The translations under genes were made by a program, and so were the position numbers. Below the pieces are notes generated by a model. That model had not been told where the DNA came from and did no database searches. It saw only the letters and a list, made by a program, of their open reading frames with translations. A stretch of 63,245 nucleotides of DNA, the filler included, from Reticulomyxa filosa (taxonomy: Eukaryota; Protista; Foraminifera): the NCBI GenBank assembly GCA_000512085.1. It is 16 parts of 16 records of this genome, joined end to end, with 100 filler letters (N's around TTAATTAATTAA, not from the genome) between each part and the next. Parts side by side here need not be neighbours in the genome. Positions count along the whole stretch, not along the records: positions 10,734 to 17,502 come from ASPP01038126.1; 15 more parts are not named here. One strand, written 5' to 3'. This document shows, piece after piece, positions 1-63,245 of the stretch (the first letter of the stretch is position 1; every line of letters begins with the position of its first letter).

Positions 1-51
1 GCCCTAAGCCCTAAGCCCTAAGCCCTAAGCCCTAAGCCCTAAGCCCTAAGC
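1..51 (-). repeat. Telomere-like array (GCCCTAA)7; G-strand unit TTAGGGC
   Basis: Seven perfect GCCCTAA copies plus GC at the start of the window. The C-rich strand lies 5', as expected for a left chromosome end. Confidence 0.8.
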
Positions 52-1487
52 TTTAGGATGTAATATGAATGTAATTATTATTTTTTTTGAAAGAGCTTTT
101 TTTTTAATGAACTGATAATTAAATGAAAAGTGTTTTGTTTTTTTTATGCAAAAGTAGGAGATTTTTTGTTCAAAAACAAATTTAAATTTACAAAATCAAT
201 CATTATTACTGATTGTTCTTTTTTTCAACCTGTTTGCATCTGCAAGAGGAATTAGAAAACTCTCACACTGAACTTATAGCTTATTAACCACTTTTTATAA
301 ATCAAATTTATTTAAGTGATGTAAAAGTACATTGTAAAATATTATATTTGGAGAATATATTTGCTTTGGATAATTTTGATAATTTAACTGATTGGATTAG
401 AACACTTTAATTTTTTATGTTTTGATGCTATTCATCAAATTTAATTTGATATGAAGAAGTTGTCTAATGAGAACAAGGAACGAAGTTTTCGATTGTGCTC
501 TTATTCAATACTCTGTCTAAAACCAGTTGTAATAATCAAAAAACTAGAATTATTCTAAACAAAAACACTATATTCAGTTTTCATGTTTTCGAACAGAAAA
601 AATTGATTAAAATTGTTCTCAACAAGATGTAGATTTGAGATATTTGAAATTCATTTAATGTTGTGCACAATTCACACTTTGCTTATTATGCATTGTGGAA
701 ATAAAACAACATAGAAAAGTGTAGACATTTACAAATATTTGTTCATAGTTCGATAATTTTCAATATATTCTCAAAACAAATATTAGCCAACTGATTTGCT
801 CTTTATTTGGCGCACAACAAAAGCTAAGTTCATTTGTTTATGTAAAAAAAAGGAAACACTTCCAATCATTCAATGAAATAACACATTTATTAAATTTAAA
901 AAATTGAATGTGCTGTGTTAAATGAATTTTATACTTTATTATGTCAACATTAAATTGTTTTGCTTAACATATATCTAAACATTGATCCGTCCTAATCTTA
1001 TCATCAATCTTCAAACTCAATTTGAATAATTTTATAAAGGATCAATATAATTTATTTCAAAGTACATTTATTGATCAAAAAAACTGTCTTTCTTTCAAAT
1101 TTAGGACACCTTTTCACTTTCTTACGTCTATTGTTTCTTTTGAAAGATTAATGACACAAATATTTCAAGTTTTTAAATAATATTCTGTGTTCTTTAAAAC
1201 AAAAAAATTTATTCATGAATTACTAAAGAGACAATTGTATTCGATGATATACAAAAAACACAATACTTGAAATATCTTGAAATTTATTTTGCTATTGGAT
1301 ACAGTTTTCATTTATTATGCTTTTGAATTTTTTAAAAAATATTGAACGCAACTTTTTCAAATTTTTTAAACAACAAAGTAAGATAAAACACATCTTTCAA
1401 TGCTTGCATTCAATCAAATCAAACAAGTTTAATATCACTTCACCTTTCTTTTAATCAAACTTTTCAAACAAAAAATTTTTATCTTAT

Positions 1488-2067
1488 TCAACGAAAAGTG
1501 AATTGTTCCCAAATACGAATGTGCCCATTATATGAACCATAACACAAATTCAAATCATATGTGACATTCTTTATATTCTCTCCATTTTTCAAACTAATAA
1601 ATTTAAGACATAATATTCCATTATCTTCTTCATGATATCCTTCAATCACATACAATTCATCCTTATTTGATCGAATATCCCAAAATCGAATTGTATTATC
1701 TAGTGATCCGGAACATATCACATTTGAATTACTAATACTATTATTTATTACAAATGGTGAATATTCAACACACCATACTGTATTTGTATGTCCATTAAAC
1801 ACTTGAATTTGTTTATCAGATCGAATATCCCACAAACGAACACTTTTATCATCTGATCCAGATAATATTGTGTTCACTAATTCATTTGATCCATATTTTA
1901 CACTCCTAATCACACCTTTATGCTCTTTGAATACATTAAATTGTTTGGTTGTTTCAATATCCCATATTCGAATGGTTTTATCACATGATCCAGAACAAAT
2001 TGTATATCCATTTCCACCAATCACACCAATATTATTACTTTTATTATTACTATTGTCATTGTTATTA
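1488..2067 (-). CDS. WD40-repeat protein, 3' part (expanded lineage family)
   Basis: Repeats ICSGSCDKTIRIWD, ILSGSDDKSVRLWD and ICSGSLDNTIRFWD. The 5' end is cut by a linker. Confidence 0.9.
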
Positions 2068-2167
2068 NNNNNNNNNNNNNNNNNNNNNNNNNNNNNNNNN
2101 NNNNNNNNNNNTTAATTAATTAANNNNNNNNNNNNNNNNNNNNNNNNNNNNNNNNNNNNNNNNNNNN
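2068..2167. other. Artificial contig linker, first of 15. Others start at 5622, 8029, 10634, 17503, 19449, 22650, 25747, 31753, 33127, 42262, 44128, 46074, 56753 and 61629.
   Basis: Identical 100-bp N44-TTAATTAATTAA-N44 units with stops in all six frames. Confidence 0.98.
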
Positions 2168-2293
2168 CACTTTTTTTTTTAAAGGGTTTTTCGCATTAAA
2201 ATTTTTTTTTTGCAATTTTTCAATTACAAACTCTCCCCCCCTTTTTTTTTTTTTTTTTTTTTGTTTTTTTATTATAAAAAAAAAAAAAAAAAG

Positions 2294-4871
2294 CAATTTT
2301 GGGAAGAACAAAGACTTGAACAAGCATACCAAAAGAATGACGGATGGGAAGAAAAAGCGGAAAAAGAAAAAGAAACATATGAGCCATTGCTCCAGGACCA
2401 AATCGTGTTTATCATGGACGCAATGGAAAAAGGCAAAGATTTGGAAAGCGAATTGAAAGAAGCTTTGGAGTCTTCGGAAAAAACATCGTTGAAACAGAAG
2501 GAACAGACCATTGCCGAACAAAGAAAAAATTTGCCTATATTCAAAGACAAGGAGAAGATCATCGATGCTTTGAAACAATTTCAAACTCTTATTGTCGTTG
2601 CTGAAACTGGTTCGTTTGTTTATTTATTATGTAAGAGTATATGTGTATGTGCATGTGTGCGTGTGTGTACATGCCTCATCATCTTAACCTTTCCTATTAT
2701 TAGCCTTATGTATTTATTTCGAGTTCTTTAAAGATGTTTGAAAATAATTTGTCATTTATATTTGTAACTGCTGCCACAGGGTCAGGGAAAACGACACAAA
2801 TTCCCCAGTACGTATACGAACACAAAGACCTGTTTTTACCGCGCAATCAAAAAATGGCGATAACTCAGCCGCGAAGAGTGGCCGCGATGAGTGTAGCAAC
2901 GCGTGTGAGTGAGGAAATGGGATGTCGGTTGGGATCATTGGTCGGATACAATGTGAGATTTGAAGATCGCACGTCCGAAGAAACAGTGTTGACTTATTTG
3001 ACCGATGGTATGCTGTTGCAACAATTGTTAACGGAACCAGACTTGCGTTCATATAGTGTAATAATGATCGACGAAGCACACGAAAGAACATTACACACCG
3101 ACATTCTCTTTGGCTTGGTGAAGGACATAAGCCGCTTTCGTGACGATATCAAACTAATCGTCTCTTCTGCTACGCTGCAAGCCTATAAATTCAGTGAGTT
3201 TTTTGACGGAGCTCCAATTTATAGTGTCAGAGGTAGAACACATCCCGTCGACACATATTACTTGAAATTGCCCGAATCCGATTACTTGGAGGCTGCGGTT
3301 ATGTCAGTGCTTCAGGTAAAGACAATTCATTCCTAAAAAAAAAAAAATGATAATGATACTTATTAATTAAAACACGCTATATATTTATATATATGTATGT
3401 AATTCATGTGTGTTTTGTGTTTTAATGATCCTTACACCCACTTTCATTCATTTTGTTTCTCAAGTTCCACTTGACACAGCCGTCAGGAGATATCTTAGTG
3501 TTTTTGACTGGTCAAGAAGAGATTGATCTAGCGCAGCAAATGATTGAGGCAAAATTACGTGGCGCGGGAAGCCGCATAAAGGAAATGCTGGTACTGCCAA
3601 TTTATGCAAATCTGCCAGCGGAACAGCAAATTCGAATATTTGAACCGACACCGCCAAATTCGCGTAAAGTGGTTTTGGCAACCAATATTGCAGAGACATC
3701 ACTGACAATTGATGGTATAATATATGTCATTGACACAGGCTTTGCAAAGCAAAATAGTTTTGAACCGAAATCGGGAATGGATGCGTTAGTGGTGTCACCA
3801 ATATCTAAAGCGAGCGCAGAACAACGAAAAGGACGTGCTGGAAGAGTCGCACCGGGCAAATGTTTTCGCTTGTATACAAAAGACGCTTATGACAAAGAAA
3901 TGCAGGAAAGCACGATCCCTGAAATTCAAAGGACAAATTTGGCCAGCGTGGTGTTATTGATGAAATCACTTGGCATCAACGATTTTGTGAACTTCGATTT
4001 TATGGATAGTCCATCTGCCGAGACAGTGATTAAAGCGCTTGAGTTGCTATATGGACTGGGAGCATTGAATCATAAGGGAGAACTCACCAAAACAGGCCGT
4101 CGAATGGCGGAATTCCCTTTGGATCCACAAATGTCCAAATGTATCATTGAATCGGAAAAATATAAATGCAGTGCCGAAATTATCACTATTTGTAGTCTTT
4201 TGTCTTGCAATCATACCTTATATCATCGTCCCAGAGATAATATTGTCACAGCCGAAACACAACACAAAAATTTAATCAAACCTGGAGGAGATTTATTTAC
4301 AATGTTGCATATTTACAAATTATGGGAGGACAGTGAATATAGCAAGGATTGGTGCTTCAATAATTTTATTCACTTTCGGGCATTAAACAGAAGTCGAGAT
4401 ATTCGTGACCAATTGGAATTTTTGTTGTCTCGTGTTGAAATTGAGCCCGAATCGAGTGACGATAATGCAAGCATTGGGAAATGTCTATGCAGTGGCTATT
4501 TTATGCGCATTGCTATGTTAAGCGCTTCAGGAGAATATAAAACGGTCAAGACAAAACAACACGTATCAATACATCCCAGCAGCACACTTGCAGTTGACGA
4601 CAATGACGAAGAAAACAAAAAGCGAATGAGACAAGGTAAAGGCCGCTATATTAGCATTAAAAATCGACCCAAATGGGTATTATTTACTGAATTAGTCCTC
4701 ACCACTCAAGAATATATGAGAAATGTCATTGAAATTGAACCAAAATGGTTGTTGGAAGTCGCACCTCATTACTATGAAAAATCTTATATTGAACAACATG
4801 GAAATAGTCAAGCTCGAAAAATGCCAAAAAATAACCCAAAAGATGTTGCTTCAGCTCAGACGTTGGGTTGA
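2294..4871 (+). CDS. DHX16: Pre-mRNA splicing DEAH-box helicase, DHX16/Prp2-like (5' partial; introns ~2610-2779 and ~3316-3463)
   Basis: The spliced P-loop reads [13 protein letters not shown]. Other motifs are [31 protein letters not shown] and QRKGRAGR, followed by HA2/OB-fold. The [18 protein letters not shown] leader and KMPK tail fit DHX16. Confidence 0.88.
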
Positions 4872-5721
4872 AAGAATGTTTTCAAACTAATGCAATATTT
4901 TGCAAGTTGGATGTTTTGGCTTGAAAACATTTTTATTTGCAAAAATTCGAATTTACTTTTTGTTGAAGGTAACTTTGTGTTGTTTGGGCGATATCAGTTT
5001 GGATAGTGAAGCTATAGCTGAAAGCGTTGTTTGCAACACAAAAGTTTTTCAGGAATCTTTTTTCATAACATCTAACCTGGTTAGAAATTATTGATTACAT
5101 CAATTGCAATAAATTCAGTCTGCGGAAAGCAAAAGTTTAAGACTCCGTCATAATACAAGCAAGCGATACTACATCCACTTATGTAGAATGGAGCCTCTTC
5201 TTGGTTCAAGTAACAAAATTGTTAAAGCTAATTTTTTAATTTAAAGAAATGTACTAATTTTAAAACAACAAAAAATGTTTTGTTTTTATTTTATAACACA
5301 AACAACAAATAATCAATTAAATCAACTAATTAAAAATTTACCAAAAATATCTACAAAGAATTTCAATCTCTCAATAAAATGTATATAATTCTGCAAATAT
5401 CTTGTACATTTTCTTTGAAAAATAGTGATACAATTTCACACTTTTAGAACGAATAAAAATTTGTATCCGTCGAGGCCCTTACTTCTAAGAAACAAAAGCT
5501 TAAACTACATATTACCCAATATAGAGAAAGCCTAGTACCAACTTGTGATCATTCGGTTGTTAAAATAAGTTGAACGCCCATACTCCAAAAAAAAAAGGTA
5601 CCTACGAACATATATCATTCTNNNNNNNNNNNNNNNNNNNNNNNNNNNNNNNNNNNNNNNNNNNNTTAATTAATTAANNNNNNNNNNNNNNNNNNNNNNN
5701 NNNNNNNNNNNNNNNNNNNNN

Positions 5722-5945
5722 AATCCCATTTCTTATTGACCTTTTTAACAATACATTTCAAATTGTGATCGGCCATTGCAATGATGAGTTCCTCCTTGGA
5801 AAATTATTTGAGCTGGTCACATTCATCGGGCATGATCAAGATGTTGTCGGGATGAGTGTCCATATCAAACCCATCGTGTTTAAAAATTTGATACCCGTGC
5901 ATCAAGAGCGTATCATACGAGAGATAGATCACTGACGCTGACAGG
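5722..5945 (-). pseudogene. Decayed ABC1/AarF (UbiB) atypical kinase fragment, copy 1
   Basis: HGYQIFKHDGFDMDTHPDNILIMPDE aligns to the ABC1 pattern G.QIF..G.F.GDPHPGNI...PDG. It has an internal deletion and a stop. Confidence 0.65.
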
Positions 5946-6323
5946 CTGTCAGGCCATGTCAGCAGTAGAAACAGCAGGTTAAGCATGCAATTGAATAAAG
6001 CGCTAGTATGTTATGCAAATCTCTCAGCTTCTTTAATGTATAAGAGAAAAGCTTCTCATATAATAAGCATGAAGGGGGGAAGTTCGTAAAGCTATAAAAG
6101 TGTGTTTATGTGGAATCATAAACTGTAATGTTTGAACTTAAAATTTAAATGAATAAATAAAAAGTTTAGTAATTTTGGGAAATAAAAGTTGAACAATTAG
6201 TTTTTTTTTATTCATGAGCCAAACAAACACGAACGGGCCACGAGAACGAAAAAAAGTTTTTTTTGTTATAATCAATGATCTTTTAAAGTGCAGACAGCTA
6301 TTCAAGAGCCAATAACAAAAAAA

Positions 6324-6806
6324 ATGACAAAAAAGGACGTGTCATTGTGGTGTAGCACTTTGACTGTGTGGATGATACTGGTAGTGACCAGAGACATGAA
6401 CGCATATCCGTTGAACGACCCTTGCATTGTGTACAATCAAGTGCAAAACTATTCAACAGAAGACTGGGTGTGTGTGACATTGCCAGCAAACCAATACAGC
6501 GTGGACACTCATGACAAGGAGTTGTTAGTGAGAACGAACTGAAAGAATTACGACATGGCCACACTCACATATCGCGTAGCGTTGCACAATGACACATTGA
6601 TTTATCATTGCAACATCAACACACCAAATCGTTTGGGTTTTCGTAAGGCTTTATTCAAGCCATGCACATATCATGAATTTTCGGATGGCGTAAGTACTTC
6701 CTCGATCAATAAGTATGGCACTGAGACCACGTCACAGCCGGTTACCGTCACTTATAGTCCTATACTTTTTTGTAATCTTGTGTATGTACACGTTCTAGGT
6801 GATTAA
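6324..6806 (+). pseudogene. Putative secreted protein interrupted by one in-frame TGA (6540-6542)
   Basis: The ORFs at 6288 and 6555 share one frame. The N-terminus is hydrophobic (LWCSTLTVWMILVVT) and the region is GC-richer than its flanks. Confidence 0.35.
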
Positions 6807-7499
6807 TAATTTTTTTTGTATGTGATCCTTTTACATTTTATTGTTGGGCTGATTTGTTCATTTTTTTTTTACAATGTTTTTGAATTAATTGAATTATATT
6901 AAAGAAGAGCTAATGTCTCTTTATCTTTTCACTTATGTTATTTTAAAAAAAGAAAAGGATTTTATCTTTTTTTTTTCAAGTAGCATCATTCATCGCAAAA
7001 TTTTGTTGAGATAAAAAAAATGAACTCACTTGGAGATTAAAGATTTTTTCAACTGCAGAAACAGAGAAGAATGCAAGAAAAGATGGAAATCAAATTTATG
7101 TTGTGGGACGGGTTTGATAGTTGGTCATAAAGATTGTCTTATTTGTCTGTTTAAAAATGAGAAAAAGTTTGAGTTGATTGGAAATTCAATAAAGAAAAAA
7201 ATTGATCTTTTTCAAATCTAAACACTTTTCACTTAAAAAGACTACATGTGTCATAGACTAAAAAAAGCATGATCTCCAATTTAGTAAATACAACAATTTC
7301 CAAAAAAAAAAATAATGTTCGAAGCGGCCAGGTATGCAAAATGCTCACTTACTATTCCTCCATCTTTAATATAATTATATTTATATCTGTGTATGTGTTT
7401 GTGTATATTGCAATCGTTTTACACTTTTTTTTGATTGGGTGAGAAAAGATTATCTGAAAAAAATTAATTGATTGTAGACAAATAAACAAGATGAGAAAC

Positions 7500-8028
7500 C
7501 TCTCCAAAAAAAGATAACTGTACAACTCCAATCTCTTGTAAATGCATTTATCGTTGTCTCACGCATCCCAGCACAACTGACATTTGATGTTGTTTTTTAA
7601 TGAATCTAATCGAACTGAGACAAGCTTCGCAAAAGAAAGAATGTTCTTCAAGTCAAGAAAAAATTTCCCAAATTTTGATTCCCGACATCTCTTCAATAGT
7701 GATCATGACTTTGCTGAAGTAATGGTCCATGCGTTTGGGGATCGAAATTCCATTTCGTCCACCTTTTTAACAATACATTCTGAGTTGCAGTCGGCCATTG
7801 CAATAACCAGTTTACCCAAGTGGGCAAGTTTTTCCTTGGAAAGATGGTTCAACTGGTTGTGGTCAATAGGCCAAAGACGCTCATCGGGCATGGACATGAT
7901 GTTATTGGGATGATTATCTCCATCGAAATCCTCATTTTCGAAGATTTGATACTCGTGTATCAAAAGTGCCTTAAGAAAAAGCACCACATTGGGCACCAAG
8001 AACCCATAATACGAGAGACAGAGCACCG
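7500..8028 (-). pseudogene. Decayed ABC1/AarF kinase fragment, copy 2
   Basis: HEYQIFENEDFDGDNHPNNIMSMPDERLWPIDHNQL..LGKLVIAMAD..IVKKVDEMEFRS matches the ABC1 catalytic loop, DFG-equivalent and C-lobe. Stops follow downstream. Confidence 0.7.
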
Positions 8029-8128
8029 NNNNNNNNNNNNNNNNNNNNNNNNNNNNNNNNNNNNNNNNNNNNTTAATTAATTAANNNNNNNNNNNNNNNN
8101 NNNNNNNNNNNNNNNNNNNNNNNNNNNN

Positions 8129-8362
8129 TTCAATGGACATAAAGATTATGTATCGTCTGTTGAATATTTACCATTTGTAATAAAGAATAGTATTGTTAAT
8201 TCAAATGTGATATGTTCTGGACCAGGAGATAATACAATTCGTTTTTGGGATATTCGATCAAATAAGAAAGAATTGTATTCAATCGAAGGAGATGATGAAG
8301 ATAATGGAATAGAATGTCTTAAATTCGTATCATTGAAAAAGAAAGTGGACAATAATGAATGA
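8129..8362 (+). CDS. WD40-repeat protein, 3' fragment (ends early; possibly a pseudogene)
   Basis: FNGHKDYVSSVEY..NVICSGPGDNTIRFWDIRSNK..CLKFVSLK is paralogous to 1488-2067. Confidence 0.75.
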   Translation, partial: FNGHKDYVSSVEYLPFVIKNSIVNSNVICSGPGDNTIRFWDIRSNKKELYSIEGDDEDNGIECLKFVSLKKKVDNNE

Positions 8363-9837
8363 AATTTTGTTTTGATTTCCATTTTTGAATTTATTAAATT
8401 TATACTTTGGATTGTTGTTTAATTTATTTTTTGAAATTTTTGTCATTTAAGATAAAAAAAGGTTTATATTATTTTTGTGCGCTTTTAATAAGATATTGAG
8501 AAATAATTTGCTATAATACTGAATTTTTGGTATTTGATACTTTTGAGAAGCAGGAAATGCGTATCAATTAAAAAATTTCAAACATTAACCACAATTACAA
8601 ATAATAAATCTAAAAGCAGTTTCTCAAGACTAAATTGAGACCTACCAATGTTTGTTGCGTTAAAGTAGTTATTCTTTTAGCACTTTTTTAGGATTGAAGT
8701 AGATGATGTAAAAGGAAACAATATTTGAGATAAAAAGAAGAAATATTTGTTAAAAATTGAATATATCACGTATATTACAAATTACATGCTAAATAGTTCT
8801 AGGTTGAAATATTAACTAAAAATACGTAATAAATTCAATAGTAAGCAAATACTTTGAACTTTGTTCTGAAATATGTTGACAGTAATTAATTTTAGTATGT
8901 TTGATGTCGGTATTACGCACACGAAAATAACGATTTACTGCATTGCTGTAAATTATAAAATACATTCCACAAATTACAAAAGCTATTGTATTCAAACCTA
9001 AATGGGTTTTCAAATACTTAAAATACACTTCCAACAACAAAAAAAAAGCTATAGTAAACTAAAATTTTCAACAACAGAAACTTTAGTACTGAATTAGCAC
9101 TATTAACAAATTGCAAATAAAATTTAAAATTAAACTCAAAACAAACGAATTAAGCAAAAACATTTTTTAAAACTATTCTCTTTCTTCTATATCAAATTAC
9201 CCACTATTGTGTCACGCAATTGCACAACATCACTGATGTCGATCCGCAATTCCGGTATTACATTTGCGTCGAGTTCCACGTCCCTGTGGAAGTTTCCTTG
9301 GTTCTGCATTATTCACATTCAAAGACTTTACAAAGTTTTTTTTGTTGGCATTTTTCAAAGGGCTGTTTTTTTTTTGAAACATTGGATGGACCAGTAATGC
9401 GCGGAAACATCTACACAGCAAAGACAAGAAGAGATGTTATTAAAAAAAGGCAATAAAAGTGCAGCGCAAAGCGAAAGAATACAACATCAATAACAAATTT
9501 ACAAAATTATATTTATCAAATGATGTCTTTGGGTACACAAGTACAAGCAAACACTTAATTCTGGCAACATTGTCATTTTGAATAACATCATTATACGTTA
9601 ACACAAAAAAAAAAGAGATGATAAATTAAACCGAAATACATAAAACCACTTTGGACGTATATGTATGCATGAGAGACTTTTAGGAAATATTGGAAAGATC
9701 TCTTTTACGTATTTTCAATTGTTCTTGTTATATTCCTTTTTTGTGTTTTTGTTTTCGATCAAGTATTTTTTTAAATACAAATATTCATTCATATCTTTTC
9801 TTTTCCTTTTAAAATAATATTGATTATTTAACACTTA

Positions 9838-10633
9838 ATGACGACCAATCCATTTGTTCTGGCTCAATTGATACAAAACTTCGTGGATTTTAACGGCAAC
9901 AAACAAATTGGATCATTTAATGGACATTCAAATTCTGTGAGTTGTGTAAAATTTTCATCTTATCATTATCATAAATATTGTCAAAATGTCATTTATTTCA
10001 TCGTTTTTGGAATATCGAGCGTAATAAGCAAGTACAAATATTTCATGAACATGCTCAAGGGTGTGTGGAATTGAATTTTCATCATTTAATAATGGTCGAT
10101 ATTTGTGTTCTGGATCATATGACTATACTATTCATTTATGGAATGTTGAAACATAAAATCATTGCATGTTTTAATGGACATACAAATGGTGTTTTGTGTG
10201 TTGATATTTCACAATCGCAAAGCAAGAATGATAATTGTATTAGTGTGATTGGTGAAATGGATATACAATTTGTTCTGGATCATACAATTTGAATATGGGA
10301 TATTGAAACAACAAAACAATTGATTATTTTCAATGGACATCAAAGTAACGTATGGAGCGTAAAATATGGATTATTAAATACAATATTATCTGGATCATAT
10401 GATAAAAGTGTTCGTTTGTGGGATATTCGATCTGGTGACAAATTTAAGTGTGTAATGGACATACTGGTATTGTGTATGCTGTAGAATTTTCATCATTTAT
10501 GAACAGTGAAAGTAATAGTTATGATGAAACAATAATGTTTAAGCCAAATATAATATGTTCTGGATCAATTGATAATACAACCCGTGTTTGGGACATTCGA
10601 ACAAGTAAATAATTACATTTGATCAGATGAAAT
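9838..10633 (+). pseudogene. WD40-repeat pseudogene
   Basis: FNGHSNSVSCVKFS, FNGHTNGVLCVDIS and ILSGSYDKSVRLWDIRSG are spread over several frames with deletions. Confidence 0.85.
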
Positions 10634-10733
10634 NNNNNNNNNNNNNNNNNNNNNNNNNNNNNNNNNNNNNNNNNNNNTTAATTAATTAANNNNNNNNNNN
10701 NNNNNNNNNNNNNNNNNNNNNNNNNNNNNNNNN

Positions 10734-12057
10734 AACAAATGACTTAATTTTGGGTTCTCAATTTCTGTATATCCTTCTAATGTTGTAAACTTTTTTAATG
10801 TGGCTTGCATTTCTACATATACATCATGTTTTGGAACAAACAATTTAATATTGTGGAATCTGTGATGTGTCTTCGATTGTCGTTCAAAAAAGTCTTTATC
10901 TTCAGATACAATTAAATTAAATTTCTCTGCTTTCTTCATTACTGCCACTGCTGTTTGTAATTTGGTTGCATTATCACATAAAATAGTAAATCTTCCAACA
11001 TCAAATACTTGATTATAATCTCCACTATAATCATGTTGGATTTTTTCTAATAATCGTACCTTATCTTTAACTTTAGGTGGTTTTACTACTGTTATAAGAT
11101 ATTTTTGTAGTTCAGACACCAAATTGATTATCTCACCACTTATCATTGCATTTTCACTTCGGTTAATTAAATCTTCCAAACTCGTTGCATGTTGTCTTAT
11201 TTTTTTGGCCTTTATTTCATAAGATGATCCTAATTTGATTGTATAAAAGCATTGGTAATGATTATCTTTCACAGGAACTGGGTTATCATTTGAACTGATG
11301 GCATGCTCTGAATTAAAGATCATTGCCTTTATAATGGATGTAACAGTAAATTGTCCACAGTCTGGGCAACCATATGATGTCTTTTCTGAGTCGAATGAAA
11401 TATCACTAAATCCAATATTCACCCATACTGGTAACTTTGCTTTCGAAGCCAAGCAATCTATATTTGTGCAGTAACCTTGCAAATTAATTCCAGGTTTAGT
11501 TTCTCCAATTTCTACCTTTTCTTCTTCTTTCTTCAATTTATCTGGCTCTACTCCATCATTGTTATTTGTTACCTTTTTTATCCCACAGCCAACAAAAAAA
11601 AAAAATGTGCAAATGTCAAAAAAAAGAATGTAAGATAAGAAAAACAGAATACCAATAATCTTAACTTGTTCAGTTTTTTTCTCTTCAGTTGGACTTTGAA
11701 CAGCAGTCTATTATTATTTTGTTTTGCGATATATAAAAGTGATATTTGTATTGTTTTTTTTTTATTTTTTTTTTTTTTTTTTGCAAAAGTATAGATTACG
11801 TTCTGATCCAGCAATGAGACTGTGATCTGTTCAATCGCAGCTGACACGTTTCCATCGCTTTGTTCAAGCTTTTTCTGCAATGTCTCTTCTTTTACCACGT
11901 CACCGTACAATTTTATCAAGGTTTTTATTTCTGTTTCATTCTTTCCTGTCTTTGGTTCATCTTGCATGCCTCCTGCAAGTTTAACAGGTAATTCAGTAAC
12001 GAGGGATAGTGGATTTGCACCACTATGCGCGAGTACGCTTGTACCTTCATAAGTCAT
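10734..12057 (-). CDS. Multidomain protein (3' truncated): KLAGG leader, CUE-like domain, four-Cys domain, RelA/SpoT-like nucleotidyltransferase
   Basis: Two phase-0 GT-AG introns (~11799-11708 and ~11665-11573) join the ORFs in frame. Motifs include KVKDKVRLLEK..DY.GD, FDVGRFTI, HRFHNIKL and VEMQ, plus YCTNIDC...CPDC. The start may lie further upstream (12093 or 12207). Confidence 0.7.
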
Positions 12058-13090
12058 CTCGAGTAATTGTCCAATAAATTTCCATCCATACATACCTTGT
12101 GAATCGCTGGTGTTACCTTTTTTATTATTATTTAGGGTTTTTTCTTGTTGTTCAAGAGAAGCAAAAAAAAATATTCTACTTGGTTGTCTTTTGAATGAAA
12201 ATGTCATGGTCGAGGAAATCAAGAAAAGATTAATTCCTTGGTCTTGCCAATTAAAGACGAAATGTAGACAAAAATTTGAGAGGAGTTTTTTTAAAAAACT
12301 CATACAGAACTTTTTTCCAAAGACAAACACGACCAAATACAAATGTCATTCCAAAAACATTGACAGTGATAACTGAAACAAGAAATCAAAACAAATTATA
12401 TTTAAAGAGGACGTGTAGTTTTCAAAGAAGGGGGATATGACAATGCTTTTGAAAAAAAAGAGTATATTTGCACGGCAATAAATTATTCAAACGAAAATTA
12501 GTTTTTAAATAAAAGGTTAAAAGTTGAATTGATTCAACATAATACTTTGCTTTGAAAAAGCATTACAGAAGAGAATGAAAGCAAATGGCCGAAACACTTC
12601 TTGACTGATGCCGATATTGGAAAAAGAAAGCATTTGATTTAATTAGCATGAGATCCCAAAGTTTGAAATTTGTCGTTGTAACAAGAAGAAATATTTGAAC
12701 AGATAAATGCTTAACTTCCTCGACCAACAATGTTTTAAGCAAATATTATCCAAAAAAATTTTAAAAAGACGAAATAAAAAACTAAATTTTGTTGTTCAAA
12801 AGATAAAATTTTTACTCTCTTACTTGCACTCTTCTTTGTCAAAAAAAAATTGATTCTAGCAATCATTTTTGGTGGAATCGACATAAAAGAAAGCAGGGTG
12901 TATTATGTCATGAATGCATTTCTATAGAAGTATTTCAAACAATAGTAATTGTAAGAATAGAGAATTGATTAGCAATAATCAAGACAATGTTGTATCAATA
13001 ATAACATTGTGTGTACCCTACGTCATAGTGACTCCAATATTTCATTTTTCCTTTTTCTTAAAACTTACAAATACTCAAACCTTATTCCAT

Positions 13091-13330
13091 TGTAAGGCAA
13101 GTCTCTATTATAAGTATCTGAACGTCAAGGGAACGGAGGAATCTCCAGTAGATTAAACTTTCTCAACAAACCTACTTCTTACTTTCTTACTTTTCTTTAC
13201 TTTCCTTTTGTTATTTTGATTTATTATTTAAACCGCTTTCGTTTTACGAATACTCCTATTCTCTTCTAAGTAAACATCTCTCGTATTACAGTTAGTGCAC
13301 CAATACTATCAGCAGACGTCCCACACCATC
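13091..13330 (+). mobile_element. LTR-like interspersed repeat, copy 1 (13091-13290, TGTAA...TTACA) plus ~40 bp of shared downstream sequence
   Basis: Colinear similarity with 35791-36020 on another contig, with TG...CA ends and a short terminal inverted repeat. Confidence 0.6.
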
Positions 13331-14343
13331 TTTGTTTCTTTGTGATTATTTCTAATCGACAGATTTAAAGTAATGTTTTAAATTTTGCAACTTCGCTATA
13401 AAATTCCTTATATGTTATGAAGACATATTCCAATTGGCACAGTACTAGCTTTGATTCCACAAATTAGTTTGCAAAAAAGTGATAAAACGCATCTTTTCTC
13501 TTACGTTTTTTTCTTACGAAATACCTTCTGGTATCATAGAAGTGTATTTTTAAAAAAATTCACAAAGACTTTTTTAAAATAAAAAAATGAAAACTAGTGT
13601 CTTTTTTTTTTACTAAACAAAAAATACACGCATTTGAAGATTACACGCTAAAAAAAAGACTTGCCCCTTTTACTATCCTTTTTTGCATGAGCTTTTTATT
13701 TATTTATAAAAAAACTGATAACAATAAATAAAATGTATGATGTTTGCGCTGATTGTGATATCGTATCTCAAGTTTGGTGTAATATTTATCACAGCTGGAC
13801 TGTTATCTTTTTTTGTTAAACTGTTTTTGTCTAGCTTGGCAGTTTGTGTGCAAATGCTAGTTGAAAGTATTTAACGAGCATAAGTCCGAGCGTTACAATC
13901 GAGTTGACTATTATCGAACTTCTAGTGTAATATGACTATTTCATACTGTTTATGATTGCGTTTCCTTTTATGCTGTTCTTTGGCTTTGTCAGCGATATTT
14001 GTCGAGTATAGTATATATTGCTACAGTCAAAAGAATAAAAAAATTTGTTTATTACAAATTAAATAATATAGCTTAACCTTATATCGACATTAGCGTCCAT
14101 ATCAGTGATATGTCGTGTTGTGAAAACAAAAAATCTTTTTTTTTTTTGATAGTGTAAACTCAACTCATACGGAATATCACAAAGAGATAAATGCAATTAA
14201 AACGATTTAGATAAAGATTAATAAGAACAATAAAATGAAGTGACAGCATTTTTTGTGCAATAATACAAATATTTCAGTCTAAAACGCTACGACAGTAAAT
14301 TTGTAGATATAATTTGCAAAAAAAAAAAAATTTGCATAGTCAG

Positions 14344-15577
14344 TTATTCCACAGGTTTGATGTTAACGTGTTCAGTGGTAATATGATCTTGTATTTTGTC
14401 AAGTTTTTGTTTTTTATCAAGAAACAGTGACGTCAACAACTCTATCAATTCTTCATCGCCTGGAGGATGTAATGGATCATAATGAGTATAAAGTTTTTCT
14501 TGATCTTCAGGTCCTAACTGATTGACCATTTCTTCCAGTTTGGGACGCAATAAAGTGTGTCTCCTTTCCATTTCTTCGATGCTTATAATATTGTCTGCTG
14601 TTTCCCGATTCCAACTTACATTTTCAAAGGGCAGAACCCCATTTAAATGATCGCACTCATGTTGGAACGCTTTATTTTAAAATACGTGCACATTTGTTTT
14701 TTTTTTTTTGTATACAAATTTGAGAAAATGAAGCGATGTAACTTCGAGAGTCATGACTTTTCAAATAGCAGATACGTTGTTGTCCATGTCGATCAAAAAA
14801 TGTTGCACGAATGCGATTGTATCGTGTTTTCTTAATAGCTATTCTATCATCGATCACACAAAAATTAAATATAGTGGAATTGTTTGTTTTTTTTTTTTTG
14901 TTTGAAGATAGATAAGATAAATAAGATAAATAGATATAGAGATATAAGGTATATAAAAGAAGACACATTGAAAAAAAAAATGCCCTGGATGGCTGGAACA
15001 CATTTCAAAATTCGTGGAGGTGCGTACCCCATTGCAACCGAATAATAACGTACTATGCAGATGCGATAGTGATCCCCATTTACCTTGACGATGTTCATGT
15101 TCGAAGAGATGCTGATCCAGTTCCAATGGCTCCCATTCGGGATTTACAATAAGCAATTGCGTTTTCTTTTTCACTTGCTGTGAATATTTCATTATGTCGG
15201 ATTCCGACACTGCTGCACTCTCACCTAATCTGTCCATTTCTTCTACCTCTTGTTGATATGGAATATGTGTACGTAGTTTTGTTTCTAATTGTTCCAAATA
15301 TATTTGCATTGCCTTTTTTTTTGTTTTGTTTTGTTTGTTTTTTTTTTTTTTTTTGTATATTATACAAAATATATATGTATATATGTATATAAATACTCAC
15401 TTCGAATTGCTCTTTTGAATCTTTGTCATCTTTTGGATCTCGTATAAATATGTCTTCGAACTCGTTTTTGTTTTCTTCGAAATCTTCATGGAATATTGTA
15501 TCCATGGCAAAAAAACGGTAGGGTAGACCTACTTGGGTTGCTGATAGACTTGTTGCTTGTGTTTCTTCCTGTTTCAT
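14344..15577 (-). CDS. Hypothetical intron-containing protein
   Basis: Coding-like exons (15577-15401, ~15312-14975, ~14840-14715, ~14670-14344) separated by microsatellite or poly-A introns. No family recognised and exon frames are uncertain. Confidence 0.45.
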
Positions 15578-16609
15578 TTTTTTTTTGACCAGAAATTTTT
15601 GGAAAATTCTGGCCCACAATCTTATTTTGATATTTTCTTTGCTCCTGCTTTTAATTGCTTCAAAAAACCAAAAAAAAAAGGATAGTTTGCTATTACCATG
15701 AATCGCAGAAAATCGTCAAACATCGCTTGCACTCTCGGGTTTCGCAACTGTGTGAGTTTCATGGGAGTAGCGGCTCTTTTCAAACCTGTTGTCAAAAAAT
15801 CCACAAATTTTAGAGCTTTGCCAAATACCACATATGCGATTCGTCTCACCAGGATGCCCAAGAAAACGCAATGAGAGCTTAGGAATATGAAATGACATTG
15901 GAATATATATTTATGGGATTTTCAAAATTTTTTAAAAAAGTTTTGACAAGCGGACTCCTTCTACTTAATTACATACTAAAAACTGATGTGTTATAATAAT
16001 TTATCATACGTTCAATTAGGTCAAGTGTAATCTACATTTAGAAGCTAAAAGATTAACTTCTTCAAAATGAAATGGGCTTTTAAAGATTTTTTGTGCAATA
16101 AGAAATTTAAAATGTAAGATCTTGGCATTGGCTACTGTAAGGAAGTGTAATACGAAAAGTTATCTTTCAGACACGTTTAAAAAAAATGGAAATCAATTAA
16201 ATAAAAAAGAAAGCAAATATAACAAACGAATGAAAGAAGCGTAATAAACAAAGCAAGGAAATAAATAAGTTGTATTTGCTTCGAGTGTTGTTCTCGTCTA
16301 TCCTTGACAATTTTGCAGTGAAAGAAAAGGGTGTGTAAATGTCTGTAATAAAGACTAAGATAGAGCTGTTGCGAAAAGATGTGTTGAACAAAGGAGAATT
16401 TTGGCTTAAAATAAAAAATTAATAAGAAGAAAAGGAAAAAAAAGACACGCACATACGCAAAAAAAAAAAAAAAAATTTTTTATTACTGTCATCACGATTC
16501 AACATATCAAGCCTTGGAACAATGACAAGAAAACGATGTAAACGAAAGTGAAAAGCCGAAGGACACGAAAGAAAAGAAGGGGGGGAAGAGCAAAAAAGTG
16601 ATGGCAAAA

Positions 16610-17465
16610 TCAGGTTTGAGTAGTAGAATTGGTATCTATTTGGGATTCGACGTGTTTGGTTTGAGATTGTGAAGGTTGTTGTTGTTGTTGTGTTTGCCTT
16701 GCTTTTTTAAAGAGTTGTTTTTGTCTTTGCCGCTGTTTATACCCAACAGATGTTTCGTAAAGTTCAGTCAAAGCGCGGGCATCGTGTATAAAGGCATTGA
16801 TATAAACACCTTGTGACTGTGCAGAGCGCACAAAGCCCCCATTGGCGGTGACGGTGACAACTTTGTAGAATTCGCCAGTGCCAAAGACGACCTTGTTCAA
16901 CGGGTTGACGCACTTGCCTTTCAATTGGGCAATGTAAGAAGGGACTTTGTCAGGCACGACGAGCAGCTTTTGCGTCAACGCGAAAATGCGCCGAGTTTCC
17001 AAAGGCCCGGCCATGAGAGTGGAGATTTTGATAAACTGGTTCCAAGAGGACTCACAGCACAGCCACTGTCTAGAGCCGATGTACGTTTGGATCATGGGCA
17101 GCACAGGCTGTTGTTGCTCTTGCACGCTCATTTGATGAAGCACGACGTCGTGTTCAAACGGACGGATATATCCATTGCACAAATTCGACACAATCGCTAT
17201 CATCGTGCGCACGCCCAAGTTCACCGCGTTGTCGCACGTGAACTGCACGCTAGCGTCTTTTCTTCGCTTTCGGTTAGTCTCCGTGGGCTGAGTTTGCTGA
17301 TGTCGCTATTGTTGACCTGCTGAGGAATATTCAAAAGAGGCAAGAGTACCGTATTGGTATTGACATTGGTTTTGGGAGTCTGTAATGTTTCACCCGTCGT
17401 CGTCGTCGTGGTTGTGATTGTGGTTGCTTTATTGTTATTGTTATTATTATTAGTATTATTATTAG

Positions 17466-17497
<32 letters not shown>

Positions 17498-17502
17498 TTA
17501 TT
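16610..17502 (-). CDS. UPF0415/DUF1308 (C7orf25-like, PIN-like) protein, 5' partial
   Basis: VNLGVRTMIAIVSNLCNG, PVLP, AGPLE, VVPD, VFGTGE, TVTANGGFVRSAQSQGV and HDARALTE match the DUF1308 consensus. Confidence 0.85.
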
Positions 17503-17602
17503 NNNNNNNNNNNNNNNNNNNNNNNNNNNNNNNNNNNNNNNNNNNNTTAATTAATTAANNNNNNNNNNNNNNNNNNNNNNNNNNNNNNNNNNNNNNNNNN
17601 NN

Positions 17603-18480
17603 CAAATGATACGCATTATCGCAGAATTTTCAAAAATCATTTGAACGAATGGTGATTTCATCCAACAAAAAAAAAGGTATTAAAAAACCAATATCATATT
17701 TAAAAACTACAAGGTTTGTAGATATTTAAAAAAAAAATTAGGTCTAAATGTTGATTTTTCATGGAGAAAATTAATTATCATCATAAGATATCGTTTTATG
17801 CGTTCAGTTTTCTTTGCAACATAATGTACAACATATTTTCGATTTGGTTCAAGCTGGAGAATTTATAGTGAAATTCAATACTTTGATAGCATTTTGCTCA
17901 AACCATTCTTTTGCTTTAATTTCTGTGTGGCTGGTCGCATTATCTTGCTGAAATATACAATTTTCATTATCTTCTAAACACCAATTAATGCTTTTTGAGC
18001 ATTTGATCACTTAAAATTTCTTTGTAAATATATGCATTTACGCATCAATTAATGTTACATTCATAACCAAGTCATAACACTCCAAAGCAAGGACACATGA
18101 TTATGCTTCCAAAAACAATTTTTGATGTTTTTATGATTGAACGTCAGCTTCCATTTACGCACACATTCATAACTTACACTAAATTTTTTGTAACTTTGAG
18201 CAAACTCCGGCACTGACTCAACAGCAAGCTTTTTGTTAACATTATCAATCATTTAGCCATTTTCAACAAAAAAAATTTAAAAAACGCAAATATCGAACCA
18301 CATTGAGCTAAAAAAAAAAAGAAAAATAAAGTAAAATATTGAAATAATTATTAAATATGTATAAAAAACCAAAATGATGTTTAAAAAGTACACACAATTT
18401 GTAGATATTTTTAAAAAATAAGCCGGAATGTTGTTTTTTCATGAAAAAAATCAAGCACTAACGATGTAATGATAAATCTC
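17603..18480 (-). pseudogene. Heavily decayed WD40-like relic with an internal duplication (~17678-17775 vs ~18361-18450)
   Basis: Duplicated block aaaaaacca..tttgtagatattt..aatgttg..tttcatg.a.aaaa, and FSP-type remnants on the minus strand. Confidence 0.4.
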
Positions 18481-18718
18481 ATTGCAAATCACAAAATTCA
18501 AATGATAAAAAAAAGAATTTTAATAAAGTAACATTACAGATTTCTTGTTTTTTTGCAAACTAAGGAGGAAATTTCAATAAAGAAACGTGTTTTTCTCAAA
18601 TTCTAAAAGGGATATGTCTTATGTAACTCTTAGTTCAGTTTTTCCTTATAAACAAAAGTTCAAGCATTTTTTTCACTTGCATCGAACATCTCAGAGAAAA
18701 TTAAAAGAGGTTACAAAA

Positions 18719-19448
18719 ATGAACTTAAACTTATCAACGAAAGTTGAGTCCAACTTATCTTTAAGTTTTTATTATTTATTTTGTTTATCGTTGTTATGTG
18801 TAATTGAAACAGTCAAAAGAAGAAGAAAAAGAGATTCAAATAATTATTCATCATTGGATACGAACATTAAACATTAAATTAGGATGGATCAAAGATTTTG
18901 ACAAACTTGTTGTCAATTATGTTAGATCATTTGTTCTTTTTTTTAAAATACTGATCAAAATATTCAAATATTTATTTAATATAGGCATATACTGTCTTCA
19001 TGTTTGACACATTTCGTTCATCATCCAAACTAATCAATACATTCACTGGACATACGAATACTGTGTGGAGTATTAATTATTCAACATTTGATAATTGCCA
19101 ACTCATTTGTTCTGGATCAGAGGATAAAACAGTTCGTGTATGGGATATTGATAATAACAAACAAATTCAATCATTCAATCAACATTCAGGTTCTGTGTTT
19201 TGTGTAAAATTTTCATCATATTATTATCATAATCATCGCCAAAGTGTCATTTGTTCTTCATCAGATGATAAAACCATTCGGTTTTGGGATTTCAAACATA
19301 ATAAGCAATTACAAATATTCAATGAACACAAAAAAGGTGTTTGTGGAATTGAATTTTCACCATTTAATGGTGGTAGATATTTGTGTTCTGGATCACTTGA
19401 CACAACAATTCGTTTATGGGACGTTGAAACATCAAAATCATTACATGT
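18719..19448 (+). CDS. WD40-repeat protein, 5' part (introns ~18743-18813 and 18921-18984)
   Basis: Spliced product MNLNLSTK/SKEEEKEIQIIIHHWIRTLNIKLGWIKDFDKLVVNY/AYTVFMFDTF..FTGH..ICSGSEDKTVRVWD. Confidence 0.88.
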
Positions 19449-19548
19449 NNNNNNNNNNNNNNNNNNNNNNNNNNNNNNNNNNNNNNNNNNNNTTAATTAA
19501 TTAANNNNNNNNNNNNNNNNNNNNNNNNNNNNNNNNNNNNNNNNNNNN

Positions 19549-19960
19549 TTAAATCTTTATTTTTCATGGAGAAAATCGATTCTCTTCATATAGTGCCTTT
19601 AGGTATGGCAGTTTTTTTTGCAATCTACTGTATTCCATAATTTTATTATTCCATCAGTTGAACCTGATACAATATATTTGCTATCCAGATAAAAGTTGGC
19701 ATCCGATATTTAATCTTCATTTCCTTCGAAATTCTTCACACTTTTTCCTGGTCCTGTATCCCAAATCACAACTGTATTATTAAGTCTGTATAAAATGACA
19801 GTTTTTTCAATGACGAAAATTTTGTAAAATGTTTATTCTATTATATTCTTGAAAGTTCGAATTTCTCTCCCTGTTCGCATCTTCCATATCCTAATTATGC
19901 TAAAGTCTGTTAATATAACAGTCATATCACTATCCATTGAAAATCCAATAGAATTGACAC
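19549..19960 (-). pseudogene. Decayed WD40 relic
   Basis: Remnants IIRIWKMRTGREIRTF, NNTVVIWDTG and KYIVSGST, with stops. Confidence 0.55.
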
Positions 19961-20191
19961 ATATTTTATTATTTTGGAATGTAGATACTAATGAATGAGG
20001 TATAGAGAAGAAAAAGCAAGCAAACAAGGGAAGTGGTGAAACAAATATTGAAATGAATATTCATCAGTTAAGTGTATGCATACAAAATTTGATCATTTGT
20101 ATTGTCATTCGGGTTTTTAAAAACCCGGAATGCAATCCCTTGCGGTTCCAACTATAGTAATAAGTACTACCTCTACTTTTCGAAGTCTCCA

Positions 20192-20640
20192 ATGTCTCAT
20201 ACGTTCGATTATTGTAGCAAAAGTGAAAATATCATGATATGTTCACAATGTAAACAAGCTTTTTATTGCTCTCGAGGATGTCAAGTTCTAATTTACACAT
20301 AACCATACATGTTATATATTGAATATCTACAAATGGAAAAACAGTTGTATGATTGGAGAGATCATCCCTTCAAAATGGAATTAATAAATCCAATTCAAGC
20401 AAAGAAAGAGAAAGAAGTTAAACCGAAAACAAATGAAGCGCAAGAAGGAGGTAACAATTATGGAAATAATGGAGATGAAGATAACAATTAGGGTAAAAAG
20501 GAAAGATTAGTGGAAGTGAAGATGAAGAAGTGACAAAATAGAAAATGATGAAGACAAAGAAGAAGATGAATAAGAGAGGAAGGAGACTGAAAAGGAGATG
20601 GAGAAGATGAAGATGGTGAAAGAATTGAAACCTATTAAAT
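20192..20640 (+). pseudogene. MYND zinc-finger gene relic with an acidic tail
   Basis: FDYC..ICSQCKQAFYCSRGCQ/intron 20285-20344/LYDWRDH. The first and last Cys are lost and in-frame stops follow. Confidence 0.65.
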
Positions 20641-21009
20641 TCAATATACATTTAAATAAAACGACTTCACTGCTTCAACTACAGCAACTTTTTGATATCA
20701 AAATGAAATTATTGACTTTAATAGTCAAAATATATTTATAAATAAAATCACTTAAAATTCAAAATTTTTTGTTTCAATGAAACAGTCGTGAATCCAAAGA
20801 AATAACTAAAACTCTTTGTATGACGTAATCTGTGTCAATTAATGAGTTGGCTAAAAAGAAATTGCAAGTTTTTTTTGGTGTGATAAAAAAACAAGGGCCT
20901 GTTAAAGTGCAAAAAAATTTGAACTTCGAATTTGCTGATATAAATGCATATAAAGGAGACCTTGCAACAATGCATTCAGGAGACCCAATGGAATCAAGCA
21001 GATCGAAAG

Positions 21010-21280
21010 ATAATTCAAAAGGTAATTCAAAACGTAGTTCAAAAGGCAGCTCAAGAGGCAATTCAAGAGGCAGCTCAAAAGGCACTTCGAAAGGAAATTC
21101 AAGAGGCAGTCCAAAAGGCAGTTCAGGAATTTCAAAAGGCAAATCAAGAGGCAATTCAAGAGGCAGCTCAAAAGGAACTTCGAAAGGCACTTCTAAAGGC
21201 AATTCTAAAGGCACTTCAAAAGGAACTTCGAAAGGAACTTCAAGAGGCAGCTCAAAAGGCAGTTCAGGAATTTCAAAAGA
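21010..21280 (+). repeat. 12-bp minisatellite (TTCAA(A/G)AGGCA-like) with higher-order duplication
   Basis: About 20 degenerate units. Blocks ~21052-21094/21145-21187 and ~21100-21138/21241-21279 are duplicated. Confidence 0.85.
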
Positions 21281-21644
21281 CGAGAGGAATTTTTTGCTAC
21301 CCTATCTGCAAGCTGAACTAAGTCACTAAACATCTTTTGTGTTATAATTTAGTTTGCTTATTTGACATGACACGAAAGCAAATACACAACAACAAATAGA
21401 TACAAAAATAGAGACGATTAGCATTGCTATACAATCAAATGAAATAGAATATAAATCAGGGGGAATAATAATTGGTTCACTAAATTCGGATGAAAATCAA
21501 AAGAGTAATGATAATATTAAAGAAAACATCATTCAAATTTATGAAGCAGCTATAAATACAATAGTTACAGAATATTTTTCGGATAATGAAATAAACATTA
21601 AACAAGTAACAGCTATTATAGACTATAAACCAGTAATTTTAGAA

Positions 21645-22110
21645 GTGATAAATATTGATAAATTATACACTGCAGACGTTGATAAAGCAATTGCAGAAAT
21701 TAAGATTGCTGAATTATACATTGCAGCAATTTATTATGATAAATTAGTTGCAGAAATTAATATTAATGAATTATACACTGCAGACGTTGATAAAGCAATT
21801 GCAGAAATGAATATTGATAAAGCAATTGCAAAAATTATATTGATGGATTATACACTGCAGACATTGATAAAGCAATTGCAGAATATAATATTGATAAAGC
21901 AATTGCAGAAATGAATATTGATAAAGCAATTGCAGAAATTAATATTGATGAATTATACATTGCAGACATTGATAAAGCAATTGCAGAATATAATATTGAT
22001 AAATTATACATTGCAGACATTAATAAAGCAATTGCAAGATATAATATTAATAAGTATACATTGCAGCAATTAATTTTGATAAAGCAATTGCAGAAATTAA
22101 TATTACAAAT
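21645..22110 (+). repeat. Modular coding minisatellite of 27-nt (IDKAIAEIN) and 24-nt (IDELYIAD) units
   Basis: The core TTGATAAAGCAATTGCAGAA recurs about nine times, interleaved with ATTATACA(C/T)TGCAGAC. The frame is open from 21366 with a 1-nt slip near 21836. Confidence 0.85.
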
Positions 22111-22959
22111 AAAATAATGTAAACATGTTGGCAAATGGTACGTCGACAAGCATTGTGAGCAATTTAAAAAATATCCAATGTCAATGAGTTGCTTACCAAT
22201 TTTAATTATAGCCAACTAGGAAAATTGAAAATTATTGGACAATTGGATAACAAAAGTGTTACAATAAAGTATTTTGTTTTTGTTTTTTTTAGTCATTTTG
22301 ATCATTTTCTATTGATCTTATTTTTGATATGACTTTTTAGTAATTTCCTTGCAAGCATATTCATAAAGTTCATTTTTACAAAAATGCAAATCCAATCAAT
22401 CGTTTTCCTTTGTTATGTCATTGAATTCAAACATTCTTTTATTCTCTCTTGTAACTAATAGTAACGTCAAAGTATTAAATTTACAAACATGAAAGATCCT
22501 GCTCAATGTAATACCTGTAATTGTTCTCTTACAGAATTTATTCCCACTAAATAACCTCACAAATCTATTCAGAGTTTTTTTAAAAGTTGAAATTTTCTTT
22601 TTGATAACATAGCTTTGAAATTAATTGATGTCAAAAGTAAAAAAAAAAANNNNNNNNNNNNNNNNNNNNNNNNNNNNNNNNNNNNNNNNNNNNTTAATTA
22701 ATTAANNNNNNNNNNNNNNNNNNNNNNNNNNNNNNNNNNNNNNNNNNNNTTTTTTTTTTTTTTTTGAGCAGCACGTGAAATTTACTAAGGGACAAACAAA
22801 AACAAATGTATTTGATGAATTAACTTGTTATAAAAAAAATATTTAGTCAAAAAATGATATTAAAAAAAAATTTTAACTGAAACAACATAAAATATGTTAT
22901 TACTTACAAACAAAAGATTTCAATTAAAAAAAGTAGAAATAACCGCTTCTTTTCCTCTA

Positions 22960-25705
22960 TTAATCAACAGTGACCGCTTTCGCCAAGTTTTTTGGCTTGT
23001 CAGGATTAATTCCCTTGAGGATGCTCAGTTCGTAGGCCAAGAGTTGCATCGGTATAGTGGCCAACAAAGCAGTTAAACAGCCATTACTTGGGATTTGGAT
23101 AATATCGCCATGAAGTCCTTGCAGCAAATCCGCATTGTTTGTAATATAAATCATCTTTCCCCCTCTGCTTTCAATTTCGTGAGCATTAGTAATCATGGTT
23201 TTAGCATGTGCATCGTCAAGTATGATCATTATCACTGGCGTACCTGTTTCAAACACCAAAAAAAAGAACTAATCTGACTGGCTCCAAAAAAAAAAAAAAG
23301 AGTGTGTATATGTATATATAGCCTTATACAAACCTTCTTCAATCATGGCAAATGGACCATGTTTAAGAGCCCCTCCGCTGTAACCTTCGGCATGCATATA
23401 AGTAATTTCTTTGATTTTGAGAGCTCCCTCGTAAGCAATGGGCTCTGCGAAGCCTTTTCCCAACACGAACATGTGTTGTTGATGCTGCAGTTTTTGTGCA
23501 AGTTTTGCACACTGGTCACGCGTTTGCAGAGTGACTCCACAATAGAGTGGCAGACGCAGCAAAGCATCGACTAGCTCTTTTCTTCGCTGTTCGTCGACAA
23601 CATGCAAAGGAGGACGATGTCCATGGGACGACGACAATTTCTGAGATGTGGCTCCGATGTCTTGAAAGACTTTCATCTGCTCTTGACTCCTTTTTTGAGC
23701 AAACCATCCCGCAATCAGACCTAACGCAGTTACTTGCGTTAAAAAGGCCTTTGTTGAGGCCACTCCATGTTCTCTTCCCGCATACAAATACACGCCGCAT
23801 CCTGTGCTACGAGCGATGGCCGATCCGACGGCGTTCACTACCGAAAATCTCGGAATGCTTAACATTTCGGCAACATTCAATGTGTTCAACACATCTTTGG
23901 TTTCACCCGATTGTGAAATTACCAACATCCCTGCGGAGTCTATTTTTTGTTGTACGTATACATTTCGTCAAATTAGTCTTTTTTTTTTTGGAGGTACTTT
24001 AGTTTGGAGCCAGAAAAGAAAGAGTGTGTATTTTTTTTTTTTTTTGTTCGAATGTATACATATACATATATATATATATTTTTTTTTTTTAAAAGGATAA
24101 AAAGTTAGGTTGATTTGCAACATACGTGATGGAAAGGTATCCACAGTGACTTCCGCAGCATCTTCGACAGACACAGTTTCAAACGCGTTCAAGTACTTCA
24201 TCAATCTCTGTGCGTACAAAGCGGCATGGTAACTCGTGCCGCAGCCGACCATGACCAAATGCTTAATGCTCAAAAGCATGTCTTCGGATTTCTCCAAACC
24301 TCCTAACTTGACGAGATGGTCATTGCAAAGACGGGAGCCATATCCAAGCGATCTCAAAACTGCCTCTGGCTGCTCCATAATCTCTTTAATCGTCCAATGA
24401 GGAAACGGCGACGGAGAGAGAGGAATGTGCTCTTTTTCTGCTTTTTGCAAGCGCGACTTGTCAAGTGACACTCCATTTGCCTGTCATTTTATATATACGT
24501 ATACGTATACGTATACTGAAAAATGGAGGCGAGTCAAGTATGTGAAGCATATATATATATTTATTTTTTTTTTTACGTATGTTTAGAACCCATTGCATTA
24601 ACTGTGACAACAGCAATTTCACCATCTTTTAGAGCAATGTATTCATTGGTATATTGTTGAAAAGCAGTGTGTTCACTAGCGACAAAATTGCGTCCGCGAT
24701 CCAATCCGATGACTAAAGGAGAGCCATTTCGAGCACAATAGATTTCATGAGGACGATCTTTGCAAATCATAGCAATCCCCCAAGACCCTTCCAGCTCTCT
24801 CAGTGCACATCGCAATGCCTCTTCTGGCGTCTTGTTGGCATCCAAGTACGTACCCACCAAATTGCAAATCACCTCCGTGTCCGTTTGCGTGAAAAAAGGT
24901 ATCCCTTGCTGCAACAGCCTCTGTTTCACTTCATGGCAATTCTCAATTGTCCCATTGTGAATCAATGCCAAACGCTGCTTGTAATCGCTATGTGGATGCG
25001 CATTCAAGTCCGTTTTTGCGCCATGCGTTGCCCAACGCGTATGTCCGATACCGCATGTATGCTTTGCATGGTTTGCTGGTGCCTTCATTTTTTTTTTTTT
25101 TTTGGTATTACGTACATCATACGTATATGCTATACCAATATATACACATATACACATATATATATGTATATATATATACATATATGTATACGTATATGAC
25201 AAAACTTCTTTTTTCAATAAATCCAAAGAATCACTTGTTGAGCCTTTAGAAGCATGCTTAGTGATAAAGAGCTCCAAATTACTGCTGGAGTGTCTCATAC
25301 TAGGTTTAAGACTAGTGAGTGAAGGAGTGGAACTCGCATTATCTAGTGGTGTCCCACTCTTCAAGCTGCTTTTAATGGACTGGAACGTCGATTGTCCCAA
25401 GTTTGGAGCCACTTCTTTGATGACTACATCGTTTGCTCCAATGGTGGCTATGCCTGCACTATCGTATCCTCGGTTTTGCAAAATGTTCAAGCCGCTCAAT
25501 AAGTAATCGATCACCGGCTCATTCCCAACCATTCCAATTATTCCACATGCGTTTACATGCTTCTGCTTCTTTGACACTTGCACGCTGCTTGCCATTACTC
25601 CTAACAGACTCAGTACACCATAATAGAGCCACTCGTTTTGCATCCCCTTTTCATTTTGCTCCTCTCCATTCTTTTGCCATTGCTTTCTCGTATTTGTGAA
25701 AACAC
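22960..25705 (-). CDS. GFAT: Glutamine-fructose-6-phosphate aminotransferase (isomerizing) with an N-terminal extension; 4 internal introns; 5' partial
   Basis: CGIIG, NRGYDSAG, GIGHTRWATHG, HNGTIEN, TDTEV, GCGTSYHA, SQSGET, EGALKIKEI, LKHGP and PKNLAKAVTVD. Confidence 0.95.
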
Positions 25706-25709
25706 TGTT

Positions 25710-25746
<37 letters not shown>

Positions 25747-25905
25747 NNNNNNNNNNNNNNNNNNNNNNNNNNNNNNNNNNNNNNNNNNNNTTAATTAATT
25801 AANNNNNNNNNNNNNNNNNNNNNNNNNNNNNNNNNNNNNNNNNNNNTTTCTTTGGAATATATTGTTTTTTATTAAAATAAAAAAATAAAAAAATAAAACA
25901 TATAG

Positions 25906-26686
25906 CTTCATCGTGATTTCCGAAAACCAATGATCGTATTCACTCCAAAGTTTGGCCTTCGTCATCCCCTTGCGGCCAGCAAACTGAGCGACTTTTGCGG
26001 CAAGAGCAAATTCCAGCGCCTGATTCCCGACGACGGAGCTGGACTACCCAAGGGCTTGGCCGCGGATGACAAAGTGCGAAGAGTGCTGTTTTGCAGCGGC
26101 AAAATTTGGATCCACTTGATGGACCATCGCGTCAAAGTGTCCGCCAAAGAACCACAAAAACTCAACGACGTTGTCTTTGTACGCTTGGAGCAAGTGTCGC
26201 CCTTCCCTTATGATCTGGTCCAAGAACAATTGAAAAAATATCGCAATGTATGTTTTTTCTCAGTCTGTTTGATAGTTCGTTTTTTGTGTGTGTAATAAGG
26301 TATATATGCATTTATATATGTATATACATATATGTATATATATTTATGTGTTTTTTTTTTTAATGATATGTTTATATTCAGGCTGAATTCGTATGGGTGC
26401 AAGAAGAACCCAAAAATATGGGCGCGTGGACTTATGTTTCTCCTCGATTTACAACTGCTGCCAAAGGCATCACCAACAAACTCCCAGTTAAGTATAAGTA
26501 TTTATGCACAAAACACACACGTAATTGTGAAAACATAATCGAATGGTAAATTTTAAACCTCTCTCCTTCTTTTTTCTTTCATGACAGCGATTAATTTCCA
26601 GAAAAAGTGCGGCTGCACCTGCCACTGGATATCCACAAATCGACAAAAAAGAACAAACAGAAATTGTCGAGTCTTGCTTTGTCTAA
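25906..26686 (+). CDS. OGDH: 2-oxoglutarate dehydrogenase E1, C-terminal part (2 introns)
   Basis: [45 protein letters not shown] and SAAAPATG. Confidence 0.93.
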
Positions 26687-27269
26687 TATTTTGTTGTAAA
26701 ACGCATCAAAATAAAAACTCGTTTTTAAAAACACCAACGTATTGACTTTGGAAGCCTCTTTGGATTTATATATTTTTTTGTATTCTTTTATTTTTTCATG
26801 TGACAAAGTTGTGCAAACTGGTTTTTGTTTTACTTTCTTGGTGTGTCCAAAGCTTCTACTTTGTTTTTGATTTGTTTTTCCCCCTCCACACTAGCCAACA
26901 TTTTCTCGTTTGTAATCTACTCTGAGAATTATACGCGTTGTCGGCACTTGTTCTAAATTCTATGAATCAAATGAAAATAATTTTTTTTATCATGATACAT
27001 TTTATTGAATGGGAAAATCGAGTAACAAAAATTTTAAAAATTCAAATTACTCTCATCAAAGTGTTTTTATGGTAATTTGAAAAATAGTACTGCACTGTGA
27101 TATGTTGAAATTCTTAAATCAGCTCAACCAAAATTGGTCAAAAACAAATAAATCTATAAAGTCATAACTTCATAGATGGGCATTTTTAAGAAACGTCTTA
27201 GTTTAAACACCGTACCGAACGTAAAGTGTGGATGACCTTGTAACAAGAAAAAACCTTTAAAAGCTGATA

Positions 27270-28126
27270 ATGGGCAACAATGCAGGAACGTCTGGCAATT
27301 CTGCCGACAACGTTTAGCTTTCATTCGTTTTTTTTTAAAAAATCTCTTTCGTACCCTTACTTGTTTATCCAACAGCGTAGTTTGGTCGTGTTGTATGACT
27401 AGTCTTCCCAAAACGCCGACAATAAAGAAGGCAAAAAAACCGAATCATCGAAAGGAAAAAATCAAGTCCAATTAGCCGTGAGTTTGTTGGGTGGGGTTGG
27501 TCCCATGGCAGCTTATCACACATCTGTGGTCATTAACAACACCGAATGTTTCGCTCAAAAAAAGCAACTAGTTTTTTTCCTCTCTTTCCCTCTCTCCCCC
27601 CCCCCCTTTCCTTATCAAAAGAAATTTTTTAAAGGACACAAAATGTATACGTACTTCAGACTTTTTTGACGGCAGTGGTGTGATGTCATCAACGGATTTT
27701 GCATCGCATCAAAACAAGCAACAATTTCAAATAATCGATATTGGATACACAAATAAGACACCTACACAAATGCTGAGCGCATTGCGCGGTCATTTTGAGA
27801 GTGGAACATATGATCTGTTGCGCAAAAATTGTAATTCGTTCAGCGACTGTGCGTTGTGGTTCTTATGTAAACAGCGGTTGAACAAACAGTTCAATTCGAT
27901 GGAAAAACTGGGAACGCAAATGATGTCAACAATGATGCAAAATAGTGAATATAAACCAAACCCAAAAGCAGACAATTTTGACAAAGAAAAAGTCATTGAA
28001 TCTTTGGACACAAAGTCTGTGTTCAAAAAAACTGATGGCTTGTCTTTGGGTGGTACCAATGCTCAAGATGTCAATGAAATGAGAAATAAGCGATTGGAAA
28101 TGTTGGAAAAACGCATGAATCAATGA
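27270..28126 (+). CDS. PPPDE/DeSI-family isopeptidase (introns ~27312-27402 and ~27548-27659)
   Basis: Catalytic His in AYHTSVVINNTEYFF (spliced) and catalytic Cys in YDLLRKNCNSFS. Confidence 0.85.
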
Positions 28127-29837
28127 CTTCTTTTTGATTTCTTTTTTTTTAGTTACAGCTTTTAAAATCTTCGTATCACAAATTTCATCCCTTTTTTTTA
28201 CATTTTCTGTGCATGTGCACACTTTCCTCTATTTCTTCTCTTCAAAAAAAGTAACAACTCACATTTTTAAACCCAAACGAGCCTTTTTTGTCTGTTCATT
28301 AAAATTCGGCCTACATTTGGATATATACAAAACAATGGCTTCTGTTGGGTTGATTTTGCCTGTAATTCTATTAAAAAACGTTGAATGACAAAATGTCAGT
28401 TGGATGACCAAATTGTAAATCCAAAAGAATGTCTACAATACAATTTCGATTTTTCCATTTTCGTACCTTCATATTCATCACAAATAAAATAAATTATACT
28501 GCATTATCTCTTTTTATTAACTATCTTGTCTAAATAATTTTTTAAAAAAGTGTCATTAATGTGCTTATTTTTGAACCTCCAAGATATTTATTTAAATCAA
28601 ATTTAAATCCAAAACAAAAAAGGAAATTCAAAGAAATTGACATTTTTGTAAATATTTTTAAATTACTCATTCAAAAATTGAAAAATAATAACATTATACC
28701 TTAATTATTATTTATGCAATACACTTTTTTTTTACTAAAATTGTCAAATAAAAGAATCAACTGTATGTTATTTTGTGTTTGCAACACTGTAAAATAATAA
28801 ATTAAATTATTATCACGACAACAACATTACATGAACTCATTCTGTTGTTATATACAATATGTTGTCATTCTTAAACTTCATTCAGTTTCAGTTATTGAAT
28901 ATATATTTAATGAATCTATCTTTCCGAATGAATGAAAAGAGTTAAAACTCTGTTTGTGTGAGTTCATTTGTAAATGTATTTGAAAGAATTTTGCATTCTA
29001 TCCATAATTTATGATAATCACGTATAGACTATATTTGCGTTTGATATTGTTTGAATTCAAACTCATTTTTAAATCGTTTTCATAATGTTCAATTCAATAA
29101 ATCGTATAAATTTAAAGCCACCAAATAAGGAGTTTTAAACAGAAAAAGTTTTACATTCGAAAATTCAATAAAAAAGTATTTTATCAAATGGAGACACTGT
29201 TGTCTTTCACACGATAACACAATTCAGTTATGGGATGTAAAATCAGTATATGAAAAACAAATCACATTATTCATTTTAGTCAATGTTTCATTACTTGATT
29301 GATTTTGAATTTTCGATCACAATGTATCCTTCTAATATAGTATAATATTTTAATGTTGTTTGCATTTCAATATAACATCATTGACAAAGAGCTGTTTTTT
29401 TAATTATTTAAGTTTAGGAAATAGCTATTACGAAACTGATAATATGACAAAGCTATGAAATGAATGAAATAGACATGTATTTTTATGTAGATGTTTAGAA
29501 TCCTACTTATTGCAAAATAAGAGTAGAAAAAGGTTTTAATCAGTTTTATTACTTCAAAAATGCAAATCAATCTATCAATTTTGCTTTTGATAACAATATT
29601 TGCATCGTATTAATAAAGCATAACAATAGATTAAATTTAAATAAATATTCTTTCTGATTAATATATGAATGGATTTTCATTACATAAAAAAAAATGACAA
29701 CAGTGAATAGTATAGATTAGTCATTGATTTAGGTATTGATAGAAATTTTTGTACTTCGATTATATAAAAATACTTCAAATATTCTTCCTAAAAAAAAAAG
29801 GGTTGCCACTAACATTTCAAAAAAAGGCTCATTTAAC

Positions 29838-30180
29838 ATGTCTACTCAAGCCAACAATGTTTCAAAGTTTGCCTCAATTACCAAAAGCATTCTCACATCC
29901 ACAATGCATTTTATTCAAGGATGAACTCCTTCTTTGTGGAGGCGTTAGAATTAAGGGCTGTTACTCTTACCACACAACAAATATATCTGCTCTTATCAAA
30001 ATGAAGTTCAATTCAATGAACATTGTTTGTAAATAAATCAGTTGTACAACGCAAACCCAAATGAAATCCATTTATTAACTTTTGGAGGACAAGATAAAAA
30101 TTTAGTGAAACAAACCTTTTTAATGAAGTACAAAAGTGTATGGGAAATGAATGAAGGTATTCAGAGTGATTCCAAAATTG
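29838..30180 (+). pseudogene. Kelch/beta-propeller family pseudogene fragment
   Basis: FQSLPQLPKAFSHPQCILFKDELLLCGG..CYSYHT..LLTFGGQ..MKYKSVW, with frameshifts. Confidence 0.6.
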
Positions 30181-30359
30181 ACAATTAATTAGAATATGAT
30201 GATTGAAGATAAAAGTAGGTTTAAATTTTTTAAACAAGCTAGTCAACGAGTTTTTTTGACACGTAAAAAGAAGAAATAACTATCATCTTGCAAGACTTTC
30301 TTTGATAACACAAAACAAAATAAAAGATTTTGAATTTAGTATGACTTTCTGCAAAATTG

Positions 30360-31720
30360 AGTGATCAATTTCGAAGCAAAGATATTACTACCACTCCAAA
30401 GTGGATTGGTTTGCTCTTTGTTCGTGAAAACAATGAATTCGCCAAACATAATGTATTGGATTGGATTGCTAATTGCTAATTGTCCTTCATGACAAATATG
30501 TGCAAATTCGTTCCAATTTGGATGTCATTCCATATATAATATACATGTATATATTAACAATAAGAATATCGCCATCTTCTTTGACATTATAAGCATTATC
30601 ATTATTACTTCGAACAAAATACCAATAATCTCAACGACCACTATAACTCTTTTCTACTTTGTTTGTTTACTCTTCTTCGGTTTTATATATGGCAAGTGGG
30701 GATTTGTCCTCCGTTTGTTTCTATCCCGAATTTCGTGAAACTGCGTTGACAAAATCGAAATTTTTTGGAAGTATCATACAAAAACTCCAACCATTCTCGT
30801 AGACATAAAATGTGGTCATGCAGCTGCATTTGCGCAATCAGATTGTCTAATTCTATGCTAGGAGCCATAATATCAATATCTTCCAAGCTGGGTTCGTCAT
30901 TTTGTTTCTTTTGAAACAATTTTTTCGTTCAAAGTAAGTATGTGCATACGCAAATCCTTTCCCGAGCACTTCCAGCCATTACTATTTACATTTGTAAATC
31001 TATTTAGTACGCATATAAATGTATCAAAATTTTGTTGTTTTTTTTGCTGTGACTGTTTTTGCAAAAAAAAAATGTTTTGAAAAGGGGATTGTTGAGCGAG
31101 TGAGTAAGGTATTTGTGGTATTCCTTCAAAAACGTCGTGGTAGATACAAAAGATTGAACGGTCAGGTACATTATTATCAAAGGTTTTTATATTAATATAG
31201 ATAACATATTAAAATAGTAAACATTATTATCAAGTGATCTCATTTGACGTTTTTTCAAATAAGAGCGATGCATAGTAAATATATCTCATGATTTGTTCCA
31301 GTCAAATTTCTGAATTTCGATATGCTAAATATATCAAGTGGATTCTCTCTATTTTCAATGTACTTTTTCCAAGCTGACACAAATTATATCCAAATTGCAC
31401 TGAACTTGAGTCAAACACAGACCGATAAAGTGATACTTGCCTTTGTGCAAAACACAAATGTAATTTCTTAAATTGAATACCAACAACGTGCCATTTACGA
31501 ATGTTATAACAAGGGAATTGACCCAATCGATTCATCGCCTTCACATTACCATCCACTTTGCAATCGATACTTTTATTCAATGTTTTTGGAAGTGATATTC
31601 CAACATTACCTGCTTCGCTTTGTGTTTAATCCATAATTTCTTTGGCTGTTTGTGAGATCAAAAATTTTCTTTTCTTGCTTTTTGAAATTATTTGATTCTT
31701 CAAAAGCATTCAATGTTCTT
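30360..31720 (-). pseudogene. Decayed gene of an unrecognised lineage-specific family
   Basis: Protein-like segments (DYWYFVRS..VKEDGDILI, NPIQYIMFGEFIVF, ORFs at 30919 and 31580) broken by stops and frameshifts. Confidence 0.35.
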
Positions 31721-32007
31721 CCAAAGAATCGCAATTTGTTCTTTTTTTATTANNNNNNNNNNNNNNNNNNNNNNNNNNNNNNNNNNNNNNNNNNNNTTAA
31801 TTAATTAANNNNNNNNNNNNNNNNNNNNNNNNNNNNNNNNNNNNNNNNNNNNGAAGAAGAAGAAGAAAAAAAGGAGTTTAGTTGTTCTGGGAGGTGGCAA
31901 AAAGATTTTGATAGTTGCAAATTGCAATTAAAAAAAAAGAGGAAACAGTTTGAGTTGTGTTGCAATATTTGGAAAAAGCTTTTTTAAAATTTTAAAAAAA
32001 TAAGAGA

Positions 32008-33047
32008 TTAAATTCCAAGTTTGGGATAGAGTTGTTGATAGCCCAGCATGGAGTCAATATCAAACCAGCGACGTTTGTACATTTCGTCGTAAGTGCAGTT
32101 GTTTGGATCGGACATGTGATGAGACAAGCGAACCAAGCAAGCAAATAGAACATCGATAGCATCGTGAAAGCCAGCAGTGCCATCAGTGTAAACGAATTTG
32201 GGTATCATTCGTAGAATGTTCCTTCGGAGTAAATGGACATATTGAGGAGACAAAGCCATTAATTGTTTGACATAATAATCGTAGTGAGTGATGACATACC
32301 AGGGTTGAACATTGCCACTCATGGTATAGCATTCGAACTCGTTCATCATAACCCCTTCCAAAAACACAGGGATGCATCCAGCGACAATGCCATCCCACAA
32401 GCCTTTTCTCGTGGTGGAGTCGGCCCCTTGTTGAATGCAAAAAACACTTCGTTCATATAATTTCATGCAGCGACGACTAAACGCCAATTCGAGACGACGA
32501 CGACGTTCGCCGTGGGAGTTGAGTCCTTCACGTTTCATCTGTTCTTCGATCTTTAAGCTATCGTCGAACACACATAACTCGCCATCCCAAAACCAAACCC
32601 ACTTTCTCCACCCGTACGTCCATTGGCAATTCTTTAGCGCCTTCTCGCGAATCTCGCTGCGAACAGCGCCACAAAACGACACCAATATATCGCGCTCCAA
32701 CTTTTGACTCCTTTCGATTTGCAATTGCAGCGACTCGATCGACTTTGGATGGAAGATGCTCGGATGAGGGATTGAAAATCGATTCACACACGTGCGAGCA
32801 ATGCCATGGCAGTTGCGATCGATCGACGCCACCACATATAACTTGTCATTCCAAAAGGGGGTGCCCTTGCGAGTTATCTGATGAGTCTCGTATCCAATAC
32901 GTCCGAACAATATCAAATGAGGCTTTTTCAATTCCAGCAGATATCTGTTATATACGCCATCGGTGCTGTCTCTTAGCCACGTTAGCAACTCTTTGTGTTG
33001 TTCACACAAATGAGTCCAATTGCGAGTACGCCAATATCGATAATGAG
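32008..33047 (-). CDS. Exostosin-family (GT47) glycosyltransferase, 3' exon
   Basis: RDILVSFCG..IRE and SVFCIQQGADSTTRKGLWDGIVAGCIPVF match the GT47 pattern S.FCL.P.GD..TR...D....GCIPV. Confidence 0.85.
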
Positions 33048-33569
33048 CTTTTTTTTTTTTTTAAAAAAATTGTTATTATTGTTTTCCCTTTTTTTTTTTT
33101 TTTTTTTAAAAAAATGTTGTTTCCCCNNNNNNNNNNNNNNNNNNNNNNNNNNNNNNNNNNNNNNNNNNNNTTAATTAATTAANNNNNNNNNNNNNNNNNN
33201 NNNNNNNNNNNNNNNNNNNNNNNNNNTTTTTTTGTCTTGCTTACTTTGTCATTCAAAGTAGAGCATTTGCAGTTGAGTCTATTATTTGGATTTTGACTGT
33301 TGTCTTATCGTCAACTGCCCCTCCTTCTCCTCCTCTTCCTCCCCTTCCCTGCCTTGACATACGTTTTTCATATCTTTTGGTTTTTTTGTGCATGCATCGA
33401 ACCTTGACATGCAGACGTGCAAGGACACTTTTTTATCCTCCAAAATACGTGCAGAACTAAGCGAGTAAGTACCAATTTTCTCCCACTATCCACCTGTTTG
33501 ACATCTTTCTTGTTTTTTTTTTTTTTTTGGCTGTTATAGATCATCCTGGATTTAAAATAAATAAATAAA

Positions 33570-33601
<32 letters not shown>

Positions 33602-33664
33602 TAAAATTTAAAAAAACAACAATTAAATTAAAATCAAACCATAGTACACCAAACATTACATACA

Positions 33665-34502
33665 GGCCAAACGAAGAAGCGACAACGTCCTCCCAATCTG
33701 TAAGCGGCAAAGAAGTCGAAAAAGGCGCAAGCGATGAAAAAAAGGAAGAGAAAAATGTCTTGGCAACACTTGGTATTAGAAAGAAATACACACACACAGT
33801 CGCGTACACGCTACTGTATAGGATCAAGAAAACATACATACATATGTATATTTTCATCTTCCATCATCGTATTGAGATATGTTTGTAACTGTTGGAACTA
33901 ACAATTCAAAACGAAAGGTCTGTCTGTGTATTTGAGTGGCTCCGAATCCGAAGCAAATGAATCCGACAATGAGTCCCAAATATCGGTGCCACGAGCAAAC
34001 GATGACGAAGTGGACACACACAAAAGTGAAAACAGTGTGAGTTCGATCCAAACCAAACCAAAAGAGAATGGGACAGAAGACGAAAGACCCAAACATGCGC
34101 ACTTGCAAAGTGGCAATCAAAACGAGAAAAGCAAGAAAGAAAACGAATTGGCAGATGATAAAAAAAGAATGAATGGCAAACATAAAAAAGAAAATGAAAA
34201 ACATGCCACAGAGTCGGATGATAGACAAAAAAAAAAGATAGAGACCGAGAGAGGGACAGAGATAAAGAGAATGAAAGATCGCAAAGGCCACGTGAAAGAC
34301 ATCACCACAAAGACAAGGGCAAGAGTAAAGACAGAGACAAAGACAAAAATAAAGAAAAAATAAAGATAAAGATAAGACTCGAGACAAAAGAAACAGAAGC
34401 AAAGATAGAAAAAAAAGCAAAAAACGCAGTCGGACAAAATCACGATCCAAAAGTCCACGTAAACTCACTTATCATTCTAAACGGGTGCGCTACAATCAAT
34501 GA
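33665..34502 (+). CDS. C-terminal part of an acidic, then RD/RS-rich, probably nuclear protein
   Basis: An acidic stretch is followed by DRDRERDRD and RSKDRKKSKKRSRTKSRSKSPR. Frame changes occur at A-runs. Confidence 0.5.
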
Positions 34503-35790
34503 CACTTTGTCAAACATCTTTTCATTCTCTTTTGTTTATTTTGTAGCGTTCCTCAAAATCAATGATCCAATATCGAAAAAACCAAAATTTTTTTACAACA
34601 ACGAGATTCAAGGTAAATGCACCATTCTTAGCTTCTTTCTATTATTTTTTGTTAAAAATATCCTTGCTAGAGAAGAAAAAAGTGATTATATCATTATTGC
34701 AAAGCTAATCGAATTATATTCCAAAAAGAGTTACATAAACTTCAATAGCTTTTATTATCTCCTCTTCTAGATTAGCACTCTTATTCCTTTCAAATACTAA
34801 AATTTTTTAATTCAACGCTCTTGAAGCAATAAAAAAAAATTGTTATGTATTTTTGGAATGGTTGCAGAGATATTTGTTTTTATCAATGCAGAAAAAACAA
34901 CTACTCGTTTTCCAAATTGCCGAAAGAATTGCTCGATGTTGGAGCCAGTCAAGGCGGCAATGAAAACGTGTAAAAGTTAGCAGAAGTGTCACTTGACCAT
35001 TTTTCTCGGCCGTAATTGCCATTGTTTCATCTATCTTTTAGAAAATGTTCAAAGTTTGCTGTAACAATTGTTAAAGGTAGATGCATTGGTTTTCAATACG
35101 ATAAGTATTTTTTTAGTACTTTGTAGAAAAAGAAAATGTCTTTAAAAGATCTTTTGTTAATCATATTTTTTAAAAAAATATAAAAAGTTATTATTTTAAA
35201 AAATGTAGTAATTTTGCCCGTTTCAAAAAAAAAAATTCCCCCTTTAAATCATTCACAACTTGTGTCGACATGTCATCGAACGATGAACCACCAAAAGTGT
35301 GGAGGCACCTTGTTTTTGCCGAAATCCTTTTCGCAGACCTCATTGTCATCATATCCTCATGATACTTTCGATCAAGTGTGCACGCACGAAAGGTCCAACG
35401 ACGAACGACAAACTAAAGTTCCAATTTCAATATCAATATATATATGTCAACATATATCTTTCATCTTCGCCACAACTTGATATCGAACATGTTACTATCA
35501 ACTCGTCACAGTCTTCGTTTTATCAAGATTTTATCACTGTCTATAGCATTGACGCCAGACGAAAGAACAAATGAACTAACATAATTGACAATAAGTTTGT
35601 CAAACTCATTAATACAGCAAAATTTGACTTGAAGTGTTTGAATTCAGTCTTGTATGACTACTTCTATATTTTATTTAACTGGTTCCATTGATATTCAAAT
35701 ATAATTTATAAAAAAAACTAGATCTCTGTGAATTTTTTTCTCTTTTAAAAATATATATTTGCAAGTTTGATTGTCAAAACTTGAAACTAT

Positions 35791-36365
35791 TGTAGGGCAA
35801 GCTCTTATTATACATGGCTGAACGCTTATGGAACTGAGGAGCTTCCTTTGGGTTAAACCTCCTCAACAAACTACCTCTTACTTGTTTTCTCTCTTACTTC
35901 TTTTGTCTTCTGATTTATTCTTTAATTTACTTTGTTTACTGAAAGTCGCTCTCATTTATAGTAACAATCTTTCGTATTACATTTAGTGAAGCTCTTCACT
36001 GTAGACTCCCCACACTATTTCGCAATAGAATGACACGCGATTGGCACAATTTGAAGAGGCTTTGATTAAGGCTCATATCCAAATCCGTGACAAAGACGAT
36101 GAAATTCGAGAAATGACCAACACATTGAATAGCCTGACATCGCAATCGCCGATACTCCTTTCGGGTGTGACGGCGAGCATCGTGACGGAATAAGACGACC
36201 TCCACAGCAAAGGCGGCGACAAATCGCATAATAAAAATGCAATTAGCTCTTTGTCCGCCACCCATCATCTTCGAAAGTGTCGTCAAATCATTGAGGGACT
36301 TGACCTCCGTCATAAGACCAAGCAACTCGTCAACTGAACACAGTGTGGACATTGCTGATTATGTC
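35791..36365 (+). mobile_element. LTR-like repeat copy 2 (35791-35981) followed by decayed internal coding sequence
   Basis: TGTAGGGCAAG...TCGTATTACA is homologous to 13091-13290. The GC-richer downstream segment encodes a coiled-coil-like peptide with stops. Confidence 0.6.
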
Positions 36366-37400
36366 TAGATAGAATGACTTGTCCCAATTGAAGATAAAAT
36401 ATTTATTATTTGTTTGTTTGTCTTGAGAAAATGATTGGTCTTTTTTGTTTTGATTTTTGTTTAAATTTTATTGTTTGTTTTTTTAATAAAATCATTTATA
36501 TTTGCCGATCTGTTACCAATGTAATTTTTAAAAAACAACAATACGTGATATACTATGACACATTGTAGGATAAAATATGTTTTAAACTCAGCCAAACTAC
36601 ATTCTAAAAACAAAATATTTTAATTAAAAAAAACACTTCCAATTGCTTTTTTTTATCAAATTAATAATAATAACATGATTTTTAAGCAGAAAAAAAAAGT
36701 AACAGACACTTATTGCACTAAGATCCTAAGCGTTCCAGTCAAACGCCCGGCTGAAAGCCAAAATAAGCGTCTATTACGATTTTTTATGTTACTACCATTT
36801 CAGGTAGTTAAAAACCCTATTCTTGTCCTGCTCCCTTGCCTATATAAATTTTCATGCACACTCTTTTTTTTTTTCAAAACTGCTCAGAAAATGTTATCTA
36901 AAGTTGTTATTGCGATACAAAATCAATCACCCAATGTTAACCGAAACTTATTGAAATTCAATGAAATAAAACCTTTCAACACTTTGTCCTTTTTGTTATC
37001 TTCGAAATTTTTCAAAAGTTTGAATCTTTATTCAATTTTTCTTTAGGTGGTAAAAATTCAATGATAAGTATCTTGTAAAAAATATTTTTCTTTTTTCATT
37101 TGCTTTGCTGGAATCAACGATTAACGAATAGTTTCGTCATTAAAAACAAAATATGGGGAAGGAAGAGATTAGTGATGGTTTTGTTTGTGACACAGAAACG
37201 CACATTTTGCAATATTTCATTAACTGCAATAAAATGAACATTACTTAGCGTCGTTTAACTTACGGGATTTTTTTAAAAAATTTTCAAGTAATTGTTAGGC
37301 TTAGCAAGATTTTGTGGTGATTTATGCCCCACTCAAACTTTGAAATCAAAGTTACAGCAAAGTATCACAACATCAAACAAAGAAGACAGATTAAATAATT

Positions 37401-37935
37401 TCAAATCGTCTTTAATTTGTTGATTAAATCTTCAGTTTCATTAGGAAAAGCCACCAAGACTTTGGAAGCACATTTATTAACACATTCTTCATATTCTTTC
37501 TCACTGTTTACATTTTGGCATTCTGTATTACAGTGTTCCAAGCTATTTGTGTTATTTGTGCACACAACAAAGTGATTTCAAATGCTAGCAATTAGGAAAA
37601 AATCAAACAAATTGGAAATTTCTGCATGTTTCTTGGATATTCAAAGTTTAACTCTTTTTGAAAATTGTTCATTACGAGTTGAACTCGTGAATCGGCTTTT
37701 TGCATTTGTGTTTGGCATTTTTTATAGCAAGAGTCAACTTGCTCCATTGATTTCTTTACGTCTGAGCAGTCGGCCATGCATAAAAACGCCTATCAGTTGT
37801 TTTGTTGTTAAACCAGTAAGACGCTGGGGTGTGACACTAAGAGAGACTAACCGTTTTTTGCATTGGTAATATCACTTTGTTTAAAGTTTTTTGAAATTGT
37901 TCTACCGCGTCTTGGATTCTTTTTTGAATATCCAT
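37401..37935 (-). CDS. FAM136A: FAM136A (DUF842) protein, 2 introns
   Basis: Spliced product PMQKT/AFLCMADC..SMEQVDSCYKKC..FQKD/LEHCNTEC..YEECVNKC contains four Cx3C pairs. Confidence 0.85.
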
Positions 37936-38190
37936 GCTTAAATTTAATGAAACTGAAGGGTGGGGACTATGGAATTCTTGAGAAAACTTAGCCGAAAAAA
38001 ACTAAAAAAATGAAAAGTACACCTGTGTTACTGCACTTTGTATCTTTTTTTCAAAAGAATATTAATGTCTTCAGATCCAAACAGATCATTGGCACTTTTG
38101 AACAGTTTGCGGATTGAGTCGAAAATACAAACTACAAAATAAAACAGAAATGACAATATTAACCAAATTGGTATACAAGTGGCGGAGGGT

Positions 38191-41100
38191 TTATTTTGGT
38201 ATACACTCAGGTGCTTCTTTTAGCAATAAAAAATCAAAGACAAAATCAACCCCAGAGGTCAAAGTTATCTCCTTGTTGTCAAGATTGAAAAATAATTTTG
38301 AACCACTTTTGGCGTATTGATCTTTCAGTGTAACATAGTCTAGAGTATAAACGTATAATTGGATGGCTTCTCTCATCTTTTCATTATATTTTTCTAATGA
38401 CCCAGGTTGGAAATAGACTTGAGGTTTGCACAAAAACAAATGGACCGATTGCTTTTCCACCTAGATTCCAGAAACAAACAAAATCAACAGAGATGTATAC
38501 ATAAATCTGTATATATAATTAAACCAACTAAAAATGGATACCTCGACAGTCTCTTCAGCAAGGATACCAGTTGCATTTGCCTTGGCATGTCTGGGGGCAA
38601 TACAAACACGTGTAAGCTTTTTCAATATCGGCCTTGAAATCTTTCAGCGCTTGGGTTAGATCGGAGTGTTGATCATCGACTGAATAATAGACGGTGACAA
38701 GATCTGCTGGAGTGAGACCACCCTTTTTTTCCAAATAAGAGCAACAAGATTATTTAAACAATAACACCAAAAAAAAAAAAAAAAAAAAAAAACCTTTTTG
38801 CGGAGTTTTTGAATGCGATTGGCCACTTCACGTGACAAGCCTTCCAATTCGAGCTCTTTTGAAATGTGTTTGTTTAATAAAACCAAAGCGCCTTTACCAT
38901 TGGCAGCGCCATATTTTTCTTGATCTCCATTAAAATTCCAAACAATGGAAACCATATTGGACTTGACTTCTTCTCCACACAAGCGTGTAGTGCCGGTAAC
39001 GGACAATTCCATCAGCTGTTTGTGCGCAATATTTTTGAGTGCCGCAGTGATCTCTGTTTTTTTCTTTGAAGACAGAGCCCAATTCTTTGTGGTTTGGCTC
39101 CGCGGTCAAAGTGATAAAATCCGCCAATTCATTGGAAAACTTGACATCTTTGCAGTTCAATTCCGCCTTTACGTATTCCGTCAGCTCGTTTACATCTTCC
39201 AGAAATTGCTTGTCTTGATGGACTATGATAGCCTCGATTAATGGGACCTAATTGTTTCATTCGTATACTTTGGATAAGACTTTATTGAAGAGATTTAATA
39301 AAGTCAAATAAATCGCTACACGATATATTTAAAAGGTTGATTTCTTTTTAACTTTTGTCTTTAATCGATTGTTGATGCGTACATTTCTTCCCAGTTCAAT
39401 GACAGTCTGCAAATTCCTTATTTCCTTTCAATGTCTTTGTCAATCACATTTTCCTTCACCGTGGGGATGGGCAAGAAATGTACGGATTTTTCGCAGTCCG
39501 GGCCGAGTGCTGTTCGCAGGTTTAGATACATGGACTCGACGATAAACGGAGTGAGCGGTGCCATCAACTGACACAAATTCAGCAACACGTGATACAATGT
39601 TGACAAGGAGGAGAGCGCATCTTCGTAGGTTTCTTGACCTCGCAATCGCGAGCGGTTCATTCGGACGTACCAATTGCAGAGTTTGTCGATATATCGCAGC
39701 AGTTCAGGCACCACTGTGTACAAGCGATAGCCTTCCATTTCTGTCCGAACAAACGATACCAAAGACTGCAATTCGCTCAAGATCCATCGATCCATTATAT
39801 TCGCGGTTTTGCCATGCGCTGTCCCGTCGTATGAAAACTTTACTCCATTTTCACGTTCAAACCGACTTGCATTTTCAATTAAGAATTTGTAGGCATTCCA
39901 CCAAGGGATCAATATATCTTTAAGAACTGCACCAACACCACTTTCGACAAAGCTATACATAGATGTAATTAATACGTACACATGTACAACATTATATACA
40001 TATATATATATATGTATATATGTACATATATGTATGTATATAATGTTGTATATGTATTATAATGTATATAACTTCAAGTTTTCGGCTCTAACTACTGGGG
40101 AATTACACAAATATATGCGGAGTGCATCAGCGCCATAGTTTTCAAAAATTTTTCCTGGCTCTGGATAGTTTTTCAATCGCTTGCTCATTTTCTTGCCGTC
40201 TTCGGCCAACACCAATCCATTGACAATCAAGTTCTTCCATGCGGGCTGGTCAAAGAGCGCGGTGCTGATAACTAGCAAAGTATAAAACCATCCGCGGGTT
40301 TGGTCAATCCCTTCGGCAATGAAATCGCCAGGAAATCTCTCAGTTTCAAACTGCTTTGGATTTGGAAACGCAAATGGATAATGGCATTGTGCGTAAGGCA
40401 TGGACCCCGATTCGAACCAGCAATCAAACACTTCGTCCACTCGTTTCAGGTCTTTTCCTGTCTTGCGAGACTTGATGACCAAATGGTCAATGTATTCTCG
40501 ATGCAAGTCGTGCACCTTGTGTCCACTGCGCTGTTCGAGTTCCGCGACGCTCCCAATCACCTCCCATTCGCTGCCATCGTCACTGATCCAAATGGGCAAC
40601 GGCGTGCCCCAGTAGCGATTGCGCGAAACAGCCCAATCGCGTGCTTGTTCCAGCCAATTTTGAAATCTCTTTACTTTCACATGTTCAGGCACCCTTGATA
40701 TCACAACATTTTTTTTTTTTTTTTTTTTTTTTTTGGTATAAGGATATACATATATGTATATATGCGTGTGTGTTGTATATACAAAGTATATACAAAGTAT
40801 ATACAAAGTAATTCATACCAAGTTGTTTTTGCGTTGTTCTTCAACAACTGGTCTTTGATTTGTGTGACCTGAATAAACCAACTTGGAATGGCTTTGTACA
40901 GCAACGGGGTCTCACTTCTCCAACACATAGGATACTCGTGAACGATAGTCGATTGCGACCACAACCGGCCCTTGGCCTTAATGTCCTTGATTATCTCCTT
41001 ATTCGCATCCAACACATATGTCCCCGCATAGTCTGCCACTTCCGCGGTAAATTTGCCCGCGTGATCCACTGGACAAGGCACTTCCTCGCCTTTTTCGTAT

Positions 41101-42173
41101 ATGCCATGCTCTTCACATACTCGAAAGTCATCTTCGCCAAATCCAGGGGCCTGATGCACCACCGCTGTACCCTCCGTCGCTCCGACAAAGTCATCACATA
41201 GCACGCGGAAGTTATTCTTACGCTGTCATTCAAATATGTACGTGTACATATATGTATATAGTTTAATGAACATCAGTAGCACACACACACACATACATAT
41301 AAAAATGAAGATTACTCACATGACTGAAGCAATTAAAAATTGGAATGTATTTCAAACCCACCAATTTTTCACCTTTTATCTCTTCAACAACTTTTAATGT
41401 CACATTTTTCAATCCTTTTTTCACCATTGGCAAGGTGTCTTTCCCACAAATGTAAAATTTCCCATCTGCTGAAGCTATCATTGTACATTTAAATACATTA
41501 ATAATAAATAATGACATATATATATATAGTTGCACTTGTGCATGTGTAATACAACGACAACAAGCAAAAAAAAAAAAAAAAAAAATAGAAACAGCTACAT
41601 AACATTGCACTTTGACATAAGTAAGATGCTTATTGACACACAAGGCTAAGTTGCTGGGCAAAGTCCAAGGGGTCGTAGTCCATGCCAAAAAGCACGTGTT
41701 CTGATCATTCGCCAAGGGGAACGTGACAATGATGGCAGGATCTTGTCGGGATTGGTAATTGGATTTGGCTTCAAAATTGGACAAAGGAGTGTTCAATGCA
41801 GTGGAATATGGCATTACCTTTTTCAAGTATTTATTATCATTTGTTATTATTATTATTATTAATTCCCAGCCAAGAACAAACTAAAACAATGGAACAAAGA
41901 ATTAAAAAAAGGTAAGAATCGAGTCCAAACTTTGTAACCTCGATAAACGAGGCCTTTATTGTACATTTCTTTGAAAACCCACCAAACACTTTCCATATAG
42001 GTTTTGTCAAGGGTTTTGTAATCCTTTTTGAAATCAATCCAACGTCCCATTCGCTCCACCGTCTTTTCCCAATCGTCTGCACATCTCATCACAATTTTCG
42101 ACATTCGTCGTTGTATTGTTTTATCCCCATCTTCATCACATCTTCTCGACTCTGTCGACAGCGACATACACAC
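38191..42173 (-). CDS. IARS1: Cytosolic isoleucyl-tRNA synthetase (5' partial, many introns)
   Basis: [72 protein letters not shown] and NWYVRMNR. Confidence 0.96.
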
Positions 42174-42220
42174 AATTTTTTTTTTTTTTTTTTCATATAA
42201 AAAATTTTTTAAAAACCGGA

Positions 42221-42261
<41 letters not shown>

Positions 42262-42361
42262 NNNNNNNNNNNNNNNNNNNNNNNNNNNNNNNNNNNNNNN
42301 NNNNNTTAATTAATTAANNNNNNNNNNNNNNNNNNNNNNNNNNNNNNNNNNNNNNNNNNNN

Positions 42362-44127
42362 ACGTGTTTGTGAAATGAGATGCCTAGCCTCGATGAGGGG
42401 AAGTATTTTGGCATTTCTGCCACTCACTTTCGCGCAGGCATTTGACTTTTAGGGGGATTTAATTCGCACTCAAGATAACTACAAAAGATACAATCAAGAA
42501 GCAGCTGCCTTGAGAAGGAAATTGAGACTAGAAAAGCAGGAGTACATGATTAAAAATATAGAGTCAATGAAAGAAGGAAATTCGAAGCACCTCTTTTCCC
42601 AATTTAGAAGGATGAGCACGAATATCATCCCAGCTCTGATCTACCCTGATAACAACGAATAGCTAAAACAGATTTGAATAAAGCAGAGTTATTGGTATCA
42701 TGGTTCGCAGCCTCCAAGCCACGCAAATAAATTTTATCAGCTCGTTGAAGATGAAATTTCCTCTATTGTGGAAATGTCAAGAGAATATGAACTCAATATG
42801 CATTCTCCATTCGATCTGCAATTACGGAAGAAGAACAAAAATGGGCTCTTCCCTGTGGAATGGTCAGGGGGAATTACAGGAGCAATGCTCAACCGAATCC
42901 TCTGAGCCTTGTTTTCGAAGTTTGAAGTCTCAGTGAAATATTGAGCTTCAATTCACATCTTTTAACAAATTAAAGCAAACTAAAAAAATAAAATTTAAGC
43001 ACTTATTATTAAAGAAAAGCATGTGAATGTTTATAATCGACTGTTCATTTTGGGTGTTTTTATCTTGTATATATCTGATCTCGCGCAAAATCGCAATATC
43101 AGATATCTAAGTTTTCAACTGTAAAAAAAAATTTTCTAGTTAAAAAAAAATTTTTTTTTAGTAGTTTGAAATTATTTTCTTTGTATCTTTGTCTTTGTTT
43201 ACAATCTTGCTGACGACGAAAATCGTGTTAATAATCGAAGATTAACTTCGAACTTCTTTCAGATGTTGTTCTGTGCTTGCCTTCCTTCAAAATACAACTT
43301 TTTTTCAAAATTTTATCTCGATGATGGATTATTTTTTTTTGTTTCTAAATGAACATCATCTCTTGCACCAGTTTCAAGCGGGATTTCAATCGTGGCATAA
43401 TACATCCGAATTACTTTTGCGATTAACAGAATCAATTTATGCTTCTTTTGACGAGAACTCAGTCACATATGCAGTGTTGCTGGACATTTCTTCGGCATAC
43501 GATAGTGTGTGGAGAGACGAGAATTCAACACCAATGGTTGCTCGATAGTTTTCTGAAAGAGAAAGTCAGTTAGTATTGAACGGAGCTCAACTAAGAGGTA
43601 ATTCGAGACTGGAGTTCCACAGGGATCATCACTATCACCTCTTTTATTCTTGCTATACATCAATGATATAACCCAAGTGATTCAGAGTCCAATACATGTG
43701 GAATGTTCGCCGATGATGTCACATTGTAGACTTCCATCTTCACGGGCAATGAGAATGAAATGGAGGTACAGTTGGAGTCATTACAGACAACAAAGTTAAG
43801 TATCCGAAGATGGAACTATATCTCAATCACTCTAAAATAAAAGTGAATGATCATGTCAAATACTTAGGACTCATCATCAACTACGGAAAAGCAGCCAGGA
43901 AACTTGGATATCTATCATTCCTGTGCTCCGTCCCAGCTTGGCAGCGTACAACATGCTTTATAAATCAATCATTCGACCAACAATGGAATATGCTTGCGCT
44001 TTCTGGAATGGAGCCGCAGAATGTCACAGGCATCGACTCGAAAGAATACAGCGAATAGCGATGCAAGATACTCGGACTAGCTCTGCATATGATACTGTGA
44101 ATATCATATCACAGACTCCCCTGTTGG
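42362..44127 (+). mobile_element. Decayed non-LTR retrotransposon (LINE-type APE-RT ORF2)
   Basis: GDFNSH-like endonuclease remnant, QAGFQ, LDISSAYDSVW, GVPQGSSLSPLLFLLYINDI, FADD, KYLG and YKSIIRPTMEYA. Many stops and frameshifts. Confidence 0.9.
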
Positions 44128-44257
44128 NNNNNNNNNNNNNNNNNNNNNNNNNNNNNNNNNNNNNNNNNNNNTTAATTAATTAANNNNNNNNNNNNNNNNN
44201 NNNNNNNNNNNNNNNNNNNNNNNNNNNTTTTTTTTTTTTTTTTTTTTTTGAAATTAG

Positions 44258-44833
44258 ATGTGGAGGTCCTTTTGGAAAACAATGGATCCATCACGAACAG
44301 GAATACCGTTTGGTGCGAATGACCCCAGACTAATTCACATCGGGAGGGCTTCAACCAACACAGAGGCCGAGTATGTGGACAATGATCAGTTGCCAGATGA
44401 GTACGTTGAATCTCCTCAAAAAAGAGACTTGCTTCGGTTGGCTCGTGAAACTTTCAATTTGGTCACCATCATTGACTCCAAATTTGTTCCTCTGGAAGAG
44501 GCCAAAACTCCGTCTTTGTCGCTTTCGCAGCAACAAATTGAGGGCTCTTGCCCACAAATATTGTTATCTTCTATGCTTGAATTTGGTTATGAACACCCCT
44601 CTGCTAAACCTATCGACTCCAAAGCTCCTTCGGAAAGTAAGTCCAAATTGGAGACGGTCGCTATTGTGGATAGCCCAATTGAAACTCCGGCTAAATCTCC
44701 TCGCAGCAAAAAAAAATATACTCGTTCAAAAGACATTCCTCAAAGAAATCGATTAGATGATGTTTTGGAAGATCTCAGTTCAATTATTGAAAATTTTAAG
44801 GATAACAAGAACTCCAGTACCGGCTCAGTGTAG
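44258..44833 (+). CDS. Hypothetical protein, 3' exon
   Basis: A 191-codon GC-richer ORF after an AG acceptor. No family recognised. Confidence 0.5.
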   Translation: MWRSFWKTMDPSRTGIPFGANDPRLIHIGRASTNTEAEYVDNDQLPDEYVESPQKRDLLRLARETFNLVTIIDSKFVPLEEAKTPSLSLSQQQIEGSCPQILLSSMLEFGYEHPSAKPIDSKAPSESKSKLETVAIVDSPIETPAKSPRSKKKYTRSKDIPQRNRLDDVLEDLSSIIENFKDNKNSSTGSV

Positions 44834-45523
44834 CGTAAATGTTTAATGACCATGTCCACTGCTAGTCTGTGTTTTCACAATGAAAATCCACTATTTGATC
44901 TTGTCTTTCACTTTTACGACTTTATTTCATATTAAGAAAACGTTTTATCCTGTTATTAATGATGAAAAAGGGACTTACAAAAAACGGAACGTATTGTCTT
45001 TCTTTTTTTTTTTTACGTAGTGGCACAAAGATCTCGCCACAAAGGATAGCTCAACCAAAAAATATAAATAAATTTATAAAATTTGTCAAAAGGACAAACG
45101 ATAACACCAAGTTGAACACTTTTTTTTTAGATCTAGCATAGAATTAATCGACTAATAAAAAATTTATTAAAGCTTTAATGAGAAGCGCACAAAAGTGATT
45201 TTTTTGGGTTATATTTCAACGATTCACAACAAAAAATTTTGTGAATTAACTTATTTTTAGCATTTTCTTTTTGTTTGTCCGTTTATACTTAAAAAGCATT
45301 CTGGACGCTGCAGCGATCAAGAAAACCATAAGTAAATATCTAATTCGAATTGCAGCACCCAATTTACCAAGTGCCACTCATTTATCAGCATTTACATCTT
45401 TTAAAGACGTTGTCACGAATTAAAAAACAAATTTTTTTATTTAATCATGAAAGATAGAGTGCATGCCAACAGTAAAAAAAAGGGAAATCATAATTTTTTC
45501 CCTGAATAAAATTTATTGAAAAG

Positions 45524-46015
45524 ATGACCGAGCATAAAAATGTGAGTGAAGATGAACTAAAAGAAGTGCTTGGAGAAGATTTCATTTCCATCTCTCTCCG
45601 GCCAAGTACTTTGAAGCATAGATTGCAAAGGCTTTCTGCAGTATTGGCAAGAATGAACGGAGAAGAAAGCGAAACGAAAAGAAGCGAGCTGGAACAGCAT
45701 TTGGTTCCGTCACTATTTTCTAAAGAGTTGATGCATCACAAGAGTGGTGAACTCGGATTGGTATTGGCCTGTTGCTACGCCGACTTATGTCGTATATACG
45801 CGCCATCAAGCCCAACGGATAATGAGACAATGATAATCGAAATGTTTAGTTTGATGTGGGAGCAGCTGGAAGGATTGAAACAAACGAACAAAGGGAAGCA
45901 AGAGCAAGAAGATGACATGGACAACAATTACCCATTAGCTTTTCGAATTTTAGAAAGCCTATCTGCCTATTTATCGTTTGTATTATTATTTAATTGCAAG
46001 AAGGGTTTTCAATTG
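45524..46015 (+). CDS. PDS5: Cohesin regulator PDS5, first exon
   Basis: LMHHKSGELGLVLACCYADLCRIYAPSSP..MFSLMWEQLEGL..AFRILESLSAY matches the PDS5 N-terminus. Confidence 0.85.
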
Positions 46016-46173
46016 GTATAAATTACACATATGTGTATCTATATAAGCAAAAGAGAGAGAGAGAGAGAGAGAGNNNNNNNNNNNNNNNNNNNNNNNNNNN
46101 NNNNNNNNNNNNNNNNNTTAATTAATTAANNNNNNNNNNNNNNNNNNNNNNNNNNNNNNNNNNNNNNNNNNNN

Positions 46174-46205
<32 letters not shown>

Positions 46206-49200
46206 GTTATTATTATTATTATTACTACCACTGCTGCTACTACCTCCTGTCTCGATACTACTTGTGGCAACGCCCAGAGCATGTGTGGATTGCCAACGAT
46301 GATGAGGATAGAAGAGATGGGGTGGAGGGGATTGATACTTGGCCATGCCGTCGTCTCGGTCGTTCTTTTTAAGTGACTGCGGCGAGTGATAGGAATAGCC
46401 TTGGATGGAGACGGCATCGGTGAGCACGTAGATGAGATTGAATGCGGGGATGGATTGGAACGTGCAAAGGATGTTTTCTTCGGTTTCGAAGAATGCGAAC
46501 AGCTCGACAATGGCCTGACAATTGGCCACAATGTGTGACCATTTGGACGGATACGTGTGTTTGACGTTGGAGCCAAAGTAGTGCAGACAGCTTTTGTAAA
46601 AGTAACAGCGAAGCAGTGTGGTCATGGTGTTGGACATTAACGGGACCGTGGCACGTCGCAGCGCGGTCAACACGCGAGTGACCATAGTGTACATCTCAAA
46701 TCTCGCTCCGATGACTGCTGCGTCGCATACGTCGTCGAGCGTGGTTGGAAAGGCCTCCAATGCGTCCATGGCCATCAAGGCCAAGTTTTCGATTGACTCG
46801 GGAGACGACTCGATCACAATGTCGACGCTGCCCGAAAAGAACGACACCCAAATTTGGTGGGCTTCGATGCAACGCATTTGCAAAGAAATGGGAGAGTGAT
46901 GAGGAAGAGAAGAAAGGCTGAGAATCGGAGGAGACGATGATGACGACGACGACGACGACGATGATGATGATGATAATGAGGATGCATTGACTTGTTGCAA
47001 ATGTGAAGAGACTCCAAACAATCCCTTTCGATGTTCGATCAGATAAGTCCATGCTGGTTTCATCTGACGTATCAACGCTTCTTGCAATTTCGTGGACGTG
47101 GCCATGAGCCATCGCCACACGAGTGTAGCCACCTCCATCACATGCACGCTCAGTACGACCGCGGGCACCATGCAAAGCAAGTGCAGCAACGTCTCGGATA
47201 AAGGAATGGTAATTGTCTGTCGCGCATGTGACGGATTAGGATGATTGGGGTTCTGATGATGATGATGATGCACGTGCTGAACATGCGCCCATACCATCAA
47301 CGCGCTGGTCTGATATAACTCCTCGATGATCACGTGTTCCAATTGATTCCACTTTTCATACAAAAATGGATTGTTGGTATTGTGATCGGTTTCGATTGGC
47401 GTGGCATTGGTAGGATCTCTTGCCAAAGGTTCATTCAACTCGATAAACAAGCGAATGAAATGACGAAAGTTTTCAATGTGCTTTTCCGCGCGAATGCGAG
47501 TGAATGTCTTTGCGGACAGACCCTGTTGCAAGTGGGCTTTGAATAATCCGTCCATTTTGCCGAGATACTTTTCGAAATGCGAAATGGCAAACATGAGACC
47601 AATGCGACCGTTCCACGCGACGCCAGCATTGGCTTGCTTCTGAAAGTGGAAGGCCATATCCAAATGGGACGTGTTCAGATCCATTGTCATGGTTTTGGAT
47701 TGAATGCCGGCAATGTAATGACTTATCACAGCCATCATATCGGAAGGAGCACGTTTCCAAGCATTGTCAATCCACGAACGTGCAATGAGATCAATGACGC
47801 TATAAATCTCGACACGCGCGCCTCGGTCTTCAGGTAGATCGAGAGAGTGATACTTATTGAAGTGGATATCCTCTTCGATGCAGGGATACAATTCGGTGGG
47901 ATCGTCAATAAAATCACGTAGCTTTTCCATGAGATCCAACACGACACGCAAACAGCGAGGACGCCATTGCAAGTAAGGATAGCGATCGATCAGTTGTTGC
48001 AAATACTCTTTCGCTTTTTTGCGCAATTGCTGACTTCGACTGCAACACATAGCCAATAGAAACTCGACATGTTTTTCCAACACCAATCCCTTTTCACTCG
48101 TCGCTTTGCTCATATCAATTTCTTTCAGAAACAACTCGAACAATGCATCGGTGATGATCTCCACTTGCGTTTGCAAGTTTTCACTGGCAATGCCGGCGTC
48201 ATTCAGATAATGGCATACCGCATAAAATGTCCCATTTTTCACGCGCAGACGCTCCACTTCATACATCATCAACAGGAACAATACCTTTTCCGGCACCAAG
48301 TGCTCAAAGTGATGCGCATTGCTTCGCACCACATTGGACAGTCGCTGTCGGATTTCATTCAGACGCACCGACAGATACGACTGCGGACGATGCTTCAGCA
48401 AGTCGATCAAGTGATTGGTGGGAAACAGCTGCATGCTTCCTGTCACCAATACCGGAGTTACGCTGGCGATCATCAACAGATTGCTTTTCCATTGCTCGTT
48501 TGTTGTCCCAATCAAATCAAAGAACACCACGTCATTCCAAAACTCGCGAAACAAATTCACGCTGTTCAAATGGTCACTCATCAAATTGATACCCCAACCC
48601 AACTTGTCATAGTAATTGTTCACAAAATATTTCGTGCCCGAATTCCAATTCCAATTACTATACTCACTTTTGTTTCTATTCGCATTGTTGTTATTCGTAA
48701 TACTAGTATTCGTCGTATTGCCACTTGCATTCACAGTGATTGCATCAAAGTCTTTCTCTTTCTCGTCCGCCTTTGTCGCCGTAATCACTGGCGTTGTCAC
48801 TGTCGATTTCTTGGATTTTTTACTTCGCATCCAAATCTTTTTCAATTTCAAGTCCGATTCTTTCTCTTCCTTTTTTATGGCGGGATTCATTGCATTTGCA
48901 ATCGCCTTTAATTGATTACCGCCAAGTCGTGAATTACGTCGACTTCCTGGATTAGTCGCATTGTTATTGTTGTTATTGTTGTTGTTATTGTTGTTGTTAT
49001 TATTTTTATTTGTATTGTTATTTGCGTTACCATACCCACTGTTTGGAATAACACTAGCCATGGCAGCATTTGAAGGCTTTGTGCTCAAATTAAGGATAGA
49101 ATGGGCAATGGCAGACTCGCACAAAGAGGCAATGCTCGGCAGCAAGTAGGCTAAGGCGTCGATCAAGGAAATGGAAAATGATGTACTTTGCTGTTCAAAG

Positions 49201-51619
49201 GTAATGGTTTGCATTTCGCTAGCCAGCTTTTTAAAGAAATGCAACAACTCCTTAAGCAGATACTGCTTGGACTCGGACGACTTCAAATGATTGGATAAAA
49301 AGACAGACCGTGTGAAATGCTTTTCAAAGCGTCCATTTGCAGACTTTTGGTTTCGTTGAAATAGTCGTGATACGATTGCAGCAGCAATTGCACAATTTCG
49401 GTGACGATAAACCTGTCCTGCTGTTTGACGGCGATTTCGATGAGGAAAGGGAGAATGACGTGCAGCTTCTTGGAGAGCTTGCTCTTGATACCGCTCGTTA
49501 GAAACTGCTGCGTGACCAGACGATGGTCCACCTTCACCATCATTTGTCCGTAGATCTTCAATGCCTTTGTCATGTTGTTCTCTTCCACTTTCGACTCGTA
49601 GTCGTTGAAGTTGTTCTCCAACTCATTGAACACCGTTCGAGTGTTCGTAAAGTCGTACCATTGCTTCTGCGAATGCGTCAATATCCCGGAGGAGAATGAG
49701 CCAATACCCACTATTCCACTATCCCTTTCTACTTCTATTTCCATTTCCACTTCCATTTCTTTTTCTTTGGTTTCTTTCTCTTCTTTGTCTTTTCTTTGTC
49801 TTTTCTTTGTCTTTTCTTTTCTTTTTCTTTTCTTTTTCTTTTTCTTTTCTTTTTCTTTTTCCTTTTCTTTTTCATTTTCCTTGGCATTATCGTCATTGTT
49901 GTTATTGTTTTCTTTGACGTCAGTGTCAACAGGAATATCCTTGTTATTTTCACTATCTCGATCTCCAAGCGTCGAAAACTTTTGCTTCAATGCGGTGCTT
50001 TGATAGAGCTCCAATTCGCAACGACAAACTGCCGACAGCGTGTCCATGAGTCGCTCATTGATATCGTCGATCAAATGGCTATTGCGATCTCTCTCTCTGC
50101 GTTCGAATGTGAGTCTTTGTTGCAAGTACATTGAGATGTCGGACAAGTACAGTGGAGATCGCTCTGCCATCTGTTCCAGCACGTTGCAGCAGGCATCGAT
50201 CAATATCGTGTGATCTCTGGTCCGATAGTTGTGACTCTTTAACGGCACATTCGAACGTGCCGCGTTAGTACCAGCTGTCGTCGTCGTTGTTGCATTAGCA
50301 TTAGCATTAGCATTTGCATTTGCATTTGCATTTGCATTTGCATTTGTATTGGCATTCGTGATTGCATTGGTCGATTGATTTAATTGATTCGCAGCAGTGA
50401 CAACAGGCACTACAGTGATAGCAGCTCCCGAGACATATTTGGAAATGTGAAAGTCTAAAATGCGTTTGATGATTTGCAGCAGCTGCTTTCGCAAGGACTT
50501 TTCATAAATGGCACACAGCGTGGCCAAGCGAATGTGCTGTTCACGGACCTCTGGCAAAGCAGGGGATCTGCCCACCTCGATGATCTTCAATGAATTGCGA
50601 AACATGTCTTTCAATTGCTGTGGACGATACATATGTGCGGGTGGCTTGTCGATTTTGCCGGGCTCACGGACAAAGTGTGCCAATCCACTGCAAATGACTC
50701 CAGTGCTCAATGTCTCCCACTCTGACCTCCATACCGAAGCCATGCTCTTCACTTTCGATAACGTTTCGACAATCTTTTGAATGCTCTTGCCGACTTGGTG
50801 TCCATGTCGAAGGCACGATTTTCTTTCACTGCACTCAAAATACCCCACACGATAGGGATCACTTTGATTTGGTAGTACAACTCTTCACGGTTGTGCTCCG
50901 ACTCGTTCAATCCGACTCCTACTCCGACTCCGACTCCTCCCACTCCTCCTCCGACTCCTCCGACTCCGACTCCTCCTCCACCTCCGGCTCCTCCAATGAT
51001 TTTAATGTACTCTTTCACAATTATCACTATCGCTTGGCGGATGATCGGCGCTATGTCGGGCAATGCGAATGATATGTCTCCAATTCGATACATTAACTGC
51101 TTCACAAACTCACACAACGGACTTCGCAATGGGTTGTCCATGTACTTCAACTCCTCCACTGAGTCCCATTCTTTTTCTGTTTCCTTCACTTTTTGATTGG
51201 GTGTGGTGGGATTGGGGTTGCTTCCCACCGGCAACACTCCCATCTCAATGTTGTTTGCTGACTCATCCAATTTTTTTCTTCTTTTTCTTTTTCTTCTTCG
51301 TCGTTATCATTGGCTTCCATCTCCGCTTCTGCTTCATCTTCCTCTTCCTTTTTTTCATTTGCATTCTTTTCATCTGCTGCTGCTACTGCTGCTTCTTCTT
51401 TATTACCGTTATCATTATCATTATCATTATCTTTTGCTTTTTTCTCTTCTTCCTTATCCTTTCCTGTTTCCACTACATCCTTTTTTTCTTTTTCTCTTTG
51501 TTCTTCTTATTCTTCTTCTTTTCTTTTTCTTCTTCAGCCTCCTCTTTCCCTTTTGCTTGTTCTGTCTTAGCTTTATCAATCCCTTCTTTGTTGGCATTGG
51601 CATCTTGTGTTGCCAACAG

Positions 51620-51651
<32 letters not shown>

Positions 51652-52331
51652 GAGGTCGTAATGAGTCCTGACGTTTGTCATACTTCTCTTCTTGCTGTTC
51701 TTTTTTGTCTTCCGCTATTAGACCTGCTTTTTCGGACAGCATTTTATCTTCGTTGTCATCTTCTTCAATGGGTTCCTTTTTGCCATCTTGTCCTTGATTT
51801 TGTTCATTTTGTTGCTTGTTGTTGTTGATCGGGTTGGTCGACAGCCTCTTTCTTCTCACTGTTTTGTGACTCTTCTTGATCTTCTTGCGCATTTGTCTCG
51901 TCTTTGTTCTTTCGACGAGATGACAACACGCGACGGAAGTAATGATGTGGCCAGCGCGCCAGATGCAACGTGGCCAGGTAACGCAAAAGCAGTGGCAACA
52001 ACTTTTCCACGTATGCGCCTCGTGACTCATTTAGACTCAGATACTCACATACTAACAGTATTGCTTCTTGTGAAAAGTCGTCAAAGTGGTAGATCGATTC
52101 ACTGTCCACGTCCAGTAGTCTCACCGACTCGGGCACTACTGGGTCGAATTTCATGCTCTTGTGCTGCAAGCATGCCTGCACTTTTGTCAACACTTGCTGT
52201 CGCTTTAATCCTCGGAACTGACATTGTGGACATAAACGAAGCAGCCTTTGTAATTTATTCCAAGTCGCGTCATTTGGAGAACCATCACCACTTGGACACT
52301 TGGCCAAACATTTCACAAATGCTGGGTTCAT
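46174..52331 (-). CDS. PI4KA: Phosphatidylinositol 4-kinase III alpha (PI4KA/Stt4), N-terminal solenoid. The kinase domain lies beyond the gap and ~5 frameshifts are present.
   Basis: WNKLQRLLRLCP, LLPLLLRYL, YEVERLRV, HVEFLL..AKEYLQQLIDRYPYLQW..VVLDLM, LLHLLCMVP..MEVATLVWRWL..AWTYLIEHRKGLF and HQIWVSFF align to PI4KA. Confidence 0.85.
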
Positions 52332-52638
52332 TTGTGATCTTCATTCAAAGGGGACTTACCTTTATTTAACTGTTAATCTTCAAAAAAACTCTGTCAAACA
52401 CAATATGTAAGTTTCACTTTTGCATATTTATGTTAAATAATTACTTCTTTCGTAAATTTTTTATCCACTTTTCAACATCAATTTTTTTTTTGCCTAGCCC
52501 CTCTTCACTTGTAAACGAAAAAGACAGGCACGTTTGAAGCTTAGGACACATTGTTTTGTAAATTTTATGCGCTGTATCTTTATTTGGTAGTAAATAATTT
52601 ATCTCAATTGTCTAACCAAGAGATTTGAACAGTGAAAA

Positions 52639-53609
52639 ATGTTCGGGTCTGCAGTGATAAAGTTGCTCACGGTCATCAGAGTGTGCAGTTTACTATTAGA
52701 GGACATTCTGTCGATATATTATCAAGGCAAAGGAGATCATCAAATTTTTTGGATCATGTATGGCTTTGGTGTAGCGGCTGGTGTGGCTGAGGCGTTGTCT
52801 ATGCTTCACTTTTGTTTAGAAATATTTGGAGCAATTGCTCTTGAAGTATCACAAGCCGTGCTGTTCATGTGGGCATGTAACTGGTCCAAGGAATCGATTC
52901 TCATTTTTGCTATTATTGGCAGTGTTCAACTTGGTTTGTTTGTTTTTTTTTACAGTTTGTTTTGTAATGTATTCAGAAAAACGTATACTTATATTCTTCG
53001 CGTATCTGCGCATGCATGTCCGCCATTAGAGCGAAGCTAAAGGGGAAAAAAAAGGGGGGGGGACTAACATTTAATGTACTTTAAAAAAAAAAACAACGAC
53101 CCTTTGTAATATATTTGTGCACAGCACTTCAATGTATTGAATCATGGTACGAAAAATTGCACGAAAAAGAAGAATCAAGTGAAGAAGAGGATGTAGCGAA
53201 ATATGCTCAAATGTGCACAAAATGCTGTTTTCCAGCGCTAATAGGAATTGGTATATTGCCGTATTTGTATTTCAGCAATGACACATTTTTCCGGGCAAGA
53301 TGGTTCGATATATGCATAGCGGTGAGCTTATGGCTGTCTGGGATTCAGTTGGATATCCAGCGTAGAACGATGGGAGGAAAAAAAGATGTCCCTTGGTACT
53401 ATTCAATCCCCTTAATTTTTAGCTATCTTTGGGCAATTGCCTTTGGCCTGCTCACTTACATACTATGCATTGACTTTGTTAAAAATCGAAAGTGGTCCAA
53501 CAATTTCGAAAAAGGCTACACCATTTTCATCGTTTCCGCGTACAGCTTTGGCGTTTGCTGTGGTTGTTGTCAAGTGTGCATGCAATCTGTTGCTAAGGCT
53601 GCACAGTGA
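52639..53609 (+). CDS. Hypothetical multi-pass membrane protein (one intron)
   Basis: Two hydrophobic ORFs separated by a homopolymer-rich intron, with a Cys-rich tail VCCGCCQVC. Confidence 0.55.
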
Positions 53610-55608
53610 GAGGAAATACGTTTCACAATAAGACTTTAAAGAAAATTAGAAAATTTGTTTGTGTATAAACTTTTGATGTTTCGCACTTTTTTGGATGATT
53701 TGAAGCAAAAACAACTCTGATATGTTTTCCCAATCTAATTTCAGCGAAAATTCGTTGCAATTTATTTATCGGACATTTTGACATATACACGTATCAAAAA
53801 TCATTAAATGCTAGTTCCAATTAAATAAGAGAAAAAAAAAAACAAACCACAATCACTTAAACGAAATTTGTATATAAACTTACATAGCCAATTGATGACG
53901 GCACGCACAATTGCGCTCTAAAATTTGATAATTAATGCATCTTCTGATCATGAACATACCACACGCGACGATACCTTCATATCCGTTGAATGTACATATT
54001 TTATAACTTAATCTTGTATCCTATAAACAAATAGTCTTATCAATGGTCCAGATATTATTGTATTTTGTATACTACATACTTAACTGTGTTAATCCTACGT
54101 TTATGCTAACTAAGCACATTTATACTTTTATTTGATTTAATATCACATATACGTATTGTTTTATCTTTCGATCAGTTAAAAATTAAATCAAATTACATTA
54201 TTCTTTGCATTATTGAACAAGCTAAAGACTGGACACTATATATGTGACCTTTCACGACGTATATTAATTTATATGTTTTGACATGCATAAACGAATTTAA
54301 GATCATCTATGAAATTACGTAAGCAAATTGATTTACCATTTGACTAATAGCAAATCAAAATTTGCTTTTTTTTATAATGAAAATTTTGCACATTTATATT
54401 AATTTCATCATCGAATGATTTTATAATTTTTTTTCAACTGATATTTAAAATGTAAGTTTTTTTCCACTAGCAACATACATAATACAGTAGTAGAAAAAAG
54501 AAAGTTGACACATAAAATGACACCTTATATATATTATTTTGTTTCTAAATGAAAAAACAACACTTAATCAAAATTTTTTTAAAAATATATTTATAGTTTT
54601 TAAATATCATTTTGGTTTTTTATTAAGTCTTTATAATTTTTTCAAAAATTTTAATCTTTCATTTGATTTGGTAAAATTCTTTAAACAATTTTTGATATTT
54701 TTCTTTTTTTTTTTAGGTTTTCGATATTGATTTTTGTCTTTTGATTATTTTGTTACCGATATATTGATTGACAACCATTATATGAAAATTCCATAACAAG
54801 AATATCAAAATTTGGTGGTTGAAGCATTTTATTCTGGTCATGTTTTGGATCATTATGAACAGGTTACGCTTGCAAGGTGGAAGGTGGAGTAAATAATGAT
54901 ATTATAAAGAAATATTGTGAATCTTCATTGAAGACTAGATAAATAATTTGGTAAAAAAAATTTTATCAGACAGCAATGCTTAATTCAAATTTTTTCTTTG
55001 TTTTTCTTTTTTTGTATGAGAAATACAATTATTTAGTATTGTTTTTTCTAAAAGGCAATGTGTAGATATTATAGCAAAGACTCGTTTTCACTTTGAAACA
55101 GTACATTTGAAAAAGATGATGCAAAACCAAATGAAGAAGCACATTTGAAGACGTATGATAAAATTACGTCATCAAGTTCAAAAGATTTGTTTTTTGTGAT
55201 TGTTATGAAGAAACAAAAAAAGCAAATTGTGTACATTGGTTTGTCAGTTCACATGAAGGTAAATGAAAAGTTTCAAAACAAACATTCAAAAAATACACCA
55301 AAAGCAATAAAATACAGACTTTCAAAAAAAAAAAAAAGCAAAGCGATCAAAAAGACGAAAACGAAGTAACTTAAAATTACATGACTTTGTCAGAATTTTC
55401 TGGTGGAAAAAAAGGAGGAGGGAGCAAGCAATCAAAAGGGATGAAGAAAAACAATGAGAAATGCTTGAACAACACGTTATTTTCAACTATATTACTTGCC
55501 ACGCCAACAAACAAACAAAACCAAAAAAAAAAGGAGAAAAAAAAAGGAGTGAGTGTCATAGTCAGTACTATACAATAACGACAGCAACAATAACAAAAAA
55601 ACTCTAAC

Positions 55609-56009
55609 TCAGTCAGTTTTTTCGTCTAAAACATATTGTACTTCCGTGTCGACTTCATCCATAACTTTTTCTTGAAGTTTTCGTTTGACTTGCTCCCTGG
55701 CTTCAGAGGCGAGTTTGTCATCGATGTATTTATTTTCCAATTCGTCTTCCTTATTTTTGACCATCCAATGAACGAGCGTGTGTTTTTTTTTGATAATTTT
55801 GGACATGTCTTCCTTGTTTTTGCGTTTGCTCTTTGTTTTGGAAAGCTTTCTGGTGGACTCGCCTTTGGAAGAGGGGCGAATGACTCCAGATTCATACGTT
55901 TCCTGCTCGACACTTTCTCCAGCGACCACTTCCATGCCAACATTATTAGTCTTGCGTCGAAGTGCTTGTAAGGCGGGTGGAGGCACGGATTCATCATTGG
56001 CAGTGCCAT

Positions 56010-56046
<37 letters not shown>

Positions 56047-56705
56047 TGCTGCCGCGACGATGGCAGGCTGCAGATTGTGTTGCAAAGCAACAAACTGTTG
56101 AGTGAACTGTGGGATGAACTGTTGGTTATTTAAAAACAGAGTCAGTTCATCTTTGCGTGCACGAATGGCATAGAGTTTGAGTTGGAAGTTGGCAAAGTTT
56201 TCGACGAGCGTCATAAACTGTTCCTGAACGTTTCTGATTTTCTCGGTGAGATCGTCGTCGATGATGGATGGGGCATTACTGACGCTCGTTTCGAGCAATC
56301 CCGATTGGGCCAATAGCATGTTCTCTTGCTTCTCTCGTCGGTCCTCCAGTTTGAACAGTTCATTCAATCTCGCCAAAATGTCTTTCTCAAAGCCCTTTTC
56401 TTCTTTCTCCAATTTATCGATGCGAGCATCCAAATTTCCCACGGTCTTACGCGCCACGTCGGCCGACGGTATTCGCGAGCACAAAAGTTGCAAGTTTGTG
56501 TACAAGTGTGCCAATCGACGCACCCAGTCATCTCTCGCCTCTGTTGTTTTAAACGCGAATACCAATGACTCAAACTCCGTGTTTATCACCAGCTTCCAAG
56601 CAAACGTCTCCTCGTGATGCACAATCGTGCGTCCGACCCCATTGAAGTCGGCATCTCCAGTCACTGCGCTGAGATCTTTCACCGTCGCTGTACGTTTGAA
56701 TACAT
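55609..56705 (-). CDS. C-terminal part of a PH-domain plus coiled-coil protein
   Basis: FAWKLVI..SLVFAFKTTEARDDWVRRL is a PH C-terminal strand and helix, followed by heptad repeats. Confidence 0.65.
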
Positions 56706-56852
56706 TCTTTTGTTCATCACTATTGTTATTATTATTATTATTATTATTATTANNNNNNNNNNNNNNNNNNNNNNNNNNNNNNNNNNNNNNNNNNNNTTAA
56801 TTAATTAANNNNNNNNNNNNNNNNNNNNNNNNNNNNNNNNNNNNNNNNNNNN

Positions 56853-56883
<31 letters not shown>

Positions 56884-56924
56884 GTATATATAAAGAAGAG
56901 CCATGTAAATGCAAAGCAAATGTA

Positions 56925-57713
56925 CCGTTCATGTGCCAATTTGGCAATCAAAGGTAGAAACGCACTCATATCAAAGGCTTTGTCCTCCTTCTGTTCAACA
57001 TGTTGTCGTATCTTCTCTCGAAACTGCTTCAGGTCTTCTTGCGTTTGGCTGTGAGACAGTAACATCTCGGTATCCAAACATTGAGGAAACTGATTGCACA
57101 ACTCGATTATTTTCTTGCATAGCTTTGTGTATTCACTTTGCCACTATATTTTTTTTTTTTTTTTTTTTTCTTTTTTTTTCTCTTTCATCCGAGTTACAAT
57201 TGCTTACTAAGCAAAATAAAAAATAAAAATACAAGACTAAAAATAACCTTCTCTGGAATTTCAACCAACTCTTTTTGTGGTTTACATGAAGTCATTGTGT
57301 TGGTATTAGCACTGGTTGTTGCAATTGTGGTAGTTGTAACACTTGTAGTAGTAATCACATTGGTATCGGCATTGTCGTCCTCTTGTTGCGTTTTTTGTTT
57401 TTTCTTCTTCTTTGACGGAGTTGCTCCGTGTTCACTTTTTCTTTTGCTTTTCTTCTTCTTCTTTTTCTTCTCTTTTTTTCCTACTTTTTCGTCCACTTTT
57501 TCTATTATCGTCACATCGTTGTCTGTTTGATCTCCCGCCTGATCTTCCTCCACTGTTGACAACAACGAGACTGCCACTGTTTTGTCTGTTTCTGGAGAAT
57601 CTACAAGGTCCTTTTTTTGTCAGTGTTTTTAGCACAGCCGGACTTGAACGTAATAATTCTGCAAGAAAAAATAAATAAATAAAAATGAATAGACAAACAA
57701 TTGGTTCTGTCAT
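56925..57713 (-). CDS. Hypothetical Lys-rich (NLS-like) protein, 5' part
   Basis: Several coding-like exons with a poly-Lys tract. No family recognised. Confidence 0.45.
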
Positions 57714-58751
57714 TTTCGCTGATGAAATCGACTTTACTCCTGATATATATAATGTTGTTTTTACTTAGAAATAGTTTTGTCTACAACAAAGTTTCCTTTG
57801 TACAGCAAAGCAAGGAAAAATACTGCTTTGCATGAGCCAGAACAACGTTTGTTGTAGTTTTTCTTAATCTTTGGCCAAAAGATCACAAAAAAGACATTTA
57901 TTGAACATATGCTATAGACTATTGGATTACACAAGGATACACAATGTGCATGAGAAACATGATTATCAATCAAGATACAATTTTTAAAGATCCGTTGCGT
58001 GTTACTCCCAACAAAGCATAAATGGAAATGAACACCTTTTTTACTTCTTCACGTGTTTTCTCTTCTTGTTATTGTTTTGTTGTTTCATTTCTTTGAATTA
58101 ACTATTTGTTTCTACTTTGTTGAATTACTCAAAGTCACTCTTTTCGTATTATACTTTGTGTAAGTCTTCGGTAAGCGTAGTCCCTCAAATCAGCAATGTT
58201 AGTATTACGTGCTTGATTTTCTGACTACTTTTACAAATGACAAAATTTAAAAAAAAAAATATTATAGCATTGTGTTGATGTTATCATCACATTACATAAT
58301 TTTTTTTTTCACTATAATGATGATTAGACAATTGTATTTTTGAAATTACAATTTTCAACTTTATTTTAAAAAATAACATTGAACAAAGATAAAAAAATTT
58401 TGATATTACATATTTAAATAGAATATTTTAAAAATATTTTAAAAATATTTTTAAAATATATAATTTATAATCATAATTTAATAATAAACTAAATTTTAAA
58501 TAAAAAAAAATGTTATAAAAATTAGAAAATATATTTAATAATTTTAAAATATAATTTTTGATAAGCAACATGAGTTCTTAAAAGCTGAAAATGACTTTAA
58601 AAAAACATAATAAGAATTAAAATTTATTAATATTTTCATAAATTATTCAAAAATGTTAATAAATTATTTAGGTATTTATATAACATTTTTCACATAAAAT
58701 TCATACTATCAATTAATGTCTATATAATTATAGTATGAAAAATTCGAACTA

Positions 58752-58785
58752 AGCACTAAGTGTAATACGAAAGTTTACTTTTTAT
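58752..58785 (-). mobile_element. Possible third, very decayed end of the LTR-like repeat
   Basis: The minus strand reads AAGTAAACTTTCGTATTACACTTAGTGC, versus AAGTAAACATCTCTCGTATTACAGTTAGTGC in copy 1. Confidence 0.4.
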
Positions 58786-59204
58786 GAAAATATCATTAAA
58801 AAAGAAATTAAATTTAATACATACAATAAAGTCGAAAAGTAAATATGTACATTTCATTGAAAAATAGTTATAACTTTACAAACTGAACTTTGCTTAAAGT
58901 TAGTATTTCATATTAATTCATTTGATTAATATACAATTTTTTAATTTCATGGCGCTTTGTCATATAGATTTTATTTTCAATTAGTGATGTTGGAACATTT
59001 TCTTTCTTTTTAAAAAATTTATTTTACAACAGATGCGTTAATGCAAAGATGATATCAAGAAATATTATTTGTTAGAATTTGGTGGAAAAAAGAAACATGA
59101 ATATTTTTATAATTCCTAGGGCCAAAAGAACTCAATGTTTTAATTTTGTCATCAAAAACAAAACAAAACATAACGCAAATGCAAGACAAGCTGAACACAT
59201 GATA

Positions 59205-60248
59205 TCATTTTTTCCGTTGTTGAGAAGAATGTGAACGGTTGATAAGAAACTCTTGGATCATGGATCGTAGTCCATGATTGGGAAAAAGCTGAACAGTGAT
59301 GAGCCGTTGATTGGTCATGGGTGAAGTATTGTTTTTGATCAACCAATTTTCAATGGCCTCCCTTTCATAGCAAAATCCATCACTGCAAATGACCGGTTCT
59401 TTCATAATATCATGAGTAATTGGACATAAAAACTCCTCTGGGACTTTAGACTTTGAAGGTGAGTCATCGTCTTTATGATCATCATCATCATCATCATTAT
59501 CATCATCATGCTCTTCTTCTTCAGTACCCTCCTCCTTTTCTTGTTTGGCTTTGTCTACGCTTGCCTTTTTTGCAAGCTTGGGTTGTTCTTTCTTTCCGTC
59601 GTTTTTATCTCTTTCTTCCTCTGTCTTTTTCTTATCCACTTGACTGTGGAATTTGCGATCCTGATGTTTTGCCGATTGCTTTGCCCTACCTGACATTGAA
59701 TTCGAAGACGCATCATCACTTGGAATTGCAATAGCCAGCTGTTTTTCGTTATCGCTTGTTTCATCGTGTTCAACATCGGACTGAGAAGATGGCTATATAT
59801 GCACAAATACATGCATATAAACATATATGTTGTACGTATAGACTTTGTTAAGTATCCCTTTTGTCATAAACATTGAAGACATGGGACTAACAATAAAGGA
59901 TCGCTTCGACTGTTTTTTTTTGCGAAGTTGGTCAATGTGATACATAATCACACGGCGATCTTTGTTGTCACGAATACCGCACATTTTCAAAACGGTGTTG
60001 TTGATGCTATCCAGCAATGGTTCATCAGGACCAGAATCGCTCCAATTGTTATCCCACTCATCGTCATTGTCATTGTCATTGTCATTGTCGTCATTGTCAT
60101 TGTCATTGTCATCGTCGTCGTCCTCGTCTCGATTCTCTCCGTATTCATTGTCATCGTTGTCAATCTCCTCTTCTTTTTCCTCTTCGTTTTTTCTTTGTGC
60201 TTTTGTCACTTGCGCGGAAGACAACGGCGCCATGATCCGCTCACGCTT

Positions 60249-60280
<32 letters not shown>

Positions 60281-61546
60281 CATCGCCTTTGTAATCGTCG
60301 TCTGTATTCATATCATAATCATTGTTATTGGATCGAGCCATTTGTTCCTGGTCGTTTGCAGAAGATTTGTAAGTGTTGTTGACAAACGTCGCAAGCGAAG
60401 GTCGTGGTGTGCGCATGGACGCATCTTCTGCGGACGCTGTCTGAGGATTGGCGGAATAAGAGAGATTAAGACTGGCACTGCTTGCGTTTGCGAATAAAAA
60501 GTCGGACGAGTCGCAATCCAACGCAATTTCAGTGTCAATGGTGTCCAAAATATCATCCAAAATTTGCTGAGTTGTTTGAATTTCATTTTGGTTTCCCGTT
60601 GAATCTAAGATGCTAGCTTTGTCCGTGGTTGATTCTGCAGTTACCTTTACCGAAGAATTGACAGGAGTCGAGCACAATGAAGGGTCTATCATTGGACTTT
60701 CAGTCTTATTTTTGGTCAAAGACACGGGTGGAGATATCGTATCCTGTTCCAAATTAAATTCCAAGTCTTCGTCATTGACATACCACTCGTCATCAATCGC
60801 ATTTTCGGATCCTGTTTTCGTCGCGCTAGTTTGTGACGTAGCAATCACTTTCAAGGAATTTGCTTCGGCCTTTTCTTCATTGTGGTTCGGCTAAAGCATT
60901 TACAAATATATATATAATTTGAGTAAAGACAAAGATAAAGACAAAGACAAAGATAAGAGATACAAACAAACAAACAAACAAACAAACAAACAAACAAACA
61001 AACAAATAAATAAATTAAATAAATAAACAACCTCCATGCCCACATGGGTCGACTCCAGGGTTTTGTGTGAAGAACTCGTGTTGACATTCCTTCGGAAATA
61101 AGTGGCTTTGGAGGAGTTGTCGGAAGCAGTCGTCGTCGTGTGAAGTACGTTGGACGACAAAGACCTTTGAGGAATTGGATTCGCGTTTTGAGGAAATTGG
61201 GACTTCTTCTGTTTCTTTTTGAAAGTAATGTGTTGCTGTGTCACATTTTTTTTGTTGGACGGAAGAGGACCATTGGGATCTTGCCGATCTTTTTCTTGCA
61301 AATTCCTAAGTTTGAAAAGACCCTCCTTGTACTTGTGAAAACGACCACTCTTGTCTAACATGCAAATCCACGCCACCACATCGTCCAAGTTCCACAAGTG
61401 CCAAGACGCTTCCAAGTTCTGTTTCTTTTGCGCGTACTCTTGCTGCAATTCGCGATTATACACCAAAGGCTGTTTCATTGCCCGACTTTTCAATTGATCA
61501 ATGTTTTCTGATGCCTTTTTTAACAATAAGAATGCTTTCTTTTGTT
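59205..61546 (-). CDS. SAM plus U-box E3 ligase, 5' partial (introns ~61031-60891 and ~59843-59793)
   Basis: U-box VPEEFLCPITHDIMKEPVICSDGFCYEREAIENWL..TSPMTN..PNHGLR. SAM halves WNLDDVVAWI and LKMCGIRDNKDRRVIMYHIDQL. Confidence 0.85.
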
Positions 61547-61728
61547 CTGCGTTATGTTTCCAAACAAACAAACAAACAAAATCCAACAACGATATTCAAA
61601 GTCCAATTTGTTTGTATTTTTTTTTTTTNNNNNNNNNNNNNNNNNNNNNNNNNNNNNNNNNNNNNNNNNNNNTTAATTAATTAANNNNNNNNNNNNNNNN
61701 NNNNNNNNNNNNNNNNNNNNNNNNNNNN

Positions 61729-63245
61729 CATCGTTATCTCCATCTTTTAATCCACTCATCAAAGCGTTGACACCTTCTTCCAATTGTTTCTCACTCGCTT
61801 TTGTTGCAATTATACCAAGTGATTTTGCACATGATTTACGAACATATTTATCTTCATCTTTGAATCCATCGATCAAAGTATAAATTGCATTTTCCAGTTG
61901 TTTCTCATTCAATTTCTCTAAAATTACTCCAAGTGATTTTATACATAATATACGAATAAAATAATATTTATCTTTTGATCCACTCATCAAAGCGTTGACG
62001 ACTTCTTCCAGTTGTTTCTCACTTGCTTTTGTTGCAATTATACCAAGTGATTTTTCACATAATTCACAATCCCTATCTTTTAACCCATGAATGAAAGCAT
62101 TGCAAACTCTATCCAGTTGTTTATCATTCAATTTTATTGAAATTGTTTCAAGTGATTTTTCACATAATTCACGAATATATTTATTTTCATCTTTTAATCC
62201 ATTCAAACATTCGAAAACACCATCCAATTGCTTTTTGTTTAATTTCATTGAAACATATCCAATAGATTTTGTATACAATTTACGATTCCGTTCACTGTTG
62301 TCTTTAAGTCCATTGATCAAATATGTGAAAACAGAATCGATTTGTGTTTCATTCAACTTCATTGCAATTCCTTCAAGTAAATCTCTAAATATATGACCAT
62401 CATATCGATCTTTATTTTGAAATAAATTAAACAGCCAACTAAATGCATAATTATCATATCCATTTATATTTTGAAATCCATCAATCAAACATTGAACAAT
62501 AATATCTAATTGTTTATCATTCAATTTCTTTGAAAGTGTTACAAGTGATTTTGCACATGAGGATCGAACACCCCAATTACTATCTTTTAATCCATTTGTG
62601 AAATATTGAAAAGCATCATCGAAATGTTTTCCATTTAGATTCATTGCAATTGTCTCAAGTAATTTTTTACATCCTCCACGCACATATGCATTATCATTTT
62701 TATCAATGAATATATCCATTGAAGAGTTAAAAGCTTCATTCAATTGTTGTTCATTACATTTATTTGAAATTATTTCAAGTATTCGAATGCACTTGATACG
62801 AGTATTTGGATGTTCATTTTTATCATTTAACTTATCCATAAAATGATTCAATGCAATGTTCATTTGTTTTTCATCCAATCTCTGTGCAATTCTGTAAAGT
62901 AGACCAGCGTATTTATCATCATATGTGTTATATATACCTTTCTTTTCACAATTGAATCTACTAATGAAATAATTTAAAGCATTATCGAATTGTTTCCCAG
63001 GCAATTTCACTGTAATTGTCTCAAGTGCTTCTCTATACTCCCAAGAAATATCTTTATTGAACATGTCTTTTGAAGAATTGAAAGCATCATTCAATTGTTT
63101 TTCATTCCATTTCATTGAGAGTTTTCCAAGTAATTCTGCGCATTTTTTACGACTATATTTACCTTTCTTTTCATCGGATAATCGATTAATCAAACATTGA
63201 AAGACATCACCTAATTGTTCTTCTTTCAATTTCATTAGAAATTGA
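61729..63245 (-). CDS. HEAT-repeat protein, internal fragment (expanded lineage family)
   Basis: About 13 repeats of ~38 aa with the pattern L..GLKD....VR..CAKSLG.I..KLNEKQL. Open at both ends. Confidence 0.9.

Follow-up and report, generated by a model that had tools for sequence, protein, structure and literature searches.

A Tas1/Apk-like RelA/SpoT-type synthetase domain in a family of predicted NLR-like receptors of the foraminiferan Reticulomyxa filosa

A synthetase domain of the RelA/SpoT (RSH) type at the end of a contig of Reticulomyxa filosa, a giant, free-living amoeba of the Foraminifera, raises the question of what kind of eukaryotic protein it belongs to and what it may do there. 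The stretch of DNA analyzed (the window, 63,245 nucleotides with filler) consists of 16 joined parts of this genome, one of which is the 6,769-base contig considered here. The gene corresponds to the public model RFI_35940 and only its 5' portion is present, on the minus strand (Table 1). A preliminary description, made from the sequence alone, had placed here a spliced gene with RSH motifs in the order expected of a synthetase and a reading frame that runs off the contig. All of this was recovered: the four motifs share a single open minus-strand frame, which leaves the contig at position 10734, and two GT-AG introns could be inferred from the sequence and from models of paralogues. The contig end truncates the synthetase immediately ahead of its C-terminal helix. 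Exons were searched singly, without a joined gene model; the public model reads through intron 1.

Two other genes are found on this contig, a spliced peptide-deformylase-like gene and a DUF1308 gene, both of which are housekeeping genes. The former carries a Q-H-E-C-D-H-L-N-G motif and looks like an ordinary organellar enzyme. The N-terminal part of the latter is Asn/Thr-rich and of low complexity, and the gene extends off the contig. Bacterial contamination as the source of the synthetase was rejected on the basis of the GT-AG introns, the spliced eukaryotic neighbors and more than 100 matching proteins in the same assembly. A stretch of 466 bases of exon C (11572-11107) is 100% identical in DNA to another locus (L091:1715-2180) and the exon upstream of it is 83% alike between the two, which suggests recent gene conversion or a collapsed assembly. 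The 5' part of the gene model may be such a conversion product or an assembly mosaic; the result at the level of the family is unaffected. We also looked for a contig that continues RFI_35940 and found none, the best candidate (L090) being just 92% identical over the overlap.

Table 1. Features of the R. filosa contig, in positions of the window
Feature	Position	Strand	Basis or remark
Long coding exon C (linker, Cys4 domain, synthetase)	10734..11572	-	open to contig end
Synthetase domain, RelA/SpoT-type (Tas1/Apk-like)	10736..11173	-	sequence matches; paralogue model
Core synthetase motifs, whole span	11068-10805	-	
K36-x3-R40-x2-E43-K44-x3-D48-Y49-x-G51-D52	11068-11018	-	
D58-x2-R61-F-T-I	11002-10982	-	
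H104-R-F-H-N108-I-K-L	10864-10841	-	
E121-M-Q123	10813-10805	-	
Cys4 beta domain	11195..11505	-	G-x-N-L-x-G-x-C-x4-C ... C-x2-C
Intron 2, GT-AG, phase 0	11573..11665	-	inferred from sequence and paralogue models
Short exon B, acidic linker of 14 codons	11666..11707	-	like peptide in paralogue models P0024, P0030, P0152
Intron 1, GT-AG, phase 0, poly-A-rich	11708..11799	-	inferred from sequence and paralogue models
CUE/UBA-like three-helix unit	11800..11934	-	family-conserved; weak Pfam match only
GG-MQ motif, resembles ubiquitin C-terminal cleavage junction	11962..11973	-	recurs in paralogues
Peptide-deformylase-like gene, spliced	14347-15900	-	Pfam PF01327 weak on two exons
DUF1308 gene	16613-17502	-	Pfam E 1e-37

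The identity of the domain was approached through both sequence and structure. Pfam RelA_SpoT matched the copy in the window with an E-value of 6.9e-5 and 23.5 bits, below the curated gathering cut-off of 27. Among PDB sequences, the best match of this single copy was the type VI effector Tas1 (6ox6, E 0.023), and Tas1 was the sole match of a profile made from family members only (E 7.5e-4). The AlphaFold and Foldseek check proposed in the preliminary description was carried out on the N-terminal 461 residues of a paralogue, P0073, rather than on the window copy (pLDDT 88.6). Foldseek placed Tas1 first (E 2.8e-6), and every match at E < 0.001 was an RSH enzyme. In VIA structural alignments the P0073 model scored Z 13.2 with Tas1 (172 residues, rmsd 3.5, identity about 20%), 12.2 with RelQ, 12.1 with RelP and 11.1 with CapRel (196 residues, 9% identity). 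The predicted structure leaves us certain of a pol-beta-like RSH synthetase fold. Tas1 leads the housekeeping SAS enzymes by little in structure and more clearly in sequence; with a margin of only about 1 Z and 20% identity, the product is not readable from the fold. The domain had been introduced as a RelA/SpoT-like nucleotidyltransferase; by way of a small correction, RSH synthetases have the pol-beta nucleotidyltransferase fold, but their chemistry is that of a pyrophosphokinase and not of an NMP transferase.

HD, TGS and ACT domains, already said to be absent, were not detected by Pfam in or upstream of the window frame, nor were they present in the long paralogues, and a plastid-type or long RSH enzyme (Rel, RelA, SpoT, plant RSH) was therefore rejected. 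NCBIfam and PADLOC gave no match for the synthetase domain, and searches of GTDB genomes, viral contigs and phage records turned up no close relative. Beyond the family, the closest relatives are synthetase domains in fusions with eCIS-core, MuF, TPR or LRR domains. eCIS-core and MuF domains are the context of Apk1/Apk2, the MuF fusion being Apk2 (PMC10083569). Three distant matches (P0094, P0095 and P0100) were discarded as noise.

Residues of the active site are numbered here along the 146-residue translation of the synthetase interval. K36, R40, K44, D58, R61, N108, E121 and Q123 align with the motifs of Tas1. Tas1 active-site residues include R330, N370, E382 and the following Gln (PMC12691689), and these align with R61, N108, E121 and Q123 (PDB chain numbering +21); for Tas1 K353 the counterpart is not clear by alignment. 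The position of N108 (SYN3) is occupied by Asn in both Tas1 and the R. filosa family and by His in RelQ and RelP-type enzymes. The basic residues of SYN1 (K36, R40, K44), D58/R61 of SYN2 and E121/Q123 of SYN4 are kept in the window copy and in 89-97% of members, so that Asp58 and Glu121, whose conservation among paralogues had been named as a check, are indeed conserved. All ten motif residues occur in 57 of the 78 proteins that span the core (a set that includes 13 proteins with an unchecked source label), and seven more differ only by H104Y. Conservation extends over the entire domain (median column 0.89), so the catalytic columns rise only a little above background. The G-loop differs from that of bacterial relatives, G-Y-R-D in the latter versus H-H-R-F in the window copy. 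Its Tyr stacks on the acceptor base, and replacement of this Tyr by Ala abolishes toxSAS toxicity (PMC7229694; bioRxiv 2021.04.30.441581). The stacking position holds His in the window copy and in 82 of 102 copies (80%), and Tyr in 15 of 102; thus an aromatic ring is kept there, although a non-canonical one. Around the acceptor site, H103, H107 and K110 are family-specific and invariant or nearly so (each at least 94%).

The searches brought up 68 short relatives and 63 long ones, almost all from R. filosa. The synthetase was matched by 128 proteins, many of which are fragments or possible alleles, so this number is not a gene count. In at least 38 long paralogues the order is Cys4, synthetase, helical, NACHT, pentapeptide and WD40; the fuller order in the family is (GG-MQ), CUE-like, Cys4, synthetase, helical, NACHT, helical, pentapeptide and about 12 to 15 WD40 repeats. 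Pfam detects NACHT, then pentapeptide, then WD40 in the long paralogues. Walker A and Walker B were each present in 54 of the 78 core-spanning proteins, and at least five WD motifs in 39. In the tree, the window copy stands nearest to P0127 (synthetase identity 93%) and P0152, both of them full-length NACHT-pentapeptide-WD40 proteins, and the two closest loci in DNA, L006 (85%) and L007 (80%), reach NACHT, pentapeptide and WD40 across frameshifts. The idea of an NLR-like protein with a STAND/NACHT NTPase and a WD40 or HEAT sensor was thus borne out in its main part by the full-length paralogues, the nearest included, which have NACHT, intact Walker A and B motifs and WD40; a HEAT sensor was not seen in them. 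As judged from sequence, the locus is the 5' part of a gene for an NLR-like receptor from a large R. filosa family, with its own NACHT domain predicted from the paralogues, and it is very probable that RFI_35940 continues into NACHT beyond the contig end. In one further protein, P0043 (RFI_31460), the synthetase is joined straight to WD40 at a short shared peptide, without NACHT, an arrangement that reflects either a microhomology deletion or a gene-model error.

Three elements that had been overlooked lie upstream of the synthetase, the Cys4 domain, the CUE-like helical unit and the GG-MQ motif. The Cys4 domain is a 100-residue beta domain with four conserved cysteines (model pLDDT 91) and probably binds zinc. 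It had no convincing match among known structures (best Z 5.9), and its look-alikes in the Atlas belong to uncharacterized rotifer-type clusters, some of them fused to ubiquitin, which we regard as a lead only. Pfam CUE matched the helical unit with E-values of 0.08-0.17 in several copies. K-x-K-x-x-G-G-M-Q precedes this unit in 45 of 59 long N-termini, and the GG-MQ codons vary synonymously in three loci. Pfam detected no ubiquitin domain upstream of GG-MQ, and a role of this motif in cleavage is therefore speculation. The motif is preceded by sequence that looks unrelated.

Pairwise dN/dS between the window copy and three paralogues was 0.02-0.08 for the synthetase and 0.05-0.12 for the Cys4 domain; with synthetase dS of about 0.8 to 2.5 (dN 0.04 to 0.09) being near saturation, these ratios are rough. 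They show purifying selection on the synthetase, which is also the most conserved part of the long paralogues: across 38 long copies the synthetase averages 0.80 identity, compared with 0.65 for NACHT and 0.51 for WD40. In 387 WD40 repeats, entropy reaches 3 to 4 bits at positions 4, 5, 7, 8 and 23, while most positions are constrained. Fungal NWD receptors show this pattern, in which the effector stays constant and the sensor varies.

The same effector was also found on a protein of another type. P0076 of R. filosa (L093:4946-7999) is encoded by one unbroken frame that ends in the Cys4-synthetase-helical block and has no NACHT; its N-terminal parts are a signal peptide, a repeat-like ectodomain of 400 residues, a transmembrane helix and a coiled coil. 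The G+C content of this gene is 46%, versus 30% upstream. We predict P0076 to be a membrane receptor that reuses the effector of the NLR family. The occurrence of one block on both kinds of protein points to a portable output module.

Outside R. filosa, the family was found in a few metagenome contigs only, so that the scope "Rhizaria" in the preliminary description is wider than the evidence. Two low-G+C metagenome contigs group with the R. filosa copies, and two more came from ENA. One metagenome member (L003:786-2504; the same DNA is in L004) directly follows a divergent bacterial-type recA, whose best identity is 60-63%, to many phyla. This member begins with a signal-like N-terminus, extends past the helical domain as far as a Walker-A-like motif, and has two in-frame TAG codons without a frameshift; the adjoining recA also ends in TAG. 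It is either a pseudogene or a case of TAG recoding, and was compared in separate pieces only. In the tree it lies outside the R. filosa clade (95/95) and inside the family (100/97). This context would fit an exchange of the module with an intracellular bacterium, in either direction. In a soil metagenome, P0086 (L005:203-958) has lost the SYN1 and SYN2 motifs and has kept the Cys4 domain and E-M-Q, and is probably an inactive variant, to judge by these motifs. Tas1/Apk-like synthetases with TPR or LRR repeats (P0096 in L089, P0097 and P0099) came from metagenomes and a EukProt transcriptome, and Atlas look-alikes include clusters from diatoms and giant viruses. The Tas1/Apk-like lineage of synthetases may be widespread in eukaryotes. 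A search with the TPR-fused P0096 returned P0096 alone.

What would such a receptor do? Our preferred reading, to which we give a probability of roughly 0.47, is that the domain is a (p)ppApp-type synthetase effector of an NLR that would drain ATP and arrest part of the multinucleate network. By analogy with STAND proteins, the WD40 propellers would keep the protein closed as long as no non-self ligand is bound; once one binds, NACHT would swap its nucleotide and oligomerize, and the synthetase domains would be released or clustered. As suggested by the kinship with Tas1, the synthetase would then use ATP to pyrophosphorylate adenosine nucleotides at their 3'-OH, giving (p)ppApp-type products, and the loss of ATP would arrest or kill the affected part of the network. 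The purpose may be defense against infection or self/non-self rejection. A product of this type is favored because of the Tas1 kinship and the Asn at SYN3. Fusion of a Tas1-like toxin domain to NLRs in dozens of copies suggests that a free-living protist uses for its defense an alarmone chemistry that has to date been tested in bacteria alone.

Within the same receptor, the synthetase might instead slowly generate a nucleotide second messenger, such as (p)ppGpp or (p)ppApp, which is read by a separate protein, as with TIR in plant NLRs, or is aimed at ingested or endosymbiotic bacteria. The near tie of RelQ and RelP with Tas1 in structure agrees with this, the change from Tyr to His may cut the rate or alter the acceptor, and an effector shared with the transmembrane protein P0076 fits signaling. 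In addition, manipulation of bacteria was already proposed by Dyrka et al. for the fungal RelA_SpoT NLRs (PMC4986451). In sequence, however, the kinship is to domains of the toxin type, and we consider a slow signal unlikely.

The acceptor might also be the 3' end of an RNA, e.g. the CCA of tRNA, with a block of translation as in the case of CapRel, FaRel2 and PhRel. CapRel, an immune effector that is itself fused to a sensor, aligns with the model over the 196 residues given above, the family sits on a long stem branch in the tree, and the invariant H103, H107 and K110 surround the very site where an acceptor would bind. On the other hand, CapRel falls below Tas1 and the SAS enzymes in Z with only 9% identity, and neither the PDB sequence search nor PADLOC matched it. 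Pyrophosphorylation of RNA therefore appears quite improbable to us.

Loss of the G-loop Tyr in most copies, the unclear counterpart of K353 and the Pfam score below the cut-off could be taken as signs of a nucleotide-binding pseudo-enzyme, or of an integrated decoy for alarmones or pathogen effectors, with the signal leaving elsewhere, e.g. through the Cys4 or CUE-like unit. But the Asp and Glu that bind metal and the basic residues that bind ATP have been retained, dN/dS is below 0.1, and, with Tyr in 15 copies, the stacking position switches naturally between His and Tyr. Moreover, decoys usually diversify, yet the synthetase is the most conserved part of these proteins. This makes a pseudo-enzyme or decoy very unlikely. 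That this copy is decayed or misassembled, or that the family arose by neutral expansion of a gene acquired horizontally and has no immune role, seems the least probable of all, since the contig end that cuts the gene, the 466 bases shared with L091 next to an exon that is 83% alike, and the frameshifts that split close paralogues (at or near A-runs, as sequencing errors would give) are countered by an open frame with complete motifs, by a ratio of dS to dN that speaks of long selection and by at least 38 intact long models.

Returning to the (p)ppApp-type effector, its closest precedents in architecture are fungal. RelA_SpoT-NACHT-WD40 proteins have been described in fungi (Dyrka et al. 2014, PMC4986451; PMC12258605), no biochemical test being reported in these two papers, and share with R. 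filosa the order of RSH synthetase effector, NACHT and WD40 sensor. They are rare, 17 of about 4,600 Sordariales NLRs (PMC12258605), versus dozens in the single genome of R. filosa, whose proteins add the CUE-like, Cys4 and pentapeptide units. Among distant matches of the R. filosa synthetase no NACHT-bearing protein was found; thus its lineage, as judged from these matches, is probably distinct from the fungal one. Alarmone synthetases are also listed among N-terminal effectors of bacterial NACHT proteins (bioRxiv 2022.07.19.500537). The R. filosa genes differ from bacterial NACHT/Avs systems in being spliced and eukaryotic, in forming a large paralogue family and in having no PADLOC match.

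With Tas1/Apk1/Apk2 the R. filosa domain shares the fold, K-x3-R-x3-K-x3-D-Y-x-G-D, D-x2-R, Asn at SYN3 and E-x-Q, and it differs from them in overall sequence (about 20% identity) and in the G-loop, G-Y versus H-H or H-Y. Neither PAAR or MuF delivery nor an adjacent immunity gene, both typical of Tas1/Apk, is present at the R. filosa locus; here control would be exerted in cis by the STAND module. CapRel, FaRel2 and PhRel are toxSAS tRNA pyrophosphokinases of anti-phage defense. They have in common with our proposal the use of an RSH synthetase as a defense effector, gated in CapRel by a fused sensor; the R. filosa proteins differ in their lower structural score, the lack of a sequence match, a WD40 sensor acting through NACHT and a eukaryotic host. 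HET-D and HET-E of Podospora are NWD allorecognition receptors with NACHT and highly similar WD40 repeats that vary at few positions, in a fused multinucleate host, and their effector is HET/TIR. The R. filosa repeats likewise vary at few positions by entropy and the host is a multinucleate network, but the effector is an RSH synthetase.

The concept as such is therefore known, both from the fungal RelA_SpoT-NACHT-WD40 proteins and from the alarmone synthetases of bacterial NACHT proteins. Going by the literature that was searched, what is new is a synthetase of the Tas1/Apk-like lineage whose G-loop is altered, its occurrence in a foraminiferan, an expansion to this size and a second use of the effector on a predicted membrane receptor. 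We found no literature linking Reticulomyxa to NACHT proteins or RelA/SpoT enzymes, in a search that missed most subscription papers. On the boldest view, which we put forward only tentatively, a eukaryote has made a bacterial (p)ppApp-type toxin domain the common output of intracellular NLRs and of a transmembrane receptor, so that its immune or self/non-self system would work through 3'-pyrophosphorylated nucleotides; the module may have passed between this host and an intracellular bacterium, and cleavage of the ubiquitin type at GG-MQ may control it. The domain of this family is compact and well modeled, occurs naturally with either His or Tyr, and lends itself to assays in E. coli or yeast, so that the use of alarmones by a eukaryotic receptor, and the nature of the product, are directly testable. 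Our results also point to an NLR repertoire in Foraminifera.
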